Shown: piece by piece, positions 1 through 64,000 of the stretch
Numbering within the stretch: position 1 is the first letter of the stretch
Layout of the letters: each line of letters begins with the position of its first letter
Assembly (NCBI GenBank): GCA_016933575.1
Contig: JAFGAR010000040.1
Coordinates: 32,001-96,000, forward strand
DNA: 64,000 nucleotides
Reading direction: 5' to 3'
DNA from: Candidatus Thorarchaeota archaeon
GTDB lineage: Archaea > Asgardarchaeota > Thorarchaeia > Thorarchaeales > Thorarchaeaceae
Notes under the pieces: generated by a model
What the model was told of the DNA's origin: nothing
What the model saw: the letters and a program-made list of their open reading frames with translations, nothing else
Database searches by the model: none
Translations under genes and position numbers: made by a program

Positions 1-2
1 AT

Positions 3-131
3 CTAATTTCATTTGTCTTCGCAGTGCTTGGTGGTATAATTGGAAAGCTCATTAGAGAGCGCTTTATCAAAGAGAAATCACCTATACAACAGACTCGACA
101 AGGAGAACCTGAATCAACTGATCTTCAGTAG
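3..131 (+). CDS. C-terminal fragment of a membrane protein (partial, runs off the window)
   Basis: Manual translation LISFVFAVLGGIIGKLIRERFIKEK...DLQ*, with a hydrophobic helix then a basic stretch. Confidence 0.5.
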   Translation, partial: LISFVFAVLGGIIGKLIRERFIKEKSPIQQTRQGEPESTDLQ

Positions 132-137
132 CATGTA

Positions 138-1154
138 TCATTCAACAAGGCTAGTGTACTCTCTTGTGAATGAACGCCTTAGCTGGTCCTTTATTTTAGG
201 ATCTAGGAATGAAGATTGAATGCTGTCCAATGATATCTTGAAAAGTTCATCAACAGAAAATCCTAACTCCTGATGCAACTGAATGAACTCATAATTCATA
301 TCGGTATGGAATAGTGAAGGATCATCACTATTCACTGAAACAAGCAGTCCTTTATCGAAGAAATCTCTTATTGGATGTTCCTTAATTGAATGCACTGCGC
401 CAGTTCGCAAATTACTCACAGGACACATCTCAATTCCAATTCTCTTCTGCTTTAGATATTCTATCAGATTGGGATCTTGTTGAGCAGATACACCATGGCC
501 TATTCGTTCGACGTTTAGATATTGTATTGCTTCCCAGATTGACTCAGGTCCCGCTGCTTCTCCTGCATGAGCAACTCGATGAAGCCCCATCTTAGCTGCG
601 CGTCTGTAGACATCTGCAAATCTTTTTGGAGGATACATCTTCTCATTTCCTCCGAGGTCAATGGATACGATATTATTTGGATCTTCAGCAATATAGTCCA
701 AAATGCTCATTGCCTCTTCAATGGTTGATGTTCGTACTATATCTATTCTAATATCAGCTTCTAAACCAAAGTCACGTTTTGCATTCTTAATGCCTCTTCT
801 GATGGCGTTCAGCATTTTGTTAAACTGCAATCCCTTGGATATGTGATCCATTGGGGAGAAACTCGCCTCAACATATTTCGTGTTGCATCTTGCACAATTC
901 TCCAGCATCTCATATGTGATGCGTTCAAAGTGTCTTTCATCAATAATATAGTCAACTATCTCCATATAGCACTGGATGAAGTTCATAAAGTCTGAATATT
1001 CGAAACGCTTGACAATGTCATCTTTATTGTTGTATGCTGATTCGATGTTATCGGTTTCAATTATAGAGAGCAAGGTTTCAGGACGAATCGAGCCTAGGAT
1101 GTGCAGATGAAGTTCAATCTTTGGCAATGCTTTGATTAGGTTCTTCGAGGTCAT
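138..1154 (-). CDS. add: Adenosine/adenine deaminase family
   Basis: PKIELHLH, HAGEAAG, RIGHG, EMCPVSN and NSDDP motifs. Confidence 0.9.
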   Translation of the reverse strand: MTSKNLIKALPKIELHLHILGSIRPETLLSIIETDNIESAYNNKDDIVKRFEYSDFMNFIQCYMEIVDYIIDERHFERITYEMLENCARCNTKYVEASFSPMDHISKGLQFNKMLNAIRRGIKNAKRDFGLEADIRIDIVRTSTIEEAMSILDYIAEDPNNIVSIDLGGNEKMYPPKRFADVYRRAAKMGLHRVAHAGEAAGPESIWEAIQYLNVERIGHGVSAQQDPNLIEYLKQKRIGIEMCPVSNLRTGAVHSIKEHPIRDFFDKGLLVSVNSDDPSLFHTDMNYEFIQLHQELGFSVDELFKISLDSIQSSFLDPKIKDQLRRSFTREYTSLVE

Positions 1155-1262
1155 TTGCTAAAATCATCATCCGTGCATGTTAAAGTTTTAGAAGTTCCTT
1201 TGCTGAGGATTATTCTCCAAATGTTTAATATGTTTCACAGACTCAATGAGAAACGAGACAAT

Positions 1263-1487
1263 ATGGCGGAAATACCATTTGCATCCGGGCCTGGTGGAGA
1301 GAACCGTGTGTATCGATCCCGTACCAATAAAGTTCTCTTTGGAGTATGTGGGGGTCTAGGTAATTATCTGAATGTAGATCCTACTCTAATTCGATTAATC
1401 TGGATTGTCTTCTCTCTTGTCTATGGGGCTGGTATACTTGCATATCTCATTGCTATCATTATCATCCCCGAAGAACCAACAATGTAA
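1263..1487 (+). CDS. pspC: PspC domain membrane protein
   Basis: YRSRTNKVLFGVCGGLGNYLNVDPTLIRL...LAYLIAIIIIPEE; start placed at ATG 1263. Confidence 0.88.
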   Translation: MAEIPFASGPGGENRVYRSRTNKVLFGVCGGLGNYLNVDPTLIRLIWIVFSLVYGAGILAYLIAIIIIPEEPTM

Positions 1488-1748
1488 CTTGTTTTATCTT
1501 TCTAGCAATGCCCATTAACTTCTGACTGGTCTTATATAATACCCAGATATATTGGCCATTTGTTAAGTCGCAGAGTTATTTGAGTATATGGACATTATTG
1601 ATGCCATTGAATAGCATCGTATATTTACTGAATACAACAACAGACCCTTGTTAGAATGATACTAGACCATGAATAGGCTCATTATAATCTGGGTCTATTT
1701 CTCAATACTGGTTATATTCAGAAATTGTTATCTTTTTACTGATAAGAA

Positions 1749-2084
1749 ATGACGATAAGAATAGAATCAGCATCCCTATCAGTTCCTATCAAAGAATGCG
1801 CATGCGGTCAGTGTAGCTGTATCATTCTGTATACTAGCCCAAAATGTATTCTATGTAATGCTGCTCTTGAAATTCTATATTCAGTCATTTCTGATTTTGG
1901 CCTTTCACAGGATGTGGTCAGTATAGTCGATATCACATCTGAGGAAGAAGCGTGTAACATTCCACCTACTGCGAGCCTTCCCGCCATGAAAATTTGTCAG
2001 GAACTACTAACTGGTCTACCTGATTTAGATGTGGCACGTGGAGCAGTTATGCACGCCGTTCTAAAAGGTTGTTTCTCTAATTAG
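1749..2084 (+). CDS. Small Cys-rich thioredoxin/glutaredoxin-fold protein
   Basis: ILYTSPKCILC (CxxC after the first strand), VDI strand, SLPAM cis-Pro-like loop. Confidence 0.55.
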   Translation: MTIRIESASLSVPIKECACGQCSCIILYTSPKCILCNAALEILYSVISDFGLSQDVVSIVDITSEEEACNIPPTASLPAMKICQELLTGLPDLDVARGAVMHAVLKGCFSN

Positions 2085-2132
2085 AAAGGCTGCATCTAAA
2101 TTTGCCATAACGAAAACTGCAATCCTACAAGA

Positions 2133-2426
2133 CTATCGAGTGACTCTTAGATTCGCAAGACTTCTCCAGATCTCAGCGTGTCTCTGAAGTTCCATAATTC
2201 GTTCGTGATCTACATGATATAGTGGTTTTCTCATATCCATAAGATTCGGTACTTTTTTACAAAAGTTACCAGACTGTAATGTCTTCAGAGCTAATGTGAC
2301 AGTCCTCATGGCTAGCCCACTTTTTGACGCAATCTCCTGTGGACACATTGGGCCATCCTGAGCTAACTTATCTAAGACAATCAATGTGCTCTTTGTTAGA
2401 TTAATAGGTAGACTCATTCTGATCAC
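2133..2426 (-). CDS. Winged-helix transcription regulator (MarR/ArsR-like)
   Basis: LTKSTLIVL...PQEIASKSGLAMRTVTLALKTL...DMRKPLY. Confidence 0.75.
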   Translation of the reverse strand: MIRMSLPINLTKSTLIVLDKLAQDGPMCPQEIASKSGLAMRTVTLALKTLQSGNFCKKVPNLMDMRKPLYHVDHERIMELQRHAEIWRSLANLRVTR

Positions 2427-2547
2427 CGGTACACAGCGGATTGAAAAGCCAAAAGTGTCACAATCACCACATATGGCTTAGGACGCCTTGCCTTCAATTC
2501 ACATGCTTCATAATAAGGATTGTCAATAAAGTAATTCTTTGTGTATC

Positions 2548-3291
2548 TCAAGTCACATAGAGAATCGCATTTCCTTTTTTCCCTGCAGTTCTCAATACAT
2601 CCATCTTTCTCAGACAATAGGTCATCTTCTGAGCTATTCGTCTTGGAATTCCTGTTATCTCAGCAAGCTGGCTTGTTGTAAATGGACGTTCCAGAGAATC
2701 AGGTATGAGATGCAAGAAATCCTTGGGTTCGTGATAGACGCGCCTATCAACGATCTCAATCAGTCTTCTATCAATACTAGACCATCCCCTTCTTCTCCAA
2801 CTACCCTTTCCATCTTTTCTGCGAATCTCCTCCTCCTTAGTGAGGATGATCTCAAGCGAGAAATTGGAGTGAATGAGGAAAGTGGGTATACTCACCAGTT
2901 CTTCGAAGATATTTGCAAAATCCTTCCTTTTTGGGGAGCGTCGTCTACTAACATCGTTCTTACCATCTGGGCTTTGTCGTAGAATCCATCTCTCAGCAGC
3001 TATAGGATGTACAAGTCTAACACGGTGGTCTTTCATTAGTTTGAACAGCTTGTCCTTTATTGCAGAGAAACTACTAGTCTGTATTTCTATCAATAGGTCA
3101 TCCTTGACCACATCAATTATGTATCCATCGACATTGACTTCAAACTGACTCCCAGAGCCCTCATATAGCTCTTTAATTGCAGCATGGAGAGACCTCTCTT
3201 GGAGGGTTCCTATGCCTCCATCATTCACCATAACATATCGACTTCCGAGTTCCCTTATTGGTTGTTCTATTATCTGTCCAATATACTCCAT
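2548..3291 (-). CDS. Conserved hypothetical protein, PD-(D/E)xK nuclease-like with C-terminal HTH
   Basis: IGTLQERSLH, YIIDVV...LIEIQT; C-terminal FTTSQLAEITGIPRRIAQKMTYCL. Confidence 0.6.
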   Translation of the reverse strand: MEYIGQIIEQPIRELGSRYVMVNDGGIGTLQERSLHAAIKELYEGSGSQFEVNVDGYIIDVVKDDLLIEIQTSSFSAIKDKLFKLMKDHRVRLVHPIAAERWILRQSPDGKNDVSRRRSPKRKDFANIFEELVSIPTFLIHSNFSLEIILTKEEEIRRKDGKGSWRRRGWSSIDRRLIEIVDRRVYHEPKDFLHLIPDSLERPFTTSQLAEITGIPRRIAQKMTYCLRKMDVLRTAGKKGNAILYVT

Positions 3292-3292
3292 A

Positions 3293-3754
3293 CTAGAGAT
3301 GCTTAGTCCAAATTACTCCATCATCATGAGGATATAGATGGGGAATTATTGCGCTTTCTGTAAATCCATTCTCCTTGTAGAACTTACGTGCAATCTCATT
3401 TTGCTTTTCCATAAATAGGATGATAACCCTCAAATCATACCCTCTATCAGAATAAAACTTCGAGGCTTCTTTAACAAAGGTGTCAACAAGGCGCGTTGCT
3501 ATTTTCTGCCTTTGGTATGCTTTATTGACTCCAATACTTACTAGTTCGACAACACCGTCGTCATATCCTCCCCTGGTGTCCCAAGTCAATGTACCACAGA
3601 GTTCGTTATCTTGCAGAGCTAGCATTGTTTTGAAATGGTGTATCAAGTCGCTTGCGAAAGTTGCTGCTCTTTCTTTGTGTTCTTCGACTTCGGTGAGATA
3701 CATGTCCTCGAGGAGTTTTTGGTCCGCACTGGTTGCGTTTCTTATTTCCAACAT
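3293..3754 (-). CDS. GNAT acetyltransferase
   Basis: SIGVNKAYQRQKIATRL motif A; NEIARKFYKENGF. Confidence 0.85.
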   Translation of the reverse strand: MLEIRNATSADQKLLEDMYLTEVEEHKERAATFASDLIHHFKTMLALQDNELCGTLTWDTRGGYDDGVVELVSIGVNKAYQRQKIATRLVDTFVKEASKFYSDRGYDLRVIILFMEKQNEIARKFYKENGFTESAIIPHLYPHDDGVIWTKHL

Positions 3755-3802
3755 TGCATCTTCGAATGCGGATCCACTCCGTTTATTATTTTCCTAATTC
3801 CA

Positions 3803-4588
3803 TTATTCGATGATAACTACGGCATCCACGAATAACTCGTAATCTTCATCTTCATCTAGATTCTTAATCAGTACTCTCTCAACTTCAAACTCACCACGAA
3901 CTTCCAAGAGTCTTGATTGATACAAGACCTTTACACTTGAGCTTGCCAGATTCTCTGCGAGTTCGGGACTGATTACAAGAGTATCGTCCGGTGTAAGAAG
4001 CACAACACGATCTGTAACTTCTGTCAGATTAATTGCGGTTTTGACTGATTCATCACCTGAATAGAGTATCAGTGTTCTCTGATCCTTGAAATCCTTGAGA
4101 TTTTCCACACTAAGATATACACCTTTATCGAGGAATTCGTCCTTTCCAACGAGACATTCGACTTCCTCTTGCACTTTCACGTTTTCCTCTGAAACTTCTT
4201 CGCCCCGACCTTTCTTGTAGGTTTTGATTGCTTCATGAAGTGCATCAGCAGCAAGATTCGAACAATGCATCTTGATAGGTGGTAGTCCGTCAAGTTCATC
4301 AGCGACATCCTGTCGTGTAAGCTTCATCGCCTCATCAAGGGTCATTCCAATGACCATCTCAGTTGTCATACTCGTTGTGGCAATTGCAGAACCGCATCCG
4401 AAAGTTCTGAATTTTGCATCTGTAATCTTATCACCATCTACTCGAATGAATACCTCCATGATATCACCGCATGTCGGATTCCCCACTTTTCCGACAGCCA
4501 CATCATCTCCCTCAAGTGTACCTACATTCCGCGGATTTCGGAAGTGGTCAAGAACTTTCTCACTATATTTAGTTGATTTCATTATCAC
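3803..4588 (-). CDS. iscU: IscU/NifU Fe-S scaffold fused to a degenerate thioredoxin-reductase NADPH domain
   Basis: YSEKVLDHFRNPRNVG, NPTCGD, TFGCGSAIA, LPPIKMHCS; C-terminal TrxB-like segment. Confidence 0.88.
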   Translation of the reverse strand: MIMKSTKYSEKVLDHFRNPRNVGTLEGDDVAVGKVGNPTCGDIMEVFIRVDGDKITDAKFRTFGCGSAIATTSMTTEMVIGMTLDEAMKLTRQDVADELDGLPPIKMHCSNLAADALHEAIKTYKKGRGEEVSEENVKVQEEVECLVGKDEFLDKGVYLSVENLKDFKDQRTLILYSGDESVKTAINLTEVTDRVVLLTPDDTLVISPELAENLASSSVKVLYQSRLLEVRGEFEVERVLIKNLDEDEDYELFVDAVVIIE

Positions 4589-5757
4589 TACACCTTCTTT
4601 GATTTGTAAATCGGGGACAAGTTTCGAAGACGTGTCACAATCTCTGGTACAGCCTCCAAGACAGTATCTATGTCCTCATCGGTATTGAATCGCCCAGTTG
4701 TAATTTGCAGAGAACCATGTGCTTCCTCATGAAGTAGACCCGTAGCAATGAGGGTATGCGATGGCTCTAGCGTCTTTGATGTACATGCAGATCCTGTGGA
4801 AATCGCAATTCCTTTGTCTTTAAAGGATAAGAGTATTGATTCACCTTCAATACCATCGAATCTGACATGTGTGTTACTCGGGAGTCGTTCAGTAGGATGT
4901 CCATTGAGATAGCTATCAGGTACTTCTTCCAGAATGTGTTTTATCATCCTGTTTCGGTACCCAGTGAATCGTTTAATCTCTCCAAGCATTTCTTGCTGCA
5001 TAATTTCCGCAGCCACCTTCATTCCAACTATTCCCGGAACATCTTCACTTCCAGACCGTAATCCTCTCTCTTGGCCTCCACCAATAATAAGGGGATTGAC
5101 TCTGTACTTCTTCCTCATGTAGAAGACGCCAACACCTTTTGGACCGTATATATCATTTGATGATAGTGCCATTAGATGTACACCATCTCTCTTGACATCG
5201 ATAGGCATCAGACCTTCTGCTGCGACTGCGTCTGAGTGAAAAGCAATATCTCTCTCTTCTGCAAGCTTTCCAATCTCTCTAATTGGTTGGATTGTACCAA
5301 TCTCATTGCTAGCATAACCCACTGAGATGAGAATGGTCTTGTCAGTGATTCTCTGTTCCAATTTTCTCAGACTCACACGACCATATTGATCCACTGGAAT
5401 CCTAGAAACCTCAAACCCTAGTCTTTCGAGATGCTTTGCAATGTTATGAATCGAGATGTGTTCAACCTCTGAAATGATGATATGATTCCCTTTGTTCTTG
5501 TTCCTCATGGCATACCCGACTATACCCATGTTGATTGCTTCAGTCGCACCTGATGTGAAGAAAATCTCGTCTTCATCTGCGTTTATGAATTCGGCAATAA
5601 CTTTTCTACTCTCTTCTAGAGCTTCGGTCCCCTCATCGCCAATAGAGTGTAAAGCTGATGGATTCCCATATTTTTCTCGAAAGAAAGGCATCATTCCATC
5701 TATGACTCGTTGGTCCACTGGTTTTGCACTTTGATAATCAAGATAGACCTGTTTCAT
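4588..5757 (-). CDS. iscS: Cysteine desulfurase (IscS/NifS group I)
   Basis: YLDY, GNPS, FTSGATEA, NEIGTIQPI, STGSACTS; note SSNDIYGPKG instead of the usual S(A/G)HK(F/I)YGPKG. Confidence 0.85.
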   Translation of the reverse strand: MKQVYLDYQSAKPVDQRVIDGMMPFFREKYGNPSALHSIGDEGTEALEESRKVIAEFINADEDEIFFTSGATEAINMGIVGYAMRNKNKGNHIIISEVEHISIHNIAKHLERLGFEVSRIPVDQYGRVSLRKLEQRITDKTILISVGYASNEIGTIQPIREIGKLAEERDIAFHSDAVAAEGLMPIDVKRDGVHLMALSSNDIYGPKGVGVFYMRKKYRVNPLIIGGGQERGLRSGSEDVPGIVGMKVAAEIMQQEMLGEIKRFTGYRNRMIKHILEEVPDSYLNGHPTERLPSNTHVRFDGIEGESILLSFKDKGIAISTGSACTSKTLEPSHTLIATGLLHEEAHGSLQITTGRFNTDEDIDTVLEAVPEIVTRLRNLSPIYKSKKV

Positions 5758-5797
5758 GAGATTCTAGCCTCTAATACGTACGATTTACTAGTCTTAG

Positions 5798-6052
5798 TTA
5801 CCCTTCCTTTCGTTGCAGTAGAATCCGTTGGATTCCATCTGGAAGTCTTTTGACACTGATTAGTACATGTCCTGTTCTTCTAGCAAATCGTTTGATATCC
5901 TCTTCTGCAGCAGGATCATCTGCTAGTATCTCAAGTATCTGACCCGGCTTGAGACTCTCAATGGCTTGCTTGGTCTGGAAAAGCGGTTGTGGACAAAACA
6001 ACCCCACACAGTCCAGACATTCGTCTGGTTTTACTTCTGTCACGGATAACAC
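5798..6052 (-). CDS. tusA: TusA/SirA family sulfur carrier
   Basis: LDCVGLFCPQP and ADDPAAEEDI. Confidence 0.9.
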   Translation of the reverse strand: MLSVTEVKPDECLDCVGLFCPQPLFQTKQAIESLKPGQILEILADDPAAEEDIKRFARRTGHVLISVKRLPDGIQRILLQRKEG

Positions 6053-6184
6053 CTAGCTACTAATAAACTATTGTTAATTTTTCCTTATAACTTTATTCAT
6101 TCATATCTGATTGAAGTGTGCATTTGAGCTTCTTTTTATTGAGGTTCTCCATCTCGAAACAAAACCCCAAAGAGCTGATGAATA

Positions 6185-7294
6185 ATGGTCACAAAGAGCA
6201 GGGCTGCTGTAATACCTAAACCAAATGCTCCTCTAATCATTCAAGAGTTCGAAATTCCAGAGTTAACTCCTGGAGCAGCTCTCTTGAAAGTAGCAAATGC
6301 TGGTGTATGTGGAACTGATGTTCACTTATGGCACGGAAAATTAGCAGGTGTGCCATATCCACTTATTCCCGGTCATGAAGTTGTAGGTACGATAGAAGCT
6401 ATCGGTCCTAGACCTGTAAAAGATCTTGATGGAAATGTGCTGAAGCCTGGTGATAGAGTCACATTCCATGATGTCTACAATACTTGCTACAGATGTTGGA
6501 ATTGCTTGATTGCAAAAGCTCCAACAAAGTGCACGAACAGAACAGTATACGGTATTACGATGGACTCACAGAAACACCCACATCTCATTGGTGGCTATAG
6601 CGAGTACGTCTATCTCTCTCCAGGTACGCATATCATCAAGATTCCAGAACATGTTAGCTTTGATGGTGCAAGTGCTGTAGGGTGTGCCATGCCAACTGCA
6701 GTGCATACAGTCCTACGAAGTCCTCTAACGTGGGGTGCGAATGTAGCTGTTCAAGGAGCTGGACCTGTGGGACTGATGATTGCTGTACTTGCGATAATCA
6801 ACGGTGCTGCAACAGTTACAATGTTGGACCAAGCTAAGAATCGTCTGGAACTTGCCAAGAAATTTGGTGTGACACACACTTTGAATATCGCAGAAACCTC
6901 TTTAGAAGATCGAAAGCAGAAGTTAATGGATATCTCTGGCGGTCATGGTCCTGACATAGTCTACGAAGCCACAGGTAATGCTCGTGCCATTCCTGAAGGT
7001 ATTGAGTTGGTCCGAGAGGGTGGTAGTTACACGATATGCGGGCAGTACACTGATAGTGGAACAATTGAGATCAATCCTCATTTGATGAATAGGAAGCATC
7101 TGGACATAAAGACAGTTTGGGGATCTGAAACACTCCATGTCTATAAAGGCGTAAAGACAATCGCAGACAACTATCATCGATTCCCCTTTGATGATCTTGT
7201 TACGCACAAGTTCAGCCTTGATGACGCACAGAAAGCCCTTGATGCTCAAGAGTCCCATGTTTCATTGAAGGCTGTAATCCAACCAAATGCTTAG
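6185..7294 (+). CDS. Zn-dependent medium-chain alcohol dehydrogenase
   Basis: GVCGTD, PGHE, CYRCWNC...C, GAGPVG. Confidence 0.92.
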   Translation: MVTKSRAAVIPKPNAPLIIQEFEIPELTPGAALLKVANAGVCGTDVHLWHGKLAGVPYPLIPGHEVVGTIEAIGPRPVKDLDGNVLKPGDRVTFHDVYNTCYRCWNCLIAKAPTKCTNRTVYGITMDSQKHPHLIGGYSEYVYLSPGTHIIKIPEHVSFDGASAVGCAMPTAVHTVLRSPLTWGANVAVQGAGPVGLMIAVLAIINGAATVTMLDQAKNRLELAKKFGVTHTLNIAETSLEDRKQKLMDISGGHGPDIVYEATGNARAIPEGIELVREGGSYTICGQYTDSGTIEINPHLMNRKHLDIKTVWGSETLHVYKGVKTIADNYHRFPFDDLVTHKFSLDDAQKALDAQESHVSLKAVIQPNA

Positions 7295-7313
7295 ATTACT
7301 TGGAGGTCTCATA

Positions 7314-8498
7314 ATGCGAAGTAACCTTGAGAAATCTAAATGTGAACAAGCGTGTGATATCCTAAACGAGTTAGGCTTAGACTCATGGTTAGTCTGGGTT
7401 CGAGAAACCTCGCAGATGGTTGATCCTGTATTGCCGCTCATCTTGAGCGGCGATGTGGTCTGGCAGTCAGCCCTCCTCTTCACCAGGAATGGAGAAAAAC
7501 TTGCGATAGTTGGTAATTTTGATGCTGGTGGTATTGAGGTCAAGAACATCTATGATCGTGTTATCCCTTATACACAAGGAATAAAGGAACATCTTCTAGC
7601 TGAACTGAATCGTATCGACCCAACAAAGATTGGGATTAATTTTAGCACAGATGATGTGGCTGCAGATGGAATGACTCTTGGGATGCATATACTCTTGAAG
7701 AGCTATCTTGAAGGGACTCCTTATGGAAACCGTCTTGTTTCTGCTGAAGGTCTTGTCCAACGATTACGTGGTCGAAAAACACCAGAAGAAATCAATCTCG
7801 TGCAAAAAGCTGTTGATATCACTGAAGAAATATTTCGAAAAGCAGAGCACTTTGTAAAGCCCAACCAAACAGAAATTGAGATCTACAAGTTGTTTCATAA
7901 TGAAATGAATAACTATGGCGTGACTAATGCTTGGAATGAAGATCATAATCCAGCTGTGGATGCTGGTCCAAACAAGGAATTCGGTCATGCTGGTCCTACA
8001 GACAATAAGACAAAAGACTCTCAGCTTTTGCACTTTGATTTTGGAGTTCGTTACAAGAACTATTGTTCAGATATCCAGAGGATGTTCTTTTTCGGTCATG
8101 AGAGAGATATACCTTCTGAGATACAGGATGCTTTTGAAGCAGTTCGTGATGCAATCCAAGCAGCGTCAGAGTATATCAAACCAGGTCGTCTAGGTTATGA
8201 GGTTGATGCAATCGCTCGGGATTATGTCAAAGATGCTGGATATGAAGAGTATCAACATGCATTAGGTCACCAGATTGGAAGACATGCTCATGATGGTGGC
8301 GTTCTACTTGGACCTAAATGGGAACGATATGGTGACTCAATTCTAGGTTCTGTTGAACCTGGAAATCTCTTCACATTGGAACTATATGTCACTACAAAGA
8401 ACTATGGCCAAGTGAGTCTAGAAGAGGACATTGTAATCACGGAAAATGGGTGCAGATTTCTTTCTCACCCACAGAAGAAACTGATATGCATTGTATGA
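7314..8498 (+). CDS. Xaa-Pro peptidase, M24 family
   Basis: DFG...YCSDIQR, HALGHQIG..HD, FTLE, LEEDI; GGAGGT before ATG 7314. Confidence 0.88.
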   Translation: MRSNLEKSKCEQACDILNELGLDSWLVWVRETSQMVDPVLPLILSGDVVWQSALLFTRNGEKLAIVGNFDAGGIEVKNIYDRVIPYTQGIKEHLLAELNRIDPTKIGINFSTDDVAADGMTLGMHILLKSYLEGTPYGNRLVSAEGLVQRLRGRKTPEEINLVQKAVDITEEIFRKAEHFVKPNQTEIEIYKLFHNEMNNYGVTNAWNEDHNPAVDAGPNKEFGHAGPTDNKTKDSQLLHFDFGVRYKNYCSDIQRMFFFGHERDIPSEIQDAFEAVRDAIQAASEYIKPGRLGYEVDAIARDYVKDAGYEEYQHALGHQIGRHAHDGGVLLGPKWERYGDSILGSVEPGNLFTLELYVTTKNYGQVSLEEDIVITENGCRFLSHPQKKLICIV

Positions 8499-8502
8499 TT
8501 TT

Positions 8503-9315
8503 CTATAAAACTAGATTCTCATCCATAGCGCCAGTCCGGTATCCCCGAAGATCAAGTGTAACATAGGTGAAACCTACCTTTCTTGCAATCTGCTCTATTT
8601 GATTCAATTTTGTGATATCAAACATAAGATTCAATTCGTCTTCACCCACTTCAATACGAACAAGGTTTCCATGATATCTCGCTCGGACACATCTGACACC
8701 AAAAATATCAACAACTGCTTGTTCTACAGTGTCTACCATTCTCAACCGATCTAGGTCTATCTTAGTTCCGTAAGGAAATCTAGTTGCGAGACAAGCCATT
8801 GATGGTTTATCTGCAACAGATAGACCTCTCTCCCGTGCATATTCTCTTATTTCCTCTTTAGTAATCGCCGCATTAAGAAATGGTGATTGAACTCCTGACT
8901 CCTCAAGTGCTTTTAATCCCGGTCGATACCCCTCTGTTTCACTTGAGGTGGTTCCTTCAACAACGATGTCTAAACCCATACTCCTCGCAGTTTCTATCCA
9001 CATGCTGGCAAGTATCTGCTTACACGAATAGCATCTGTCTGCCCTATTTGCAGCTAGTCCTTCATATGATAACCAGTCTAAATCCTTCATTATAAGGTCT
9101 AGTCCAAGTCTCTCAGCAATTGATATAGCACTGGCTACTTCTCTCTCTGGAACAGTAGCACTTGTAATTGTCAATAGAGTAGTCCTAGCAGCAGTTTCAC
9201 TCACAACACTTGCGAGAACTGTACTGTCGACTCCTCCACTAAATGCGACTAAAACATTCTTTCCAGATAGTTTCTCTCTAATTGCGTCGAATTTATTCCT
9301 TGTCCGATCTTTCAT
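8503..9315 (-). CDS. larE: LarE-like ATP-dependent sulfur transferase (PP-loop)
   Basis: AFSGGVDS, RCYSCK, RPG, KPSMACLATRFPYG, LDLRGYRTGAM. Confidence 0.85.
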   Translation of the reverse strand: MKDRTRNKFDAIREKLSGKNVLVAFSGGVDSTVLASVVSETAARTTLLTITSATVPEREVASAISIAERLGLDLIMKDLDWLSYEGLAANRADRCYSCKQILASMWIETARSMGLDIVVEGTTSSETEGYRPGLKALEESGVQSPFLNAAITKEEIREYARERGLSVADKPSMACLATRFPYGTKIDLDRLRMVDTVEQAVVDIFGVRCVRARYHGNLVRIEVGEDELNLMFDITKLNQIEQIARKVGFTYVTLDLRGYRTGAMDENLVL

Positions 9316-9366
9316 TGGTAGAATTTGTGACCTTATCCTTTAGTCTTAAGCTTTCAGAAGAGGTCC

Positions 9367-11208
9367 TTAGCTTGACATATAGGGATCCTCATCGATGTCA
9401 ATGTCTGCATATCCTGCATCTCTAAGAAGATTTTCAATTGGTTCCGCTCCTGTGATCCAAGAGATTTTCCATGTGTTATCTTCCTGCAGTCGTAATTCCA
9501 CATCCGGCAGGTCTCCAAGTAAATTATGGTCCATCTCAATAGCATCTTGATAGGCACCAACGAGTGGGAGAATAAAATAAGAACTTGGAATATTTTCTAA
9601 CACTCCAATTGGTATTCCCTCTCCCATCTTTCCTCCCGGCATTGTAAGGGGTCTATTATCCTCGGAGAACCATATTTTTTCCGTATTTTGCATATAGAAG
9701 TTTGAGATTTCACCATCAGAATCACAAGTGATATCGACCAGTCTTACCGTTGTCTGAGGATGTTTCTGCAAATCTCTTGTTGGGATGACAGGGAAATGTT
9801 GCTGAACTAGTACATAATCTGCAATGCTGTTGAATACACTAAAGTTCCCAATAACAATGTGCTCAGGATACCAGAAACTTCGGGCCAGTCGATCAGAATG
9901 ATATGAATCAAGTTTCATCTCTCTCAATCGTGATCTGACCGTTCTCTCAAGATTACCAATCACCATCTCTTTCTCGAAGATAAAACCAAGCCCTGCAAGT
10001 GTCATACCACCAAAGTACTCATGGAAGTCGTTCCAGATATCAACCATATGATCCAAGGAAGTGGCTTTATCGATCCTGTCCAAATACTCTCGTTCTTTTT
10101 CTAGGGTACTCTCGGTTTCATATCTCCCGCTTCCTGTCGGAAATACTGATCTGACTTCAAGTGCTTGAACCACGATGAGTGCAGCAAGTGCTGTAACTCC
10201 TCGACCCGACTCAATCATGATGTTCGGCTCTGGTTGTCTATTGTGGTCTTCCTTCAACTGCTCCTTGATACCACTGACAATATTCCTTGCATATTGAAGC
10301 ATCAAATCGGGTGGATATGCACTCTTGTAGTCTATGGCGAGACCTCCGCCAAAATCAATAGCATCAAGTCTAGACAGTCCCATTTCCCGTAGTTCAGAAT
10401 ATATCTTTGTCATGAATCTACCAAATCTGGTAAAGGCCTCAATATTCGTTATTTGAGATCCAGCATGTCCTAGAATTGTCCGAACAGAACCAGCGAATCC
10501 AGTCTGTTTAAGCAAATCAACTACATTGTACAGGTCATGGATGCTTAATCCAAATTTAGAATCACGGCCTGTTGAATGTGACCAATGGCCTTCAACACTG
10601 AGGTATGGTTTGATTCGAAGAACAAGGTTCGTATTCTCGGCTTTGAAATACTTCGTTACTAATTGAGCTTCATGTATTGACTCGATAGAAATAGCTATGT
10701 CATAACCATCATCAAGACATTCTTGAATCAGTCTAAGATATTCAGGATCTTTAGCACCATTACAGATGATATGTCGATGCTTCTCATGCTTTGTGACTGC
10801 CTTGATAAGTTGTAACTCTGCCTTCGTGCCTGCCTCAAGACCATATTCAAAGTCCGACCTAAGAACTGCAGTCACGAAGTCACTTCTTTGATTGACTTTG
10901 ACTGGATAGATACCAATGAATTCACCAGAGTAGGCCAATTCTTTAAAGGCCAAATCAAAGGTGGTTCGTATTTTTTTTATCTGATAGGTAATTAGTTGAG
11001 GGATTCGTAAAGTGAAACTAGAAGTGTAACCTACTTGATTTCCATTCATGGATTTGACCGTATCAATAACATCTTGCAACGTGATTCTTTGATCACCAAG
11101 TTTTATGTATAGGTCTCCATTATCTGTTATATCTAAGAAATGTAGGTCATTTCTATCAATACCAAATACGGTCTTTGATTTATCAACTGACCAAGGGTGC
11201 TCTATCAT
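9367..11208 (-). CDS. speA: Biosynthetic PLP-dependent arginine decarboxylase (bacterial SpeA type)
   Basis: YPVKVNQ, GLEAGTKAEL, CNGAKD, KFGL, HAGSQI, DFGGGL, ESGR, DITCDSDG, GAYQD...HNLLG. Confidence 0.9.
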   Translation of the reverse strand: MIEHPWSVDKSKTVFGIDRNDLHFLDITDNGDLYIKLGDQRITLQDVIDTVKSMNGNQVGYTSSFTLRIPQLITYQIKKIRTTFDLAFKELAYSGEFIGIYPVKVNQRSDFVTAVLRSDFEYGLEAGTKAELQLIKAVTKHEKHRHIICNGAKDPEYLRLIQECLDDGYDIAISIESIHEAQLVTKYFKAENTNLVLRIKPYLSVEGHWSHSTGRDSKFGLSIHDLYNVVDLLKQTGFAGSVRTILGHAGSQITNIEAFTRFGRFMTKIYSELREMGLSRLDAIDFGGGLAIDYKSAYPPDLMLQYARNIVSGIKEQLKEDHNRQPEPNIMIESGRGVTALAALIVVQALEVRSVFPTGSGRYETESTLEKEREYLDRIDKATSLDHMVDIWNDFHEYFGGMTLAGLGFIFEKEMVIGNLERTVRSRLREMKLDSYHSDRLARSFWYPEHIVIGNFSVFNSIADYVLVQQHFPVIPTRDLQKHPQTTVRLVDITCDSDGEISNFYMQNTEKIWFSEDNRPLTMPGGKMGEGIPIGVLENIPSSYFILPLVGAYQDAIEMDHNLLGDLPDVELRLQEDNTWKISWITGAEPIENLLRDAGYADIDIDEDPYMSS

Positions 11209-11240
11209 TGTTGTTACTCCTGCAGATTGAGGAGAGGATA

Positions 11241-12707
11241 CTAGACATCCTCATCCTCTTTTATCGAATCTAACATTCCTTGGAATGCTCGAGCTAATTC
11301 ACCAATCTCATCGTCTTTTGAGATATATGATTGGTCAACTTGTAGGTCTTGAGTATCTAAGGGTTGTTCCCTGATTCTTGCTGCAGCATTTCTGGTAGCT
11401 AAATCCATAAGATATTGTAATGGCCGAGTGATTGTGTTAGCAATTGATACTGCGACGATTCCTGCTACAATAATTCCTCCAATCGTTGCAAAGAGGATGA
11501 ATGTTGCAGCTTGAGCATTTGTGTCTGCAATTCTTTGCTCGAGTGGTGGAATTGCTTCTAGAACTTCATCTAGAGGAACTGATATGATGCAGATGTAGTC
11601 TCCTTTTCCTACTGGTGTGTAAACCAGAATTCGCTCAGAACCATCTCTAGTGTATCTGAGAGTTCCTGATGTACCTGGTATTGTTATTGTATCAATCTGC
11701 GCTTGGGTCAATGCAACACTGCTGTCCGAATTGTCTTCAACATCGATTAGATCGGGTAACCCCGAGATGTAGGCATTATCCGGCACTTCAGGATGAGCGA
11801 CTACTCCTCCATTTGCATCAAGTAGGAACGCATAGCCTGTTTCAAGAACACTAACATCGATTACCTTCTCACGAATGTCCTCTATAGTGATGTCACCTGA
11901 GATGACAGCACGTCTCTGACCATTCCAGGACACAGCTTTTCCAATGGATATCAGTAAGACATTGTCGAACTCGTCATAATAAGGCTCAACAAAGACAGTT
12001 TCTCCATTGCCTGCCCAGATATCAAGATACCAGTCTTCGCCTCGTGGATTATAGGGATCTGATCCTCTATCTGCATCAGTACCCGCAAATATACTGCCAG
12101 GATAATTGATGAAGAGACCATCATCTGCAAAGGCTATGTATAACCAGCGAAATTCCAACTGATCATGGATTGCTCTGAAGATGAAGTCCATATTCGATAC
12201 ACGACCCAATTTGTCTGCATTCGTTGTTTCGTATGTTAGATAGTTTGTTGAATCAGTACCCGCAGTATACCAACTACTGTAGGTCCATGATACATTGAGA
12301 CCATAGTTAGCATCATACACATTATCTGCAGGGTCTGGTGCTACTGAATCATTCTCGAACAAGTAGTCATAGTAGACTTCTCTATTTGCATAAGTCGAGC
12401 TTGGATCAAAAAGAGCTTCCAGTTCCTTTGCTGCTGCTTCTATCATACCCTGTGCGCTTGTAAGTTTCTGATTGATGACTTGGGCAGTTTTCTGAGCTGT
12501 TAGATCCATGTTCGTTTGAATCTGAGTTTCTAATGCTAGAGAACTCTCGTCTCTTGTAAAGGTTCCAATGATATCAACAAAGGTTAATGATATGATTCCA
12601 GTTGCTGAGAGCGATACAAACGATATCACCAAGAAGGTGAGAATGACGTTTGTTCGAAATTTTCCCTTTTTCTTTGTTTGAGTTGTTTGTGCCATGTTCT
12701 CCTTCAC
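11241..12707 (-). CDS. TM-dCache_1-TM-HAMP membrane sensor with no output domain
   Basis: Two TM helices; WLYIAF...INYPG...YNPRGEDWY...EPYYD...SGDI; GYAFLLD..G.VVAHP; HAMP ITRPL...DEIGELARAFQGML, then stop. Confidence 0.85.
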   Translation of the reverse strand: MKENMAQTTQTKKKGKFRTNVILTFLVISFVSLSATGIISLTFVDIIGTFTRDESSLALETQIQTNMDLTAQKTAQVINQKLTSAQGMIEAAAKELEALFDPSSTYANREVYYDYLFENDSVAPDPADNVYDANYGLNVSWTYSSWYTAGTDSTNYLTYETTNADKLGRVSNMDFIFRAIHDQLEFRWLYIAFADDGLFINYPGSIFAGTDADRGSDPYNPRGEDWYLDIWAGNGETVFVEPYYDEFDNVLLISIGKAVSWNGQRRAVISGDITIEDIREKVIDVSVLETGYAFLLDANGGVVAHPEVPDNAYISGLPDLIDVEDNSDSSVALTQAQIDTITIPGTSGTLRYTRDGSERILVYTPVGKGDYICIISVPLDEVLEAIPPLEQRIADTNAQAATFILFATIGGIIVAGIVAVSIANTITRPLQYLMDLATRNAAARIREQPLDTQDLQVDQSYISKDDEIGELARAFQGMLDSIKEDEDV

Positions 12708-12711
12708 CTCC

Positions 12712-15567
12712 CTAGTAATCTACAGTTGTTCCTCCCACTTCTAGTTGTGCCATTAGAACACCTATCCTATCAAAGGCTTTCTCGATGTCCATCCTCACAT
12801 CAATACTGTCCACGACTGAGAGATATTGACCTTGGGGGATATTCTCACAGATAGACTCAAGGAGTTCTTCAGTTGTCATTTGTTTTCCAGTCTTCTTGGA
12901 GCGGACTCGTTTTTCAACCGCTGCTTTCAGCTCCTGTCCCACTCCAATGACTATGAGATTCACATCAAGATGATTATCCCGAATGAATCCTTCAATGGTT
13001 AGTGGTCGGTTTCTCATCAGACGGTCTTTCTCCGTGAGAATACCCTTCAGAACATCTAGCGAGTATGTATCCGAACTATTGTCTTGACCATCCGTAAGAG
13101 CAATGACCCATCTGTGTTCACTTGACTCTATTTTATTGAGTTCTTCAAGTGCTCTACCAAGTGCATCGTAGAAGGCTGTTGCATAATTTGGATACTTTAA
13201 TGCACTAAGCGCTTTGAAGATAGGACTGTCTTCTTCATCATATTCTCCTTTTAATGTAAGGGGTAGAATTTCACGATACGATGAATTGAATATGATTATT
13301 GAAACAGAGTCCTGTGGATTGACTTGACTACGGATGATTTCCATAGCTCCATTGACGGCCGCCTTGATTCTCTGTTGTGCTTGCATACTTCCTGAATAGT
13401 CAATTACCAAAGTCACGCTCTTCTTGTAAAGAATCGAGCGTCTGAGTTTCTCAGCTTTTCTTCGCACATCATGACTTGGTTTATTCAACTGGTCGAGAAC
13501 ATCTGCAAGTTTTTGCATAGCAAAGACAACAAGCCACATCTCATCTGTTGATTCCGCAAAAGAGATAGCCTGGTTATAAGCATCTTCTGCTTTTCGCCAA
13601 TGTCCTTGGACTTGGTATAGTTGACCTTCATGATACTTGATGTAAGCCAAGCTTCTCTCATAACCAATAGATTTGGCAGTCTTCTTTGCTTCATCAAAAC
13701 GTGACTGTGCTTGACTATATCTGCCATCTCTCATGAATACAAGACCCATGGCATCATATCGTCTCGCAAGACCATAGGAATTCTTCAAAGTGAGGTCGAT
13801 AGCTTGGGCATCTTCAAGAAGTTTCATCGATTTCTCAACATTGCCTCTATCCATCTCAACGAGTGCCATATTATGATAGATAGAAGATATCCTCATCATT
13901 GCATCTTTCTCACTTCCACCTTCTTCCTTTGTCTTCTCCAATAATCTATTAGCAATGTCAAGCGATTGTTCATAATAGTCCATGGCATTTCCAGGGTCGC
14001 CTCGTTGTCTGAACACGTTGCCAATATTCAGTAGCATTGTTTGTTCACCGACATCAATCATGAGTCTTCGACTTATCTCGAGAAGATTCTGATAGTTAGC
14101 AAGAGCTCTTCTAAGGTCTCCACGGATAAATGCCTCATTTCCAAATCGCATGGCCTCTTGGAAACTTAGCAATGCATCGACCGTTGTTCCAACCTCTTCA
14201 TACATCGCGCCTGCAGTTGTCACACCTCTTGTGAAATCTTGACGTGACATCTTGTTTACTAGTCGAGTCATCTCAGATATTGGTTCAACAATTGCACGCC
14301 CTCTTCGTCTTGATACACTGAACACTACAGCTGATACTCCGGCAAGGATACCTCCAAGTACTGCAGTAAGAATTAGAGTTCTTGTAGCTACAAGATTGAG
14401 GATATTCGTTGCAGGTCCGATGACATCTGAGTCTGGAACAACAACTACCAGAATATAGTCTGTGCCTTCTATTTGAGCAAAAGAGAGATGCCAAGTACTG
14501 CTCTGTTTCTGATAGGTCAACAGTCCTGCTTCATCTACTAGGACATGGCTTGTCAAAAGACTATGGAATGCAGTAGCTTCCGCACTACCAGATGATCCAA
14601 ACTCAAGGGTTTCAATCGATGCAACTTCTTCATCGAGAGCCTGATCTTTATGTGCCACTACGTTGCCAGCTGTATCAAGCATGAAGGCATAGCCATTTGA
14701 TAACACATTGAGGTTTAGTACTCTATCAAGAATTGTAGCCATGGTCACATCTGCAGAAACAACACCGATGAGGGATCCATTGTCAAATCTTACAGGTCTT
14801 CCCATAGATATGACCAATCCCACAGGATCGACATAGGGAGCTGTGAGAATCACCTGGTCATTGCTAGGAGCAATTGAGGCCACATTGGTATACCACTCCT
14901 GAGCATTTGCATCATAATCAAGCCCTGGCCCATCATAATCTAGAAAATAACTAAGGTCGTCAAAAGGATAGTTCTTGAAAAGGTGTTGATCTGAAACCGC
15001 TAAATCGTATCCCATGTACAACCACTTGTAATCATTGTTCATCTCATGAAGTGCTTTGAAAATGTTAATCATATTTGAAGAATAATCCAAGGCAACTTGT
15101 GTACTGGATGAAAAATCGTGAGGATCATTATTGTTCCATTCTGATCTTGGAATGAAATAGCAGTCAGCTGCAAATGAGATGTATTCTGATTCGTATGCTT
15201 CGACTATTGCATCATCGGTTTCAAATGTTCCAAGCAAGTCTGACCAATGCGGTTCTTCATTAATGTCCCAATAATAGCTATATTGCGGGGAGGCAGAAAT
15301 TCTACCATTAAACAAATCCTCACAATAAGCCTCCATCATAAACACACCATCGACATAGCTTTGCCATCGCTCTCCGATGAAGAGAGCTGTGTCATTGGAT
15401 AGCCTCTGGAGGTTTGCTAATTCCTCAGATTTGAGAGCCTCCGCTGCATCTCCTGCATTAGCATTTGCAACGGTGAAAATCTCACCCATTGATAATGCGG
15501 ATATCGCTAGCATTGGAACCAAAGCAACGACGATGAATGTGACTACTATTCTCTTTGAGATGTCCAT
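12712..15567 (-). CDS. TM-dCache_1-TM-HAMP-TPR-vWA membrane receptor
   Basis: Cache motifs (QEWY, APYVD, GVVSADV, GYAFMLD), HAMP, about 5-6 TPRs (LLNIGNVFRQRGDPGNAMDYYEQSL), vWA MIDAS DYSGS/TAFYDAL/LTDGQD. Confidence 0.85.
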   Translation of the reverse strand: MDISKRIVVTFIVVALVPMLAISALSMGEIFTVANANAGDAAEALKSEELANLQRLSNDTALFIGERWQSYVDGVFMMEAYCEDLFNGRISASPQYSYYWDINEEPHWSDLLGTFETDDAIVEAYESEYISFAADCYFIPRSEWNNNDPHDFSSSTQVALDYSSNMINIFKALHEMNNDYKWLYMGYDLAVSDQHLFKNYPFDDLSYFLDYDGPGLDYDANAQEWYTNVASIAPSNDQVILTAPYVDPVGLVISMGRPVRFDNGSLIGVVSADVTMATILDRVLNLNVLSNGYAFMLDTAGNVVAHKDQALDEEVASIETLEFGSSGSAEATAFHSLLTSHVLVDEAGLLTYQKQSSTWHLSFAQIEGTDYILVVVVPDSDVIGPATNILNLVATRTLILTAVLGGILAGVSAVVFSVSRRRGRAIVEPISEMTRLVNKMSRQDFTRGVTTAGAMYEEVGTTVDALLSFQEAMRFGNEAFIRGDLRRALANYQNLLEISRRLMIDVGEQTMLLNIGNVFRQRGDPGNAMDYYEQSLDIANRLLEKTKEEGGSEKDAMMRISSIYHNMALVEMDRGNVEKSMKLLEDAQAIDLTLKNSYGLARRYDAMGLVFMRDGRYSQAQSRFDEAKKTAKSIGYERSLAYIKYHEGQLYQVQGHWRKAEDAYNQAISFAESTDEMWLVVFAMQKLADVLDQLNKPSHDVRRKAEKLRRSILYKKSVTLVIDYSGSMQAQQRIKAAVNGAMEIIRSQVNPQDSVSIIIFNSSYREILPLTLKGEYDEEDSPIFKALSALKYPNYATAFYDALGRALEELNKIESSEHRWVIALTDGQDNSSDTYSLDVLKGILTEKDRLMRNRPLTIEGFIRDNHLDVNLIVIGVGQELKAAVEKRVRSKKTGKQMTTEELLESICENIPQGQYLSVVDSIDVRMDIEKAFDRIGVLMAQLEVGGTTVDY

Positions 15568-15634
15568 CTTCTCTTTCTCCCTTTGATTCTATGAATTATC
15601 ATTGTGTTAACATCAATTTCCAAACCTATCTTCC

Positions 15635-17080
15635 CTACCTTGCTTGTGCGTTTAATTCCTCTATCAATTTCTCTGTAAAATCCCGTAGGTCCATTTTTTC
15701 ATCCAGGATGAATAGGTCTCCTTCAAGTGTCCCTTTGACTGCACCTTCACCCAGAAGTATGATGAGAGTCCTACGAAGTATTCGTCGATCAACTCCAGTT
15801 TCTCTCTCCATCCGAGAAACATCAACACTGTCAGTTCCTTGCAATAGACTATAAAGTGTAGAACGTATCTTCGAAATATCTTGCTCCTGAAGTTTCCTTA
15901 TTCCTTTGAGTTTCTTGGTTTCTGTCCGTACAAATGTACTTCCATCAATATGTCCATCAATATCATTACACTGTATCATTGCCTGTAGACTACGGCGTAG
16001 ATTATAGGCAGCAGGTCTTGGAAGCGTTTTTCTGAGGATTCGATCAAGCTCCTTCAACTTGATTATATTATGCTTAGACGTGATAGAATCGATACTCTCT
16101 TGGATATATTCCTCAATGACATACTCCTCTATCATCTGGAGAGCTGCACCGCATGCACTGCATTTTGCGGCCTCTGGCGAGGTAGGAGCCCCACAATTCC
16201 CACATTTTATCGCTCTTCTATAGAGTATCTCCTTTGTCGAACCTATTTGTTGAAGAATCACCTGTTCAGTCCTGCTTGCTTTTCCTGTCTGTCCGATTTC
16301 CCAAAAACTAAGTTTCCTATCCTTTGTACTGACCACGAGATATGCAATATCGGAGATGTCATCTGGTACTCCTGTCGCCATTGCTCTTGGGATGTCGCCA
16401 ATATCTATTCGAGTTACTTCATTTCCATCAATATCCCAGACTCTAAGTGTCGGTGATAGGTCTCCGGTAACGAAGAGAGTTCTCTTTTCGAAAGATAGAA
16501 CTGCAAACACCATGATTCTATCACCGAGCTGGAGTTCTCGTAGTTGATAACCAGCAGCTGTCAAAATCGTAATCTTTCCGGTCTTGTCTGCAATAACCGT
16601 TTCAAGCTCTGTATCGTGTGTGATATCTTCTAGCCAGACATCAGCAATTGGCTGGTCGACATTTCTTGTGAAGATTGTATCCTTATCATCATTGTAAAGA
16701 ACTACTCTATTGTTTTCCAGTGCGACCACAACTTCTGCAGCATCATCCCCATCGATGTCTCGTGCATCACAGGCAATCACATCGCTCTCAAGTCGGATGT
16801 TCCAAACTGTACTTCCTCTATGGTCAACAACAAGTACTTTTTTGCCAACCCCGCCAACAAGAGAATCTGTTCCCTCTCCTTCAACATCTGCAACAGCGAT
16901 ACATCTGACCTTACTCGACCATTTTCTGGTGCTTGTGAGTGTACCCTTCGCATCGAAAACTCTTAGTCTATCTCCATAATCAAGGGAGAATACCTGTGTA
17001 CTTGAATCTCTTCGTTGTCTTACATAGACCGAATATACATTTGCAGCAATAGGTACACTTGCAACAGCGCGAATCTTCAA
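15635..17080 (-). CDS. FG-GAP-like beta-propeller + double Zn ribbon + two PCI-like winged helices
   Basis: DVEGEGTDSL, DIDGDDAAEV, DITHDTELET repeats; CGNC...CSAC; LQAMIQCNDIDGHID and LIILLGEGAVKGTLEG. Confidence 0.65.
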   Translation of the reverse strand: MKIRAVASVPIAANVYSVYVRQRRDSSTQVFSLDYGDRLRVFDAKGTLTSTRKWSSKVRCIAVADVEGEGTDSLVGGVGKKVLVVDHRGSTVWNIRLESDVIACDARDIDGDDAAEVVVALENNRVVLYNDDKDTIFTRNVDQPIADVWLEDITHDTELETVIADKTGKITILTAAGYQLRELQLGDRIMVFAVLSFEKRTLFVTGDLSPTLRVWDIDGNEVTRIDIGDIPRAMATGVPDDISDIAYLVVSTKDRKLSFWEIGQTGKASRTEQVILQQIGSTKEILYRRAIKCGNCGAPTSPEAAKCSACGAALQMIEEYVIEEYIQESIDSITSKHNIIKLKELDRILRKTLPRPAAYNLRRSLQAMIQCNDIDGHIDGSTFVRTETKKLKGIRKLQEQDISKIRSTLYSLLQGTDSVDVSRMERETGVDRRILRRTLIILLGEGAVKGTLEGDLFILDEKMDLRDFTEKLIEELNAQAR

Positions 17081-17147
17081 ATCGTTGATAGCACCTATTG
17101 GGAAAATTGTTGCATAGCCATATAAGTATACATAGATTTCGAGTAAA

Positions 17148-18227
17148 ATGATGACAAACTCCGGTCAATGTAGAATTGGCTTCCTCTGGAGTCCACTCCT
17201 AGAAACATTTGATTTCGGACGAAAGCATCCTATTCGAGTAGGCCGATTCAAACTACTACGAGACTTTGTAGATGAAGTTGGATTTCTAGATCTTCCGAAT
17301 GTTGAAGTCATTACCCCTGAACTTCTATCTGAAGATCTTTTAAAAACCATTCACTCGGAGGAATATATCGCAAAAGTCCAACAGATTTCTGAAACAGGAA
17401 TTGGTGATATTGATATAGATACTCCGGGATTCAGAAATATTTACTTCAATTCTCGAATTGTATCTGGAGCTTCAGTTACTGGGATTAAATCAGTGCAGTC
17501 TGGACTGGTAGATCACTTTGTTTCCCCAACTGGTGGCTTCCATCACGCCAAGTTTGGCGCTGGTGGCGGCTTTTGTATTTTCAATGATATTGCTGCTTGT
17601 GTTTATGAACTGAAGAATCAGGGAATCAAAAGAGTGCTAATAGCCGATTTTGATGTTCACCATGGCAACGGTACACAGACCTATTTCTATAATGATCCCG
17701 AAGTAATGCAGATCTCATTTCATGAGGACCCTGAATGGATGTTTCCACATGATGGATACATTCAGGATATTGGAGAAGGCTCTGGTCGTGGATACAATAT
17801 CAATATGCCTTTTCCAATGGACTCGGGAGATGCTGTCTATCGCTATGCTTTTGATGAATTGATCCCCCCATTAGTTGACTCCTATCAACCTGAGTTTATC
17901 ATCTTTATACCTGGTTTTGATGCTCACTACAAAGATCGTCTTGCTCATCTCACTCTAACAACTGACATGATACGATACATCGCATCTACAATCCATGATT
18001 TCGCTCATGAATACAGTTCTGGAAAATTAGGTGTCGTCACTGGTGGCGGTTATCACCATGAATCTCTCTGTTGGGGTCTTGGTACGGTTATGTCTGTTCT
18101 CTCTGGCTTGGACTTTGAACCACCCCCACAGCAACCACCATTTGATGATAATGAAGAAACTTGGGAAGAAGTAAAAAATAATGTGGCTCTCGTGAAAGAC
18201 CTCATCTTTCCAATTTTCAATCTCTGA
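17148..18227 (+). CDS. Histone deacetylase family (AcuC/acetylpolyamine amidohydrolase-like)
   Basis: GGFHHA, GFCIFND, DFDVHHGNGTQ, GFDAHYKD, GGGY. Confidence 0.92.
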   Translation: MMTNSGQCRIGFLWSPLLETFDFGRKHPIRVGRFKLLRDFVDEVGFLDLPNVEVITPELLSEDLLKTIHSEEYIAKVQQISETGIGDIDIDTPGFRNIYFNSRIVSGASVTGIKSVQSGLVDHFVSPTGGFHHAKFGAGGGFCIFNDIAACVYELKNQGIKRVLIADFDVHHGNGTQTYFYNDPEVMQISFHEDPEWMFPHDGYIQDIGEGSGRGYNINMPFPMDSGDAVYRYAFDELIPPLVDSYQPEFIIFIPGFDAHYKDRLAHLTLTTDMIRYIASTIHDFAHEYSSGKLGVVTGGGYHHESLCWGLGTVMSVLSGLDFEPPPQQPPFDDNEETWEEVKNNVALVKDLIFPIFNL

Positions 18228-18230
18228 TTG

Positions 18231-19127
18231 TTATCCAGGTCTCCAAAAATCAAGTATGTACTCATAGGTTGTTGAGAGCGTGATATAATTCGAAGGCCAA
18301 CCAAAGATACCAGCTTTATTCACGATATTCCTTCTATCCCAGATAATGGTATTTCGAAGTTCATAACCTGCATTTTGAAGAGCATTCGTTACATGGATGT
18401 GAGCAGGAATACGTTTTCCCTTCCACCAATAGTCGGTGATATTGATAACGCATCGGCCTCTTGGTTTCAATAGGGGAAGGATGCCCTTGAAGATGTCCTG
18501 AATAGCCAAAGAATATTCTTTGATATTCATAGTTCCTAAATCTGCTGGATGATCTGAATATTGTTGGACCTGCAAATAGTGCTCATCATCTCTTAGGTCT
18601 CCTCTTATGCTCTTGTTTTTTCGCTTACGATTCAGAAGATTAGCATATGGTGGTGACGTAATACAGAGACTAACTGTTTCCTCCTCGAAATAATCTCCAA
18701 TGTTCAAGGCGTCTGCACATATTGCTATCTGATTAGAGGTCTTCTTTGTTGTTTCTAACAATCTGTTGTTGCTGAGGTCAACGTACTCCTTTTTTAGATC
18801 GAAACCAACTGCATTTCTATCCAAATCCTGAGCAGCTAATAATGTCGTTCCTGAGCCAACAAACGGATCTAACACTAGCTCTCCTCTGTGAGTAAACAGG
18901 TTGATGCATTTAGATGGAAGTGCAATTGGAAAGACTGCAGGATGAATTTTCTTGTCACGTATGTCTCTCTTTTCATAGTAGAACTCCCAGACAGCAATCT
19001 GGTGTTGAAGCCACTCTTTTGCAGATAGGCAATTAATATGGTTCGATGGGCACCCACATGTCCGCTCATGTCGGATTCTGAGAGGTTTTGATATCTCCAA
19101 AGGTATCCCGTACCTACATAATCTCAC
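18231..19127 (-). CDS. Amino-DNA methyltransferase (SPPY, probable N4-cytosine), orphan
   Basis: HPAVFP, VLDPFVGSGTT (motif I) before ITSPPY (motif IV). Confidence 0.85.
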   Translation of the reverse strand: MRLCRYGIPLEISKPLRIRHERTCGCPSNHINCLSAKEWLQHQIAVWEFYYEKRDIRDKKIHPAVFPIALPSKCINLFTHRGELVLDPFVGSGTTLLAAQDLDRNAVGFDLKKEYVDLSNNRLLETTKKTSNQIAICADALNIGDYFEEETVSLCITSPPYANLLNRKRKNKSIRGDLRDDEHYLQVQQYSDHPADLGTMNIKEYSLAIQDIFKGILPLLKPRGRCVINITDYWWKGKRIPAHIHVTNALQNAGYELRNTIIWDRRNIVNKAGIFGWPSNYITLSTTYEYILDFWRPG

Positions 19128-19803
19128 TCATCAATTTTCGGGCAAGATCAATAGCACTCATTGCATCTCTTCCAAACGCATCAGCGCCTGTATAATCCAC
19201 AACATTCTGATCGATGTCTCCCCCACCTATCATTACCTTTACTTTGTCACGCAATCCCGCCTCTTGAAGGGCTTCAACTGTCCTCTTCATTACATCATGA
19301 GTGGTTGTAATCAATCCACTTAATGCAAGGACTCTCGCTTGAGTTTCCTCTATTTTTTGAACGAATCTTTCAGGTGCTACATCTTCACCAAGGTCATACA
19401 CTTCGAATCCATTGGCTTTCAGGAAAGCTACTACTAGATTCTTCCCAATATAATGAACATCTCCCTGGACAGTCCCAATTACTACTTTCCCACTCTCATT
19501 CTCTCGCTGTGTTGATAGTAAGACCGGTTCTAATTTTTGCATTGCTCGCTTGAAGACATCTGCTGACATGACGAGTTCAACTAGAAAATATTCATTCTTT
19601 GAGAATCGTTCACCAACAATGTCCATACCTTTCTTCAAGGCGTCAAGAATTTGGAATGGGTCTATTCTCTCAGATATATAGGTGTCAACTAGGTTGAGGA
19701 TTTTGGATTCATCGATCTCTGCCATTGCTTCCATTAACTCTGTCATTGTGCATTGACCATCCAGTTCATTTCTAAGCGTTCTAACTCTTATATTTGGCAT
19801 CAT
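19114..19803 (-). CDS. Corrinoid methyl-carrier protein (MtaC/MttC-like)
   Basis: GMDIVGERF, GTVQGDVHYIGKNLV (DxHxxG), LSGL, VMIGG; true start may be 19746. Confidence 0.93.
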   Translation of the reverse strand: MMPNIRVRTLRNELDGQCTMTELMEAMAEIDESKILNLVDTYISERIDPFQILDALKKGMDIVGERFSKNEYFLVELVMSADVFKRAMQKLEPVLLSTQRENESGKVVIGTVQGDVHYIGKNLVVAFLKANGFEVYDLGEDVAPERFVQKIEETQARVLALSGLITTTHDVMKRTVEALQEAGLRDKVKVMIGGGDIDQNVVDYTGADAFGRDAMSAIDLARKLMSEIM

Positions 19804-19813
19804 ATATCTTTCA

Positions 19814-21406
19814 TCATGGTAGCTTGATTGATTCGATGAAGGTCTTTTGGAAGTCGCTATGGGATGCCAGTTCTATATAGTGAACACTCTCAATTATGTG
19901 GTCCGCATGTCTTCGACTTTCTGATGAAAGAAGAAGTCCTTTAGCTCCTTCTCCGGCAGCATTACCTACTGGAACTATCTTTGACACATCTATTTGAGGT
20001 AGAAGTCCAATCGCAGTGGCACTTATTGGATTGATGTAATTGCCAAACGCTCCTGCTAACAAAACACGGGCTATATCTCCTCGGGAGATTTCCAAGCTCT
20101 TGAGAAGCAACATAGTTCCTGCTTGAATTGCCGCTTTTGCCAGTTGTATTTGCCTGACATCTCTCTGTGTGAAAATGATTCGTTTCTCTTCTTTCGCCTC
20201 TTCTGAATCAACAACAACGTAGGAAAGTCCATGATCAGCATCTTCGATAACTCTCTTCGATACCTTCTGCATCCTCCCATTCTGGTCTAGGATTCGAATA
20301 CGTCTTAACTCTGCTACAATATCTATGATGGCTGAGCCACAGATTCCCTGTGGATTGGCATTCCCAATGACACTGATCTCTGGTATGTCGTCGATTCCAT
20401 GTATTTGGAAATGCTCTATCGCTCCATTCTGACCCCGCATACCTTGAAAGATAGTAGCACCTTCAAAGGCTGGTCCTGCGGCAGCGGAACAACAAAATAA
20501 CTGACCATCTGTAGCGAGAACAATCTCACCATTTGTACCAATATCTATTCCGAGTACCACATCCTTTACAGAATCAAGTTGCTGAGATAGAATGAAAGCG
20601 ACTGTATCTCCTCCAACAAAACCTGCTATATTCGGTGCTACGTAGACCTCGCAATTCGGATTAATATTTAGATTGATATCTACTCCTCTCATTGTTACAG
20701 CTTCTTTAACTGTAGGAGTATATGGTGCAAATGCCAGTGGTCTCACCTCAGTTCCTAAAAACAGGTGATTCATAGCAGTATTCCCAACTACTGATATTCT
20801 GGTTAACGCTGATGGGTCTAAATCTGCAGTTTCATAAAGCACCATTACCAACCGGTTAATCTCTTTGAGAATGGTATTCCGAAGAAGATGGATTCCGTCT
20901 TCCTGTCTTATCGCATATGCGATTCTTGACATAACATCTTCTCCAAAAGCAGTCTGAGGATTTAGAGATGATATTTGTGCTATCTGAACTCCATTTACTA
21001 AATCCATCAGGTATGCAGCAATTGTTGTTGTCCCGAGGTCAAAGGCAATACCATAATGGCCTTCTTGATATTTGTCAATATCCCACTTCCTCGATACTCC
21101 CTCGGATAGTATCTTAACATCTTCAAGTTGATATGGCACGAGAACACGAATCGGTTCTTCCACAACATGTTGACACGCTAGTCTGAATCCCTGCTGAAGT
21201 TCTTCAGATTGGATATGTTGAGCATCTCTCTCTGTTGGCATACTAGGCGGTTGAACAATGATTTTGCATTTGCCGCAAGAACCGATTCCTCCACAATCAG
21301 CTAAGATATGGAGTCCCACTTCTCGTGCAGCGTCCAGGATGGTCTTTGAAGAATCCACAGAGATCTTCAAACCAGAAGGTTCGAATATCACTAGATGCTT
21401 GTTCAT
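19814..21406 (-). CDS. Corrinoid reductive activator (RACo/RamA-like, 2Fe-2S + ASKHA)
   Basis: CGGIGSCGKC...RLACQ; DLGTTT, DIGTNGE, AGPAFEG, GICGS, LAGAFG, GNAA. Confidence 0.92.
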   Translation of the reverse strand: MNKHLVIFEPSGLKISVDSSKTILDAAREVGLHILADCGGIGSCGKCKIIVQPPSMPTERDAQHIQSEELQQGFRLACQHVVEEPIRVLVPYQLEDVKILSEGVSRKWDIDKYQEGHYGIAFDLGTTTIAAYLMDLVNGVQIAQISSLNPQTAFGEDVMSRIAYAIRQEDGIHLLRNTILKEINRLVMVLYETADLDPSALTRISVVGNTAMNHLFLGTEVRPLAFAPYTPTVKEAVTMRGVDINLNINPNCEVYVAPNIAGFVGGDTVAFILSQQLDSVKDVVLGIDIGTNGEIVLATDGQLFCCSAAAGPAFEGATIFQGMRGQNGAIEHFQIHGIDDIPEISVIGNANPQGICGSAIIDIVAELRRIRILDQNGRMQKVSKRVIEDADHGLSYVVVDSEEAKEEKRIIFTQRDVRQIQLAKAAIQAGTMLLLKSLEISRGDIARVLLAGAFGNYINPISATAIGLLPQIDVSKIVPVGNAAGEGAKGLLLSSESRRHADHIIESVHYIELASHSDFQKTFIESIKLP

Positions 21407-21414
21407 AAGATCAC

Positions 21415-22320
21415 TTATCCTATTCTAAAACGTGGGTGGTTCCTATCAGGTCGAATACCATCTTCCAACAACATTCCTGATAGAGCAGTATCAATCATAG
21501 CTATCGACGGGAACACAATTCCAGCGTTCTTGATTGGCCCATAGAGAACAAAGTCTGCACCTAGAACTACTGGCATCAGACTAGAACCCACTAAGGCTGG
21601 TCTTTTAGCTTCTTTACCAAATTTCTGAGTAAGACCTGCCCATGTATTCACAGAATTGTGAGCTCCGCAACCTACAGGATATCCAAGTGTTTCTTTAATA
21701 GTCCCCAGTGCTTTGCACGCAAGTCCAAGGGTCAACATATCAACAACACCTGTATCTATCATAATATTATCAATCCCAACGCTCTTCACACGTTCAACTA
21801 GTTTATTGGCTAAATCTACTCTCTTACTTGCAGACGCCATGGATTCGCTATCAAAAGCTAGGAGTATTGCATTCTTCAATCCCAGCTCTTTTACATGTTC
21901 AAGTGTTGAATCACCAGTTTCAGGGATGATAGAGTTTAGGACAACTCGGTCCAAGATATCCAAGTTACGGGCAACCTCGAGTCCTGAAATATTAACCTCA
22001 TTAGAACCTGAGCCATCAATTAGAAGGGGCATATCTGTTATATCTGCCAGGTAACTGAGATAGTTTCTCATTGCTTCCGGAGTAGTAGCTACAACATCTA
22101 GCATACTCGGAAGTCCGGTTGTTTCAGAAACATTAGTCAATTTATAGAGTTCGTCTTCAACTATAGACTTGTTAATGGTTCCAGTTCTATCATTCTCTAC
22201 AGATTTATCTTTCGAGTAGAATATAGAGCCAATTAGGACTGTTGGTTCCAGTCCTGGTCTTCCTCCCACATGAACCTCTCCAATTTGAAGAACCCGTTGT
22301 TCTGTTGAGAAATGATTCAT
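21415..22320 (-). CDS. mtrH: MtrH/CmuB-like methylcorrinoid:pterin methyltransferase
   Basis: GGRPGLEPTVLIGSIFY, PVGCGAHN, GADFVLYGPI; no other mtr subunits present. Confidence 0.88.
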   Translation of the reverse strand: MNHFSTEQRVLQIGEVHVGGRPGLEPTVLIGSIFYSKDKSVENDRTGTINKSIVEDELYKLTNVSETTGLPSMLDVVATTPEAMRNYLSYLADITDMPLLIDGSGSNEVNISGLEVARNLDILDRVVLNSIIPETGDSTLEHVKELGLKNAILLAFDSESMASASKRVDLANKLVERVKSVGIDNIMIDTGVVDMLTLGLACKALGTIKETLGYPVGCGAHNSVNTWAGLTQKFGKEAKRPALVGSSLMPVVLGADFVLYGPIKNAGIVFPSIAMIDTALSGMLLEDGIRPDRNHPRFRIG

Positions 22321-22449
22321 AGTATGTTCCCCATAGTCATCATTATGATTCATTAGAACATGGTCCCTTTAAAGAACACAGGTCAGATACCATTCAACAT
22401 AGGGAAGGATGTAAAAGTACCATTATCACCAGACCAACTTCGTAGGAAA

Positions 22450-23835
22450 ATGGCGATTCAAATTCAGCAAAATATCTGTAACACAGTAGTATGCAATAGT
22501 CAATGTCTGATGGCTTGTATGAGAGTACACGGCGATAATCCGCCATTAACAATACAATCTGATCTAGCTTTTCCAGTCATCGACTATAATCGTTGCACGA
22601 GTTGCTTTGCCTGTGGTCGTGCTTGCCCCCTTGATGCAATAGTCATAGGAGACCGTGGATTGGTATCTACTAAGAGGATTACTACTGAATTCGATAGGAC
22701 TGAAAACAGTACTCTCTCGAAACGCCCCTATGAAGTTGCGGATTCTTATTCAAGCATGTCAGAGGCAGATACTATATTCGCACGAGTACAGCTGGATACA
22801 GAATTTGAGTACTATCACCAAACTGAATTTTCTGGTGCTCAAAAAATGATATCTAAACAGATTCCTGGATATGGTCGTTTTGAACATGAACTGAGTGTAG
22901 CCGCTTGGAAATTGTACGACTCACGTCATTCAATAAAACGCCCAGGTATTGGTCTTGATCCTAATGCTGAAGAGATTGGGAAGAGAATCGATTCAAATTC
23001 AGAAGAGCTCACAGAGATGGTCAAACGAGCAGCTCTATTCCTTGGAGCTGATATGGTCGGAATTGCAGAGCTCGATAGAAATTGGCTTTACACGCATAAT
23101 AGACAGGGTGAACCCTATGATATCCCTCTGACATTTGCTAGAGTTATAGTCATGCCAATAGAGATGGATTATGATGCAATTGCTACATCTCCATCCTTTA
23201 CAAGCGCCGCAGCCACAGGACTTGGTTATTCGATGATGGCATTTGTTGAGGCAGAATTAGTATCATTCATACACAGAATGGGGTATAATGCTATCACTTG
23301 TGGGAATGATATCGGTTTGAGTGTACCTATGGCAATTGATGCTGGTCTTGGTCAGTATGGTCGCCATGGTCTACTCATAACAAAACCCTACGGCCCCCGT
23401 GTTCGAATTGCTAAGGTTCTCACTGATATGCCCCTCTTGACAGATTCGCCTGATGAAGACTTCTGTAAGGCTGTAATCAAGTTCTGTGAAACATGCGAGA
23501 AGTGTGCTCATACATGCCCTTCTCAAGCAATCCCCTATGGAAAAGAGCAAACATGGGAAGGTAAGACCAAGTCCAATAATCCTGGTATCAAGAAGTGGTT
23601 TGTAGATGTAGAGCGATGTTATGGCTTTTGGATTGAAAATGGCTCCGAGTGCTCGAACTGCGTGAGATCCTGTCCATATAACAAGAGAGATGGATTCCTA
23701 CACAGAACTATTATGTGGGTAGTTCAACATATGCCTTGGTTGAACCCTCTTGTAGTAAAAATGGATGACCTTGTTGGATACGGTAAACAACGAGATGGAA
23801 GAGGATTCTGGCGGAAATTCAACTATGAGATTTAA
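22450..23835 (+). CDS. rdhA: Reductive dehalogenase-like protein with an extra N-terminal Fe-S domain, no TAT signal
   Basis: AALFLGADMVGIAELDRNWLY, AGLGQYGRHGLLITKPYGPRVR, FCETCEKCAHTCP, CSNCVRSCPYNK; N-terminal CTSCFACGRACP. Confidence 0.82.
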   Translation: MAIQIQQNICNTVVCNSQCLMACMRVHGDNPPLTIQSDLAFPVIDYNRCTSCFACGRACPLDAIVIGDRGLVSTKRITTEFDRTENSTLSKRPYEVADSYSSMSEADTIFARVQLDTEFEYYHQTEFSGAQKMISKQIPGYGRFEHELSVAAWKLYDSRHSIKRPGIGLDPNAEEIGKRIDSNSEELTEMVKRAALFLGADMVGIAELDRNWLYTHNRQGEPYDIPLTFARVIVMPIEMDYDAIATSPSFTSAAATGLGYSMMAFVEAELVSFIHRMGYNAITCGNDIGLSVPMAIDAGLGQYGRHGLLITKPYGPRVRIAKVLTDMPLLTDSPDEDFCKAVIKFCETCEKCAHTCPSQAIPYGKEQTWEGKTKSNNPGIKKWFVDVERCYGFWIENGSECSNCVRSCPYNKRDGFLHRTIMWVVQHMPWLNPLVVKMDDLVGYGKQRDGRGFWRKFNYEI

Positions 23836-23919
23836 TTATTCTTGAAAAATCGAAAAGTAATACAATATGATTTAACATATACATCATCATTGAATGTTGC
23901 ATATTGGAGTCTGGTGACT

Positions 23920-25386
23920 ATGCCAACTACTCAGAAAAATCCTAGGAAACGGGAACAGAAAGACAAGTTAACATTGTCCTTGGGTGGCATATTACCATTA
24001 GACGAGGTTTTGCTTGATGCTATTGTGAATGGTTCGCATGAGGGAATAGCTGTAATCGGAGATGACTTCAAGTTACTCTATGTAAACGATCAATGCTGCA
24101 AGGTGTTTGGGGGGACTAGGGATGAGTTAATTGGGTATGATTTTCGACAATTCATCAACGAGGATTCCCTGAAGACTGTCACACAGAGATATCTGCAGAG
24201 GCGTTCGGGAAAGCGAGTTCCAGATACTTATCCCATCCATCTGACGCGAAAGGATGGAAGTACAGTAACGGTTGAAGGTATAGTTGACATTACAACGGCT
24301 CTTGATGGCACTACTCTGACGATTGCACATGTTCTTGATATTACACCAATTCAGAGAGGTCAAGAATTACTTGAACAATCTGAAACAAGATATCAGATAC
24401 TCGTTGAAACGATGAATGATGGTCTGGCTATCGATGACCGAAAGGGGAATATAACATATGCAAACCGAGCATTCTGTCGTATGCTCAACTGCTCTGAAAC
24501 TGATATCATAGGAAAACCATGGGTGAATTTTACAACTAATATTGATGAGGAGAGTATTAAGAGGAAAATTGATGAACGCCGCACAGGCATATCAGAACGC
24601 TATGAACTGACTTGGAAAAGTTCGACTGGCGAGTTAGTACCAACAATTGTTTCTGCAACGCCGCTCTTTGATCGTTCTGGTGATTTTATCGGTACTTTTG
24701 CGATAGTGACAGAGATAACAGCACAAAAAGACGCAGAAGAAACTATTCAATTCTATCTTGACCTTCTATCTCATGATGTTACGAATCAACTGCAGGTCAT
24801 TATGACAAGTAGCGGTCTCTTAGAGGAGGAGGTGCCTCAATCATATATTGCTGATGCTCGAAATGATATACTGGAAGCTGTTGAAAGGTGCAATAGGCTT
24901 ATCACAAAGGTGAAGCGTGCAGCTCAGATTCGGCAGATCCCAATTTCGATCGTGGAACTATCGCAGATTCTTAATGAACGAATTTTAGTTCTTGAGAAGG
25001 TCTACGGTGCAAAAGTGCACCAGCAGGGGATAAAGAAGAAAGTGCTGGTCGAAGCGGATGTTCTACTTGGGGAGCTAATCTGGAACCTCCTTGAGAATGC
25101 AGCACGCCACAATCCAACAGAAAACAAAGAGATTTGGATATCTGTAGAGCCCCTAAAGGATGTAGTCCGGATTGCCATATCAGACAATGGACCTGGATTA
25201 AGTGACTCTCGAAAGACTGTACTCTTTACTGAGCGGAAGCATGGTGGTGGAGTTGGTCTTAGACTCGTGCGTCAGATGATTCGAAAGTATGGTGGTATGA
25301 TTGAAGTTACAGACAGAGTCAAGGACAATCCAAGTGAAGGCTTGAAATTCATAGTCACTCTGAGAAAAACACAGAAATCAAAATAG
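23920..25386 (+). CDS. Soluble PAS-PAS histidine kinase
   Basis: Two PAS domains; H-box LLSHDVTNQL, N-box NLLENAARHN, SDNGPG, GGGVGL. Confidence 0.92.
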   Translation: MPTTQKNPRKREQKDKLTLSLGGILPLDEVLLDAIVNGSHEGIAVIGDDFKLLYVNDQCCKVFGGTRDELIGYDFRQFINEDSLKTVTQRYLQRRSGKRVPDTYPIHLTRKDGSTVTVEGIVDITTALDGTTLTIAHVLDITPIQRGQELLEQSETRYQILVETMNDGLAIDDRKGNITYANRAFCRMLNCSETDIIGKPWVNFTTNIDEESIKRKIDERRTGISERYELTWKSSTGELVPTIVSATPLFDRSGDFIGTFAIVTEITAQKDAEETIQFYLDLLSHDVTNQLQVIMTSSGLLEEEVPQSYIADARNDILEAVERCNRLITKVKRAAQIRQIPISIVELSQILNERILVLEKVYGAKVHQQGIKKKVLVEADVLLGELIWNLLENAARHNPTENKEIWISVEPLKDVVRIAISDNGPGLSDSRKTVLFTERKHGGGVGLRLVRQMIRKYGGMIEVTDRVKDNPSEGLKFIVTLRKTQKSK

Positions 25387-25395
25387 AAATCAATC

Positions 25396-25683
25396 TCAGG
25401 TCTTATTCTGAATTCTCTGGTACAATCCTTCAAAGAAATCCTTCTTCTTGATTTTTCCTTCGTTTATCTTGAAGAAATTGGTTTTGATACGATATAATCT
25501 TCTCTTCACTTGTTCATACTCTTTGATGCTTTTTTTTCCAACAACACTATCAATGACTTCAGTTACTGCTTCTGGAAAATTGTCAATATATTGACACTGC
25601 TTTATTTGAATATGAAAAAGGGTACTTTGTAGAATATCTGTTCTAGAGATACATCTGTTTTCCATTGCGCACGGTCCCCACAT
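25396..25683 (-). other. AT-rich short ORF, possibly a decayed gene remnant
   Basis: 95-aa Lys-rich ORF with stops just upstream; no recognisable motif. Confidence 0.25.
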
Positions 25684-25821
25684 TGTAGGAATGTAATTTT
25701 TCTAATAAAAGTTCTAATAATTCTCACACAGCATCTAGTAAATACATTCGCGCGTTTTCATGGTGAACAGCGTTGGAGTTTTAACATGCAATGCACATGT
25801 AAACTTCGAGTCTGTTTTAAA

Positions 25822-26517
25822 ATGAGAATTGCCTCTGTTATTGACATCAGTTTGGTTGATGTTCCAAAAATCCCTGTTACCGTATTATTTACTGCAGGAT
25901 GTAATATGGACTGTCCCTATTGTCAGAATGCTGAGATTATTCCTCTGGATAGTGGTTCGGAGATGTCCATTCCCCATATTGTAGAACGTGTAAGAGGCAA
26001 TCTAAGCGATGGATACTGCATCACTGGTGGTGAGCCTACAATACATCGCGATCTCCCTGAGCTTGTACAAGCATTAAGAGAGGACGGTGCCGGTCACATT
26101 AACCTTAACACACAAGGATCAGTTCCAGACGTGTTGAGAAAGTGCCTTCCTTTCCTAGATTCTGTTTGGTTTGATTTCAAGACTGTCCCATCAAGGTATG
26201 CTGAGATAACACGTACTAAGAGTGACCCGTGGCCAAGAGTAATGAAGAGCATAGAATTGCTTGTATCCTCCAATGTTTCGTTCTGGCCACGAACAACTTA
26301 CGTGGGGAATCTCATGAATTCTGAAGAGATTCTTCAAATCTCCCAAGAACTAGCTCAGATGGGGTTTAGAGGAGAATATTTGGTACAGAACTACAAACGT
26401 TCTTCAGGAACTCGAGAAAGTCATGTTGTTGGTTTCGTGGAACCAGAACGAGACGAGATTGAATCATTGATAGATAAAGTACCATCACAAATTTCATTGA
26501 AACTTGAATGGCGCTGA
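25822..26517 (+). CDS. Radical SAM activase (NrdG/PflA-like, anaerobic RNR activator family)
   Basis: GCNMDCPYCQN, ITGGEPT, LNTQGS. Confidence 0.85.
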   Translation: MRIASVIDISLVDVPKIPVTVLFTAGCNMDCPYCQNAEIIPLDSGSEMSIPHIVERVRGNLSDGYCITGGEPTIHRDLPELVQALREDGAGHINLNTQGSVPDVLRKCLPFLDSVWFDFKTVPSRYAEITRTKSDPWPRVMKSIELLVSSNVSFWPRTTYVGNLMNSEEILQISQELAQMGFRGEYLVQNYKRSSGTRESHVVGFVEPERDEIESLIDKVPSQISLKLEWR

Positions 26518-26620
26518 GACCAAGAGCTAACACACAGACAACCTTTTAAACGCCGTAGAGGTGACCTTGATTTGACCACGCCAGAATCTAGGTGTATATC
26601 TCCTGGAGTGTTGTCTTATC

Positions 26621-27352
26621 ATGTTTCCAACACAAAGTATGGGCTACGACCGAGCAATCACTGTGTTCAGCCCTGAAGGACGATTATATCAAGTAGAGTA
26701 TGCTACAGAAGCAGTTCGCCATGGGCCTCTCGCTGTTGGGGTCAAGGCAGTCGATGGTGTCGTATTGGCTGGCGAGAAAAGATCGCCTCACGCACTTGCT
26801 GATCTTGATACCCTGAAGAAGCTCCTATTGATCGATGATCACATCGGTACTGCTATTGCTGGTCTTCATGCTGATGCAAGAAAACTCATTGACCAAGCAA
26901 GAGTCCAGTCACAAATCAATAGACTGAGCTATGATGAGCCAATCTCCATTCAGTCATTGGTCGTCAATATCTGTGATACCAAACAGCAGTATACTCAATA
27001 TGGTGGAGTTCGCCCCTTCGGAGTTTCACTACTTGTGGCTGGTGTAGATGATCATGGACCCCAACTCTATACAACTGACCCATCTGGTTCATTCTGGGGT
27101 TGGAAAGCAGCAGCTATTGGTAAGGAAGCAGACGTTGTTCGTGATTTCTTCAGTGAAAACTACAAGAACAATCTAAAACTTGAGGCAGCACAGACTCTTG
27201 CACTCAAAGGTCTCTTAAGGTCTGAGGATCTCAGTTCAATTGATTCTGCTGAGAGAGCAAAGACAATCGAGATTGGCAAGATAAGCACCACTGACAATAT
27301 GTTCAGAATTCTCGCACAGGAAGAGGTTGAAACTATCCTCTCAGCGCTGTAG
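26621..27352 (+). CDS. psmA: Proteasome alpha subunit
   Basis: YDRAITVFSPEGRLYQVEYA signature; RPFGVSLL. Confidence 0.97.
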   Translation: MFPTQSMGYDRAITVFSPEGRLYQVEYATEAVRHGPLAVGVKAVDGVVLAGEKRSPHALADLDTLKKLLLIDDHIGTAIAGLHADARKLIDQARVQSQINRLSYDEPISIQSLVVNICDTKQQYTQYGGVRPFGVSLLVAGVDDHGPQLYTTDPSGSFWGWKAAAIGKEADVVRDFFSENYKNNLKLEAAQTLALKGLLRSEDLSSIDSAERAKTIEIGKISTTDNMFRILAQEEVETILSAL

Positions 27353-27387
27353 TTGAGTTGGAATCAGCTTCTTCTTTCTTCTTCTTT

Positions 27388-28284
27388 TTATTTCTTAGAG
27401 CACTCAACCAGTCTATCCACAATTAGTGCAGCTATATCTAATCCTGTGACACGTGCTAATGCACTCCATGATGGTGCTGCATTTGCTTCAATTACACAAG
27501 GCCCATTTGGTGATTCGATGATATCTATTCCAGTATAATCAAGTCCCAGTACTTCTGCAGCCTTGATAGCACATTCTTCGTATTCTGGAAGGAGTTCTGT
27601 GAGCTCTGCCTCTCCTCCTCCATGGACATTGGTGCGCCACTCACCCTCTACTCCCTTGGGAAGATATCGATACATTGCCCCCACAAGTTGACCTCCAATG
27701 ACAAAGGCTCTGATATCTCTGTCAGGTTTTTCTATCATCTCTTGAACATAGAGAACCTGTCCAAGTTGGTGAATGAATTTCATAGCTCGATAAGTCAGTT
27801 CTCGATGTTCTGCACGAATTGCACCCATCCCCCTTGCTCCGATGAGCGGTTTAATCACAACATCTCCTACTTCCTCTGTGAACTTGATAGCTGCCTCGAG
27901 ATTTTCACCAATGAATGTTCTTGGGACTAGAATTCCTGCCTTATTGAGAGCTGTCAATGTGGCATACTTGTCCTTTGCTCTTCTGAACGAGTATGCTGGG
28001 TTCATTACATAGATACCAGCGTCCTCGAAGTGCTCAAGTAGACTGATTCTATAGGTTATTTGATCCCCAGTTCCAAATCCTATCGTTCTCACCAAGACTC
28101 CATCCATATTGGATACATCTTCTTCATCAAGGTACATGAATTTGTTAGGAATCTCTGCAGATACATCCGGCAACCGAAATGGCTTAGGGACGTGACCTTT
28201 TGCCTTCATTGCATCAATCAGACTTGCTGTTGCCCAGTTGTTTATGTTCTCATGATAAACAACACCAAATAGACGGTTCTTCAA
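27388..28284 (-). CDS. RimK-family ATP-grasp ligase (MptN/CofF-like)
   Basis: DKY, VVIKPLIGARGMG, QEMIEKPDRDIR, WRTNVHGGG, IEANAAP. Confidence 0.85.
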   Translation of the reverse strand: MKNRLFGVVYHENINNWATASLIDAMKAKGHVPKPFRLPDVSAEIPNKFMYLDEEDVSNMDGVLVRTIGFGTGDQITYRISLLEHFEDAGIYVMNPAYSFRRAKDKYATLTALNKAGILVPRTFIGENLEAAIKFTEEVGDVVIKPLIGARGMGAIRAEHRELTYRAMKFIHQLGQVLYVQEMIEKPDRDIRAFVIGGQLVGAMYRYLPKGVEGEWRTNVHGGGEAELTELLPEYEECAIKAAEVLGLDYTGIDIIESPNGPCVIEANAAPSWSALARVTGLDIAALIVDRLVECSKK

Positions 28285-28460
28285 TGATAATAACCTCTGA
28301 TTTCAGTATCTAACCTGCACTTTGCTTGGTTAAAAGACCTATCCACTCACAGATTATTGAACTATTCCTTTTCACTAGAATTTTCAATGATTCGCCGAAG
28401 ATAAGCGTTAAGTACAATTCATCGTTGAGATTCTCAGACCTATTAAAGCAGGTGTGTTGT

Positions 28461-29465
28461 TTGATTAACAGGCTTGTTGAACTTGCTGACGAATTGGCAC
28501 AGAAAAGGAAACAAGATCCAGAACTCTTGAACAGAATGGAGATTGCATCTCAAGGACAGTCACCTGGATTTCTTCTAATATCACCCATCAACAGAAGTTC
28601 ACAAGACCTTCAACTATTTGGTATGCTTACTGGTGATGCATTTCATGGAACTAGAGTGCCAAGAATGCCAATCCTTACTCCAGAGCTATCTCCTGTCCTG
28701 TTCAAAGGACCTGCTTCATATAACCGAGTTTTTCCAAAAAAGCGTGGTGTGATTCTCACATTTGAGCATGACGAGTCAGATGAAGTTGTTAAGGACTCAC
28801 TTGAAAATCTCACACTACATCCAGATTTGAAAGGCGTACCTATCAGTGCATTTCATGTAGACTATGAAACTGGTCGCGCTCGTATTGTTGTTCATGGAAA
28901 AGGTAGAAGCTATGAGAATGAGAGCTGGTTACTTCGACGTTTGAAATGTCCGGAGTCTGTCGATACTAACACACTTGTTCTGATCTGTTCTGACTCTCGA
29001 GTACAACCTCCAGTCACCCCTGAAGGTCTTCCTATGGCAATTCAGACACTTGGTGGATATCTTCCCAGATTCAGTGGAGTCAATGATGAGACCCATCAAC
29101 TGAGTACTTTTTTCAAAGGATGGCTAACAGAAGAGTCTGACAAACACATTCTAATCATCGCCCACGGGAATTTCAAAGATGAAGGACCATCCTGTGGTGC
29201 AGCTACTGCTTCTCTAAATCCTGATGAAGTTCCGAATCCAATACTTCGTCCAATAATTATGGAACTCCAACAAGCAGCATTGCCTTATGAATCTCGCAAA
29301 CCCGAAATCCCCGAGGATCGAGTAAAGTCATTATCACTAGCGATTAAGGAGAACTTGCTCTCCTATCGAAGCGTACAAGTGTATCATGAAATCCACCCCG
29401 AAGGTTTCATCGATATCTTATTGATGGATACAGTGAGTAACGTGTTATCGACCGCTGAAATCTAG
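28461..29465 (+). CDS. Beta-carbonic anhydrase-like protein with a duplicated, degenerate N-terminal domain
   Basis: C-half ICSDSRV...IIAHGN...CGAA; N-half GQSPGFLLIS...FGMLTGDAF lacks the ligands; AGGTG before TTG 28461. Confidence 0.55.
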   Translation: MINRLVELADELAQKRKQDPELLNRMEIASQGQSPGFLLISPINRSSQDLQLFGMLTGDAFHGTRVPRMPILTPELSPVLFKGPASYNRVFPKKRGVILTFEHDESDEVVKDSLENLTLHPDLKGVPISAFHVDYETGRARIVVHGKGRSYENESWLLRRLKCPESVDTNTLVLICSDSRVQPPVTPEGLPMAIQTLGGYLPRFSGVNDETHQLSTFFKGWLTEESDKHILIIAHGNFKDEGPSCGAATASLNPDEVPNPILRPIIMELQQAALPYESRKPEIPEDRVKSLSLAIKENLLSYRSVQVYHEIHPEGFIDILLMDTVSNVLSTAEI

Positions 29466-29469
29466 CTCA

Positions 29470-30135
29470 TCAATAGATTCCTCGATATGAAACTACGATA
29501 TCTTGAAACTGCTCAAAATCAAGAATAAACGAGTTGAATTTGAATACTGGTACAACTGGCACACCATCATGGAGTTCTAACTCCTCTACTAGCCATGTTA
29601 CAATAATCGGAATTATCTCATACTCACCACGATTCATCGACCCAATTCTCTTGGAGAGTTGATCGAATTGGGACGTGAGTCTATATGTTCTCTCCTTCTG
29701 TTTTTCAGCAGCCTTACGTAAGGCATTTGATTTGCCGCCTCGAATACCCCACATTTTGGCATCGACAGCAAGAATGGTCTTTCCTCTTCTCCCTACAACA
29801 TCTATTTCCATTCCTTGGATTGTATCCGTACCTTTTCTTCTAAAACTCTCGGTACACCTGAAACCATTTTCTGTCAGTATTCCTGCTACTAATCCCTCGA
29901 AATCCTTCCAGGTCAATAATTCGATGATCTCTCCAATAGCCACACCTTTCTCAACAAGCGTCATAGCGATGGAGATACGTTTCTCTCTATCAACAGAAAT
30001 CTGTCCCTCTACATTTCTTTGGAGACCTAGGTCTAGGATAACATCTGAATTGATATGTTCATTTTCTGAAACAATATTACTATCTGTTGTTTCTTTGAGA
30101 ATATCCAGTGCCGTTTTTATGAAATTGGAGCTCAT
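29470..30135 (-). CDS. Mrr-like/restriction endonuclease-like PD-(D/E)xK protein
   Basis: LTWKDFEGLVAGIL, EIDVVG, AVDAKMW. Confidence 0.7.
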   Translation of the reverse strand: MSSNFIKTALDILKETTDSNIVSENEHINSDVILDLGLQRNVEGQISVDREKRISIAMTLVEKGVAIGEIIELLTWKDFEGLVAGILTENGFRCTESFRRKGTDTIQGMEIDVVGRRGKTILAVDAKMWGIRGGKSNALRKAAEKQKERTYRLTSQFDQLSKRIGSMNRGEYEIIPIIVTWLVEELELHDGVPVVPVFKFNSFILDFEQFQDIVVSYRGIY

Positions 30136-30198
30136 GCTATTTTATTTCTATCGCGTTAGTTTATAACCTCAATTGATAACACAAGGTTTGGTGGATTC

Positions 30199-30690
30199 AT
30201 GTCTGAAGAGGAATTTGGCTGGAAGCGGGTTCTCCAAGCATTCGATGATTGGATTTCTTATGAAGCTGAGGAATTTGGCCCCTATACTGGTTATTTCTCT
30301 CTTGAGAATCTCCGAGACCTTATGCACGTCGAGCGCCTTAGTTGGATGCACTCCATGGTTGACGAGATAATTCCTGGTCGTATTGACAAGTGTCGCGAAG
30401 CTGCAGTCGCCTTTGAAGATTTTATGCCCTACATGCCTGATCCCGATGCTAGAGAGATTGTACAATCAATGATCGAGCTAAGTCAAGTAATTGAAGATGC
30501 GATGCTAGCTATGAGTGATACAATTAGCAGTATGAAAGATGATTATGAGGAAGGGGGTATGGATGAAATCGTTACCTATCTATCTGACCTTGCTGATGGT
30601 GAGGAAAACATACGCCATCATATGAGTCTCTTTAGCCAAGGCTTTGCTAAATTGCGAAATCTAGGACTGGAGATGCCTGACATGGAATGA
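30199..30690 (+). CDS. Hypothetical acidic helical protein
   Basis: 163-aa ORF with protein-like composition; no motif recognised. Confidence 0.65.
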   Translation: MSEEEFGWKRVLQAFDDWISYEAEEFGPYTGYFSLENLRDLMHVERLSWMHSMVDEIIPGRIDKCREAAVAFEDFMPYMPDPDAREIVQSMIELSQVIEDAMLAMSDTISSMKDDYEEGGMDEIVTYLSDLADGEENIRHHMSLFSQGFAKLRNLGLEMPDME

Positions 30691-30774
30691 TTTGATCAAC
30701 CAAAACAATATCCGCAATTACTGCAAAAATCTTAATATCAATTGATTTGCCAGTCCCCTTCTTGAGGGGTACAT

Positions 30775-31698
30775 TTGTCCAAAAAACTAGCGTGGATTAG
30801 CAACTTCTTTTCAGTGCTATCAAAAAAGGCTCTGTTTAGATGGTTCATTTTTCTGATCTTCATTTCTGGAGTGGTTTTCATCTTTGGAAACTATGATGAA
30901 TTTAACACTCTTAGTCTATTGTTCTCATTTGTTACTAGCATGGGGTGGTTCATAGCAACTGGTCTTCCATTTGTAGTTGGAGCATCACTAGTCTTTTGCT
31001 CCAAGGAAACACAAAATAGCATTTCAGCAAAGATGAATACTGAATATCAAGTTCGATTTTCAATTGTCTTTGTTTCATATTTGATTCTCATGCTGCTTGG
31101 AAAGTAGTTATTGGGCTCTCCATGATACAGCTTCACGCAAATCGGATTTTCCCTCCCCTCTGATGACCTTTTAAAAGCGAAAGCAGGTATTGAGGACAGA
31201 AGAAAAAAAGCAATAGCCGTAACTATTACAATCATCATATTCATGTCATTTTCTTCTTATAGCTACAGTCAGATACAACAAGCAGAATCCCCGTTCGTCG
31301 TGTACGAGAGTCCTTATGGAGGAGAAACTGTCAATATTGGAGAATGGATATATGGTTCGTTCGTAGGTCAAGAACGTCCCGAATTAGATCCGTTATACAC
31401 GAAGTGTTCTGGTCAAGTCCTTAACTGGCTCTTTTCTTCAGGAAATATCACTTTCAATTTTAATTCCAAGCAACTGACAATGGTTGAATTCCTTGAATTA
31501 AACGATACTGAAATCTATGATTCATTCCATACTGGACAAAATATCCATACCACTATGGATGGAACCTTTCAAGATGCTGGAGTGGATGTTACTCAAGAAT
31601 CTGAATACATTTGGGTTCTGAGGTTCGTCGATATTAACGGAAAGACTTCAGGAACAATAGATGTTTGGTTTCAAATTTACTTGCATACATATCATTAA
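30775..31698 (+). pseudogene. Probably interrupted membrane protein gene (two same-frame ORFs)
   Basis: 30775..31107 and 31243..31698 are in the same frame, separated by TAG 31105 and TGA 31123; the gap encodes RRKKAIAVTITIIIFM, a TM helix running into the second ORF. Confidence 0.4.
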
Positions 31699-31763
31699 CA
31701 AGATTTAAGTCAGAATTGCTAATTATCACTATTGACCCAACAGAAAAAGAGGTGAAAAACGCA

Positions 31764-31871
31764 ATGGGTACTGAACCAAGATCCGCTGCCCATCAATATC
31801 GGGTCGCAAACGCAAAAGGTGACTGCCAAATTAAGTCATCAACACGAGGTGAACGTGTTCTTACGGTCTAG
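31764..31871 (+). CDS. Possible 35-aa leader peptide (uORF)
   Basis: GAGGTGA at 31749-31755, then ATG 31764; MGTEPRSAAHQYRVANAKGDCQIKSSTRGERVLTV*. Confidence 0.35.
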   Translation: MGTEPRSAAHQYRVANAKGDCQIKSSTRGERVLTV

Positions 31872-32190
31872 TGACCGTGAGGTACATCCTACTTTTCAGA
31901 GTCTTGTTGCATCATTCTTCAAATTAGCCGAGACTAGAATGAGTGATACGCAAAAGACTGTATTGAGGACAAGTCGTCAGCTATTGAAATTCCGTGATAT
32001 ATCCTTGACATCGCTGGCTGATTTAGTTTCTCGTCGTTCTGAAGTCCCTTACAGCACCGTGAAATGGAATCTACGCTCTCTAAAAGAGATGGGTCTGTTA
32101 ACTGGTGGGGATATGAGTTGCAAGGGAGAACACGCTCGTCTAACGCATGCGGCTCAGATGTTAGCGGATCATCTGGAGAAAGAGTATTAG
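31819..32190 (+). CDS. Winged-helix DNA-binding protein
   Basis: SLTSLADLVSRRSEVPYSTVKWNLRSLKEMGLL...ARLTHAA. Confidence 0.7.
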   Translation: MTAKLSHQHEVNVFLRSSDREVHPTFQSLVASFFKLAETRMSDTQKTVLRTSRQLLKFRDISLTSLADLVSRRSEVPYSTVKWNLRSLKEMGLLTGGDMSCKGEHARLTHAAQMLADHLEKEY

Positions 32191-32196
32191 AACAAA

Positions 32197-32221
32197 GGGG
32201 CTTCTTCAGCCCCCTTTTTTT
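32197..32221. terminator. Hairpin + T-tract between convergent genes
   Basis: GGGGCT-TCTTC-AGCCCC, then CTTTTTTT. Confidence 0.7.
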
Positions 32222-32261
32222 GATTAGGATATTCGAAAGAAGAGTAAGGGTGCTTCCCTGT

Positions 32262-32299
32262 CTCAACCGATACTGCTTTGCTTTACGTACCGATATCAT
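32262..32299 (-). promoter_or_regulatory. Eukaryote-type (form 2) SECIS element
   Basis: Minus strand AUGAU-AUCGGUAC-GU-AAA-GC-AAA-GC-A-GUAUCGGU-UGAG: AUGA/GA core, 8-bp helix, unpaired AAA, apical mini-helix. Confidence 0.8.
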
Positions 32300-33102
32300 T
32301 GAATCTTTTTATCGAACATCTCCAAGCCTTTTTGTGCAAGAGCTTTCGCCTCTTCAGGATTGGTCGCAGCTGCAAGAACGACATCCACAGTCTTGTGTTC
32401 TCCAGAATCATAGGATCCAAGATTCCATTGAAGCGCTGTGGCAATGTCTCTTGGTCCAAGCTCGAGGTTCTTACTTAGGTCGCGGTTTTCTTCATCGATT
32501 CTGAGTTTTGTGGGACTGCCAATTTCCCACGCATCAGCCTTCGGATTTGAAACCATAACCACACATAGCGGGTTGTCGTCGTAGGCAGCCATAATTCCAG
32601 ACACTGGATCATAGGTGCCGACATCATCCTTATAGCTGGTTGGTCCACCAACATCGAAGTCCATGAAATTGTAGAGTTTCAAGTCCTCAATGGTGGAACT
32701 GTTCGATAGGTTTGTCGTTTTGAAACGTACCAGCAATATCGGTGTGTTATAGCTCCACACCTCGAGATCAAATCGTGCCATGGGTGGTTGTCCTTCTACT
32801 GGAGAATGATCCAGAACAACGTGTAGTCTTCCATCCTGCGCATCTTCAGTTACTACGGAGATTGTGGCAATTTCAGTAGAGCTTACTCTGTGAACAATAC
32901 CGTCCACAATGTACGTGAGCGAAAATCCACCTTTGTAATCTGCAGGATTTCGTAGTAGTAGTCGTTCTTTCCCACTAGCATCGATCAGACTGAGGCGCTT
33001 GATGTAGAAACCTAGGCGACCTTTTCCTCAGGATGAACACTCGACAGCGTATGCGATATCCAACCTCGGACTGCGATTGCCCGTTTCAAGGATTTCAGAC
33101 AT
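32296..33102 (-). CDS. Putative selenoprotein (268 aa, Sec25 in CxxU), family not recognised
   Basis: ATG 33102 is in frame with ORF 32296..32907, with a single in-frame TGA at 33030-33028 in VECSS(U)GKG; SECIS at the 3' end. Confidence 0.8.
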
Positions 33103-33146
33103 GACCGATCACTTTACCAATGCTATTGCTGCTGACTCGCTCTTTT

Positions 33147-33170
33147 GATATAAACCTCAGGATATATCCT
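33147..33170 (-). promoter_or_regulatory. TATA-like box and adjacent 12-bp palindrome upstream of the selenoprotein gene
   Basis: TTTATATC (minus strand, 33154-33147); AGGATATATCCT at 33159-33170. Confidence 0.4.
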
Positions 33171-33260
33171 AGTTTATTCACAAATTGGATAATTCCTCAT
33201 GATTCATAAAGTTGATAAACAGCATAAGACAAATCGGTTTTGTTTTTGGTAGGTAATTCC

Positions 33261-34493
33261 ATGACTAATCTCACAGTTGAACAATTGCAGAAATGGTATC
33301 GTAAACAGGTCCAGAAGAAATCTAGTGATTTCCTTAAACAGGCTGAAAAAAGTTACAAGATTGTCGAAAGGGCTCTCAAAGATATAGAGGAGTTAGTCAA
33401 GGCTTTTGCTGTTGAAGATGAGGATGATCCAGAATCAAGTGGCATAGCTGCACGATTTGCGTTCAAAGTCAAGGAAATGATTGATAATTTCTATGTTGAT
33501 AAAGAGATTTCTTATGAGAGCACAAAAGCAATGCAGAGTGAGATCCAGAAATTTATCCAGGAGTTGTGGGGTGCAGGTGCTCGTTGGATTCGTAAGATGG
33601 ACAAACGCCACAAGGCAACGATAAAATCAATAGACGTTGCTATGAAAGATCTTGCCAAGGAAATGAACAGGATTGGAAAACTTCTCTACGACTTTGCATG
33701 GGTTGATGATTTAGAGCGAATTGGTAATCGTATTGACACCCTTCATGACCTTACATTCAGCAAAGATGTTTTTGAGGAGCAGATCAAGACTGTTAGATTA
33801 AAGATTGACACTGCCACTAACGAATACAAAACTGCAAAAGAGAATTACGACAAGTTCACTGAAACATCAAATGTCGCAGAGCTACTGAGTCTTGATGAGC
33901 AGGCTGAGCATGTGTCCACACTACTCAGAATGAAGCTCAACCCATTAAAGAAGCAAGTGAAGAAGTTTCAACAAGTCGATACCGGCGTTCGTGTAAGTCC
34001 TGCTGGACAGATAGCACTGAATAATTATTTTGATGATCCATATACAGCAATTGTTGCTGAACCCGTTGGATATCCTGCCCTTCTCGAAGGATTTCAAGGC
34101 CTTGCAGAAGCGATTGAGAACGACAAATTATCCCTTAAGGACAGACTAGCTCGACGTGCTATTGAAGAAATTGAGGCTATACGTAAAGGTGGACTACAAA
34201 AGCTACAGAATCAAGCCAAGGATATAGAAGACAAACGACATACCTATACTGGTTCTGATATCTATGCTCAGAGTCAAAAACTAGAAACATCTCTAAAAGA
34301 AGCTGAAAAGAATCTCGAATATCATCGAAACGACCTACTCAGGATAAAAGATGATATTTCCCGCCAGATCGACAAAGTGAAGGAATTTAAAACAAGAATT
34401 GAGTCCGAGATACTTCAATCCTTTAACGAGAAGGTAACAATCGAACTTGAGGTGTCTCTCGAACCTTTGCTTGCAATGTGTACTATTGAATAA
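33261..34493 (+). CDS. Hypothetical coiled-coil protein
   Basis: Long K/E-rich heptad helices with a central globular hinge (YFDDPY...GYP). Confidence 0.75.
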   Translation: MTNLTVEQLQKWYRKQVQKKSSDFLKQAEKSYKIVERALKDIEELVKAFAVEDEDDPESSGIAARFAFKVKEMIDNFYVDKEISYESTKAMQSEIQKFIQELWGAGARWIRKMDKRHKATIKSIDVAMKDLAKEMNRIGKLLYDFAWVDDLERIGNRIDTLHDLTFSKDVFEEQIKTVRLKIDTATNEYKTAKENYDKFTETSNVAELLSLDEQAEHVSTLLRMKLNPLKKQVKKFQQVDTGVRVSPAGQIALNNYFDDPYTAIVAEPVGYPALLEGFQGLAEAIENDKLSLKDRLARRAIEEIEAIRKGGLQKLQNQAKDIEDKRHTYTGSDIYAQSQKLETSLKEAEKNLEYHRNDLLRIKDDISRQIDKVKEFKTRIESEILQSFNEKVTIELEVSLEPLLAMCTIE

Positions 34494-34509
34494 ATGAAGG
34501 CTGGATATA

Positions 34510-35334
34510 TTGCGTGTCTTAGTCACATCTGAGAAGGATATCGCAAGTCAAACCATCAAGCACGTTCTTGTCGAAGAATATGGATTCAAACCTAGTGAAA
34601 GAAGCTTCGAAGGCAATCCAATCTTTAGTTATGATGATTCTACAATCCTAATAACAACCCAACGTGACATGATCTACTGTGACCATCTTGAGGTCTTCTT
34701 TGATGCTGATGTTTTCATCTTTTGTTCTCGGCATAGAGCTGAGTCTGCTAAGCCTGCTCTGCTGGTTCACAGCACGGGTAATCTCGGATCAGAAGCCTCC
34801 TTTGGTGGTAATCCTAATGAGGTATCTGTTTCTGCACCTTCTTTGGTTTCTGCAGCTTTAAAGCGTCTATTCAAAGAGAGAAACGATCGAAACCTCGATG
34901 AATTTGATGTTTCTCTTGAGGTCACGCATCATGGACCTACATCTATGAAAACGCCTCTTGTTTTTGTAGAACTTGGTAGTACCGAGGAATATTGGGTACA
35001 CACTGAAGGTGCTAGAGCGGTTGCTGCTGCTATCATGGATTGTGTCCGTACGCCTCTCTTATCAACTACTGCAATAGGTTTTGGTGGGACTCATTATGCT
35101 AGTAAGTTCAACAAGCTCGTCTTGGAAAAGGATTACAATTTTGGGCACATTGCTCCTAAGTATGCTATAGATGGTTTGACTCATGATGTAGTACGACAAA
35201 TGGCCACAAGAACCACCTCTGAATCTAAAATCGCGATTATCGATTGGAAAGGCATGAATGCTGAGAACAAAGCCAATGTTTTTCCTTTACTTGAGGAGCT
35301 TGGACTTGAAATAATCCGTGATAAAGACGCATAA
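34510..35334 (+). CDS. dtdA: D-aminoacyl-tRNA deacylase (archaeal DTD2)
   Basis: SRH.AES, LVHSTGN, EVTHHGP, FVELGSTEEYW, GFGGTHYA. Confidence 0.93.
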   Translation: MRVLVTSEKDIASQTIKHVLVEEYGFKPSERSFEGNPIFSYDDSTILITTQRDMIYCDHLEVFFDADVFIFCSRHRAESAKPALLVHSTGNLGSEASFGGNPNEVSVSAPSLVSAALKRLFKERNDRNLDEFDVSLEVTHHGPTSMKTPLVFVELGSTEEYWVHTEGARAVAAAIMDCVRTPLLSTTAIGFGGTHYASKFNKLVLEKDYNFGHIAPKYAIDGLTHDVVRQMATRTTSESKIAIIDWKGMNAENKANVFPLLEELGLEIIRDKDA

Positions 35335-35456
35335 TACTGTTAATGCATTGCTTGTAAACACTCTCTGGCATAGTAATATCCCGTTTACTACATTCCCGAA
35401 AGGCTAATTACTCTAATTGAACAAAACGCGATTACTGTCTTAGGGCTGGGGATAGT

Positions 35457-36548
35457 ATGGCCTCTAAAGAAATTGAAACTGCAATCGATGAGCTGACTGA
35501 AAAAGTAGACAAGCTGACTGATGAGTTAGCGAGTTTACGTGAGGAACTTGAAGTCCTTAAATCCCTTCCAAGTGTGATTGATAAAGTCGATTCCATTGAA
35601 TCTGAATTGAAAGAAGTTCAATCCACAATCTCTCCTATGACTAAAATGGATGATCTGATTTCTTCTATTGAATCACTAAATGAGGATATGTCAAGTGTAA
35701 AGGATTCCAAGGAATTAGAGAAATTGGGTAAGAAACTTGCGGATCTTATCAAAACAGTTGAGAGTGTTGATTCAAATATAGAGGGAGTAAAAAGTTCTCA
35801 GGGATTAGAACTTGTTGATAGTAAAATGGATGACATTATCTCTTCAGTCAAGAATGTTGATGAATCAATGAAGCAGATTCTAGATTCTAAAGAATCTGAA
35901 GTAATCATAAAGAAGGTTGATGATATACTAATAGTGTTGTCAGAAACTGAAGTGATTAGCAAGAAATTAGATGATCTTCAAGGATATGTTGCGAATCTCT
36001 CGGGAATTGAGGAAAGGGTTCAAGACCTCTCAAACCAATTTGAAGAAACAAATGAGATCGTCGGTATTATTGTTAGACAACTTGATGATATCGAGCGGAA
36101 GTATAATCTTTCCATTGACAAGATTTCTGAAACAGCTGAACTCGTAGAAAAAATCGCCATGGGTAGTACTACTGAACAGACCTCTTCTAAATCCCCAGGA
36201 AAGAAACCTTCCAAGGAGATAGAAGATGAGGAAGAAAAGGATAAACCAAAACCAGTATCAAAAGTCAACCTCCCGTCAACCATTGATGCACTCATGGAGA
36301 GATTACTCGGACTGGTTAATCCTCACACTGAAGCCAAACAAATGGCCGAGGCCTTGGAAGACGTACGTGATCAATTAACAACTATGATACAGGGACACAC
36401 ACCTGTCCTCTTCCAGTTTGGAAAGAAAGCTAGGGAACTGAAGTCTTACCCACCCACTGCTACACTAAATGAAAATGACATTGCAATTCTGAATAAAGAC
36501 ATCAAATCTTGGGCAAGTAAACTGAAAGAGATTGCTCGGGAGTCATAA
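35457..36548 (+). CDS. Coiled-coil protein with 30-aa tandem repeats and a C-terminal helical domain
   Basis: Heptad-rich N-terminus, charged linker, compact C-terminus. Confidence 0.75.
   Translation: MASKEIETAIDELTEKVDKLTDELASLREELEVLKSLPSVIDKVDSIESELKEVQSTISPMTKMDDLISSIESLNEDMSSVKDSKELEKLGKKLADLIKTVESVDSNIEGVKSSQGLELVDSKMDDIISSVKNVDESMKQILDSKESEVIIKKVDDILIVLSETEVISKKLDDLQGYVANLSGIEERVQDLSNQFEETNEIVGIIVRQLDDIERKYNLSIDKISETAELVEKIAMGSTTEQTSSKSPGKKPSKEIEDEEEKDKPKPVSKVNLPSTIDALMERLLGLVNPHTEAKQMAEALEDVRDQLTTMIQGHTPVLFQFGKKARELKSYPPTATLNENDIAILNKDIKSWASKLKEIARES
35646..35915 (+). repeat. Three intragenic 30-aa (90-nt) repeats
   Basis: MDDLISSIESLNEDMSSVKDSKELEKLGKK / LADLIKTVESVDSNIEGVKSSQGLELVDSK / MDDIISSVKNVDESMKQILDSKESEVIIKK. 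Confidence 0.75.
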
Positions 36549-36742
36549 TCTTCAGTGTACTCATTCATAATATTGATTGATCCATGAGATTATTCAATAA
36601 CACCACACATTCGGGTGGCATAGGTTTATCTCGTTAGTTCACAAATGCGCAATTAGATTTGCCTTGGGTGATAACTTTTCACCACGGATTTGTATATTTA
36701 ACAATCCGTTTCTTTCATCAAGTGCAATAGGTGTGAAATGTC

Positions 36743-37543
36743 ATGGAACTGGTAAAACACAACGATGAACTTCAAAGGAGAATCGAATTGCTCGATGTAA
36801 CTGCCGATTTACAACTAGCTAAAGAACTGATGGAACTACATCAAGCGAAATGTGCAGCATGTCAGGAAGATCGATTGCGATGTGCTACACGTCCTGCTTG
36901 TAAGGATCGCAATTTTCTCAATGCCCTTATCGAAATCGGTGTTGAAGTCATTGATTTGCCAGATTTCTGTTATAGTCAAAATGTCGAACAGATACGTCGT
37001 CTTGTCCTAGAGAAGAAAGGACGGAGGATGATTGACCGTAGGCTTCCAATCAAAGACCTTCTACAATCTCTCGGGGTTAGCTCAATTAGACATTTCACAA
37101 CAAAGTACAAGAAAGAATGGGATAATTTTGCTTCGGTACACGAGGGAAACCTCATGCTAGTGACAGGAGATGGTCTCCTTTTCCGCTTTGATTTCACTCG
37201 TGGAATAGTTACAGTAAATCCATCGAAGGACAGAATCCGCTCCTACAATATATTCAAACTTTACTGCGATCTATTTTCTGAAAGATATCAAGTGAATATG
37301 ACTGTCAAGGATGTTACACAGAACTGGTGGATTCTTTCCCTAACAGTTGATGATTCTGATGCAGCAGCAGTAAAAGCACTGCAAAAAGGTGATTTGGCTG
37401 AATCTTTCGACGCCATTTACCGGACTGAATCCGAAGGAAAAGTCCAGATTCAAGTTGAAGTTCTACTAGATACTGATGCTAAATATCTGGAATCTGAAGA
37501 CCTTAGCGAACTATTTGTCAAAGCATCAAAACTCTGCAAGTAA
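36743..37543 (+). CDS. Hypothetical protein with a Cys cluster
   Basis: HQAKCAAC...CATRPAC...FCY. Confidence 0.7.
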   Translation: MELVKHNDELQRRIELLDVTADLQLAKELMELHQAKCAACQEDRLRCATRPACKDRNFLNALIEIGVEVIDLPDFCYSQNVEQIRRLVLEKKGRRMIDRRLPIKDLLQSLGVSSIRHFTTKYKKEWDNFASVHEGNLMLVTGDGLLFRFDFTRGIVTVNPSKDRIRSYNIFKLYCDLFSERYQVNMTVKDVTQNWWILSLTVDDSDAAAVKALQKGDLAESFDAIYRTESEGKVQIQVEVLLDTDAKYLESEDLSELFVKASKLCK

Positions 37544-37591
37544 ATGTTGCAATGAATATCAGATAGTTCGAAAAACCACAGATATGGTGGG

Positions 37592-40500
37592 ATGCACATA
37601 ATGAGTGATGACACATTAAGTAAATCAATGCCGGTGCTCCGGCAGAGTCTTGGCCTCACAGAGGCTGAGGCAACAACAATCGTACCAATCTACTTGGGTG
37701 GTAATATGACAGCTGGAGGCGTATCTCTCCTGACAGGCGAGAAACTAACCACTGTCACTAAGACCCTGAGTCGTCTTGTTGAGAAAGGATTGGTCAAGGA
37801 AATTCCTGGAATTGTACCAGTATATCGCGCTTTGGCTCCAAGCCTTGCTCTATCAGGTACTTTGAGTGAATCTCTAAAGGAAGTAACAAGCCTTGTTAAT
37901 GAATCCGAAAAGATTCTATTAACCCGGATAACCCAAACTGATGAAGCTATCGAAAAGACAATTGATTCACAGAATAAGACCATCAATGAAATTAGGACTT
38001 CTCTTACTTCTTATGAAGAAAACATCCTTAATCTTGTAAAGAGTCAGATCGAACAGGTTGTATCAACAACAACAAACACAATGACGAGTTTCTCTGATGA
38101 GATTGAGCAGGCAATGATTGGACTGGATACCATCTTAGATGAAAATCTAGGCTCCAAATTGCTAGAGCTTCAAGGAGAAATCGACAAGGCACAACTAGCC
38201 TTAGAGAAAGATATGAAGACTACTGTTCGAGATTTCGATAAATGGTTGAAACCTGAGAGAAAGAGCACATTTAACTCGATAACTGAATTCGGGACTAAAT
38301 CTGGCTCAATTGTCGCGTCTGCGAAGGCTACTGTAACAAAAGCGCTCTCAAAGTCTTCTGAGTCGATTCATGCTCTAGCGCGTGATATATCTGAGCATCT
38401 CACATCCTTAGCATCAACAGCTTCTGATGAAGGTCTCGCAGTACTCAATGAAGTCTCAAAGGAAATCTCTCAATTATTGAATAATCTCGATGGTGAATTA
38501 AGTCAAGCTTACCTGACAGGGCAGGAGTCACTCAAGGAAGTCATCACTCAAGCACGATCTATTTCAAAGGAATATGGTGAGTTTGCTAAGAACCGAATTG
38601 GCGACGCTGTAGAGATTGCAGACTCTGTATGCAACGTTGTAGAAGATTGGAAAAATGAGGTTTCTGGATTTATGGAGGTTGCATCCCAGTCCGTAACATC
38701 CCAACTCAACCAAGTTGCATCAACTGATGCCAAATATCTTGAAGCGACAAAGACTGCACTTACCCTACATATTGACAAAGTCAATGGCGTATTAAGTGAT
38801 GAATATGGACAACTCATCTCTCTTACAACAGTACTTGGGAACGAGTGTGAGAACTCTCTTGCTGAAAATCGTACATTAGTACTCGAACTTCTTCAGGCTC
38901 AAATTGATAGTGAGCAAACATCATGTGAATCTGCTCAGACGCAACTTGATTCTGCATTGAATCAATGGGTGGGTGATACTGTTGTGTTGATTGAGAAGAG
39001 ATTGAAGGAGACATCAGCTGATGTGTCTAGTATCTTAGGTACTGAAATTTCTGAATTGAATTCTATCTCGGATACTATGAATAGTCGACTGAAATCTGCC
39101 TTCAATTCGGTCATTAAAAGCACATCTACTAAGAATGAGTCTCTAATTACATCCTTAAAACAGACAACCCATGACTTTGAAGCAAATATTGGTTCAAGAC
39201 TTGAGGAACTAATCTCCAGTTTCACAACCGCAACAGAAAATCAGGTCAGAGAGTCGAAGGAGCTATATGAGGGACTGAGAAATAGACTTGATCAACGCAT
39301 GTCACAAAGTGTGAATGCAATCAGTACACAGTCAGAACGCATTCAGAAAGAGATTGGCAATATCATCACAGAGCAAAACGATCGAATAGAACAACATACT
39401 CTGGTCATAAGAAACGAATTTCATTCACGTCTTGAGGAGATCACTACGCAGTTCATAAGTCTCACGCAAGGTCTCGAAGCCACTTTCAATGGATTACTCT
39501 CAGCACAGACAGTCGAAGCACGTGATATCATTGCATCTGCACATTCAGAATTTCGTAACTCATTGAAAAACGAGGTTGCACACCTCAAAGATGATTCTGT
39601 GAAGTTACAACAAGAATATTCAGCTGAACTTGTTCTTAAAGTTGAAGAGGTCGCTTCCTCAGTTTCCTCTGCTAAGAAGACTCTAGAAGAATTATTAGTT
39701 GATAAACGGACAGAGATTTCAGAGAATATGCAGAAGACCCTTACAGATCTTGAGTCTATTATCCGCAGTACTGAAGAGAGTCTGCGTGATATAGAATCAG
39801 GTACTGTTAAGCAGTTCATTGAAAACATGGAACAAGTATCCCAAGAGTTCAATGTAACTGTTGAGGGAGCGAGTGCAAACATCTCAGAACGTCTGGACAA
39901 TATCCGTGCACTGACTGCTTCGTCTCTTGAGAAAAGTGTAATTAATGCAAAGAAGATAGCTGACGAGTTCGTTCAAGAACAGAAGAATCAGAAACAACGA
40001 TTCCTCGCTGATACTAGTAAAAAGATGAACCGGTTATCTACCAAGAGCGTTAAAGATTCTGCAGGAAAGATTGAAGCATTTCAGACTGAACTTTCTGAAC
40101 GTCAGACAATTGGTGTCAAAGATCGAAGTACAGCAAAGGAGGATGTTCTAGCTGCTGTTGAAACAAGACGTGCTGAAGTGGCCAATGCGTTTGATGCTGC
40201 AGCGACATGGGTCGATTCATCGGTAGCGAATGTAGCAACTTCTCTTGATGCTTTTGGTACTAAGTTGAAGAATGAACTTACCATCATGCAGAAAGGATTG
40301 CAGAAATCAGCTAACGAAGCATCCACAGCCATAGAGGAACGCGGCGATTCAGATATGGATATCTTTGAAGAAATGGTGATTACTCTGCTTCAGAATGCCG
40401 AATCACTCGTAACTGCACGACTAAACGATTTCGGTGATAGTGCTGCTGATGCATTATCCGAAAGTAACGATTCATTTACATCGCTACCAACAAAGATTGG

Positions 40501-41494
40501 AGACGATTTAGCTAAATTGGAATCATTAATCTCTGAAAAGACATCGAAGGATTACAGTTCCATTTCTGGTGACTTAGCAACATCCTTCACCGAGTTTATC
40601 AGAAATGCTGAATCTGCATCTGAGGACTTGAAACAACTAGTTGAGAACATCTCAGTCAATATCACAGAGAAACGTGATGAAATAGTAGAACAGGCAAAAA
40701 GAAATGCAGAACTATCGAATCAACATGCGTCTCGCAAGTTCGAATCAATCGGTTTAGAGTTGAAGACCCAACTCAGCACAGATACGTCTCGGCTCCTTGA
40801 GAATGCTAGGTCTACATTTTCTGCAAAGAACCTTGAGATTAATGATACAGTTACAAAGGTGACGAACACAATCAATGAGGAAACCTCTAGTTTCAAACAG
40901 AAACGAACTGAGGCTTTATCTCAATTTGGCGAGCAGAGCGAGAAAGCACTCAAACGTTGGTCTAGTGAACAAAAAGACCAGATGAATGCACTGAAGACTA
41001 AGATTCTTGAAACAATTAATGGCGTCACAGAGCAGACTCAATCAACAATCAGTATGTTGGATGCTATCCACAGTATCACTGATTCTATGATCCGAGAACC
41101 TTCGAAGAGAACATGGTATCTCTCAGGCACTGAGGAAATCTATGCTCACATAGTGGACATGGCAAATAGAGCTGAGGAATCTATTGTCATCTCACTTATT
41201 GACATTGCATCTATCGACCTCAAGAAGCTTGGTAAGGTGAAACAAGCAAAGCGTCGCGTGCTAATTGTTCCTGAAAGTGAAGACCCTGATCCTGCTCTCG
41301 AAACATTGGATGGTTGGCGAATATGGCAAACTAAGAATCCAATGCTCTTATCAATTGCAGATGATAAAGAGCTCTTAGTAGGCGGTGCAACTGACTCAAA
41401 GGACCTAGTAGCTCTGATATCTGAACATGATACATATCTTCGTCTATACCATGATGTTATAGGCCCTCGTTTGGTCAAGAGTAGAGTGACTTGA
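37592..41494 (+). CDS. Giant TrmB-like protein: N-terminal wHTH, about 1100-aa helical rod, C-terminal TrmB effector/PLD-like domain
   Basis: LGLTEAEA...TAGGVS...LSRLVEKGLV...YRALAP; C-terminal TWYLSGTEEIYAHIVDMANRAEESIVI...IADDKELLVG. Confidence 0.75.
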   Translation: MHIMSDDTLSKSMPVLRQSLGLTEAEATTIVPIYLGGNMTAGGVSLLTGEKLTTVTKTLSRLVEKGLVKEIPGIVPVYRALAPSLALSGTLSESLKEVTSLVNESEKILLTRITQTDEAIEKTIDSQNKTINEIRTSLTSYEENILNLVKSQIEQVVSTTTNTMTSFSDEIEQAMIGLDTILDENLGSKLLELQGEIDKAQLALEKDMKTTVRDFDKWLKPERKSTFNSITEFGTKSGSIVASAKATVTKALSKSSESIHALARDISEHLTSLASTASDEGLAVLNEVSKEISQLLNNLDGELSQAYLTGQESLKEVITQARSISKEYGEFAKNRIGDAVEIADSVCNVVEDWKNEVSGFMEVASQSVTSQLNQVASTDAKYLEATKTALTLHIDKVNGVLSDEYGQLISLTTVLGNECENSLAENRTLVLELLQAQIDSEQTSCESAQTQLDSALNQWVGDTVVLIEKRLKETSADVSSILGTEISELNSISDTMNSRLKSAFNSVIKSTSTKNESLITSLKQTTHDFEANIGSRLEELISSFTTATENQVRESKELYEGLRNRLDQRMSQSVNAISTQSERIQKEIGNIITEQNDRIEQHTLVIRNEFHSRLEEITTQFISLTQGLEATFNGLLSAQTVEARDIIASAHSEFRNSLKNEVAHLKDDSVKLQQEYSAELVLKVEEVASSVSSAKKTLEELLVDKRTEISENMQKTLTDLESIIRSTEESLRDIESGTVKQFIENMEQVSQEFNVTVEGASANISERLDNIRALTASSLEKSVINAKKIADEFVQEQKNQKQRFLADTSKKMNRLSTKSVKDSAGKIEAFQTELSERQTIGVKDRSTAKEDVLAAVETRRAEVANAFDAAATWVDSSVANVATSLDAFGTKLKNELTIMQKGLQKSANEASTAIEERGDSDMDIFEEMVITLLQNAESLVTARLNDFGDSAADALSESNDSFTSLPTKIGDDLAKLESLISEKTSKDYSSISGDLATSFTEFIRNAESASEDLKQLVENISVNITEKRDEIVEQAKRNAELSNQHASRKFESIGLELKTQLSTDTSRLLENARSTFSAKNLEINDTVTKVTNTINEETSSFKQKRTEALSQFGEQSEKALKRWSSEQKDQMNALKTKILETINGVTEQTQSTISMLDAIHSITDSMIREPSKRTWYLSGTEEIYAHIVDMANRAEESIVISLIDIASIDLKKLGKVKQAKRRVLIVPESEDPDPALETLDGWRIWQTKNPMLLSIADDKELLVGGATDSKDLVALISEHDTYLRLYHDVIGPRLVKSRVT

Positions 41495-41965
41495 TTAAAA
41501 ATCGATAGCATAGATGATAGCGTCTTCGTCGTCGTAGTAACCTACGCTTCTATCGACAGCTATCATCCCTACCTTTTCATAGAGATGTCTAGCTCCTTTA
41601 TTGCTCTCTCTCACTTCGAGATCACAGGTCTCTATTCCTGATTGTTTCATATGTTTGAAAGCAAATTCTAGCAGAGAAAGTCCATTTCCTCTATTTCTTT
41701 GATCAGAAGCCACAGCAAGGTTCAAGATATGTGCGTGTTGGTATTCAGAACATTCATCCCATACAATATACCCAACGATTCTCTTCTCACTTGCTATTAC
41801 AATCATAAATACAGTAACAAATTCATCTACTTGGTAAATTCCTTTTTTCGAAATAATTTCGTGAAAGATATTCTGGCTCCATGGTGTCGAGAAGCAATTT
41901 CGTTCTAATGTCATAATATGACTAATATCGCTCAATATTGGTTGACGAAATCCATGGACTATCAT
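41495..41965 (-). CDS. rimI: RimI/Ard1-like N-acetyltransferase
   Basis: LERNCFSTPWS, HILNLAV, LEVRESNKGARHLYEK, YYDDEDA. Confidence 0.85.
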   Translation of the reverse strand: MIVHGFRQPILSDISHIMTLERNCFSTPWSQNIFHEIISKKGIYQVDEFVTVFMIVIASEKRIVGYIVWDECSEYQHAHILNLAVASDQRNRGNGLSLLEFAFKHMKQSGIETCDLEVRESNKGARHLYEKVGMIAVDRSVGYYDDEDAIIYAIDF

Positions 41966-41984
41966 TTGTCAATGCCCCGTCATT

Positions 41985-42350
41985 CTATATATCATTGTCC
42001 AGTCCATCACCTTGGAGGATTATTTCTCCACAGTATGGACAGAAAGATGAATCATCTGGTATTGCTTCAAAGCAGTAATCGCATCTTCTTGAATATAGAA
42101 CCTGTTCGTTTCTACTTCTACTACAACTGATAAGCGGATAGAGCGCAAAAGATACGAATAATACTGTGAATAGTAAAATGAAAAGGAGACCGGATGGTTC
42201 AGAAGCACTAAAGAAGAAGAAAGGGAAGATATAGAATAGTCCTCCTTCTGTTGAAGAAGTCACAGCTATAATGAAGGCTCCCGATATCACAAGCAGAAAT
42301 CCCAAAATCAGAGTATTTTGTGAACCTTTCACAGGAGTCCAACTCCTCAT
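41985..42350 (-). CDS. Small membrane protein with a C-terminal Zn ribbon
   Basis: Hydrophobic helices; CDYC...FCPYCG. Confidence 0.7.
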   Translation of the reverse strand: MRSWTPVKGSQNTLILGFLLVISGAFIIAVTSSTEGGLFYIFPFFFFSASEPSGLLFILLFTVLFVSFALYPLISCSRSRNEQVLYSRRCDYCFEAIPDDSSFCPYCGEIILQGDGLDNDI

Positions 42351-42357
42351 TTGACTT

Positions 42358-42717
42358 CTACATCATTCCACGACTCTTCATCTGCTCTACGATACTGTGA
42401 TACTTCTGATTGTCACTAATCATATCATTGACTTGAGCCTCTAATGAATGCGAACCCGGCAAAACAAGGACTTCGATCTTTTTGTCAGGATATACCGATT
42501 CTAGTCTATTCCGAATTAAGACTCCAATCAAACCACCCATAGGACAATAGGGAACTGTGGGCTTGAACTGGACTTTGATCGTATCGCCTTCTATTTCGAT
42601 GTAGTCTTCTTGAACAATTGACATCTGTGGATCTGTAATTGATATTGGATGTTCTGGATCCATTACTGGTTCGAGTGCTTTGAAGACTTCTCCAATTGTT
42701 GCCAAATTAATCGCCAA
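42358..42717 (-). CDS. DUF59/MIP18 Fe-S assembly protein, CIA2 (FAM96)-like
   Basis: DPEHP, FKPTVPYCPMGGLIG, PGSHSLEAQVN. Confidence 0.85.
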   Translation of the reverse strand: MAINLATIGEVFKALEPVMDPEHPISITDPQMSIVQEDYIEIEGDTIKVQFKPTVPYCPMGGLIGVLIRNRLESVYPDKKIEVLVLPGSHSLEAQVNDMISDNQKYHSIVEQMKSRGMM

Positions 42718-42895
42718 GAAGATGCCCCTTTCAAGTCTGCTTAATAATCTATGGCTTCTACTATTTCATTGACCATTTTCTCTCGAAATAGATGGCTACA
42801 CAAGGTATATCTAGCAAAGCACTCCATTGAATTTTAATTCACTAAATAGAACTTAGACTAATTGGCTGGTTAGCTGCTCTGGAGATAAGGAAATC

Positions 42896-43351
42896 ATGGC
42901 TCCTGCAAAAAAGAAAACTACCACACCAAGAAAGAAGTATCTGTTTAAAATCACAGTTGTTGGACCTGATGATAGACTGTTGGAACAGGTTCTCTCTACC
43001 TTCGACCCCGTCGTTGCAGTTGATGGAATTCGAATAGGTTCAACTGAAGTCGATCTTGACTCGTCAGAGATACATGCAGTCTTTATGTCGCCCCGTCATT
43101 CAGCATTAGATATACTCCTGGCTCTCACATACAAAGGGGCAAGTGCAGCTATCATTGTTCTCAGAGAATCTGATCCTGAGATAGAAACTATCTACAGAAA
43201 TGAAATTCGTGAGAATCTAGGTTCAGGCATACCAACGCGTGTAGTAACAATAGGCAGCACTCTTGATGATTACAAGATTAATGAGATACAGCACACATTT
43301 GATGATGTCATCTCTGAGATACTGGCAATGAAAACAAAAAAGGGGTCATAG
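42896..43351 (+). CDS. Rab/Ras-like fold protein lacking the P-loop (pseudo-GTPase)
   Basis: KYLFKITVVG and YKGASAAIIV match Rab strand 1 and YYRGA; no GxxxxGKS or NKxD. Confidence 0.5.
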   Translation: MAPAKKKTTTPRKKYLFKITVVGPDDRLLEQVLSTFDPVVAVDGIRIGSTEVDLDSSEIHAVFMSPRHSALDILLALTYKGASAAIIVLRESDPEIETIYRNEIRENLGSGIPTRVVTIGSTLDDYKINEIQHTFDDVISEILAMKTKKGS

Positions 43352-43399
43352 TACAAACCTTTTTTTCAATTCCAAACTCCAAAAACTCGGTGTTCTACA

Positions 43400-44491
43400 G
43401 TGAGTTCTGAAAATCCCGAAAATAAGAAACCCGATGAATATTGGATGGGCGTACGAGATGCGCTGAGAATGGTTGATAGTTTCAATAAATGGGCACAACG
43501 CAATCCTGGTAGAGCAAAGAGTCTCGAGGATTTCATACATGATGGACTCATTGCAGCAGCTAAGCGGTGTGAATCATGCCTCCGTGAGAAACTTGGTCTA
43601 AGTTTTGTTGAGGATTCAGATGATGTGGAAGAAGTTACCATACCCGTTGAATCTAGCACCTTTATGGGAGAAGAAGAAATTATACCTGAGTTCGAATCTA
43701 CTCCTGAGATTGAATTTAGCCATTCATCCGAGGATATTCCTGAACCCCCTGATGAAGTATCTGTACCTCTGGAAAGTTCTGTATCTGTATCAGAAGCTGA
43801 GTCACCTATTGATTATGAAGATGAATTGGTTTCTCTTGATAATGTTGGAAGACTAGAAGATGATTCTATGAACGATCTAGATATAACAGGTCCTCCACGT
43901 GATTTCACGAGTGATTTTAGACTTGTAGAACCTAAACCTCTGGTAGTAGATGAAGAAGAACCAGAAACACAGACTCTCCATCAAATAGAAACCCCTGATG
44001 ATATTCTGTTAGATGAATCTGATGACCTTGATGAATCCGAGGAATTTCTTGATGAAGTGACACGCGATAACCTCGAAGAAGAAACAACATCCGAAGTAGA
44101 ACCTGAAGAAAGTCATGAAAAAACTTCGTTTACATGGTCCGATTATGAGGCTGCTGTGACACCAGTAGTAGAACCTGAACCTGCGGATGTTGAGGAAGAG
44201 GAACCAAGTCTTGAAGAGGAAGCATTTCATGAATCACCAGAAACTACAGAAGATTCTGAATCTACAGAACCACCCAAGGTCTGGACTCCCTATGACGAAC
44301 CATCTCTCCCTGAAGAAGATGTCTTTGAGGATGAGGATGATCTCCAAGATGCAGAAGTAGCTGAAAATGATGAATCTGATAGCTCTTCAGAGCCAATCAT
44401 TGAACCTCCAGCACCTCCGCCACCCCCGGAGAGCGAGGAAGATGAGGAAGAACGCCGCCGACGGGCTCGAAGGCTATTCTTTGGAGCTTAG
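43400..44491 (+). CDS. Acidic intrinsically disordered protein with a polyproline C-terminus
   Basis: Short helical N-domain with CESC; long E/D/P/S tract; PPAPPPPPE...RRRRARRLFFGA. Confidence 0.75.
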   Translation: MSSENPENKKPDEYWMGVRDALRMVDSFNKWAQRNPGRAKSLEDFIHDGLIAAAKRCESCLREKLGLSFVEDSDDVEEVTIPVESSTFMGEEEIIPEFESTPEIEFSHSSEDIPEPPDEVSVPLESSVSVSEAESPIDYEDELVSLDNVGRLEDDSMNDLDITGPPRDFTSDFRLVEPKPLVVDEEEPETQTLHQIETPDDILLDESDDLDESEEFLDEVTRDNLEEETTSEVEPEESHEKTSFTWSDYEAAVTPVVEPEPADVEEEEPSLEEEAFHESPETTEDSESTEPPKVWTPYDEPSLPEEDVFEDEDDLQDAEVAENDESDSSSEPIIEPPAPPPPPESEEDEEERRRRARRLFFGA

Positions 44492-45519
44492 TCTGGTTGT
44501 CCTAAAATTTCCTCGTAGAACTGAATGGCACTCTCGGGAGTACTAGCTCCCTTTATTATTGCACTACCTGTAGGCATTAGAGTGATCTTTTCTCCTGAAG
44601 GCTTTTCAACTATCAAATATCGTTTCGCCAATTTGTGGGAGTATGATTTCTTCAGCTTAGTTGATATCTGCTTGAGGTCAATTGACAATATAGTATGTGG
44701 CGAGATATTGTAGCTTTCAGAGCATAGATGGGTGATTACAAGATCTTGCTGTTCCTCTTCTACTGTACCAACTGGTTTTGAACACACAGGACAATCACTC
44801 ACTTTCCCTACGTCAAAGAAATCGAAACTGAGAAACGACGAGTCAATTGTCATCAGTCGATTTGCTAGTTGAGTCTGATGCCCTGTAGCTAAAAGAATTG
44901 CTTCATTGACCTCTATAGAAGATGCCAGATGCAGAAGGACCGGAGAAACGCCTACTCGTGCGCAGGTATTTTCTGGATTGTCATCTGCGTTTCCCATTAC
45001 ACACTGCAAGCACCCAGTCTGTCCAGGGATGAAAGTCGAAAGGTTAGCATAGTGCTCGATAGCACCAGCAAATATGTAGGGAATATCCAGTTCAAGACTT
45101 GCTCTATTCACTGCTCTGCGTGTTCTAAAAGAGTCCAATCCATCCAGAATTATATCAGACCCACGTAAAAGGTCGCTTGCATTTCCTTCTCCTATTGAGA
45201 TGACCCTGGGTTCAAATTTCACCTCAGGATTCATAGCAGCAAGGTTTGTTGCTGCAATCTCTGCTTTTGGTTTACCAATATCTTCTGTGTTGTAGACAGT
45301 CTGTCTTTGGATATTCGATAATTCCACCACATCTCTGTCAATAATTCGAATGGTTCCAAAACCAATTGCTGTGAGAAGGCGTAGTGCAGGACTTCCAAGG
45401 CCTCCAGCACCTACTACTGCCACAGTTGTTTTTATAATTGACTCCATATCGTTTTCACTGAAGTCCCTTAGAGCCAACATTCGGGAGTATCGCTCCCTTT
45501 GATTCTTTGTTAGTGTCAT
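44488..45519 (-). CDS. moeB: ThiF/MoeB E1-like adenylyltransferase
   Basis: RYSR, VVGAGGLG, DRDVVELSNIQRQ, CLQC, TCARVG, CPVC. Confidence 0.9.
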   Translation of the reverse strand: MTLTKNQRERYSRMLALRDFSENDMESIIKTTVAVVGAGGLGSPALRLLTAIGFGTIRIIDRDVVELSNIQRQTVYNTEDIGKPKAEIAATNLAAMNPEVKFEPRVISIGEGNASDLLRGSDIILDGLDSFRTRRAVNRASLELDIPYIFAGAIEHYANLSTFIPGQTGCLQCVMGNADDNPENTCARVGVSPVLLHLASSIEVNEAILLATGHQTQLANRLMTIDSSFLSFDFFDVGKVSDCPVCSKPVGTVEEEQQDLVITHLCSESYNISPHTILSIDLKQISTKLKKSYSHKLAKRYLIVEKPSGEKITLMPTGSAIIKGASTPESAIQFYEEILGQPD

Positions 45520-45579
45520 CCCACGATAAATAGACACAATGCACTCACTTAAAGCCTTGGACATCATCATCCCCTAGAT

Positions 45580-46404
45580 ATGGAGTACACATCAGAGGTT
45601 GCTATAGGACTTCGTAAAACTGTGAGTGAATCTTTGGATGCAGCTCTTTCAAAGCTCTCCAAAAGACTAGATATTCCAACGTCAATCTCACAAGTCCTAA
45701 TCAAGCCATCAATCTATGATCCTACCCTCGTCGGAAATACCGACGTCAATCTGGTAAGAGCTGTCATTAGCAAGTTCACTAACCTCGGACCCGTGTTTGT
45801 TGTAGAGAGTGATAATCCTGTTAGGACAACACATTTTGCTTTTGAAAAATGCGGATACACATCCTTGGTCTCAGCAGATGTATCATTAGTCAACCTATCC
45901 GAAATACCGACCTCGAGTGTCAAGATGCCTGGTTATTGTTTCAATGAACACGAAATGCCTACACTGCTATCTCAATCGAACTTCTTCATCAACATTCCCA
46001 CAGTAAAACTTGAACCCAATATCTGTACTATAGGTGGTGGCGTTAAGAATCTCTTTGGTCTTCTTCCAGAGAAAGACAAACGTCATTATCACTCCAATAT
46101 AGATACAGTCCTACTTGATCTTCTATCGGTATACCAACCGCATCTCACAATCGTTGACATGTCAACTCTGGTGATCGGAGACCGAGAAAATGCGAAGACC
46201 AAACACATCGGTGCTGTCATTGTGGGAACCGATTCAATAGCTGTAGATTCTTTTTGTGCTAGTTTAATGGATATAGATCCACTGAAGATTGCACACCTAA
46301 AACGTGCGTATGAACTTGGTCTTGGTGAGGCAATTTTAGATAGAATACGAATAAGTGGTACAGAAACGCAAATTGAACGATTATTCGAGCTTTGCAGAGT
46401 TTGA
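45580..46404 (+). CDS. DUF362 domain protein
   Basis: VLIKP, INIPTVK, GVKNLFG, DSIAVD. Confidence 0.75.
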   Translation: MEYTSEVAIGLRKTVSESLDAALSKLSKRLDIPTSISQVLIKPSIYDPTLVGNTDVNLVRAVISKFTNLGPVFVVESDNPVRTTHFAFEKCGYTSLVSADVSLVNLSEIPTSSVKMPGYCFNEHEMPTLLSQSNFFINIPTVKLEPNICTIGGGVKNLFGLLPEKDKRHYHSNIDTVLLDLLSVYQPHLTIVDMSTLVIGDRENAKTKHIGAVIVGTDSIAVDSFCASLMDIDPLKIAHLKRAYELGLGEAILDRIRISGTETQIERLFELCRV

Positions 46405-46497
46405 CAGAACGGAATGCATTTATTTAGATAAATATAACCAGCGAAATTGCAGCGTAGATTAATGAATCTATTCTGGTCATCAATGGTCGTGTCTTAT

Positions 46498-47664
46498 ATG
46501 GACTGGACATCTCATACGATGGAGCGAATACCCGAATCTGGCACTTTACGGATGTTTGACCTGGCTAAGAAGCTAGAACGAAACGGGAAAAAGATCTATC
46601 ATTTTGAAGTTGGTCAACCTGATTATCCCACTCCTGATAATATTGCAAAAGCAGGCATAGAGGCTATCACGAAAGGCTTCACTAGGTATACTCCTGCTAG
46701 AGGTATTCCCCCCCTTCTCGATGCAATAGAAGACTCCTATAAATCACGAAATATCGATATTGATGGTTCAAAACATGTCATCGTAACGCCTGGTGCAAAG
46801 ATGGCACTGTTCCAGGGATTTCTAAGTAGCCTTGATGCAGGCGATGATGTTCTTCTTCTTGCTCCAGCTTGGCCAACTTATCGAGTAATGATACGCACAG
46901 TGAATGCAAAACCAGTTGATGTGTGTATGAAACCTGACCATACTCTCAATGAAGAAGCACTGAAGCATGCTATTGCTCGCACTGTTAGTGCTCTGATTAT
47001 TAATACTCCAAATAATCCTTCTGGAGGCGTTCTAACTAAAGAGGACATGAAGGTCATTCACGATTTGGCAATGGATCATGATTTTGTTGTTTTCTCTGAT
47101 GAGATCTATGAGATGCTGGTCTATGAAGGTTTCAAACAGACATCTATGCTCGAAGTCGATCCTAATCTGGAACGTTCCCTCATAATCAATGGTTTTAGCA
47201 AGACATATGCAATGACTGGCTGGAGACTTGGATATGCTATAGGAAATGAGGAGACCATCTCAAATATGGTTAGAATTCAACAAAACACAACCTCTTGTGC
47301 TACTTCCTTTGTCCAATATGCTGGTGTTGAGGCTCTCACTGGTGATCAGAGTTCAATTGAGAGAATGGTCCAAGAATACCAGAAGCGCCGCGATGAGATT
47401 ACTCGCCTCTTTAATAATATTGAAGGTGTTGGATGCATTAATCCCATGGGTGCATTCTATGTATTTCCTGACTTCTCTGAATATGGTCTAAGTAGTACAA
47501 CGCTTGCTGAGCTGATACTCAAGAAGATCGGTGTTTGTACGACTCCTGGAGTTGCATTTGGAGCGAAGTACGACAATTTCCTGAGGTTTTCATATGCTAC
47601 ATCTCTTCCTGAGATACGAGAGGGGATGGAGAAATTAGCAGAATTCCTGCCTACGCTCTTATAA
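46498..47664 (+). CDS. Aspartate aminotransferase, class I/II
   Basis: GQPD, NTPNNPSG, SDEIY, GFSKTYAMTGWRLG. Confidence 0.93.
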   Translation: MDWTSHTMERIPESGTLRMFDLAKKLERNGKKIYHFEVGQPDYPTPDNIAKAGIEAITKGFTRYTPARGIPPLLDAIEDSYKSRNIDIDGSKHVIVTPGAKMALFQGFLSSLDAGDDVLLLAPAWPTYRVMIRTVNAKPVDVCMKPDHTLNEEALKHAIARTVSALIINTPNNPSGGVLTKEDMKVIHDLAMDHDFVVFSDEIYEMLVYEGFKQTSMLEVDPNLERSLIINGFSKTYAMTGWRLGYAIGNEETISNMVRIQQNTTSCATSFVQYAGVEALTGDQSSIERMVQEYQKRRDEITRLFNNIEGVGCINPMGAFYVFPDFSEYGLSSTTLAELILKKIGVCTTPGVAFGAKYDNFLRFSYATSLPEIREGMEKLAEFLPTLL

Positions 47665-47715
47665 GCTAAAAGTTGTTTAAATTACTCACTAATAATAGAG
47701 CTCGAGTAATTTCAA

Positions 47716-48309
47716 ATGACACGTAAAAAAGGGAAGAACTTAGTAGAAGAAAAACCCCCTCATTTTGAGTGCACAAAATGTGGGACCTGTTGTCGTGATG
47801 ATTCAATTCTAATAACAGTCACGGGAGGTGATATCAAGAATATTTCATCTGTTTTGGATCTAAGTCCCGAGGAAATCCTTCGAGCACTCGACTTCTATAT
47901 TACCTCAGATGACAGACCAGCTCCCCTTGGTCTAAAGGATATTCCCTCTCCAATCACTGAACGTGGCAAGGCATTGATTGCTCTTAGAAAGATGGAGAAT
48001 GGGGAATGTATCTTCCTCAAGGATGACCTCTGCATGATTCACACATTTCGTCCAGTGGTATGTCAGTCTTTTCCATTTGTGTTTTCTATAAAGGGTGGTG
48101 AGATAATGTGGGGGCTAAGTGCAAAGAAAGAAATCTGTCCCGGGCTTGGAACTGGTCCACTTGTTTCTGTTGATGAACTTGGTAGTCTTGCAGAATTGGT
48201 ACTAAGAGAGATAGGCAATTATCACGTATTTGTAGATGAATGGAACCAGAATGGAGGAGGGTCTACACTCAACCTCATTCGTACTATTCTCTCTGATGCG
48301 CGTTTCTAA
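47716..48309 (+). CDS. YkgJ family cysteine-cluster protein
   Basis: CTKCGTCC, CIFL...CMIHTFRPVVCQSFPF, CPG. Confidence 0.9.
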   Translation: MTRKKGKNLVEEKPPHFECTKCGTCCRDDSILITVTGGDIKNISSVLDLSPEEILRALDFYITSDDRPAPLGLKDIPSPITERGKALIALRKMENGECIFLKDDLCMIHTFRPVVCQSFPFVFSIKGGEIMWGLSAKKEICPGLGTGPLVSVDELGSLAELVLREIGNYHVFVDEWNQNGGGSTLNLIRTILSDARF

Positions 48310-48312
48310 ATT

Positions 48313-49272
48313 CTACAGTTTTGTCAAGATTTGTAGAATATTCCCAAAATTATGCTCAACTGTTCTACTCTTCTCAGCATATCCAGAAAGTACTTTCAAT
48401 CGATCATCATTCTTTTCCATTTCCATAAACCGGTCAGAACGTATCTCATCATGAATGCTCTTATTGAGACTAAGAATCTCATCTGACGACCTGAGGATAT
48501 ATTGAAGCATCTTGATTAGCAGGTTGAAGTCATTGATATCTCTAAGTTGTAACGTTTGACTATAGAATTGAAATTCCATCCTTGCCAATCGTTCACGCAT
48601 TCTGATGAGATTGAGGACCCATGATTGAGCTTCGTCATCTTCCAATTTTTGATGAAGGTCTGACCAATAGTGCTGTTGTTCTAATAGCTGTACAAGATAG
48701 TTCTGCAGAAAGAGGAAATGGTCCACTCCATTCTCAATGTCATCTTCTGTTCCGATTGGTTTCATCATAGAGTCCATTTGACTATGCTTTACAGCAATTT
48801 TGAGTGAGAATTTGTCAACATATCGTTTGATCTCATCGGTCTTCTCTCTTTTTGTCATGAGGTCTGCGAAAGTGTCACCAAGAGTCAGGATGAATTTGTA
48901 AAGACACTCGGAACAAATCTCAGCATTTGCAGTTGCTTCTTTTGTTGATAGAAATTGAAGTGCATCTTCTAGGTCGTCCGCTGGTACATCTTTTCCATGA
49001 ATTCTAAGAACCCAACCCTGAGAAATGCAATACACCTTGTTATCGGGGTAATTGATGAAGATGGAAGCATAACATACATTTCCCTCCGATGCTTGTTCTT
49101 CCTCCATACTCTCCTTATCGCGGTGAAAACCAAATATGGATGGGTCTATCTCAATGGCTTCAATCTCAAGAACACTATCATCATTGACACAGAGTTTCTC
49201 ATCTCCAAATACCTTGTAACATGGACACCCTCTGACCATTTTAATTGAAGATGATTCTTGATCGCTTAACAC
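48313..49272 (-). CDS. Hypothetical Cys-motif protein, paralog 1
   Basis: GCPCYKVFG, CY, YCISQG, ICSECLYK, then a helical C-terminus. Confidence 0.75.
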   Translation of the reverse strand: MLSDQESSSIKMVRGCPCYKVFGDEKLCVNDDSVLEIEAIEIDPSIFGFHRDKESMEEEQASEGNVCYASIFINYPDNKVYCISQGWVLRIHGKDVPADDLEDALQFLSTKEATANAEICSECLYKFILTLGDTFADLMTKREKTDEIKRYVDKFSLKIAVKHSQMDSMMKPIGTEDDIENGVDHFLFLQNYLVQLLEQQHYWSDLHQKLEDDEAQSWVLNLIRMRERLARMEFQFYSQTLQLRDINDFNLLIKMLQYILRSSDEILSLNKSIHDEIRSDRFMEMEKNDDRLKVLSGYAEKSRTVEHNFGNILQILTKL

Positions 49273-49357
49273 ATTGCTCTGCTCCAGACGATAATATTCC
49301 GATTGTTAGCTCTTTTTCTACTCTAAAAAGATATTTCTAGTTGGCATTTAGGAGTTC

Positions 49358-50278
49358 TTATACGGTGTGTTGATCGATTTCAGTTAACACTCTCACAAGA
49401 TTACTAAATCTGTATTCCGTCCTCTTCCTTTTTTCAGAATGCGTGTGCAATTTCTCCTGTAAGTCTTTACTCAGAATATTGCGTTCCATCAGGTCATAGG
49501 TCTTCTCTCTGATCAGATCGCTTAGTTGTATTACTCTCTCAGACACCCCAACCATGAATCTGAGTGCCTCCAGCGCATCAATCTCCTGTGGCGGATTTTC
49601 CAACTCTAGTACCTGCGATAAGAAAATGACCTCAAGTCTGTAGAACTCTCTGTAGCAATCAACAAGTTCTATTAAAGCAATATCAGCTTGTGACTTCTTT
49701 AGTTTTAGCGTTAAAGCCGCCCATTGAGACCGAGTGGAGTTGATTCGTTTGATATGTCTCTTCATAGCTTTGGCATAATCGCTAATTGATTCACCTTTCA
49801 CTGAGTAATTAACTATCTCAGCTGCCATTTTCATAGAAACCTCTTTCACGTAGGTTGTGACTATTTCACCTCTTTCCGTATCTGTCAGGAATCCCTCTGA
49901 TGCCTCTCCAAGTGTTCGCAGATATTTATACAGACACTCTGAACAGATTATACCATCACTACTCTTCTCTGTGGATGTTACGAATTGTAGGGCACTATCA
50001 ACCTCTGAAGATTTGACGTCCTTGTCATTGATTCTTATCCTCTTGCCTTGACTCACACAATAACAATAGCCCTCGTTTCTATCAAGGTAGATTAGAAGAT
50101 AGCACATATTCTCATTGTTACTCTTATGCTCTAGGAGTTCTTCAATTGTATTAATTTGTTCGAAAAATGAAGGATCTACTGAGATTGCTCTGATTGGAAG
50201 AACATCATCGTTATTTAGGCACACTTTCTCTTTTTCTTCTATTCCAAATTCCTTGTAGCACGGACATCCCTTGACCAA
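49358..50278 (-). CDS. Hypothetical Cys-motif protein, paralog 2
   Basis: GCPCYKEFG, CY, YCVSQG, ICSECLYK; frame stays open about 24 codons upstream. Confidence 0.75.
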   Translation of the reverse strand: MVKGCPCYKEFGIEEKEKVCLNNDDVLPIRAISVDPSFFEQINTIEELLEHKSNNENMCYLLIYLDRNEGYCYCVSQGKRIRINDKDVKSSEVDSALQFVTSTEKSSDGIICSECLYKYLRTLGEASEGFLTDTERGEIVTTYVKEVSMKMAAEIVNYSVKGESISDYAKAMKRHIKRINSTRSQWAALTLKLKKSQADIALIELVDCYREFYRLEVIFLSQVLELENPPQEIDALEALRFMVGVSERVIQLSDLIREKTYDLMERNILSKDLQEKLHTHSEKRKRTEYRFSNLVRVLTEIDQHTV

Positions 50279-50538
50279 GCATGTTGATGTCTGATTGGAG
50301 TCAACTGGATTTGAATCAAGATCAATTCCAGAGGCCTCATGCTTAATCTGTTACACGCTCCTTTGAGGGGGAATCCTCAGTATTAGATATAACCTAATAT
50401 GAATAGATATCAAGGTTTCTTATATGGACATCTAGCGTATCACTCGACGCGCCAAAGACAGGCCTCTTACCTTCTATACACTTTTCAATCATTCTCGCAT
50501 GTCGAAATAGTGTACTATCTGCTTGATTTTGAGATTGA

Positions 50539-50679
50539 TTATCCCCAGAGCTCTCGTTTGAGTAGATCTCGAATCGCTATTCTGATTGCCTCTGACCTGT
50601 TTGGGTAGAGATTGTTTTCAACCAAGCGTTCAAGTCCCTCGACGTATTGTTCAGGAATATGCAATGTTACTAGCTTCAT
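50539..50679 (-). CDS. Ribbon-helix-helix regulator, CdrS-like
   Basis: MKLVTLHIP...YPNRSEAIRIAIRDLL. Confidence 0.85.
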   Translation of the reverse strand: MKLVTLHIPEQYVEGLERLVENNLYPNRSEAIRIAIRDLLKRELWG

Positions 50680-50802
50680 GATGAGTAATCTCCTGATAGG
50701 GTTCTGTGTCATACATGAATATGGTTGTGAGTAATACTCGCTTGGCACTAGAATTCAGAAGTTTGATATTGATTCAAAATAATAATTGAATGAGGTAGAG
50801 TA

Positions 50803-51096
50803 TTGAGCGATTGGGAAGAACGAAGACGAAAATCGTGGGGATATTATGTATGCCTTCTCATATTAATCTGGCCTGTTTTTTTGATACCAGTGAATCTATT
50901 TCTTGCTATTCTGTATTTAGAATTTGATTATCTAATTCTCTCCTTCATGTACGCAATACTAGTAATTGGACTTGTTCTTGGTTTTGGCGCAAGATATCGC
51001 TATCGAGGGATAAATCCTGCATCAAGGAATCCAATCAATGTGGGTGATGGCCACTATTTTGAAAGAATAGGTGCAGATGAGTCAGAGTACCCATAA
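50803..51096 (+). CDS. Small two-TM membrane protein
   Basis: Two hydrophobic helices; GAGGT upstream. Confidence 0.55.
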   Translation: MSDWEERRRKSWGYYVCLLILIWPVFLIPVNLFLAILYLEFDYLILSFMYAILVIGLVLGFGARYRYRGINPASRNPINVGDGHYFERIGADESEYP

Positions 51097-51207
51097 TACT
51101 TCTAGCAACCTGCTAAGGTATTTGAAACTAATTTGGCCGTCAGGATAGAAGTTATATGACTGAGGAATTGAACCCCGACCTGTGCCCAACCATAGGTCGT
51201 GTACAAA

Positions 51208-53322
51208 ATGGACCGGCAGAAAGGAATCGACGTATTGTTCAATCCTCGCACAATAGCAGTGATTGGAGCATCAGAGACCCGTGGGAAACTTGGTAATGAT
51301 GTCATGAGGAATCTTATCGAGAGCGGATATGAAGGTCGAATATATCCAATAAATCCAAAATCGAGTGATATTCTTGGTCATAGAGCATATCGGTCGATTA
51401 TAGATATAGCTAGCACCATCGATGTTGCTGTCATTGTAATACCTGCCAAATTTGTGCTGAAAGCTGTAGAAGAATGCGGAGAAAAAGGTGTCAAAGCCTT
51501 AGTCATCATTACAGCTGGCTTCAAAGAGATTGGTCACGAAGGGCAAGAACTCGAGAAGAAGCTTGTTGATCTCGCTGAGAAATATGAGATGGTCATCCAA
51601 GGTCCCAATTGTCTTGGCATCATCAATACATCATCTCCTTACAACGCTTCATTCTCTTCAGGAACTCCCAGTAAAGGAACAATTGCTTTTGCCTCACAAT
51701 CTGGCGCTCTTATGACAGGTATTCTGGATTGGAGCCTTATGGAAAAGATTGGATTCTCAAAATTCGTAAGTCTTGGAAATAAGGCTCATCTCAATGAAGC
51801 TGACTTCATTGAGGCTTTTGGTCGCGATCCCGATTCAACGTTTATTCTCCTCTATATAGAGTCTGTAGTTGATGGGCACAAGTTTATGGAAGCCTGTCGA
51901 AAAGTCATTCCACAGAAACCAATCTTTGTTGTGAAATCGGGAGTAAGTGCTGCAGGCGCTAGAGCCGCATCTTCGCATACAGGATCTTTGGCTGGAAGTG
52001 ATACTGCTTATGATGTCGCTTTCAAACAGTCGGGAGTTCGAAGAGCTAATGATATGGCTGCTCTCTTTGACATTGCATCAGTGTTCGATGACATGTATCT
52101 GCCATCAGGAAACCGTGTAGCAATTGTGACAAATGCTGGGGGTCCGGGTATTCTCACAACAGATGCCTGCGAAGCTAGTGGTCTTGATATTGCTCAACTC
52201 TCATCGCAGACAATAGAATTCCTTAAGGAAAATCTGCCTCCTGCTGCCGCTGTCTATAATCCCATTGATGCGCTAGGAACTGCTCAACCTGAAGATTATG
52301 GACTTTGTATCGAGGCTGCACTTCGAGACGAAAATGTCGACTCAGTATTAGTTCTCTTAACTCCCCAAGCTATGACCAAAGAAACTGAAACTGCTCAAGT
52401 GATTGTTGATGCCCATACAAAATATCCTGACAAGCCTTTGATCGCAGTATTCATGGGCGGTAACTCGATGGTCTACCCAAGGATTGTGTTGACAGAAGGT
52501 CATATCCCCGTTTTTGATTTTCCAGAGCGAGCTGTGCATGCTCTTGCAGAGCTCTACAAATATACTGTAAGCCGGGATAGTCTTAGAGATGAATCCATAC
52601 CTAAATTCAAGGCAGATAAAAAGAAGGTTGAGAAAATCATTAGTGATGTGCGAAAAGATAACCGACGCGTTCTCCTTGGCAATGAAGCTCATGCTATAGC
52701 TGAAGCGTATGATATTCCGGTCGCAAAAATACGACTTGCAACGAGCTCGGAAGAAGCAAAGAATCTTGCAGAAGAACTTGGTTATCCAGTGGTCTTGAAG
52801 ATAGCAAGCCCTGATATAGTTCATAAGAGCGATATTGGTGGAATTAAGGTAGGTCTCAAGACGCCTGAGGAGGTTGAGGCAGCATTCCTTCAGATTCTCG
52901 ATAATGCCAAGAAACATATGCCTAAGGCGATTATCTATGGTGTCGACATACAGGAGATGGCTGAAACAGGAAAAGAACTGATCATTGGATGTTCTAGAGA
53001 TGTTCAGTTTGGTCCTCTGATAATGTTTGGAGCTGGTGGTATCTTTGTTAACTACCTCAAGGACATCTCCTTCAAACTTGCTCCTATGACACGAACTGAT
53101 GCTAATGAGCTCATCATGGAGACCAAAATTGGTACGCTTTTGAAAGGTGTCCGTGGTGAATTACCAAGTGATGTGATTGCTATAGAAGATACTATTCTGA
53201 AAATCAGTCAGCTTGTTACTGATTTTGAAGAGATAGTTGAACTTGATATCAATCCCGCCTTTGCCTATGACAAAGGAAAAGGTGTATCAGCAGTTGATGT
53301 GAAAATTACAATCGGCGGGTGA
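51208..53322 (+). CDS. acd: ADP-forming acetate/acyl-CoA ligase, fused alpha-beta
   Basis: IAVIGAS, GPNCLG, SQSGA, ASSHTGSLAG, TNAGGPG, HKSDIGG, ELDINP. Confidence 0.93.
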   Translation: MDRQKGIDVLFNPRTIAVIGASETRGKLGNDVMRNLIESGYEGRIYPINPKSSDILGHRAYRSIIDIASTIDVAVIVIPAKFVLKAVEECGEKGVKALVIITAGFKEIGHEGQELEKKLVDLAEKYEMVIQGPNCLGIINTSSPYNASFSSGTPSKGTIAFASQSGALMTGILDWSLMEKIGFSKFVSLGNKAHLNEADFIEAFGRDPDSTFILLYIESVVDGHKFMEACRKVIPQKPIFVVKSGVSAAGARAASSHTGSLAGSDTAYDVAFKQSGVRRANDMAALFDIASVFDDMYLPSGNRVAIVTNAGGPGILTTDACEASGLDIAQLSSQTIEFLKENLPPAAAVYNPIDALGTAQPEDYGLCIEAALRDENVDSVLVLLTPQAMTKETETAQVIVDAHTKYPDKPLIAVFMGGNSMVYPRIVLTEGHIPVFDFPERAVHALAELYKYTVSRDSLRDESIPKFKADKKKVEKIISDVRKDNRRVLLGNEAHAIAEAYDIPVAKIRLATSSEEAKNLAEELGYPVVLKIASPDIVHKSDIGGIKVGLKTPEEVEAAFLQILDNAKKHMPKAIIYGVDIQEMAETGKELIIGCSRDVQFGPLIMFGAGGIFVNYLKDISFKLAPMTRTDANELIMETKIGTLLKGVRGELPSDVIAIEDTILKISQLVTDFEEIVELDINPAFAYDKGKGVSAVDVKITIGG

Positions 53323-54392
53323 TTATAGTGGCGAGGAACATTGTGATTACAGGCGATACTGTAACTGGCAAGACAATGGTTGCAATTGCCTTGACAAATC
53401 GGTTCAAGGCAAATGGCAAGTCCGTTGGATATTTTAAACCCTCTGGCATGAAGAGTTTCATTCATAGTACCCCTGATGAGGATGTTGACGAAGATGCTGC
53501 AGTCATGAAAGAACTTCTAGGAATGGATGAGAAGTTGAGCTGCATCTGTCCAATTGTCCGCCATCTGTCAAGTTACGACGAACTACTTCGTATTGGGAAA
53601 GAGACCTTACACACTCGAGTATTCAAGTGCTATGAGCATATCGCAAAAGATAGTGACTATGTCATTATTGAAGGTACGAAGTCACCATGGAATCTTCTAC
53701 ATGTTGGACTATCTACACCAGAGATTGCTCAGGAGCTTGATGCGACTGTGATTTGTCTTGTTAACTTCCCCGATATCACTGCAATTGATGATGTTTTGAT
53801 GCAGAGCGAGCTTTTCACAAGTCATGGTATAAGTAAGATTGGAATTGTGCTGAATCTTGTGCCTCCTATGTTGAAGAAAGTTGTAAATGAAAACATCCGA
53901 CCCTTCTTTGAAGAACGTGGAATGTCCTTCTGTGGGGTACTGTACGATAACAGGGAACTGTTCAGTCCCACTATTGGAGAAATTTTGAGAGCCTTGAATG
54001 GTGAAATGGTCATTGGTACTGAAAAGTTGGATCTGCTTATTGACCAGTTTATTGTGGGGAGCATGGCTCCTGAAAACGCACTCAAGTGGTTCCGTAGGTC
54101 AAAAGATAAAGCAGTAATAACAAGTGGCGACAGAACTGACATCTGTCTTGCTGCCTTGGAAACTGACACAAACCTGCTTATTCTGACTGGAGGGATTGGT
54201 CCTGACATCGGTACACTGAGTAGAGCTCGTGAACTTGGTGTTCCCGTTATGATGACTGCACTCGATACATATGGAACAAGCAGAATTGTTGATGGTCTAA
54301 TTGGAACCATCACCGTAGAAAATAAGGAGAAAATCGCGGCTGTTGGCAGAATTGTGGGTGAAGCTCTCCAGCTCGATTCACTAGATTTGTAA
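53319..54392 (+). CDS. Phosphotransacetylase N-terminal-like (BioD-like + DRTGG) protein
   Basis: TGKT, VGYFKP, ITSGDRTD, LILTGG; no PTA catalytic domain. Confidence 0.88.
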   Translation: MIIVARNIVITGDTVTGKTMVAIALTNRFKANGKSVGYFKPSGMKSFIHSTPDEDVDEDAAVMKELLGMDEKLSCICPIVRHLSSYDELLRIGKETLHTRVFKCYEHIAKDSDYVIIEGTKSPWNLLHVGLSTPEIAQELDATVICLVNFPDITAIDDVLMQSELFTSHGISKIGIVLNLVPPMLKKVVNENIRPFFEERGMSFCGVLYDNRELFSPTIGEILRALNGEMVIGTEKLDLLIDQFIVGSMAPENALKWFRRSKDKAVITSGDRTDICLAALETDTNLLILTGGIGPDIGTLSRARELGVPVMMTALDTYGTSRIVDGLIGTITVENKEKIAAVGRIVGEALQLDSLDL

Positions 54393-54401
54393 AATGGGGA
54401 A

Positions 54402-54420
54402 GGGAGCAATAAGTGCTCCC
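54402..54420. terminator. GC hairpin after the acd operon
   Basis: GGGAGCA-ATAAG-TGCTCCC. Confidence 0.5.
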
Positions 54421-54703
54421 GACTTAGAAAGAAGTGATTGTGCAATCGCCGGGAGGAGCTTGCACATTCAAAACGAGTAGTAATAGACCTCCCATAAGTC
54501 CCCTTGTATAGTTGAGCTATTACATGGTTATTATACAGGGGGTATTCTGTGTGTGATACAGACACTGTCACCATAATTCTAACCAGATATACATGGTAAA
54601 ACCTCAAAATTGCTCATCTGAGTTTGTTTTTCAATTCCTAGCAATACATTTATGCTAGGGTAAATTATCGAAATTCTGTTATTCTTAAATATGAGGTGAA
54701 TAA

Positions 54704-55468
54704 ATGGCTTCAGATGCTGAAAAGTCAGAAGCTGCTGGTGAAGCTCTTGACACTGTGAGGACCGATAAAGAACTCGAGTCTTTGAAGTGGATTAGAGAGC
54801 GCCGTTCTATAAGAGAATTCACTGGCGAGCGTATACCTGACGAACATATAGAATTGATCCTTGAAGCTGCTCGGCATGCACCAAGCCCTGAAAACATGCT
54901 GATGATACGCTTCGTTGTGATCCGTGATGATCAGGACATGAAAGTTTTTCTTTCAGATATTGCTCAAGAGATGGCTCAGACTGCTTTTGGTGGAGCCCCC
55001 TTTGAACTCACTAGTGGTCGTAATTGGTTTATTGGTGATCCACACAGGGCTGCAGTCTATGCGCGTCTACGAGATGGCGAGCTTTTCCGATATCCGGAAA
55101 AGAGTGATGCAGTAATTATTGTCTGTGCAAGCGAGTCTTGGCATGATGCAGGCTATCTGTATCCGAACGAGCTTTTCGGATCAGTTGTTTCTGGTATGGC
55201 AATCCAGAACATGTGGTTAACAGCCACAGAGCTTGGGTATGGTTGTGGATATGAAGCACTTGTTTGTTCGGATCCACGACATGCTGAATTGATACGTGAT
55301 AAGTTAGGAATTCCTCCAATCTGGGTTCCTCTAACTGCATTCTGTATTGGTAAACGAATATCTCCAAGAGCACTTGGACCAAGCAGACCTCCACTTGAAG
55401 GATTGATGTATGCTGAACGTTGGGGACATCCCTACAAGCGTCTTGCTTTTAGAGAGGAGGGTGAATAA
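54704..55468 (+). CDS. Nitroreductase family protein
   Basis: RRSIREF, LEAARHAPS, AIQNMWLTATELGYG, SRPPLE. Confidence 0.88.
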   Translation: MASDAEKSEAAGEALDTVRTDKELESLKWIRERRSIREFTGERIPDEHIELILEAARHAPSPENMLMIRFVVIRDDQDMKVFLSDIAQEMAQTAFGGAPFELTSGRNWFIGDPHRAAVYARLRDGELFRYPEKSDAVIIVCASESWHDAGYLYPNELFGSVVSGMAIQNMWLTATELGYGCGYEALVCSDPRHAELIRDKLGIPPIWVPLTAFCIGKRISPRALGPSRPPLEGLMYAERWGHPYKRLAFREEGE

Positions 55469-55996
55469 ATGGACGTAGAATTCAAAGGCGAAACCCTTGC
55501 GAATATGAAGAAGCTTGCAGAAGAGGCTGGTCTTACTCCTGAAGGTCTTATCGAGGTAGTAATGCAACAATTCGTTGATAACAAAGGCGCTAGAGTTTAC
55601 ACTGGCCGTTGGTCAAAGGGTGAAGTGGATGGTGTCAAAGGCTTCAGATATGTGCCTCAATGGCCATTCAGACCTGGTTTCAAGGAAGCTGACGGTTCAG
55701 AGGTCAAACGATGGAAATCCGATTCTAAGAAATTCCGGAAACATCCTACAGGTGCTTGGCCATTCTATCCCCATCTGAAAGAAGGTGACATTGAGCACGA
55801 ATATTGGAGTTCAAAGAAGATGTACCATCAAGCCTTCTTGAACGATAGAAAAGGTCGCATTGTGACCTTGATGGATGGTGATAAATATGAAACCTTTCTC
55901 GATACCGTCAAAAAGCGAAAGGGCAACTTCTGGACCACCACAATCGAGCAGGTCATATTTGAAGCGATCGATGACTGGATGGCAAAGGAGGAATAA
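55469..55996 (+). CDS. Hypothetical protein with RHH-like ends and an internal WPF repeat
   Basis: N-terminal VEFKGETLANMKKLAEEAGLTPEGLIE; WPFRPGFKEAD / WPFYPHLKEGD. Confidence 0.6.
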   Translation: MDVEFKGETLANMKKLAEEAGLTPEGLIEVVMQQFVDNKGARVYTGRWSKGEVDGVKGFRYVPQWPFRPGFKEADGSEVKRWKSDSKKFRKHPTGAWPFYPHLKEGDIEHEYWSSKKMYHQAFLNDRKGRIVTLMDGDKYETFLDTVKKRKGNFWTTTIEQVIFEAIDDWMAKEE

Positions 55997-55998
55997 GA

Positions 55999-56358
55999 AT
56001 GAGTCAATTACAAGAATTTTTCAAATTCCTGATGTCGCAAGTTAACTCAAAGGATGATATGAAAGCTCACCTTGCTACGTGGGTCGGACCCTATCATGGC
56101 AAGATACTCCAAGTGCATACCGAGGAAGGAGCTCAATATATCGTCGTGACAAAGGAAGGCATGAAACTCTTTGATGGTGTCTATCCAAGCCCTGATGTAA
56201 TATACAAGGCAAACTCATCGATACTACTTGGTATCTTTACTGGTGAAACACCATTCAAGGATACTATGAAAGATGGCAGTCTTCAGGTCATTGGAAATGC
56301 TAACGAAAGTGATCCCCTTGCCAATCTAATCCTCGTTGCAATGACAGGTGCACTCTAG
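55999..56358 (+). CDS. SCP2 sterol/lipid-carrier domain protein
   Basis: PDVIYKA...LLGIFTGE...MKDGSLQVIGN. Confidence 0.75.
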   Translation: MSQLQEFFKFLMSQVNSKDDMKAHLATWVGPYHGKILQVHTEEGAQYIVVTKEGMKLFDGVYPSPDVIYKANSSILLGIFTGETPFKDTMKDGSLQVIGNANESDPLANLILVAMTGAL

Positions 56359-56370
56359 GAGGTCCAAATT

Positions 56371-57495
56371 ATGGCTGTCAATAAAATCGCGGTCATTGGC
56401 TCTGGACTCATGGGCTCAGGGATAGCTTATGTTTCTGCTTGGAATGGGATTCATGTTACTATGGTCGACATAAAGCAGGAATATATCGATGCAGGAATGG
56501 AACGCATTCGAACAGATGTGATGACTGGAATCGATAAGGGCAAAATCTCAATGTCCGAAGCTGAGGGTCTCATGAGCAGGCTCAATGCTACTATTGATCT
56601 TGAAGGCGCTGTAAAAGATGCTGACATGGTCATCGAAGCTATCTTTGAGAACATGAAAGTCAAAAAGGAGGTTTTCGCGAAGATTGATGCAGCAGCTCCT
56701 CCACATTGCATCATAGCGTCAAATACATCATCCTTGAGTATCGATGAACTTGCTACAGCAACTAAACGTCCTGACAAAGTAATTGGAATGCACTATTTCT
56801 CTCCTGTTGCAGCAATGAAACTCCTTGAGGTTGTCATTGGAGAAAAGACTAGTGAAGAGACTATTGCTGCTGCAATTGCTGTCGGTGAGAAACAAAAGAA
56901 ACAGACAGTAAAGGCGAAGAATAGTCCTGGTTTCATAGTCAACCGAATCTTGATGCCGGTACTCCGAGAGGCAATCATTCTCTACGAACAAGGCGTTGCT
57001 ACAAAGGAAGAAATCGATAATGCAATGACCACTAAGGCAAAATTCCCAGCAGGTCCCTTTACTCTTGGAGATTTTGTTGGTCTTGATGTAGCCTTCAATG
57101 CAATGAGTACACTCTATCGTGAACTCGGCGACTGCTTCAAGCCTCCTGAGGTTCTTGCCAAACTTGTCGAAGAAGGTGCTATAGGTACTAAAGCCAAGAA
57201 AGGTTTCTACCAATACGGTGCTGAGCAAGCAGAACCTGAAGAACCGAAAGGTGTTGACAGTGATTGGCTTGTGAATCGAATTACAATGCCTGTTCTCCGT
57301 GAAGCAATGATTCTAGTTGACCATGGTATTGCTAATGAGAACGATATTGACATTGGAATGAAGCTTGGAGCAAGTTTTCCAGCTGGACCTTTTGAAACTC
57401 TGAACAAAATTGGCAAAGACAAGGTCCGCAACGAGTTGGAAAAGCTACACAAAGAACTTGGTGAATGCTATTCAGTGCCAAAATACCTTGGATAA
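56371..57495 (+). CDS. hbd: 3-hydroxyacyl-CoA dehydrogenase (duplicated C-terminal domain)
   Basis: GSGLMGSGIA, EAIFE, SNTSS, GMHYFSP, PGFIVNR, GPF..GD.VGLD. Confidence 0.93.
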   Translation: MAVNKIAVIGSGLMGSGIAYVSAWNGIHVTMVDIKQEYIDAGMERIRTDVMTGIDKGKISMSEAEGLMSRLNATIDLEGAVKDADMVIEAIFENMKVKKEVFAKIDAAAPPHCIIASNTSSLSIDELATATKRPDKVIGMHYFSPVAAMKLLEVVIGEKTSEETIAAAIAVGEKQKKQTVKAKNSPGFIVNRILMPVLREAIILYEQGVATKEEIDNAMTTKAKFPAGPFTLGDFVGLDVAFNAMSTLYRELGDCFKPPEVLAKLVEEGAIGTKAKKGFYQYGAEQAEPEEPKGVDSDWLVNRITMPVLREAMILVDHGIANENDIDIGMKLGASFPAGPFETLNKIGKDKVRNELEKLHKELGECYSVPKYLG

Positions 57496-57504
57496 TCCAA
57501 ACTA

Positions 57505-57540
57505 AAGGCAGGTATTTCATCCTGCCTTCTTACCTTTTTT
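57505..57540 (+). terminator. Hairpin + T-tract
   Basis: AAGGCAGG-TATTTCAT-CCTGCCTT...TTTTTT. Confidence 0.6.
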
Positions 57541-57647
57541 GAAAATCACGTATTTTCGAGATTATAGAAGGTCCGACTCTGTCAAGAATGGAGTTTATAA
57601 GTGAGACCGGTTCTCATTTTTGTTATCGTCTCCGTAAAGGTGGTATC

Positions 57648-58460
57648 ATGCCAGAATTTGAGACAATGCTATACTCAAAAGAGGGTTCGTTCCTTTCACC
57701 TGCAAAGAACGTAGCCGTAATTAAAATGAACAGAGTCGATGCTCTCAACAGCATTAATGACCAATTCCTCAAAGATCTTGTTGCTGCCCTTGAAGCGGCA
57801 GAGAAGGATCCTGAGGTCAGATCTGTAGTTATTGCATCTGCACATGATAAAGTGTATTGTACTGGTGCAGATCTGAAGATGGCTCAGGGTTACCTCGGCA
57901 AACCCGATCAAGTCAAACCCTTGCTCGAAGAAGGTCAGCAGGCAATTGATGTCATTGCAAAGCTCAGCAAACCAGTAATTGCAGCGATTAATGGTCTCTG
58001 TCTTGGCGGTGGCGCTGAGATTGCTCTTGCATGCGATATTCGCATCTGCGACACTGAAGCAAAAATTGGCACCCCTGAAGTATCTCTTGGACTCATACCT
58101 GCTTGGGGTGGTTGTATGAGGCTTCCAAGAATTGTCGGTCTCGGAAAAGCCATGGAGCTTATCCTAACTGGCGGCCAAGTAACTGGACCAGAAGCTCTGG
58201 AGATCGGTCTTGTCAGTAAGGTAGTTCCAAAAGAGGAGCTTCTCAGCCAAGCTATGTGGTATGGAGCCAAACTTGGTGGCAATGCTCCAATTGCAGTCAA
58301 ACTGGCTAAGCAGGCGACTCACATGGCATTTGAAGAGAATTACCAAAATAACTTAGTATTCCAAACCAAGGCTGGCGTTGAGTGTTTTGAAACCAAAGAC
58401 CTTGGAGAAGGAATCTCATCAGTCTTTGAGAAACGCCGCGGCAAATTTACAGGTGAATAG
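57648..58460 (+). CDS. Enoyl-CoA hydratase/crotonase
   Basis: YCTGADL, AAINGLCLGGGAEIALACD, PEVSLG. Confidence 0.92.
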   Translation: MPEFETMLYSKEGSFLSPAKNVAVIKMNRVDALNSINDQFLKDLVAALEAAEKDPEVRSVVIASAHDKVYCTGADLKMAQGYLGKPDQVKPLLEEGQQAIDVIAKLSKPVIAAINGLCLGGGAEIALACDIRICDTEAKIGTPEVSLGLIPAWGGCMRLPRIVGLGKAMELILTGGQVTGPEALEIGLVSKVVPKEELLSQAMWYGAKLGGNAPIAVKLAKQATHMAFEENYQNNLVFQTKAGVECFETKDLGEGISSVFEKRRGKFTGE

Positions 58461-58471
58461 TATTTTTCTTG

Positions 58472-58499
58472 AGACCCCGGTCATTCCGGGGTCTTTCTT
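58472..58499 (+). terminator. Hairpin + T-rich tail
   Basis: AGACCCCGG-TCATT-CCGGGGTCT-TTCTT. Confidence 0.65.
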
Positions 58500-58622
58500 A
58501 ATTTTTCATTGTTAAGCGTCAAGCTTAAGTCCTCGTTGGTAATCGTCGATTGTCTTACAATTTAATATAGACAGAGTTCTGCTACAATACCCTTTGCAGA
58601 CTCTTCACACGGAGGATACAAA

Positions 58623-59789
58623 ATGGTAAGAAAAGTCGCTGTGGTCGCAGGTGGCCACAGTAAATTTGGAAAAAGATATGATGCGACTATGCGAGAGCTA
58701 TGCGCAGAGGCGTACAAACCAATCTATGATGAAGGTATTACGCAAGATAGGATAGACGCAAGTGTTCTCTCATATGCTGCATCACAGTTTACAGGCCAAG
58801 GTGCTGGCTCAGCTCTTATGGCTGATTATGTGGGTATGCAGGAAAAACCCCATCTGAGAGTCGAATCCGCATGTACAACTGGTACTGCAAGTCTCCGAGC
58901 AGCTTGGGGAATGGTTGCCGCAGGTCTGTATGACGTCATGCTTGTTATGGGTGTGGAACAGATGAATCGTGTGTCATCAGCAACTGCCACCGAATATATG
59001 TCACGAGCTGGAGACATGCGTTGGGAATATCCCTATGGAATATCATTTCCAGCGTTCTATGCTCTAATGGCTTCTCGATATATGAGTGAATACAATATGC
59101 CTCATGATGTGCTAGCAAAGATAGCTGTCAAATCACATTTCTATGGTGCTCAGAATCCTAAAGCACACCTTCCAAGAGAGGTTTCCTTTGAGGAAGCAAA
59201 TAACGCTGTCCCGATTTGCAGACCTCTTAATTTGTACGATTGTAGTCTGATTACAGACGGTGCTGCTGCTGTTGTTATAGCTGCTGAGGATCGAGTAAAG
59301 GAGTTTACAGATCGACCGATGTGGATTAAAGGCATTGGAGCTGGAGCATCAGAGATGATGATTCAGGACCGTCCAAGTCTTACCTCCATTCCTGGTGCAA
59401 AACGAGCTGCAAAGGCAGCCTACAAAATGGCTGGACTGGAACCAAAAGATATGAACATGGCGCAGGTACATGACTGCTTCACAATTGCAGAGCTTATTGC
59501 CTACGAGGACTGCGGATTTGCGGAACCTGGAAAGGGCCGTGAGATTGTCGAGAATAAGGAGAACTACATTGATGGTAGAATCCCTGTCAACTGTGATGGT
59601 GGTCTTAAGAGTAAGGGTCATCCTCTCGGAGCCACAGGAGTATCGATGACCTATGAGATCATGAAGCAGATGAGAGGCGAAGCTGAGAACTTATCACGAC
59701 AGATCAAAGATGTGCAATATGGCTTGGCACACAACGTAGGACAATCCGGTCAATTTGTCAATGTATTCATCTTTGAGAGGGGATGGTAA
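58623..59789 (+). CDS. Archaeal (SCP2/SCP-x type) thiolase
   Basis: VESACTTG, DGAAA, VHDCFTIAE, GHPLGATG, AHNVG. Confidence 0.93.
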   Translation: MVRKVAVVAGGHSKFGKRYDATMRELCAEAYKPIYDEGITQDRIDASVLSYAASQFTGQGAGSALMADYVGMQEKPHLRVESACTTGTASLRAAWGMVAAGLYDVMLVMGVEQMNRVSSATATEYMSRAGDMRWEYPYGISFPAFYALMASRYMSEYNMPHDVLAKIAVKSHFYGAQNPKAHLPREVSFEEANNAVPICRPLNLYDCSLITDGAAAVVIAAEDRVKEFTDRPMWIKGIGAGASEMMIQDRPSLTSIPGAKRAAKAAYKMAGLEPKDMNMAQVHDCFTIAELIAYEDCGFAEPGKGREIVENKENYIDGRIPVNCDGGLKSKGHPLGATGVSMTYEIMKQMRGEAENLSRQIKDVQYGLAHNVGQSGQFVNVFIFERGW

Positions 59790-59790
59790 A

Positions 59791-60207
59791 ATGGCAGAGA
59801 AAAAAGAAATCTACTTAGGATATTCAACCGACAAAGCAATGACTCCGTTCTTTCAGTCGTTCCTAGAGGCTCTCGACCAAGAGAAGCTCATGAAGAGTAA
59901 GTGTACAAAGTGTGGAGCAGAATATCTTCCACCAAGAGAACACTGTCAAAAAGACATGAGTAAGTGCGAATTGACTGAATTAACCGAAAAAGAAGCAAAA
60001 CTTTACTCCTATGTCATTGTTGACTTTGCTCCTGAATCTCTTTCATCAAAAGCACCTTATGTCGTAGCCATCGGTGAATTCCCATCAGGCCTGCGGTTGA
60101 CAGCTCATATCACTAATCTAATGTCTATGCCTGAAGTTGGTATGCCGCTCAAGCTAGGCTTTGAGAAAGTTGATGAAAAGAAAATCACTTACAAGTGGTT
60201 AGTATAA
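59791..60207 (+). CDS. DUF35 Zn-ribbon/OB-fold thiolase partner
   Basis: KCTKCG..YLPPR..C, YSYVIV, PYVVA, GMP. Confidence 0.9.
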   Translation: MAEKKEIYLGYSTDKAMTPFFQSFLEALDQEKLMKSKCTKCGAEYLPPREHCQKDMSKCELTELTEKEAKLYSYVIVDFAPESLSSKAPYVVAIGEFPSGLRLTAHITNLMSMPEVGMPLKLGFEKVDEKKITYKWLV

Positions 60208-60213
60208 TCGAAC

Positions 60214-60242
60214 GGGGGTTATTACCCCCATCTCTCCTTTTT
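60214..60242 (+). terminator. Hairpin + T-tract
   Basis: GGGGGT-TATT-ACCCCC...CCTTTTT. Confidence 0.55.
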
Positions 60243-60248
60243 CTATTT

Positions 60249-60593
60249 CTACTTATGATATTTTGAAAACATCTCTAATAGCTGTGTCCATCGTGATTGC
60301 AATAGTACAGCCTTAAGGGTCTCTAAGTAGATTTTTGATGCTTCAACAGAATTGCAACATCCAATCTCTGCAAGAGCTTGATTAATAACCTCAGTGATAT
60401 CATTGAACCGTCTTCTTCCTTCGTTCCTTAGATACCCCGCAAATCGGATGTAGTCTCCGTTCTTTTTATCAAGACCTTCAAGGATATGACTCTCGTCTTC
60501 AACAAGGACTCTTAGTTCATAGGAACTCTCTAGGGATTTTTTCATGGCACTAAGGCTTTCTATATACACTTGTTTAGTCCCTGCAGAATCCAC
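60249..60593 (-). CDS. Hypothetical helical protein
   Basis: 114-aa ORF; GGAGAG upstream of the GTG start. Confidence 0.55.
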   Translation of the reverse strand: MDSAGTKQVYIESLSAMKKSLESSYELRVLVEDESHILEGLDKKNGDYIRFAGYLRNEGRRRFNDITEVINQALAEIGCCNSVEASKIYLETLKAVLLQSRWTQLLEMFSKYHK

Positions 60594-60762
60594 GCGATTT
60601 CTCTCCTTGTATTCCGCTTTCCCATATACTCAAAACGACTAATTAAGCATTAGGGACTCTATCTACTGGAATGATGATTCTATTCCACTTACAATTTATA
60701 ACCTGTATTCAATTGATTTTGTATCCGACTACGACATGCTTTTCAGTTTAAGAGAATATCTG

Positions 60763-62808
60763 CTATTTTTTCCTGATTATTATCACAATAACTATTAGTA
60801 TACTCGCAACTGAACCAATAGCAACAATCATTGTAAGAGCTGAACCAATCATTGGTTGAACAGTGACTATTACTGAACTCATTGCAGAATTTCCGGAACA
60901 GTCATAGAGCCATAGTGTATAATTGTATGTTCCCACTGATAGACCATCAACGTTTTGTGTAATGTCCGAACCATTCCAGGAGTTTGTAACAAAGGGTGTT
61001 GATTCTGTATCCTTGTAGATTTTGTAAAGATTCGGATTGTCGTCAGAAACTTCCCATACTATCACGTTACCGGTTGTACCTTCTACATATGTGATACCTT
61101 CAACGCTGCTTACAATTGGAGCCGGATTGACTGGCATATAGTAGTGTGAATTCTTTGTAATTCTGTACCATTCTCCCTCATCGTATGAATCGAAATTGAA
61201 TGGTCCACTTGTCACATCTGGACTTATTGATGATGTCCAACTTGAGTATGGAGTATTTTTGTAGATATGATAGGGAATGATATAGCAAAAGGCAAAATTC
61301 GAGAACGACCAATATGATTCTATATCAAACTCAAATACAACTGTATATGTCGATGTACTTTCTACAGATACCAAATTATCGAGTTCAACACCCGCTGGAT
61401 TACCATAGGCATAGCTCCCAAGTATGTATGTGAAAGTGAATTCAATGTCTTGTGCTGTAAGAGATATTCCATCATTCCATGTTGCATTTTGGATAATATC
61501 AATAGTATACCTCGTATGTCCTGCTGGAACTGCAATATTATCATCATGAGTTTCAACTAGCATACTCTGTGCAAGGTCTGAGCAAGGTAGTAAATCGGGA
61601 CTGTATTTGTAGAGCGATGAATAGAGGTTTGATAGTATGTTTGCAGAGTGGGGTGACGATGTTGTATAGATGTTAAAGTAACCGGGTACATCAGCGATAG
61701 CAACTGTAACAGTCCCTCCGTATGTTCCATCAAGTTTGTGGATATTCATCATAGTCCAAGGTCCTGTAATGGATCCTGCAATGTCCTCCACATACCCACT
61801 AAATCGGTCAGTCCTATAGGCCTGCAAACTCATTCCTTCATCGACCACAAGTATTGGCACATTATACTGAATGATTTCCTGCATTGCAGCAACTGCTTCG
61901 TAGACATCCTTGTAAGATATGCTGTTAAGAAGCTGGTTCCTCCAATTGTCATAGGTCGAGTTTTCAAAATTTGATGGATTTTGAAATGGGGTGGTTGAGT
62001 ACTCAGACCAATATTGATACGCAATCCAATCGACATCATTGCCATAGAAATTGGTCTTGTAAACGACCATGTCATAATCGCCATGAGTAGATAATCTTGA
62101 CATAGACTGGTAAAATTCTGTATCCGTGGCATATGCATCAATGTGCAAAGCTGTAAGTGCATCCACTGCAGCTTGAGCTATTGCATCATAATCTTCATAC
62201 ATTGATGTGTATTCTATATTAATGTCAAATGCGGAACCATTAGGTGCATTTCTAAATCCTGTTTCACCATTAATACTAAATCCTGCTGCATCCAGAATTG
62301 CATTACCAACATCCAACTCAGCAGTATAATAATGATATGAGAACTCATCCTCAATACACCAGCTACAAATACTTGGCACAATAGAGTCATGTTCTTGTGC
62401 GAAACCATCTAAATTATCTGTCACTAACTTTTTCTTATCAAAAGCATAAGCGAAAGCCTTCCTAAGTGCTGAGATATTTAACGGATAATCTCTGCAATTT
62501 ATTGTGATATGTTTGTATCCATTACACAATACTTTGTAAATGGCAATGTCTGGGTCCGAATTCAGGGTATCATAATGGATTGGATCAAAGTAACTCGTGT
62601 CCATATCTATTGTTCCAGCTTGCAGAGCAAGAATACGATTATCTTTGTATGAGATAACTTCGAAGTTAATATTGTCTACATATGGAAGCATATTCAAATC
62701 ACTAGGAATCGAATTGTATGCGGTAATCTCATTACTTGCATAGATTATCATAATCGATAAGAAAACGGCAATAGAAATTGCCTTGTAATTCCTCCAATGC
62801 ATCTCCAA
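60763..62808 (-). CDS. Circularly permuted family-5 (OppA/DppA-like) solute-binding protein + Ig-like domain + C-terminal TM anchor
   Basis: PYVDNINF...ALQAGTID...LRKAFAYAFDK precede YGGTVTVAI...DLAQS...ATWNDG...TAQDIEFTF...SGPF. Confidence 0.82.
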   Translation of the reverse strand: MEMHWRNYKAISIAVFLSIMIIYASNEITAYNSIPSDLNMLPYVDNINFEVISYKDNRILALQAGTIDMDTSYFDPIHYDTLNSDPDIAIYKVLCNGYKHITINCRDYPLNISALRKAFAYAFDKKKLVTDNLDGFAQEHDSIVPSICSWCIEDEFSYHYYTAELDVGNAILDAAGFSINGETGFRNAPNGSAFDINIEYTSMYEDYDAIAQAAVDALTALHIDAYATDTEFYQSMSRLSTHGDYDMVVYKTNFYGNDVDWIAYQYWSEYSTTPFQNPSNFENSTYDNWRNQLLNSISYKDVYEAVAAMQEIIQYNVPILVVDEGMSLQAYRTDRFSGYVEDIAGSITGPWTMMNIHKLDGTYGGTVTVAIADVPGYFNIYTTSSPHSANILSNLYSSLYKYSPDLLPCSDLAQSMLVETHDDNIAVPAGHTRYTIDIIQNATWNDGISLTAQDIEFTFTYILGSYAYGNPAGVELDNLVSVESTSTYTVVFEFDIESYWSFSNFAFCYIIPYHIYKNTPYSSWTSSISPDVTSGPFNFDSYDEGEWYRITKNSHYYMPVNPAPIVSSVEGITYVEGTTGNVIVWEVSDDNPNLYKIYKDTESTPFVTNSWNGSDITQNVDGLSVGTYNYTLWLYDCSGNSAMSSVIVTVQPMIGSALTMIVAIGSVASILIVIVIIIRKK

Positions 62809-62947
62809 CCACCTCTTTCTTAAAAATTAACTTAGCCCGCTTTTTTAGTTTTCTCTTTCTGATTCTTGCATCTCTGTTGTTTAAATATTCCGAAATCTTA
62901 TTACCAAATATGAATTTAGAGAATTATATATATCGGAGGAACCAGCT

Positions 62948-63733
62948 ATGTCCGAACAAGAAGTACTCTACGACAAATCTACTGGTGTTGCGACAATTAC
63001 TATTAACAGACCAGCAAAATATAATGCTCTTAACACGTCTGTAGTGACTACTCTAAGGGAGCTATTCAAAGAAGCTGAGAATGATGATTCTATTCGTGTC
63101 GTTATTCTTACAGGCACTGGTGACAAGGCATTCGCAGCAGGTGCTGATATCACCGAGTTTCAAGGCCGGAACTCAAAATCCGTCCGTCCTCTTGCTGAAA
63201 ATGGACAAGAGCTCTGCAAATACATTGAGGCAATGAGTAAACCCGTCATCGCTGCAGTCAATGGTTTTGCTCTTGGTGGTGGATGTGAGATTGCGATGGC
63301 ATGCGACATCAGACATGCCTCATCAAATGCAAAGTTTGGTCAACCCGAGATTGACCTCGGCATCATACCTGGATTTGGGGGAACTGTAAGACTCCCTCGA
63401 CTTGTAGGTCTTGGTATGGCGAAGGAGCTTGTTTACAGCGGTAACCAAGTGAAAGCAGATGAGGCACTCAGGATTGGCCTCGTCAATAAGATCTATGACT
63501 CAGTAGAAGAACTTCACAAGGGTACGCTAGAACTAGCGAAGAAGCTAGCATTGAAACCGGGAGTAGCAATGAAACTAGCCAAGCAATCAATGAATAATAC
63601 ATGGGCAACTCCTGTTGCGGATAATCTCGAATTCGAGGTTGATGTCTTCTGTAAGACTTTCGATACGGAGGACAAAGATGAAGGCGTTGAAGCGTTCTTG
63701 ACAAAGCGAAAACCTGAGTTTAAACATAGATAG
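62948..63733 (+). CDS. crt: Enoyl-CoA hydratase (crotonase)
   Basis: NRPAKYNAL, FAAGADI, VNGFALGGGCEIAMACD, GQPEIDLG. Confidence 0.93.
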   Translation: MSEQEVLYDKSTGVATITINRPAKYNALNTSVVTTLRELFKEAENDDSIRVVILTGTGDKAFAAGADITEFQGRNSKSVRPLAENGQELCKYIEAMSKPVIAAVNGFALGGGCEIAMACDIRHASSNAKFGQPEIDLGIIPGFGGTVRLPRLVGLGMAKELVYSGNQVKADEALRIGLVNKIYDSVEELHKGTLELAKKLALKPGVAMKLAKQSMNNTWATPVADNLEFEVDVFCKTFDTEDKDEGVEAFLTKRKPEFKHR

Positions 63734-63741
63734 AATTGAGT

Positions 63742-63760
63742 GCGGGTCAAAATGACCCGC
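63742..63760. terminator. Hairpin between convergent genes
   Basis: GCGGGTCA-AAA-TGACCCGC. Confidence 0.6.
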
Positions 63761-63765
63761 TATCA

Positions 63766-63999
63766 CTATTCTAGTCTGAAATGCCCATCATCTTCGATGA
63801 TTTTTTCATCTCTTATCAACAGAGCAATATGCTTCTCTAACATGAACACTTCGAAGGCAAGGTAGACTTCCATTGGTATTCTCGGATAAATTGTCGGAAC
63901 CTGCGCAAGTTTTTCAATAGTATCTATCCCTTTCCCAATATTCTCAAGAATCCTCTTCTCTCTCTCATCAAAAACAGATCTGAAAGTTTGTAATCTTGC
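63766..63999 (-). CDS. C-terminal fragment, probably the winged-helix tail of an MBL-fold hydrolase (partial)
   Basis: Manual translation ...FDEREKRILENIGKGIDTIEKLA...IY...FEVFMLEKHIALLIRDEKI...*. Confidence 0.5.
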   Translation of the reverse strand, partial: ARLQTFRSVFDEREKRILENIGKGIDTIEKLAQVPTIYPRIPMEVYLAFEVFMLEKHIALLIRDEKIIEDDGHFRLE

Positions 64000-64000
64000 T

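Follow-up and report, generated by a model that had tools for sequence, protein, structure and literature searches.

What can a receptor pass on when it carries a sensor outside the cell and no enzyme inside it? Two adjacent genes raise this question in the window (the whole stretch of DNA that we analyzed: 64,000 nucleotides, positions 32,001 to 96,000 of contig JAFGAR010000040.1 of a Candidatus Thorarchaeota archaeon). A sequence-only reading had seen in them a receptor of two subunits whose TPR-vWA output involves no enzyme. The genes and their neighbors, in window positions, are:

9367..11208, minus strand: SpeA-type PLP arginine decarboxylase P0003 (613 aa), 32 nt downstream of SHORT
11241..12707, minus strand: SHORT subunit P0002, TM1-dCache_1-TM2-canonical HAMP, then protein end
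12696..12711, minus strand: LONG-SHORT spacer as read from the sequence, 16 nt with a Shine-Dalgarno-like GGAGGTGAAGGAG
12712..15567, minus strand: LONG subunit P0001 (951 aa), TM-dCache_1-TM-HAMP-TPR-vWA
15635..17080, minus strand: propeller protein P0004 (481 aa), 67 nt upstream of LONG
17148..18227, plus strand: Hist_deacetyl-family gene (359 aa; PF00850, 248 bits), divergent from the propeller gene

Architecture and Topology

Pfam and hydropathy bear out the earlier description of a co-oriented pair, each beginning TM-dCache_1-TM, of which one ends after its HAMP domain and the other continues into TPR and vWA domains. In LONG, two TM segments (~7-29 and ~393-417 by hydropathy) flank an extracellular dCache_1 region (~40-390; Pfam match at 197-376, 49 bits against a cut-off of 45), followed by a divergent HAMP (~425-470), ~8 TPR-like hairpins (457-712; Pfam TPR families at 475-690) and a vWA domain with a complete MIDAS (716-944; VWA/VWA_2 at 718-886). 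SHORT, 488 aa long from a GTG start, likewise has two TM segments (~22-44 and ~400-425) and matches dCache_1 (171-371, 62 bits) and HAMP (422-483, 28 bits). Basic residues lie ahead of TM1 and behind TM2 (RRRGR), which places the Cache domains outside the cell and the HAMP, TPR and vWA parts in the cytoplasm, the side to which the vWA had already been assigned.

Two details needed qualification. A HAMP domain had been claimed for both proteins, which holds outright for SHORT; P0001 itself has no Pfam HAMP match, but the same stretch matches in 12 of 36 LONG orthologues (best E 2.3e-9), as it does in the G039 orthologue, and P429 and E458 within it are invariant. We read it as a divergent HAMP. 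The genes had also been placed 4 bp apart, which is correct if SHORT starts at its GTG; this codon sits within the Shine-Dalgarno-like element (GGAGGTG), the recorded start is an ATG 12 nt beyond it, and the true start is probably that ATG at 12695 (484 aa), giving a spacer of 16 nt rather than 4.

All 36 LONG orthologues combine dCache_1, TPR and VWA. The MIDAS, described earlier as intact, consists of D723-x-S725-x-S727, T797 and D826, and none of these five residues varies across the 37 orthologues, which span 24-84% identity; Arg474, Asn477, Asn514, Asn517 and Asn566 in TPR1-3 are invariant as well. The TPR region is most like the peptide-binding TPR of LGN/Pins, and in a profile search the vWA scored closest to MIDAS vWAs that bind ligands. 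In an AlphaFold2 model of LONG (mean pLDDT 82) the helix 457-481 runs unbroken from HAMP into TPR. Neither protein matched a kinase, MCP, cyclase or phosphatase family (Pfam and NCBIfam), again as first described, and SHORT is no truncated kinase or MCP: its 233 orthologues of 470-500 aa carry Cache and HAMP only, with an enzymatic output domain in none of them. Pfam HAMP matches 18 of 21 diverse SHORT orthologues.

The Ligand Pocket

Both ectodomains find their best solved sequence and fold matches among amino-acid receptors of the dCache_1AA type (Gumerov et al., 2022, PMC8915833), including PctA, PctB, PctC, Mlp24 and Mlp37. When YDANAQEWY (LONG, at 218) and YNPRGEDWY (SHORT, at 219) are aligned to PctA Y121-Y129, the R126 position falls on Gln223 and Glu224, each followed by an acidic residue; the key Arg is lost in both, and neither pocket matches the other or the amino-acid motif, as had been proposed. 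Among 37 orthologues this position is Glu or Gln in LONG and Glu or Asp in SHORT, with Arg in just three LONG and two SHORT sequences. The equivalents of PctA Y121, W128, Y129, Y144 and D173 are kept, and both pockets in this genome retain the amino-group holders (Y144, D146 and D173 equivalents) together with the aromatic box.

These matches and retained residues would suit an ordinary PctA/Mlp-type amino-acid sensor with an unusual tail, as would the full YDPRxRxWY motif found in some relatives (family f26, locus L042 and a giant-virus bin). We think this improbable given the scarcity of Arg at a site whose mutation (R126A) lowers PctA affinity 61-fold (PMC8915833) and its replacement here by Gln or Glu with an acidic residue behind it. 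That replacement, with the amine-binding residues kept, points to an amine: the likely ligand is one that is positively charged and lacks a carboxylate, e.g., agmatine, putrescine or a further polyamine. Comparable acidic pockets in TlpQ and McpU bind polyamines, agmatine and histamine (PMC6234866). The sequence-only reading had overlooked the retained amine-binding half and the acidic residue in the place of the Arg, and with them the prospect of amine ligands. The motif seems to differ in detail from the published dCache_1AM amine motif, which counts against an amine.

Pocket chemistry also shifts along with the gene neighborhood: f26 has no SpeA and carries the canonical YDPRxRxWY in both subunits. 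In L042 and the giant-virus copy LONG carries the canonical Arg, though both lie within the SpeA-linked clade. The SpeA-linked loci group in a single clade, so the association amounts to one or two evolutionary events, which counts against it.

Pairing of the Two Subunits

Of the 24 genomes of the genus, 23 have SHORT directly after LONG, and the two are adjacent in ~110 of 400 Asgard genomes, in 10 families; the genes do co-occur in relatives. The spacer measures 2-16 nt in 20 of 22 fetched loci holding both genes (the exceptions are L025, where the ORFs overlap as called, and L037, at ~400 nt), and no SHORT apart from LONG was found among the fetched loci, bar those cut by a contig end. In a tree of the sensor parts LONG and SHORT form separate clades (SH-aLRT 99) with mirrored branching, within which a second pair in one genome (G100) moves as a unit. 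Operon co-inheritance alone would also yield adjacency and co-phylogeny, which counts against inferring a heteromer from them. P0001 and P0002 are the sole dCache_1 proteins in this genome (85% complete) and have its sole Pfam-detectable HAMP.

Two further observations bear on how the subunits work together. In the clade of families f9 and f27, LONG has lost the Y144, D146 and D173 equivalents and keeps an invariant MIDAS, while SHORT retains the pocket residues, which suggests that sensing can fall to one subunit and signaling to the other. In addition, there are four distinct fused proteins (1598-1652 aa, four TM segments each), known from metagenome or EukProt gene calls, a source that counts against them, whose N-terminal half best matches SHORT (E 3e-21) and whose C-terminal half matches LONG at full length (E 6e-77); such fusions unite two Cache domains with a vWA, and one of them is in EukProt. 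Relatives also occur in giant-virus bins, one of which has the pair in reversed gene order, and in a eukaryotic protein set; they keep the Asgard architecture and nest within Asgard diversity.

The pair could instead be two independent homodimeric receptors sharing an operon, with LONG acting via its own TPR-vWA and SHORT via its HAMP on another partner, e.g., the propeller/Zn-ribbon protein. HAMP receptors are normally homodimers, both subunits have a plausible pocket in most lineages (this genome included), and the SHORT of family f12 has a Zn-ribbon and HEAT tail that could serve as its own output. The natural fusions, the f9/f27 pattern, the mirrored trees and the lack of any solitary SHORT in the fetched loci nevertheless make this rather unlikely. 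Support for the heteromer is strong but indirect, being comparative: the genes are strictly adjacent, their phylogenies mirror each other, SHORT orthologues have no output domain, pocket loss is complementary and fusions exist. The same evidence favors the two-subunit receptor with non-enzymatic output proposed at the outset, whose subunits look obligate to each other.

The Gene Neighborhood

The module also includes a SpeA-type decarboxylase and/or a cytoplasmic beta-propeller/Zn-ribbon protein, a larger unit that the initial description had overlooked. We regard the sequence observation of that description as confirmed and its overall interpretation as partly supported. P0003, on the same strand as the pair, scores 352 bits against NF003763 (cut-off 369), matches SpeA structures in the PDB (3nzp, 3n2o and 3nzq; E 1e-61 to 2e-50) and conserves the PLP-lysine motif YPVKVNQ. 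It is the sole SpeA-type arginine decarboxylase detected in this genome, where no pyruvoyl arginine decarboxylase was found. SpeA adjoins the pair in almost all Asgard genomes with both on one contig, and some genomes have SpeA but not the pair. P0004, also on the same strand, combines a beta-propeller, a Zn ribbon and two winged-helix domains (AlphaFold2 pLDDT 87), with Foldseek matches at ~1e-12 to BBS2, BBS1, BBS9, ITFG2 and WD40 propellers; hydropathy gives no TM segment, which places it in the cytoplasm. Its homologues adjoin the pair in families f1, f9, f18, f25, f26 and f27, and stand without it in ~12 f9 genomes. The Hist_deacetyl gene, possibly related to the module, adjoins it only in the Thorarchaeota family (L022-L029 and L041); its family includes acetylpolyamine amidohydrolases.

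With a docking domain for every cytoplasmic part, and no second-messenger or phosphorylation component linked to the module in the fetched loci (Pfam/NCBIfam), the pair might serve as a scaffold holding the decarboxylase and/or the propeller protein at the membrane, its Cache domains being structural or adhesive and no signal being passed. To this we give little credence: across 24-84% identity, orthologues keep both the pocket residues and the HAMP signature (a Pro in AS1 and the Glu that opens AS2), which fits ligand-driven transmembrane signaling, and pocket chemistry varies together with the neighborhood.

Proposed Mechanism

On balance, LONG and SHORT probably each contribute one half of a single heteromeric transmembrane receptor, which has no enzyme and belongs to a conserved Asgard module. 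We infer the heteromer and the ligand class, and with them the following mechanism, beside the directly observed architecture, hydropathy topology, conservation, gene linkage, pocket residues and fusions. Each half would expose a dCache_1 sensor outside the cell, and binding of the ligand, likely a cationic amine, would shift TM2 and a mixed HAMP bundle formed by both subunits. As the second HAMP helix of LONG appears continuous with the first TPR, the state of the HAMP could reposition the TPR superhelix and the MIDAS vWA, so that the output would be the capture or release of cytoplasmic partners and no chemical reaction. Two proteins stand out as candidate partners: the beta-propeller/Zn-ribbon protein, which is co-conserved, and the SpeA-type decarboxylase, which is encoded in the same operon. 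In that way the cell would match its own agmatine/polyamine synthesis to external amines. We infer both the binding of partners by TPR and vWA and the effect on the decarboxylase. A literature search found no published description of this module, which appears to represent an undescribed way of transmembrane signaling.

Comparison with Known Systems

PctA, PctB and PctC of Pseudomonas aeruginosa and Mlp24 and Mlp37 of Vibrio cholerae share the TM1-double Cache-TM2-HAMP layout, but beyond it the Asgard pair has TPR and vWA, or nothing, in the place of an MCP, kinase, cyclase or phosphatase domain; they form one homodimer, whereas the Asgard receptor would join two different subunits, with Gln or Glu in place of the carboxylate-binding R126. 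McpU (P. putida), TlpQ (P. aeruginosa) (PMC6234866) and the dCache_1AM family (PMC10104139) have a strongly acidic dCache_1 pocket, as here. The Tyr-x-Asp and Asp by which amine sensors hold the primary amine have counterparts here in the conserved PY(V/Y)D and in D273/D272, and amine sensors characteristically lack the R126-type Arg, as the pair does; unlike the pair, these systems are MCPs that feed CheA. Published dCache_1AM features include an insertion with an R103/D133 pair and a W155/F188 box, and in archaea the family is reported from Halobacteriota only (PMC10104139). The closest solved match of the C-terminal half of SHORT, 3LIB, is counted as dCache_1AM (PMC10104139).

The likeness to eukaryotic alpha2delta/CACHD1 pointed out earlier survives for the type of Cache ectodomain and fails for the vWA. 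These proteins combine two dCache_1 with a VWA, the same domain types with a related Cache subtype, and alpha2delta-1 and CACHD1 are among the ectodomain sequence and fold matches; VWA_N, the alpha2delta N-terminal region, matches 4 of 21 SHORT orthologues (best E 2.2e-9), and the fused proteins, one of them in EukProt, again have two Caches and a vWA. An archaeal forerunner or direct cousin of alpha2delta is still very improbable. In the search with the LONG vWA profile, alpha2delta (E 6e-3) lies far behind ITIH4, CLCA1, CMG2 and BatB (E 1e-12 to 1e-7), and we read the vWA of LONG as a generic MIDAS vWA, not of alpha2delta type; alpha2delta is wholly extracellular, with the VWA inserted in the Cache and neither HAMP nor TPR, whereas the vWA here is C-terminal, after TM2, HAMP and TPR, on the opposite side of the membrane. 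VWA_N matches neither P0001 nor P0002, and the virus- and eukaryote-linked relatives stay within the Asgard group in architecture and placement.

The Bat operon (BatA and BatB with vWA, BatC with TPR) resembles LONG in that its MIDAS vWA and TPR modules are attached to the membrane and no enzyme domain goes with them. The better matches of the LONG vWA include BatB (3ibs) and a Bat-like protein (4jdu), at E 1e-7, and NCBIfam gave a weak BatC match. Bat proteins differ in having no Cache/HAMP sensor and in accompanying a MoxR ATPase, whose gene was linked to the Asgard module in none of the fetched loci. For Bacillus subtilis, dCache chemoreceptors in mixed pairs are known from integrative models (PDB 9a65 and 9a69), in which each MCP has its full output domain. 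In the GABA-B receptor, a heteromer of GB1 and GB2, one subunit binds the ligand and the other signals; its GPCR folds and downstream machinery are unrelated to those of the Asgard pair, but it shows the same split into a paralogue that only senses and one that bears the output, which among the Asgard pairs is clearest at the f9/f27 loci.

Gene Organization

Four minus-strand ORFs lie head to tail in the window, the DNA of a Thorarchaeota-type Asgard genome:

15635-17080, minus strand: P0004, cytoplasmic beta-propeller/Zn-ribbon protein, 481 aa
12712-15567, minus strand: LONG (P0001), membrane protein with dCache_1, TPR and vWA domains, 951 aa
11241-12707, minus strand: SHORT (P0002), membrane protein with dCache_1 and HAMP domains, ORF counted from GTG
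9367-11208, minus strand: P0003, predicted SpeA-type PLP arginine decarboxylase, 613 aa

The 4-bp spacing between LONG and SHORT given by the sequence-only reading probably does not hold: the GTG on which it depends sits within GGAGGTGAAGGAG, and the start on record for SHORT (P0124) is an ATG 12 nt downstream, so that the spacer is probably 16 nt long with a Shine-Dalgarno-like site inside.

Just downstream of the decarboxylase gene lies a PP-loop ATPase-like gene (8503-9315, minus strand; 270 aa; weak N-terminal matches to QueC, tRNA_Me_trans and NAD_synthase), which within the genus has this position in a subset of genomes only (L028, L029). A histidine kinase gene (23842-25386, plus strand; HATPase_c match at about 25063-25371) is located some 8 kb from the pair, in a neighborhood kept within the genus, with no link to the receptor pair seen outside it. 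A Hist_deacetyl-family gene (17148-18227, plus strand) is divergent from the propeller gene; its position is conserved within the Thorarchaeota family, and outside that family no linkage with the pair was seen. The Hist_deacetyl family includes acetylpolyamine amidohydrolases, so this neighbor fits a polyamine theme.

Receptor Domains and Topology

Pfam places dCache_1 at 197-376, TPR families at 475-690 and VWA at 718-886 in LONG, and dCache_1 at 171-371 and HAMP at 422-483 in SHORT. Both dCache_1 (PF02743) scores, 49.2 bits for LONG and 61.8 bits for SHORT, exceed the cut-off of 45, and in each protein the domain is flanked by TM segments, as in an extracellular sensor. By hydropathy there are two such segments in LONG, two in SHORT and none in P0004; a hydrophobic stretch in P0003 (337-356) appears buried and is unlikely to span the membrane. 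Because basic residues stand ahead of TM1 and behind TM2, the Cache domains would lie outside the cell and everything past TM2 in the cytoplasm.

The AF2 model of LONG, built on a 36-sequence alignment (mean pLDDT 82), predicts a confident double PDC fold for the ectodomain (pLDDT 88-95), a long TM2 helix, a helix (457-481) continuous from HAMP AS2 into the TPR array of about eight hairpins, which it enters at the first, and an alpha/beta vWA at residues 716-944; the HAMP segment (423-460) is of low confidence, as would be expected when a dimeric module is modelled as a monomer. Foldseek matches of this model include Mlp37, PctA (an amino-acid chemoreceptor of P. aeruginosa) and mmHK1S-Z2. The top matches are PDB 9a65 and 9a69, integrative models in which two different dCache chemoreceptors of Bacillus subtilis are paired (YvaQ-McpB and McpB-McpC); heteromeric dCache receptors may thus have a precedent.

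HAMP (PF00672) was recognized by two amphipathic helices behind TM2, a Pro in AS1, a Glu opening AS2 and a Pfam match. The earlier claim of a HAMP in each gene stands directly for SHORT, which scores 28 bits against a cut-off of 25 and whose orthologs match in 18 of 21 cases. In LONG of the window, Pfam gives no HAMP match, and the putative domain is assigned by homology only, from matches in the same segment of 12 of the 36 orthologs (best E 2.3e-9) and of the ortholog in genome G039, together with Pro429 and Glu458, which are invariant in LONG orthologs. The observation of a receptor-type gene pair was confirmed overall. The pair holds the only dCache_1 domains and the only Pfam-detectable HAMP of its genome, which also contains about two dozen HATPase_c genes.

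With Pfam and NCBIfam, no kinase, MCP, cyclase or phosphatase domain was found in LONG or SHORT, and behind the HAMP no catalytic or CheA-coupling domain was found in 36 LONG orthologs, 21 SHORT orthologs or 233 SHORT cluster representatives. Neither protein has what defines a two-component kinase, MCP, GGDEF-EAL or PP2C receptor. SHORT might have been a kinase or MCP gene truncated in this genome and complete in its orthologs; the 233 representatives, proteins of 370-500 aa with Cache and HAMP only, show that it is not. In family f12, SHORT is exceptional (L044:293-2290, minus strand; 665 aa) in having a Zn ribbon and HEAT repeats after the HAMP, again a non-enzymatic tail, and one reminiscent of the Zn ribbon that in other lineages belongs to the separate propeller protein.

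Conservation of the Pair

Of 24 genomes in the genus, 23 have LONG followed by SHORT, and a distant family has the same order at about 30% identity. A search with SHORT across 400 genomes of the phylum gave matches in 118 of them, spread over 10 families, and nearly always in duplicate, once to the short gene and once to the Cache region of an adjacent 870-960-aa protein. The co-occurrence in relatives on which the proposal of a two-subunit receptor depended is therefore borne out. The gap between the genes is 2-16 nt in 20 of the 22 fetched loci with both, the exceptions being L025, whose called ORFs overlap, and L037, with a gap of about 400 nt.

In a tree built from the sensor-to-HAMP parts of both proteins, LONG and SHORT separate as two clades (SH-aLRT 99) with mirrored branching orders. 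The second pair of genome G100 (L042) clusters with family f14 in both halves, which argues that the pairs are inherited, duplicated or transferred as units. In one distant locus, of genome G039, a gene for a 115-aa RING-finger protein (L024:12958-13305, minus strand; zf-RING_2, E 6e-5) lies directly upstream of LONG.

Operon Neighbors

Beyond the genus, only two flanking genes persist in the fetched loci, namely the homologs of P0003 and P0004. P0003 scores 352 bits with NF003763 (cut-off 369) and 331 bits with TIGR01273 (cut-off 624); it matches SpeA structures over its full length (up to E 1e-61), and the PLP-lysine motif YPVKVNQ is conserved in its homologs. Such a homolog is present in 108 of the 400 Asgard genomes (families f1, f5, f12, f14, f18, f19 and f20) and, by coordinate comparison, directly adjoins the pair in almost every genome with both on one contig; none was found in f9, f25, f26 or f27 in the 400-genome search. 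No pyruvoyl arginine decarboxylase was found in the window's genome (85% complete), and P0003 is thus probably its only agmatine source; two arginase/agmatinase-family genes lie elsewhere in the same genome. In family f20, a second PLP decarboxylase gene (L031:13635-15074, plus strand; Orn/DAP/Arg family, 479 aa) directly follows the SpeA-type gene.

The P0004 homolog adjoins the pair in f1, f18, f25, f26, f27 and f9. In its AF2 model (pLDDT 87), a six-bladed propeller (1-263) is joined by a helix to a Zn ribbon (291-315), after which come two winged-helix domains and a terminal helix; conservation lies in the propeller, with Zn ribbons at other positions in other lineages. Foldseek returns BBS2 (first), BBS1, BBS9, ITFG2, NHL and WD40 propellers at near-equal E values of about 1e-12, so that the fold of P0004 can be named and its specific family cannot. 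About a dozen f9 genomes carry a P0004 paralog without the pair. Recoding in the propeller genes was considered and dropped, the matches flagged as having stops inside showing terminal or upstream stops only.

Ligand Pockets

The register of the pockets was set by phmmer alignment of LONG and SHORT to PctA.

Pocket positions of PctA and their equivalents in LONG and SHORT
PctA Y121: LONG Y218; SHORT Y219
PctA R126: LONG Q223; SHORT E224
PctA W128/Y129: LONG W225/Y226; SHORT W226/Y227
PctA Y144-x-D146: LONG Y245-V-D247; SHORT Y243-Y-D245
PctA D173: LONG D273; SHORT D272

Over 37 orthologs of each subunit, the R126 position is occupied by Glu (20), Gln (10) or Arg (3) in LONG and by Glu (27), Asp (5) or Arg (2) in SHORT; the residue after it is mostly Asp or Glu, and conservation extends over the aromatic and Asp positions. 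The ligand carboxylate is bound in PctA by R126, and the amino group by Y144 and D173 (PMC8915833). Amine sensors lose an Arg of the R126 type (PMC10104139), and in TlpQ and McpU, receptors for polyamines, agmatine and histamine, the pocket is strongly acidic and binds the primary amine through Tyr-x-Asp and a second Asp (PMC6234866). Since LONG and SHORT combine an acidic residue or Gln at the R126 position with retained amine-binding residues, their pockets look built for a carboxylate-free cationic amine; we put forward an amine ligand tentatively, at somewhat short of an even chance.

The dCache_1AA family (Gumerov 2022) is defined by the complete AA_motif, with Y121, R126 and W128 for the carboxylate and Y144 and D173 for the amino group; LONG and SHORT fall outside it, with R126 replaced (Gln223 and Glu224) and the other four positions retained. 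The dCache_1AM family (Cerna-Vargas 2023) is defined by an upstream insertion with an R103/D133 salt bridge, a W155/F188 aromatic sandwich and D235 (PctD numbering), and our comparison with it covers the shared Asp and aromatic positions only, mapped via PctA. The best solved match of SHORT, over residues 229-395 only, is 3LIB, a structure that PMC10104139 assigns to dCache_1AM.

At the R126 position, SHORT is acidic in every SpeA-linked locus, and in f26, where SpeA is absent, the loci show the canonical YDPRxRxWY in LONG and SHORT alike; within the SpeA-linked clade, L042 and a viral LONG carry Arg at that position. That pocket chemistry tracks gene neighborhood is no more than suggestive: the SpeA-linked loci make up a single clade and would thus represent one or two events.

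Evidence for a Probable Heteromer

In the f9/f27 clade (L036, L039, L045), the alignment shows LONG without the equivalents of PctA Y144, D146 and D173, its MIDAS still invariant, beside a SHORT that retains all pocket residues; here SHORT can be read as sensing without output and LONG as output without a recognizable pocket.

Among 1.8 billion representatives searched exhaustively with phmmer, four proteins of 1598-1652 aa were found (P0341, P0328, P0375 and P0369), which belong to different 50% clusters and have four hydrophobic segments each. Their N-terminal half is most like the SHORT clade, nearly end to end (P0375 23-533 against SHORT of L024 2-465, E 3e-21), and their C-terminal half matches full-length LONG (E 6e-77), by which they are predicted single-chain SHORT-LONG fusions. 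Such a fusion is topologically possible because the C-terminus of SHORT and the N-terminus of LONG are both cytoplasmic. P0328 comes from the EukProt eukaryotic protein set, and one fusion cluster has members of 1613-1615 aa from three sources. Searches for related loci with P0343, P0337 and P0341 in genome and viral contig sets gave no match.

A giant-virus bin (G400; IMG/VR GVMAG-M-3300023179-27 contig 1, L048:7398-11765) carries the receptor pair in reversed order, a SHORT-like gene (503 aa) and then a LONG-like gene (883 aa); NCLDV capsid genes are on another contig of the bin, and no propeller homolog was found in it. The viral LONG has the canonical amino-acid motif (YDPRCRVWY), and the viral SHORT has YQAKGDLWY, with an acidic residue at the Arg position. 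In the tree the two nest within the Asgard LONG and SHORT clades, the viral SHORT on a long branch. A related protein, on a contig of 650-kb, is annotated as "VWA Cache recognition domain protein [uncultured virus]."

Complementary pocket loss and natural fusions exceed what co-inheritance alone shows, and we consider it likely, with good confidence, that LONG and SHORT form a heteromer.

The Proposed TPR-vWA Output

The vWA domain scores 37 bits with VWA and 47 bits with VWA_2, and its predicted metal site follows the MIDAS pattern of DxSxS, then T, then D, set on a Rossmann-like alpha/beta fold. The MIDAS residues (D723, S725, S727, T797 and D826) do not vary in any of the 37 orthologs and are kept in AT-rich giant-virus-type relatives and in three of the four fused proteins; in the fused P0341, the DxSGSM motif is present and the exact [LI]TDGxDN pattern is absent. 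The TPR of LONG resembles the peptide-binding TPR of LGN/Pins, with invariant Asn and Arg residues in the first repeats.

We suggest that HAMP motion would travel through the continuous AS2-TPR1 helix of LONG and alter how far the TPR groove and MIDAS face are exposed, by which a cytoplasmic client could be captured or released; the candidate clients are the operon partners, the propeller protein and SpeA. A conserved acidic motif, [VI]-E-[GDA], in the disordered C-terminal tail of LONG could, as an idea, be an internal MIDAS ligand. Output of the docking type is probable, and control of SpeA by the receptor is conceivable, with our judgment leaning against it. Taken as one statement, a heteromeric docking-output receptor with an amine ligand and SpeA control is a reading that we favor slightly.

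Other kinds of system were set aside. For a defense system, PADLOC returned generic TPR matches only; for a MoxR-vWA or ubiquitin-type system, there is no AAA+ MoxR gene nearby, and a RING-finger gene is confined to a single locus (L024).

Comparison With Known Systems

A literature search on Asgard Cache/vWA, HAMP, arginine decarboxylase and giant-virus Cache found no paper on this module in the collection searched; according to a 2018 census, Cache domains occur in archaea almost exclusively within Methanomicrobia (PMC5847659). Should agmatine or a polyamine be the ligand, the pair would be the first candidate archaeal polyamine receptor and also an example of direct receptor control over the agmatine-making enzyme. 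Archaea need agmatine for tRNA-Ile modification too. Through the relatives in the viral bin and the eukaryotic set, and through the single-chain fusions, the heteromer idea becomes open to direct testing; they also raise the question of gene flow among viruses, eukaryotes and the Asgard archaea, the archaeal group closest to eukaryotes.

The broadest proposal is that the pair, the propeller/Zn-ribbon protein and SpeA form a new kinase-free class of transmembrane signaling, in which a heteromeric Cache receptor directly controls an enzyme or adaptor by ligand-gated MIDAS/TPR capture, and that this unit has moved among Asgard archaea, giant viruses and eukaryotes, there as a single chain with two Caches and a vWA, a candidate relative of the alpha2delta/CACHD1 design. 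As a whole, we regard this as unlikely.

The sequence-only reading had likened the Cache and vWA combination to alpha2delta/CACHD1 and placed the vWA in the cytoplasm; its heteromer and its docking output remain the preferred reading and the placement is upheld, but the likeness of the vWA is not. In alpha2delta/CACHD1, a single chain with two nested dCache_1 domains, the first of these holds an inserted extracellular VWA specifically related to that of alpha2delta, whereas by Pfam and hydropathy the vWA of LONG lies C-terminal to TM2, HAMP and TPR and is hence cytoplasmic. Nor is it specifically kin: the best profile match is ITIH4 (1.8e-12), followed by CLCA1, CMG2/ANTXR2 and BatB, all ligand-binding MIDAS vWAs, as against alpha2delta at 6e-3. 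An alpha2delta-type VWA_N extension is present in the ectodomain of 4 of 21 SHORT orthologs (best E 2.2e-9).

Up to the HAMP, both proteins have the normal layout of dCache_1 receptors. To our knowledge, nearly all known prokaryotic transmembrane receptors have a terminal enzyme or CheA-coupling domain; a widely conserved two-subunit receptor with docking-only output would add a signaling logic better known in eukaryotes, that of scaffold recruitment and heteromeric receptors.

Follow-up and report, generated by a model that had tools for sequence, protein, structure and literature searches.

A probable SECIS element of the eukaryote-like Asgard type, folded around the stop codon of an unannotated selenoprotein gene of Thorarchaeota

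The structured element at the 3' end of the minus-strand gene 33102..32299 is very probably the SECIS of an unannotated selenoprotein gene of Thorarchaeota, and belongs, as far as its letters, fold and conservation indicate, to the eukaryote-like type known from Asgard archaea. In the proposed structure the stop codon of the gene lies within a kink-turn, the last codons provide one strand of the helix below it, and a side hairpin completes a three-way junction. The features are the following, with positions counted in the window, i.e. the whole 64-kb stretch of DNA that was analysed.

32299..33102, minus strand: predicted selenoprotein coding sequence, 268 residues, from ATG 33102 to the last codon CAA 32301-32299
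33028..33030, minus strand: in-frame UGA, codon 25, in the motif C-S-S-U-G, read as selenocysteine (Sec), 731 nt upstream of the SECIS core
32304..32320, minus strand: 5' strand of the lower helix (H1), from about the last eight codons (minimum free energy (MFE) fold, covariation, duplex test, codon bias)
32296..32301, minus strand: putative bulged strand of the kink-turn, with C32301 (-1b), A32300 (L1), A32299 (L2), U32298 (L3), G32297 (1b) and A32296 (2b)
32298-32296, minus strand: stop codon UGA of the frame from ATG 33102, predicted L3-G1b-A2b of the kink-turn
32299-32296, minus strand: AUGA core, read directly from the sequence
32287..32294, minus strand: 5' strand of the upper helix (H2), AUCGGUAC, pairing with GUAUCGGU in 8 bp, two of them G-U
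32274..32286, minus strand: apical loop GUAAAGCAAAGCA, 13 nt, with an unpaired GUAAA and then a possible 2-bp GC/GC mini-stem
32266..32273, minus strand: 3' strand of the upper helix (H2), GUAUCGGU, with the same evidence as its 5' strand
32262..32265, minus strand: putative non-bulged strand of the kink-turn, U-GAG, with U32265 (3n), G32264 (2n), A32263 (1n) and G32262 (-1n, pairing with C32301)
32247..32259, minus strand: side hairpin (H3), AGGG, loop AAGCA, CCCU (covariation)
32228..32240, minus strand: 3' strand of the lower helix (H1), UCUU followed by UCGAAUAUC (MFE fold, covariation, duplex test)
32197..32214, no strand assigned: G+C hairpin between two convergent genes, followed by T7 on the plus strand and only by UUU on the minus strand

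All the parts that the initial annotation had listed (AUGA, the 8-bp helix with two G-U pairs, AAA, GC/GC, U-GAG, side hairpin and lower helix) are found where it had placed them on the minus strand, and the AUGA core does contain the gene's own stop, the UGA at 32298-32296 ending the frame from ATG 33102. The extended three-way fold, in which GAUGUUCGA (32320-32312) pairs with UCGAAUAUC (32236-32228) in the lower helix, is also exactly the MFE structure returned by RNAfold (z = -3.2 for 141 nt and -2.4 for 98 nt), and is conserved across orthologues. Around the core, a Watson-Crick closing pair is followed by a 3-nt bulge N-A-U, by G.A and A.G pairs, by a non-Watson-Crick 3b.3n pair and then by the helix. 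As far as sequence and secondary structure go, the invariant and nearly invariant letters agree with a standard kink-turn and, because of this agreement, the stop UGA is assigned to positions L3-G1b-A2b. The 3' half of the core, U-GA-G, happens to be in this genome an in-frame UGA 11 codons past the stop; its first letter varies in the orthologues, so that this codon is not conserved. The G+C hairpin beyond the element had been taken for the terminator of gene 33102..32299, an assignment that is better revised: with its T-run on the plus strand it fits the convergent gene better, and looks like the terminator of that gene (31819-32190, plus strand) or a shared one. A similar G+C hairpin also trails the element in orthologues.

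Covariation, which had been proposed as a check of the structure, is strong in both sets of sequences considered, namely 27 orthologous 3' ends and the 60 Sec-containing orthologues from 15 genera of Thorarchaeota. The paired fraction of the structure is 76% in the larger set, as compared with 39-47% when the partners are slid, and 87.5% as compared with 41-52% in the smaller one. Compensatory changes are found in all eight pairs of the upper helix, both in the 27 and in the 60 sequences (94% of cells paired in the latter), and in four of the five pairs of the side hairpin in the larger set (three of five in the smaller), the hairpin being present in 60/60 copies. The closing C=G pair is found in 60/60, UGA and the closing C being invariant in all 60, and the pair gains support from its swap, since it is G=C in the elements of vhuU and cysS (see below). 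On the 3' side of the core the A never varies and the G hardly does. In the apical loop AAA is invariant or nearly invariant and GUAAA is present in most copies, with UAAA, AAAA and GAAA as variants, and the two pairs of the GC/GC mini-stem are conserved almost without covariation in the 60 sequences; the GC of the side hairpin and the apical GC are both nearly invariant.

The lower helix shows compensatory changes in 7 of 12 pairs (27 sequences). Its register slips from clade to clade, and for this reason it was tested through the energy of the duplex between coding and untranslated strands, comparing native with mismatched partners in 5000 permutations. The mean was -15.8 kcal/mol for native and -11.2 kcal/mol for mismatched partners, with 0/5000 permutations as low; the duplex reaches -10 kcal/mol or less in 49/60 copies and, in one clade (7 copies), there is a weak A-U helix or none. 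The full three-way fold is the MFE structure in 42/60 copies. On the basis of covariation, of the slid-partner control and of the reversed-genome control given below, the fold at the 3' end is far beyond chance. Read-through of the terminal UGA was considered and rejected, as orthologues do not conserve the frame beyond it and differ there by changes that compensate each other in pairs.

The frame opened by ATG 33102 and closed by TGA 32298-32296 (minus strand) contains a single internal TGA, 33030-33028, when translated with TGA as U. Orthologues of the 268-residue protein were found in 66 of the 87 genomes of the order that were searched, and in 15 of 17 genera. Among the 61 full-length copies (41-68% identity), TGA is kept in the same column in 60 and is replaced by Cys in one, and the 24 residues on its N-terminal side are conserved, with T7, G8, P12-D15, Y18, E21 and C22 invariant. 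Because of the kept TGA column, of the single Cys and of the conservation of the preceding residues, gene 33102..32299 is predicted to be a selenoprotein gene that ordinary ORF calling shortens, and the proposal that one mRNA uses UGA twice, as Sec at codon 25 and as stop at the end, is borne out at this level. The genome that carries it (Candidatus Thorarchaeota, Asgard; a 3.47-Mb assembly, 85% complete) has a tRNA-Sec scoring 61 bits, above the Rfam cut-off, with a SepSecS gene (376 bits) adjoining it; within the 64-kb window itself ARAGORN found no tRNA. Six genes of the MvhD/VhuD family and SelD were seen in the same genome without an in-frame stop in the matched region (6/6, and SelD likewise), and the detectable selenoproteome may consist of two vhuU copies and the 268-residue protein, perhaps no more.

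A covariance model of the core, R1, built from a subset of the orthologues, scores 24-49 bits in the held-out ones, with the match located precisely on the stop codon; in the own genome it matches only the site at 32299-32296. It is too family-specific to detect the SECIS of vhuU. Scores of the Sec copies span 24-52 bits; the sole Cys orthologue among the 61 (L011, G025:C61) scores 12 bits, which is at noise level, has a lower-helix duplex of -7.3 kcal/mol, i.e. a lost lower helix, and a fold z of -0.5, and still keeps the UGA...GA hairpin and the side hairpin. The loss of the element in a Cys orthologue, which the initial annotation had suggested looking for, is thus largely observed in the single case available. 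The genome concerned (G025) still has a Sec-containing vhuU, and tRNA-Sec and SepSecS were not found in its 89%-complete assembly. As the same genome keeps the Sec-containing vhuU, the change from Sec to Cys appears to be gene-specific and accompanied by a decaying SECIS, with the proviso that it is one case.

Searches with Rfam returned no SECIS family, either at gathering score in the 64-kb window or at E <= 10 in 32150-32400. The noise matches that were obtained (SraG, sraA, RybB) were driven by the terminator hairpin and were discarded. The expectation that eukaryotic SECIS covariance models might recognize the element was accordingly disappointed, which does not refute its identity, because both key papers report the failure of such tools on Asgard SECIS elements (PMC4989117, PMC11227280).

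The same three-helix design is found at vhuU in the own genome, where the genes of VhuG, VhuA and VhuU lie in a row. In the vhuU SECIS of this genome and of 16 relatives, AUGA again contains the stop UGA and the loop again opens with GUAAA; a side hairpin comes next, and the last codons take part in a long lower helix. This structure is 91.6% paired, as compared with 38-49% with slid partners, and the stop lies in the core in all Thorarchaeota vhuU copies seen. Since the columns of the side hairpin do not align among the three classes of element (gene 33102..32299, vhuU and cysS), a Python descriptor combining core, helix, AAA, closing pair and side hairpin was used in place of a merged covariance model. 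Applied to all 3.47 Mb of the genome, this strict descriptor gives four matches, against none in the reversed sequence: gene 33102..32299, the two vhuU genes and a site on contig C38. The last one (minus strand, T of UGA at 108965), with AUAUGA ... UAA as a variant core, an 8-bp helix with one mismatch and a 6-bp side hairpin, is a candidate and may be due to chance. A first, loose descriptor had given 107 matches, mostly noise; one of these, within a hicA-like ORF of contig C38, was set aside as a false positive.

Behind cysS, too, there is a three-way kink-turn element that resembles a SECIS (own genome, contig C184:18744-18834, plus strand, equal to L048:3745-3835). It has a lower helix AACCAGCA/UGCUGGUU, an AUGA...GA hairpin and a side hairpin with a GCAA loop, and is located about 30 nt past the cysS stop without overlapping it; cysS has no in-frame UGA and a convergent LarA-like gene lies opposite. 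Behind their own cysS, three further genomes of the genus (L128, L129 and L130) have kept the element, with compensatory changes. Since a similar element follows a gene without an in-frame UGA, the three-way kink-turn fold alone is not proof of Sec insertion.

In gene 33102..32299 the stop codon is the UGA of the core in 60/61 copies. The exception (L027, G031:C21) is 1 nt shorter between a conserved Trp and the UGA, within the last eight codons, so that its C-terminus is altered, the frame misses the core UGA and a UAA inside the GUAAAGC loop would terminate translation; either a derived deletion (a real frameshift) or an assembly error may be responsible. The last sense codon, which carries positions -1b, L1 and L2, is CGA in 44 copies, CAA in 8, CCA in 3, CGG in 2 and CAG in 2. 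AGA or AGG is found there in 0 copies, as opposed to a share of AGR of 48% of the Arg codons genome-wide. The two Lys codons ahead of it have a strong bias for AAG, matching the UCUUCU partner. Thus, the overlap imposes dual coding on the last codons, with C-N-A before UGA and AAG-rich Lys. Because the AF2 model shows the last three residues as disordered, the RNA accounts for their conservation better than the protein does.

Loki-type homologues from two genomes (L131, G044:C9; L132, G054:C220), about 26% identical, also have a conserved in-frame UGA near the N-terminus, in the motif I-L-A-T-U or I-L-A-L-U, with no Cys three residues earlier (i.e. without the CxxU cysteine). Their coordinates are those of HMMER, tblastn having given no match at 1e-2. 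In both, a lokiSECIS-like hairpin, a side hairpin and a lower helix are found 10-15 nt past a UAA stop. Given the in-frame UGA and the SECIS of these homologues, the 268-residue family would be a selenoprotein family beyond Thorarchaeota and, as in both a UAA stop precedes the SECIS, an overlap is not obligatory: it is a stable trait of the lineage rather than a requirement.

As to mechanism, the folded element, probably together with a kink-turn-binding protein and the Sec-specific elongation factor, would allow Sec-tRNA(Sec) to decode UGA-25, 731 nt upstream, the junction bringing the factors of Sec decoding to a ribosome that has paused at that codon. By the time the terminal UGA enters the A site, the ribosome would already have unwound the lower helix and the core, and since the arriving ribosome would thus have melted them, the opened element could not act on the terminal UGA, which would be read as a stop. 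Whether the overlap was selected as a device, in that terminating ribosomes melt a genuine SECIS, as the initial annotation had suggested, and the ribosome traffic at the 3' end both gates or limits incorporation at Sec-25 and guarantees termination, is a further question, to which a positive answer seems rather unlikely. The overlap has been kept in 60/61 copies over 15 genera and in all the Thorarchaeota vhuU copies seen, the location of the lower helix in the coding sequence makes translation of the last ten or so codons and folding of the SECIS mutually exclusive, and Mariotti 2016 likewise argues that nearby UGAs are not recodable (PMC4989117). However, the Loki-type homologues carry Sec with the SECIS 10-15 nt past a UAA stop, the cysS-associated element has no stop overlap, and inertia can explain the conservation, as any shift would need simultaneous changes in coding and in RNA. 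Most simply, the overlap is a compact and long-frozen arrangement, rather than a proven regulatory device.

A broader proposal, to be taken as speculation with perhaps a slim chance of holding as a whole, would be that Asgard SECIS elements in general are kink-turn three-way junctions, in which the side hairpin and the kink-turn dock a hypothetical SECIS-binding protein, a functional forerunner of SBP2, that the burial of the stop in Thorarchaeota ties Sec decoding to ribosome traffic at the 3' end, and that the cysS copy, acting as a decoy or sensor, couples the metabolism of Cys to that of Sec.

It was also considered that the fold might be a general kink-turn module at the 3' ends of Thorarchaeota mRNAs (e.g. 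an element bound by L7Ae and serving stability, processing or regulation) and not a Sec signal. An element of the same design behind cysS, with no in-frame UGA, in four genomes, and the part of the hairpin that the Cys orthologue retains are what such a module would predict; the strict motif, however, occurs only four times genome-wide, three of these at genes whose in-frame UGA is conserved, Sec and the element are found together in 60/61 copies, with decay of the element in the Cys copy, and the published features of Asgard SECIS elements are matched point by point, which makes the proposal quite improbable. The identification as a eukaryote-type SECIS, in the sense of the eukaryote-like type of Asgard archaea, stands instead on those features of the Asgard model, on the covariation and on the co-occurrence with Sec.

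That codon 25 is a true stop, with a split gene, a pseudogene or a start at GTG 32907 and an unrelated 3' hairpin, is hardly credible, even though standard ORF calling does shorten the gene to a start at GTG 32907 and Pfam contains no family for the 268-residue protein, since the 24 codons ahead of the UGA are conserved as protein, 60 genomes keep UGA in this column and one has Cys, and the AF2 model includes the N-terminus in its beta-sandwich. This model has a mean pLDDT of 88 and covers the N-terminal 40 residues. The fold observed in it is an all-beta supersandwich, closest to the N-terminal domains of GH94 phosphorylases, to glucodextranase and to aldose 1-epimerases (Foldseek E ~1e-8, TM up to 0.71), with Sec25 in the turn joining the first two long strands.

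If the SECIS assignment is correct, the element provides the decisive evidence that a protein present in 66 of the 87 Thorarchaeota genomes searched is a selenoprotein, whose gene is shortened by current pipelines. Furthermore, current models of Asgard SECIS elements comprise core, upper stem and loop only, and omit two conserved arms that sharpen searches (4 matches in 3.5 Mb, 0 in the control). A secondary structure backed by covariation may also be of use in studies of the origin of the eukaryotic SECIS, as regards the proteins that bind kink-turns, the function of helix I and the rule of minimal distance. The location of the stop in the core was already published in 2016 for Loki VhuU.1 (PMC4989117), and is not in itself a novelty for Asgard archaea (PMC4989117, PMC11227280). 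Indeed, Mariotti 2016 described the eukaryote-like SECIS of Lokiarchaeota, in which the AUGA of VhuU.1 doubles as the UGA stop, and argued that nearby UGAs are not recodable (PMC4989117), and Huang, Xiao and Zhang 2024 reported that stop codons often overlap AUGA in Asgard (PMC11227280). No SBP2 has been reported in Asgard archaea (PMC4989117, PMC9723677).

When the element is set against the lokiSECIS of VhuU.1 (PMC4989117), the AUGA...GA core, a single short upper helix, an A-rich start of the loop, the position at the end of the coding sequence and the stop in AUGA are in common. The protein differs, having 268 residues and a predicted beta-sandwich in place of the 50 residues of VhuU, with the Sec codon 731 nt away; and so does the hairpin, with an 8-bp helix and a 13-nt GUAAAGC..GCA loop here and 9 bp with an 11-nt AAAAA loop in VhuU.1, for which the main text of the paper has no lower helix or side hairpin.

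The agreement extends to the Asgard eSECIS-like model of Huang 2024, which distinguishes types I and II, gives a G[U/G]AAA loop for the frhA SECIS of Thorarchaeia and comes with the report that SECISearch3 fails on such elements (PMC11227280). The GA_[G/A]A core and an upper stem within the range of 7-15 bp are shared, and GUAAA corresponds to the G[U/G]AAA of frhA. Point by point, the (A/G)UGA ... (G/A)A that flanks the upper stem is present as AUGA 32299-32296 and GA 32264-32263; the upper stem, for which 7-15 bp and <=2 mismatches are allowed, has 8 bp and no mismatch; the 5' part of the apical region has unpaired adenines; with its 13 nt the loop agrees with type I (8-20 nt), and GC/GC with its 3-nt loop formally with type II (mini-stem 2-8 bp, loop 2-6 nt), but with almost no covariation; and the gene that has the element at its 3' end contains a conserved in-frame UGA aligning with Cys, in a genome with Sec machinery. 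The published model, however, has a plain lower stem and an internal loop in place of the three-way junction with a conserved side hairpin found here, and no description of a side hairpin or three-way junction in an Asgard SECIS was found in the published texts consulted.

With form 2 of the eukaryotic SECIS (RF00031 and relatives) the element shares the kink-turn-like quartet (AUGA 5', GA 3'), the unpaired adenines above helix II, a possible mini-stem, the 3' location and a distant UGA target; it differs from it in giving no Rfam match, in an upper helix of only 8 bp, in the extra hairpin 3' below the core and in the overlap with the coding sequence. The euryarchaeal SECIS, with a GC-rich stem of ~10 bp, a GAA_A bulge and a 3-bp GC upper stem, is unlike it, there being here no GAA_A between two GC stems and the helices being a mixture of A-U, G-U and G-C pairs. 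The VhuD SECIS of Methanococcales and Methanopyrus (PMC4989117) resembles it in having AUGA on one side and GAC or AAC on the other, between two stems, yet keeps the euryarchaeal GAA_A bulge and GC-rich stems, along with an extra stem.

Beyond SECIS elements, a likeness that is limited to sequence and secondary structure links the element to kink-turns and k-junctions, i.e. the C=G closing pair, the 3-nt bulge, the tandem sheared G.A/A.G pairs and a junction right below a very short C-stem. K-junctions, known from work of the Lilley laboratory, are three-way junctions built on the k-turn. As for the protein, the 268-residue family is not among the seven Asgard selenoprotein families of Huang 2024 (PMC11227280) or the eleven archaeal ones of a 2026 review (PMC13188914). 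What appears to be new here, with respect to the lists of 2024 and 2026 as far as these were accessible, is thus a SECIS of known type in a selenoprotein family absent from both, together with a better defined three-helix architecture.

Follow-up and report, generated by a model that had tools for sequence, protein, structure and literature searches.

A probable selenoprotein of an uncatalogued family with a β-supersandwich fold in Asgard archaea

The gene described here, located on the minus strand of a 64,000-nucleotide stretch of Thorarchaeota DNA (the window), very probably codes for a true selenoprotein, decoded through a SECIS and belonging to a family not yet catalogued. Its frame, read directly from the letters, runs from ATG 33102 to 32299 with one in-frame TGA as the sole interruption and stays open as far as a terminal TGA (coordinates in Table 1); read-through gives a product of 268 residues in which Cys22 and the TGA at codon 25 form a CxxU motif (C-S-S-U). 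These points agree with the original prediction, which had also noted that the called ORF starts at GTG 32907 (codon 66). That the family was unrecognised likewise holds within the literature searched, as it is missing from the Asgard selenoproteomes published from 2016 to 2026. The published surveys describe seven Asgard selenoprotein families, found mostly through homology to known ones, with one survey adding a de novo SECIS-based search; our protein is unrelated to all seven and has another fold. We found no homology, in sequence or fold, to SelD, FrhA/VhuU, HdrA, FrhD/VhuD, Prx-like, AhpF-N or DsbA-like proteins, and no Pfam or NCBIfam model matched (E<=0.1-1). Weak Pfam matches to Lipase_bact_N (E 0.014) and Rad26-like_N lay below the cut-off and were rejected.

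Table 1. Features of the gene and its flanks in window coordinates; the selenocysteine reading and the promoter and terminator roles are interpretations.
Feature	Position	Strand	Remark
Putative archaeal TATA box TTTATATC	33147..33154	-	44 nt before ATG
Shine-Dalgarno-like block GTGATCGGTC	33103..33112	-	adjoins start codon
Very probable selenoprotein CDS, 268 aa	32299..33102	-	ATG 33102 to last sense codon
Cys22 codon TGT	33037..33039	-	three residues ahead of Sec; invariant in 46 Thor-type sequences
In-frame TGA (codon 25), probably read as selenocysteine	33028..33030	-	conservation, Cys replacement
GTG, codon 66 (Val), mistaken start of ORF callers	32907..32909	-	
Kink-turn (eukaryote-like) SECIS	32262..32299	-	covariation, strict descriptor
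SECIS A-UGA core	32299-32296	-	
SECIS helix, 5' arm	32294-32287	-	
SECIS apex GUAAAGC-AAA-GCA	32286-32274	-	
SECIS helix, 3' arm	32273-32266	-	
SECIS 3' core U-GA-G	32265-32262	-	
Terminal TGA stop	32296..32298	-	also supplies the UGA of the SECIS AUGA core
Second small hairpin, stem AGGG/CCCU, loop AAGCA	32247..32259	-	directly 3' of SECIS
Pyrimidine tract UCUUCUUU, candidate for an archaeal terminator or a lower-stem strand	32236..32243	-	most loci, not all
GC hairpin GGGGGC-UGAAGAA-GCCCC between two convergent genes	32197..32214	.	A-run and T-run flanks

Conservation of the frame across the TGA

Of 47 related Thorarchaeota loci, 46 have TGA at codon 25 and one (L007/L092) has TGT (Cys); as had been anticipated, only TGA or Cys, never Trp or Arg, occurs at the site. 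Amino acid identity is 69% in the 24 codons upstream of the TGA, level with that of codons 26-60, and 68% downstream. In the upstream segment, the entropy at codon positions 1, 2 and 3 is 0.69, 0.35 and 1.42, and 54% of the differing codons are synonymous; third-position wobble is similarly rich on the two sides of the TGA, both of which are under purifying selection. The N-terminus is in fact the best-conserved part of the protein, with M1, G8, P12-D15, C22, U25, G26, G28 and G31 invariant in an alignment (A3) of 46 Thor-type sequences. Since the TGA is retained so widely, the upstream identity is this high and none of the 45 loci compared has a further stop in the upstream codons, we conclude that the frame through the TGA is not a chance one. 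An in-frame stop codon taken by itself could also mark a pseudogene, a nonsense mutation or a sequencing error in this genome, but we give this next to no credence: selection on both sides and the persistence of the TGA in the related loci argue against it, a contig from an independent metagenome is identical in sequence across the TGA, and in about 60 genomes of our census the full-length matches carry '1 TGA'. The profile search of the whole genome found a single copy, again with '1 TGA' inside.

Wherever the gene is annotated, it is wrongly entered as a truncated hypothetical protein. Homologues in databases measure 175-241 aa and have scattered start positions, callers in other genomes having picked codons 30, 34, 39 or 48, and tiny ORFs called in those genomes terminate precisely at residue 24; an apparent 'W25' homologue is the product of gene calling with TGA read as Trp. 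Taken at face value, such annotation would mean that the TGA is a true stop, which closes a conserved 24-codon leader ORF ahead of a separate gene re-initiating somewhere from codon 30 to codon 66, with the 3' hairpin acting as a terminator or regulatory element. The gene calls, which follow this pattern everywhere, the ATG found at codon 30 or 34 in some genomes and the normal use of TGA as a stop in this genome all speak for such an arrangement. However, the window has no start codon from the TGA to codon 66, the restart position varies by genome while frame and sequence are conserved straight over the TGA, and an in-frame Cys replaces the TGA in one lineage and in whole clades. In addition, the β-hairpin that spans the TGA is integral to a confidently predicted fold, and the 3' element bears an AUGA..AAA..GA signature in common with vhuU. 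We consider a true stop very improbable. Consistent with the original prediction of a longer gene, tblastn matches span residues 1-268 in 45+ loci; the homologues do not start near 32907, and conservation runs upstream through the TGA to the conserved ATG.

The signals upstream of the gene fit the longer frame. The TATA-like box that had been noted about 45 nt ahead of ATG 33102 is present at 44 nt, and most of the 46 Thor-type loci have TTTATATC or CTTTTAAC with equal spacing; we suggest that the box acts as the promoter. The GTGATCGGTC block, which is presumably complementary to the 16S 3' end, belongs to a consensus ('GTGatc.gTC ATG') with conservation of 80% or more across the loci. The conserved TATA box and Shine-Dalgarno-like block would serve ATG 33102, not GTG 32907. 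Two metatranscriptome contig sets of the source study gave no match to the stretch, a result that speaks neither for nor against expression.

The SECIS element and the decoding machinery

The hairpin of SECIS shape that had been proposed some 730 nt past the UGA is real and starts 729 nt after the Sec codon. This is a long spacing, and comparable distances have been published for hdrA/vhuD. All 8 of the 8 pairs in the helix show compensatory changes, and pairing holds in 95.7% of the helix cells, whereas slid controls reach 35-51%; the A/G-UGA and GA of the core are nearly invariant and the AAA is invariant, while the apical ministem (GC/GC) is conserved without both-sided changes. The AUGA_GA core, upper helix, unpaired A's and apical ministem of the type II eSECIS-like element (Huang 2024) are thus present. 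The purine-rich Lys codons could in addition pair with a downstream UCUUCUU tract as a putative lower stem (helix I), in sequence of low complexity; the tract is missing in some loci. Directly downstream, the second hairpin shows compensatory changes in 5 of 7 modelled pairs, its inner GGG/CCC is about 90% conserved, and a comparable side hairpin occurs in Loki-type elements. Further along lies the end of the convergent wHTH gene, at 32190.

The Asgard literature describes kink-turn SECIS elements, their overlap with the stop codon and a rule of minimal distance between UGA and SECIS (PMC4989117, PMC11227280), and the GUAAA apex of the family agrees with the published Thorarchaeial apex, G[U/G]AAA. 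Our gene has its decoding system in common with Asgard vhuU, hdrA/vhuD, prxL and selD (PMC4989117, PMC11227280), and, as in other Asgard genes with kink-turn elements, a 3' AUGA...GA core is combined with the Thorarchaeial GUAAA apex. The closest parallel is the vhuU of the same genome, whose SECIS has equal architecture and whose UGA stop doubles as the SECIS core, exactly like that of the new gene. The terminal stop of the family is TGA in 47 of 47 loci (about 35% of long-frame stops genome-wide are TGA), and the base before it is A in 45 loci and G in 2; it is always TGA because it forms part of the SECIS AUGA core.

For the genome-wide search, a strict descriptor scan replaced the covariance model (R1) made from the family SECIS, which matched only itself because it was too family-specific and the first-look filter was coarse. 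Over the 3.47 Mb of the genome the descriptor picks out no more than 4 sites, including one that follows vhuU. An Rfam scan of 32100-32400 matched no SECIS family and gave only weak, terminator-driven sRNA matches, whose terminator-like part is the GC hairpin at 32197..32214.

The genome contains the complete machinery for selenocysteine, a point that the original prediction had left to be confirmed: tRNA-Sec (61 bits, also called by ARAGORN), SelB (268 bits), SepSecS (376 bits), SelD (403 bits) and a PSTK-like protein (133 bits) that falls under the equivalog cut-off yet is encoded adjacent to tRNA-Sec. The genes for tRNA-Sec, SelB, SepSecS and PSTK form a cluster, with SelD at another site in the genome. 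Read-through of UGA does occur in archaea, and codon 25 could in principle be read by an ordinary tRNA (a near-cognate one for Trp, Cys or Arg, or a suppressor) in place of Sec-tRNA(Sec). We find this scarcely credible, as the SECIS accompanies the TGA forms and is missing from the Cys forms, the machinery is complete and the site alternates with Cys only, which is the hallmark of Sec sites. We therefore favour selenocysteine incorporation at codon 25, and suggest that transcription would begin behind the conserved TATA box and translation at ATG 33102, and that the UGA of codon 25 would be decoded by Sec-tRNA(Sec) and archaeal SelB under the direction of the 3' SECIS. On the published model, the terminal UGA would terminate because it lies inside the SECIS, under the minimal UGA-to-SECIS distance.

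Fold and wider family

The AlphaFold model (full length, pLDDT 90.4) is nearly all β and forms a supersandwich. The original guess of a β-sandwich of glucoamylase-N or mutarotase type, rather than a thioredoxin fold, is borne out by structural comparison: the best match is to the N-domain of glucodextranase (1ulv_A residues 19-258; Z 23.9, rmsd 2.4 Å, 226 aa), followed closely by 1lf6_A (Z 23.5; the two superpose with rmsd 2.4-2.5 Å over about 226 residues), the best 50 structural matches are supersandwich domains throughout, and mutarotase-like proteins match at Z 14-16. A model of a Loki-type member matches the 1ulv and 1lf6 entries at Z 19-20. Residues 13-40 form the first long β-hairpin, an integral part of the model with C22-x-x-U25-G in its turn, and translation from GTG 32907 would delete the first five predicted β-strands. 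A sequence search of the PDB returned only insignificant matches to aIF2-gamma (E 0.03).

The whole protein, residues 1-268, superposes on the supersandwich N-domain of GH15 (1lf6, 1ulv) and of GH94/GH65/GH116 enzymes, but sequence identity to these domains is only 10-16%, with no Pfam match. Whereas the GH15 N-domain joins an (α/α)6 barrel, the new protein stands alone and ends after one helix. We know of no supersandwich domain of the GH N-type that bears a Sec/Cys knuckle. The idea of a split glucoamylase was rejected, as the 85%-complete genome yielded no catalytic domain of GH15 or GH94; the sole barrel candidate there is a sub-threshold DUF608 match (C156:79055-79507).

In one respect, its scope, the original prediction needs correcting: as judged from sequence comparison, the family extends beyond this lineage into further Asgard clades, whose members have Sec or Cys at the aligned position. 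The gene is present in 70 of 85 genomes of the window's own family-level clade, and a remote relative occurs in 122 of 135 genomes of a second Asgard clade. A MAFFT alignment over all Asgard clades brings TGA and Cys together in a single column, with 26 U and 9 C. Compared by hhalign, the Thor-type and Loki-type profiles match at 99.9% probability (E 2e-35), and their Sec columns coincide. The f21 clade and further relatives (P0143, P0149, P0169 and P0174) have CxxC at the Sec site, and some Cys-type relatives have C-x-x-C-x-x-C. Among the remote relatives, two of the three Sec-bearing clades sampled have their own SECIS: the Loki-type genes, with a covarying element (lokiSECIS), and the f30 clade. 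In the third, f23, the strict descriptor found no SECIS within the 200-430 nt of downstream sequence at hand, and in the Cys-form relatives a SECIS was looked for and none is present.

Synteny around the Thor-type gene is conserved (coiled-coil protein in 45/45, DTD2 in 43/45 and a small wHTH protein in 41/45), and Loki-type genes have different contexts. The gene neighbourhood offered no functional clue.

Possible chemistry and significance

We propose that the product is a cytoplasmic, stand-alone β-supersandwich of 268 residues, of the GH15/GH94/GH65 N-domain type, in which Sec25 would be the reactive centre. We infer a Cys/Sec centre that would be either redox-active or metal-binding. In the first case, Sec25 would most likely cycle through a selenenylsulfide with Cys22, a pairing to which we give slightly less than an even chance. 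The C-x-x-U motif of the thioredoxin-fold selenoproteins SelW/SelT/SelH/SelV and SelM/Sep15 forms a redox-active selenenylsulfide, and the motif is common to our protein. However, those proteins are α/β with CxxU at a helix N-terminus, whereas ours is a β-supersandwich of about 270 residues with the motif in a β-hairpin turn, and most Loki-type members have a hydrophobic residue in place of the Cys at -3. This last observation means that not all members of the family can have a strict CxxU redox pair. Outside the Thor-type proteins, an invariant Cys is found in the C-terminal tail, and in these mostly -3 Cys-less clades it may be the redox partner. A ligand bound at a conserved acidic and aromatic surface (DFDxGGPxSYKDD, WE, QWN) would be the target of the centre. 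Residues D148, D150, D159, D160, D175, W192, E193, D208, D219, Q225 and N227 are invariant.

In the second case, and provided that the gene is a selenoprotein, the C-x-x-U-G turn would be a rubredoxin-like metal knuckle with Sec25 and Cys22 as ligands (to Ni, Fe, Zn, Cu or Hg, for example) and the site completed by a second subunit or other residues; in the relatives, the third Cys of CxxCxxC, the C-terminal Cys, or both could complete it. As in the zinc or iron knuckles of rubredoxin type (CPxCG), C-x-x-[C/U]-G sits in a β-hairpin turn, and an invariant Gly follows. The C-x-x-C-x-x-C of some Cys-type relatives has classical cluster or metal spacing, the C-terminal Cys is invariant in non-Thor clades, and in VhuU and Fdh, known selenoproteins of archaea, Sec coordinates a metal. 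On the other hand, the Thor-type proteins have one knuckle and no conserved second ligand pair; their two conserved thiol/selenol residues are too few for a mononuclear Cys4 site, and the hydrophobic residue at -3 in Loki-type members fits poorly with a ligand there. We regard metal binding by the turn as possible but rather unlikely.

Taken together, the protein may represent an Asgard-specific selenoenzyme class spread over several Asgard clades, in which a stand-alone supersandwich carries an N-terminal Sec knuckle. Sec and a Cys (at -3 or in the C-terminal tail) would make up a catalytic selenenylsulfide or metal centre, and the ligand on that surface might be a sugar or glycan. This proposal is tentative, and we doubt it more than we favour it; if true, it would place selenium chemistry on a scaffold never previously tied to selenium.

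The family has no annotated relative. In two large Asgard clades most of the genomes sampled carry it, and its recovery indicates that comparison across in-frame TGAs, combined with lineage-specific SECIS models, still uncovers major families. A SECIS with the stop codon as its core offers a clean case for how a Sec UGA is told from a stop UGA without SBP2, and annotation pipelines could mend hundreds of entries. Given its span over Thor-type and Loki-type members and its repeated switches between Sec and Cys, the family would, if this tentative class is real, be a new marker of selenoproteome evolution near the archaeal ancestor of eukaryotes.

Reading frame and conservation across the TGA codon

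The frame contains a single internal TGA, at codon 25, and read-through gives a product of 268 residues that includes ...AVE-C22-S-S-U25-G-K-G-R.... In the mechanical ORF list the gene begins at GTG 32907; that start corresponds to codon 66 and would, judged by our structural model, cost the protein the first five strands of its fold. Direct reading of the window bears out the original prediction on the frame, the listed start and the CxxU motif, and the TATA-like box it proposed is present. In this genome TGA serves normally as a stop codon: 471 of 1354 long open frames end in it.

Features of the selenoprotein gene and its surroundings, in window coordinates
Feature	Position	Strand	Remark
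TATA box TTTATATC	33154-33147	minus	conserved across loci
SD-like block GTGATCGGTC	adjoins ATG 33102	minus	conserved across loci
Start codon ATG	33102	minus	opens frame running to 32299
Internal TGA, codon 25	33030-33028	minus	only one in frame
Terminal TGA	32298-32296	minus	
SECIS pattern	directly after terminal TGA		A-UGA-N-[8-bp helix]-GUAAAGC-NNN-GCA-[helix]-N-GA-G
GC hairpin	32197-32214		common to winged-helix and selenoprotein genes
Winged-helix protein gene, small	31819-32190	plus	convergent; syntenic in 41/45 loci
Extra DNA, about 1 kb, relative to most syntenic loci	30700-31750		between winged-helix gene and conserved 163-aa gene; ORFs 31243-31698 and 30775-31107 without Pfam match
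Coiled-coil protein gene, about 410 aa	33240-34493	plus	divergent; no family match; syntenic in 45/45 Thor-type loci
DTD2-type D-aminoacyl-tRNA deacylase gene	34510-35334		follows coiled-coil gene

A protein search returned 124 homologues, each a hypothetical protein of 175-241 aa from Thorarchaeota or Promethearchaeota MAGs; their called starts are spread over codons 30, 34, 39 and 48, and none extends to the TGA. By tblastn, residues 1-268 were matched in nearly all of the 49 genomic loci fetched, and among the 47 usable for reading the Sec codon it is TGA in 46 and TGT (Cys) in one. The N-terminus, MSEILETGNRxPRLD..EC.S-U-G.GR, is kept across the translated loci, and in the 46-sequence alignment this segment, C22 and U25 included, is the densest run of invariant residues. 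In the 45 loci compared, the 24 codons before the TGA look as much like coding sequence as codons 26-60 do: entropy averages 0.69, 0.35 and 1.42 at codon positions 1, 2 and 3, synonymous changes make up 54% of differing codons, and there are no further stops. Amino-acid identity is 69% upstream and 68% in codons 26-60; homology runs through the TGA. The sequence is identical across the TGA in an independent 2017 metagenome, and a deep profile search matched tiny called ORFs that stop exactly at residue 24. The same search gave a single "W25" protein, which we rejected as a Trp homologue since it is flagged as a TGA=W gene call; there is therefore no Trp or Arg homologue, and the site holds TGA or Cys only. 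One Thor-type copy (L050:3001-3423) keeps the TGA and ends its frame at residue 196, followed by unrelated sequence; gene disruption or a join made in assembly is the probable cause.

SECIS element and decoding

The terminal stop is TGA in all 47 loci, almost always preceded by A. The hairpin predicted downstream proved to be a conserved element: compensatory changes occur in all eight helix pairs of the locus alignment, 95.7% of helix cells are paired (35-51% in slid controls), and none of 500 shuffles reached the observed covariation. 3' of it lies another small hairpin, with AGCA in its loop. Rfam holds no matching family. Only four sites in the 3.47-Mb genome fit a strict descriptor, one of them lying where vhuU (...VVRCYDC-U-LSCGAH...) ends; the layout at this classic selenoprotein gene is identical, stop codon as core included. 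Asgard eSECIS-like elements have been published, with a G[U/G]AAA apex in Thorarchaeial frhA, as have SECIS AUGA cores overlapping UGA stop codons, termination at such a UGA being explained there by a minimal distance. Given these descriptions and the vhuU match, the RNA element is of known type, and it accounts for the distant UGA being recoded as well as for the stop always being TGA.

The genome encodes the Sec machinery, with SelB, SepSecS, tRNA-Sec and a PSTK-like gene clustered on contig C57 and SelD on C64. The distal SECIS would direct SelB and Sec-tRNA to insert Sec at codon 25, and the terminal UGA embedded in it would act as terminator; the decoding mechanism as such is standard.

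The only Thor-type Cys form (Thor-type being the form in the window's own family-level clade), L007:2998-3866 (the same gene as L092, genome G345), retains the terminal A-UGA; the hairpin behind it is weakened, its helix having about 5-6 bp and UUGAAAG standing where the other loci have GUAAAGC. The locus resembles a recent Sec-to-Cys switch whose SECIS is decaying. The fourth descriptor site, ATGA-A-GGCTCAAC-CGAAACTCGG-GTTGGGCT-G-GA, lies on a 2-kb contig (C93:1615-1648, minus) with no recognisable selenoprotein in the 500 nt present upstream; the site could belong to a further selenoprotein gene so far overlooked, or be chance.

Fold and possible chemistry

No Pfam or NCBIfam model covers the selenoprotein. 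AlphaFold2, run on the 46-sequence alignment, gave a nearly all-beta model (pLDDT 90.4, pTM 0.89) in which strands 13-22 and 29-40 pair as a hairpin that has C22-x-x-U25-G in its turn. As had been guessed, the fold is of glucoamylase-N/mutarotase type: the N-terminal supersandwich domains of glucodextranase (1ulv_A 19-258; Z 23.9, rmsd 2.4 Å, 226 aa) and bacterial glucoamylase (Z 23.5) both superpose on the entire model, as do enzymes of GH65, GH94 and GH116 (Z 18-22) and galactose-mutarotase-like proteins (Z 14-16). The selenoprotein stands alone; the genome, 85% complete, showed no GH15 or GH94 barrel.

Sec25 could form a selenenylsulfide with Cys22, or in other clades with a C-terminal Cys, a tentative assignment that we hold at slightly under even. 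The alternative, in which Sec binds a metal within a knuckle of rubredoxin type, is less likely. The neighbourhoods of the Thor-type gene and its remote Loki-type relatives in other Asgard clades gave no functional clue; the winged-helix protein is weakly similar to TK0271-family transcriptional activators (E 3e-7, below cut-off).

An Asgard-wide family

A census covering 400 genomes from the phylum placed the Thor-type gene in 70 of the 85 genomes of its clade; full-length matches carry one TGA, except the Cys form, which carries none. The remote relative, of about 292 aa, is found in clades f22 (122/135 genomes), f21 (10/14), f23 (3/4) and f30 (5/5). Upstream of the called ORFs in f22, f23 and f30 an in-frame TGA occupies the homologous position, with contexts ...FN[DE][IV]LA[TL]-U-N..GYLMGF in f22 (NNICIT-U in subgroup g60), VC[TS]I-U in f23 and LCSK-U in f30; f21 has Cys (IC[IV][EN]C). 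MAFFT places the Sec/Cys residues of all clades in one column (26 U, 9 C), and hhalign of the two profiles aligns the Sec columns (99.9% probability, E 2e-35). The f22 genes end in an ordinary TAA or TAG followed by a typical lokiSECIS, AUGA-UUCAAAUAA-AAAAA...UUAUUUGA-UGA, recovered de novo by RNAalifold with compensatory pairs. A SECIS is present in f30; none was seen in the 3' regions of the Cys-form f21 genes or within the short flanks searched in f23. The Loki-type model (pLDDT 89.3) has the Thor-type fold and structural neighbours. Proteins of the non-Thor clades are longer at the C-terminus by about 35 aa, a stretch that ends in an invariant Cys; this extension is missing from Thor-type proteins, which instead have a Cys at -3. 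Other Cys-type relatives have CxxCxxC, the one with a named cluster being labelled Promethearchaeota.

Individual loci vary. Two f22 g70 loci (L103, L104; genomes G188, G217) keep the KIVLKIIWHDVLAT-TGA hairpin and 3' SECIS, and about 29 nt inserted directly behind the TGA throw GYVMGF out of frame. The gene may be disrupted or split, or the explanation may be stranger. In these and L091 and L105, ATG, GTG and TTG are all absent between the SD GGAGGT and the Sec hairpin, and a conserved ATA lies 9-10 nt past the SD (AAA ATA GTN CTT AAA), hinting at AUA initiation. In f30 (L088, L114) the SECIS overlaps the CDS end: Asn-Asp codons form the AUGA 14 nt before the stop, the helix has 9 bp, and the UAA lies within the apical UUAAAG. 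In more distant relatives the domain precedes transglutaminase domains. In P0147, P0157 and P0163 the C-terminal two-thirds of the supersandwich (profile about 105-260, including DFDxGG...DD) is N-terminal to Transglut_N and the transglutaminase core; it also occurs within very large multidomain proteins.

A 2016 Lokiarchaeota study, which also looked for SECIS elements de novo, yielded only HdrA, VhuD, VhuU, PrxL and SPS (PMC4989117), and a homology-driven 2024 survey of >400 Asgard genomes listed seven families (PMC11227280), a list repeated in a 2026 review; other Asgard papers report the same families. The present one is absent from all of these, and our literature search found no paper linking a supersandwich or mutarotase-like protein to selenocysteine. 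As far as can be told, the family is uncatalogued, and we are highly confident that this is a genuine, conserved, SECIS-decoded selenoprotein gene belonging to it. The original prediction was right on every testable point; its selenoprotein stands, and the scope it drew was narrower than we found. The family is Asgard-wide, and its members are systematically mis-annotated as truncated proteins.
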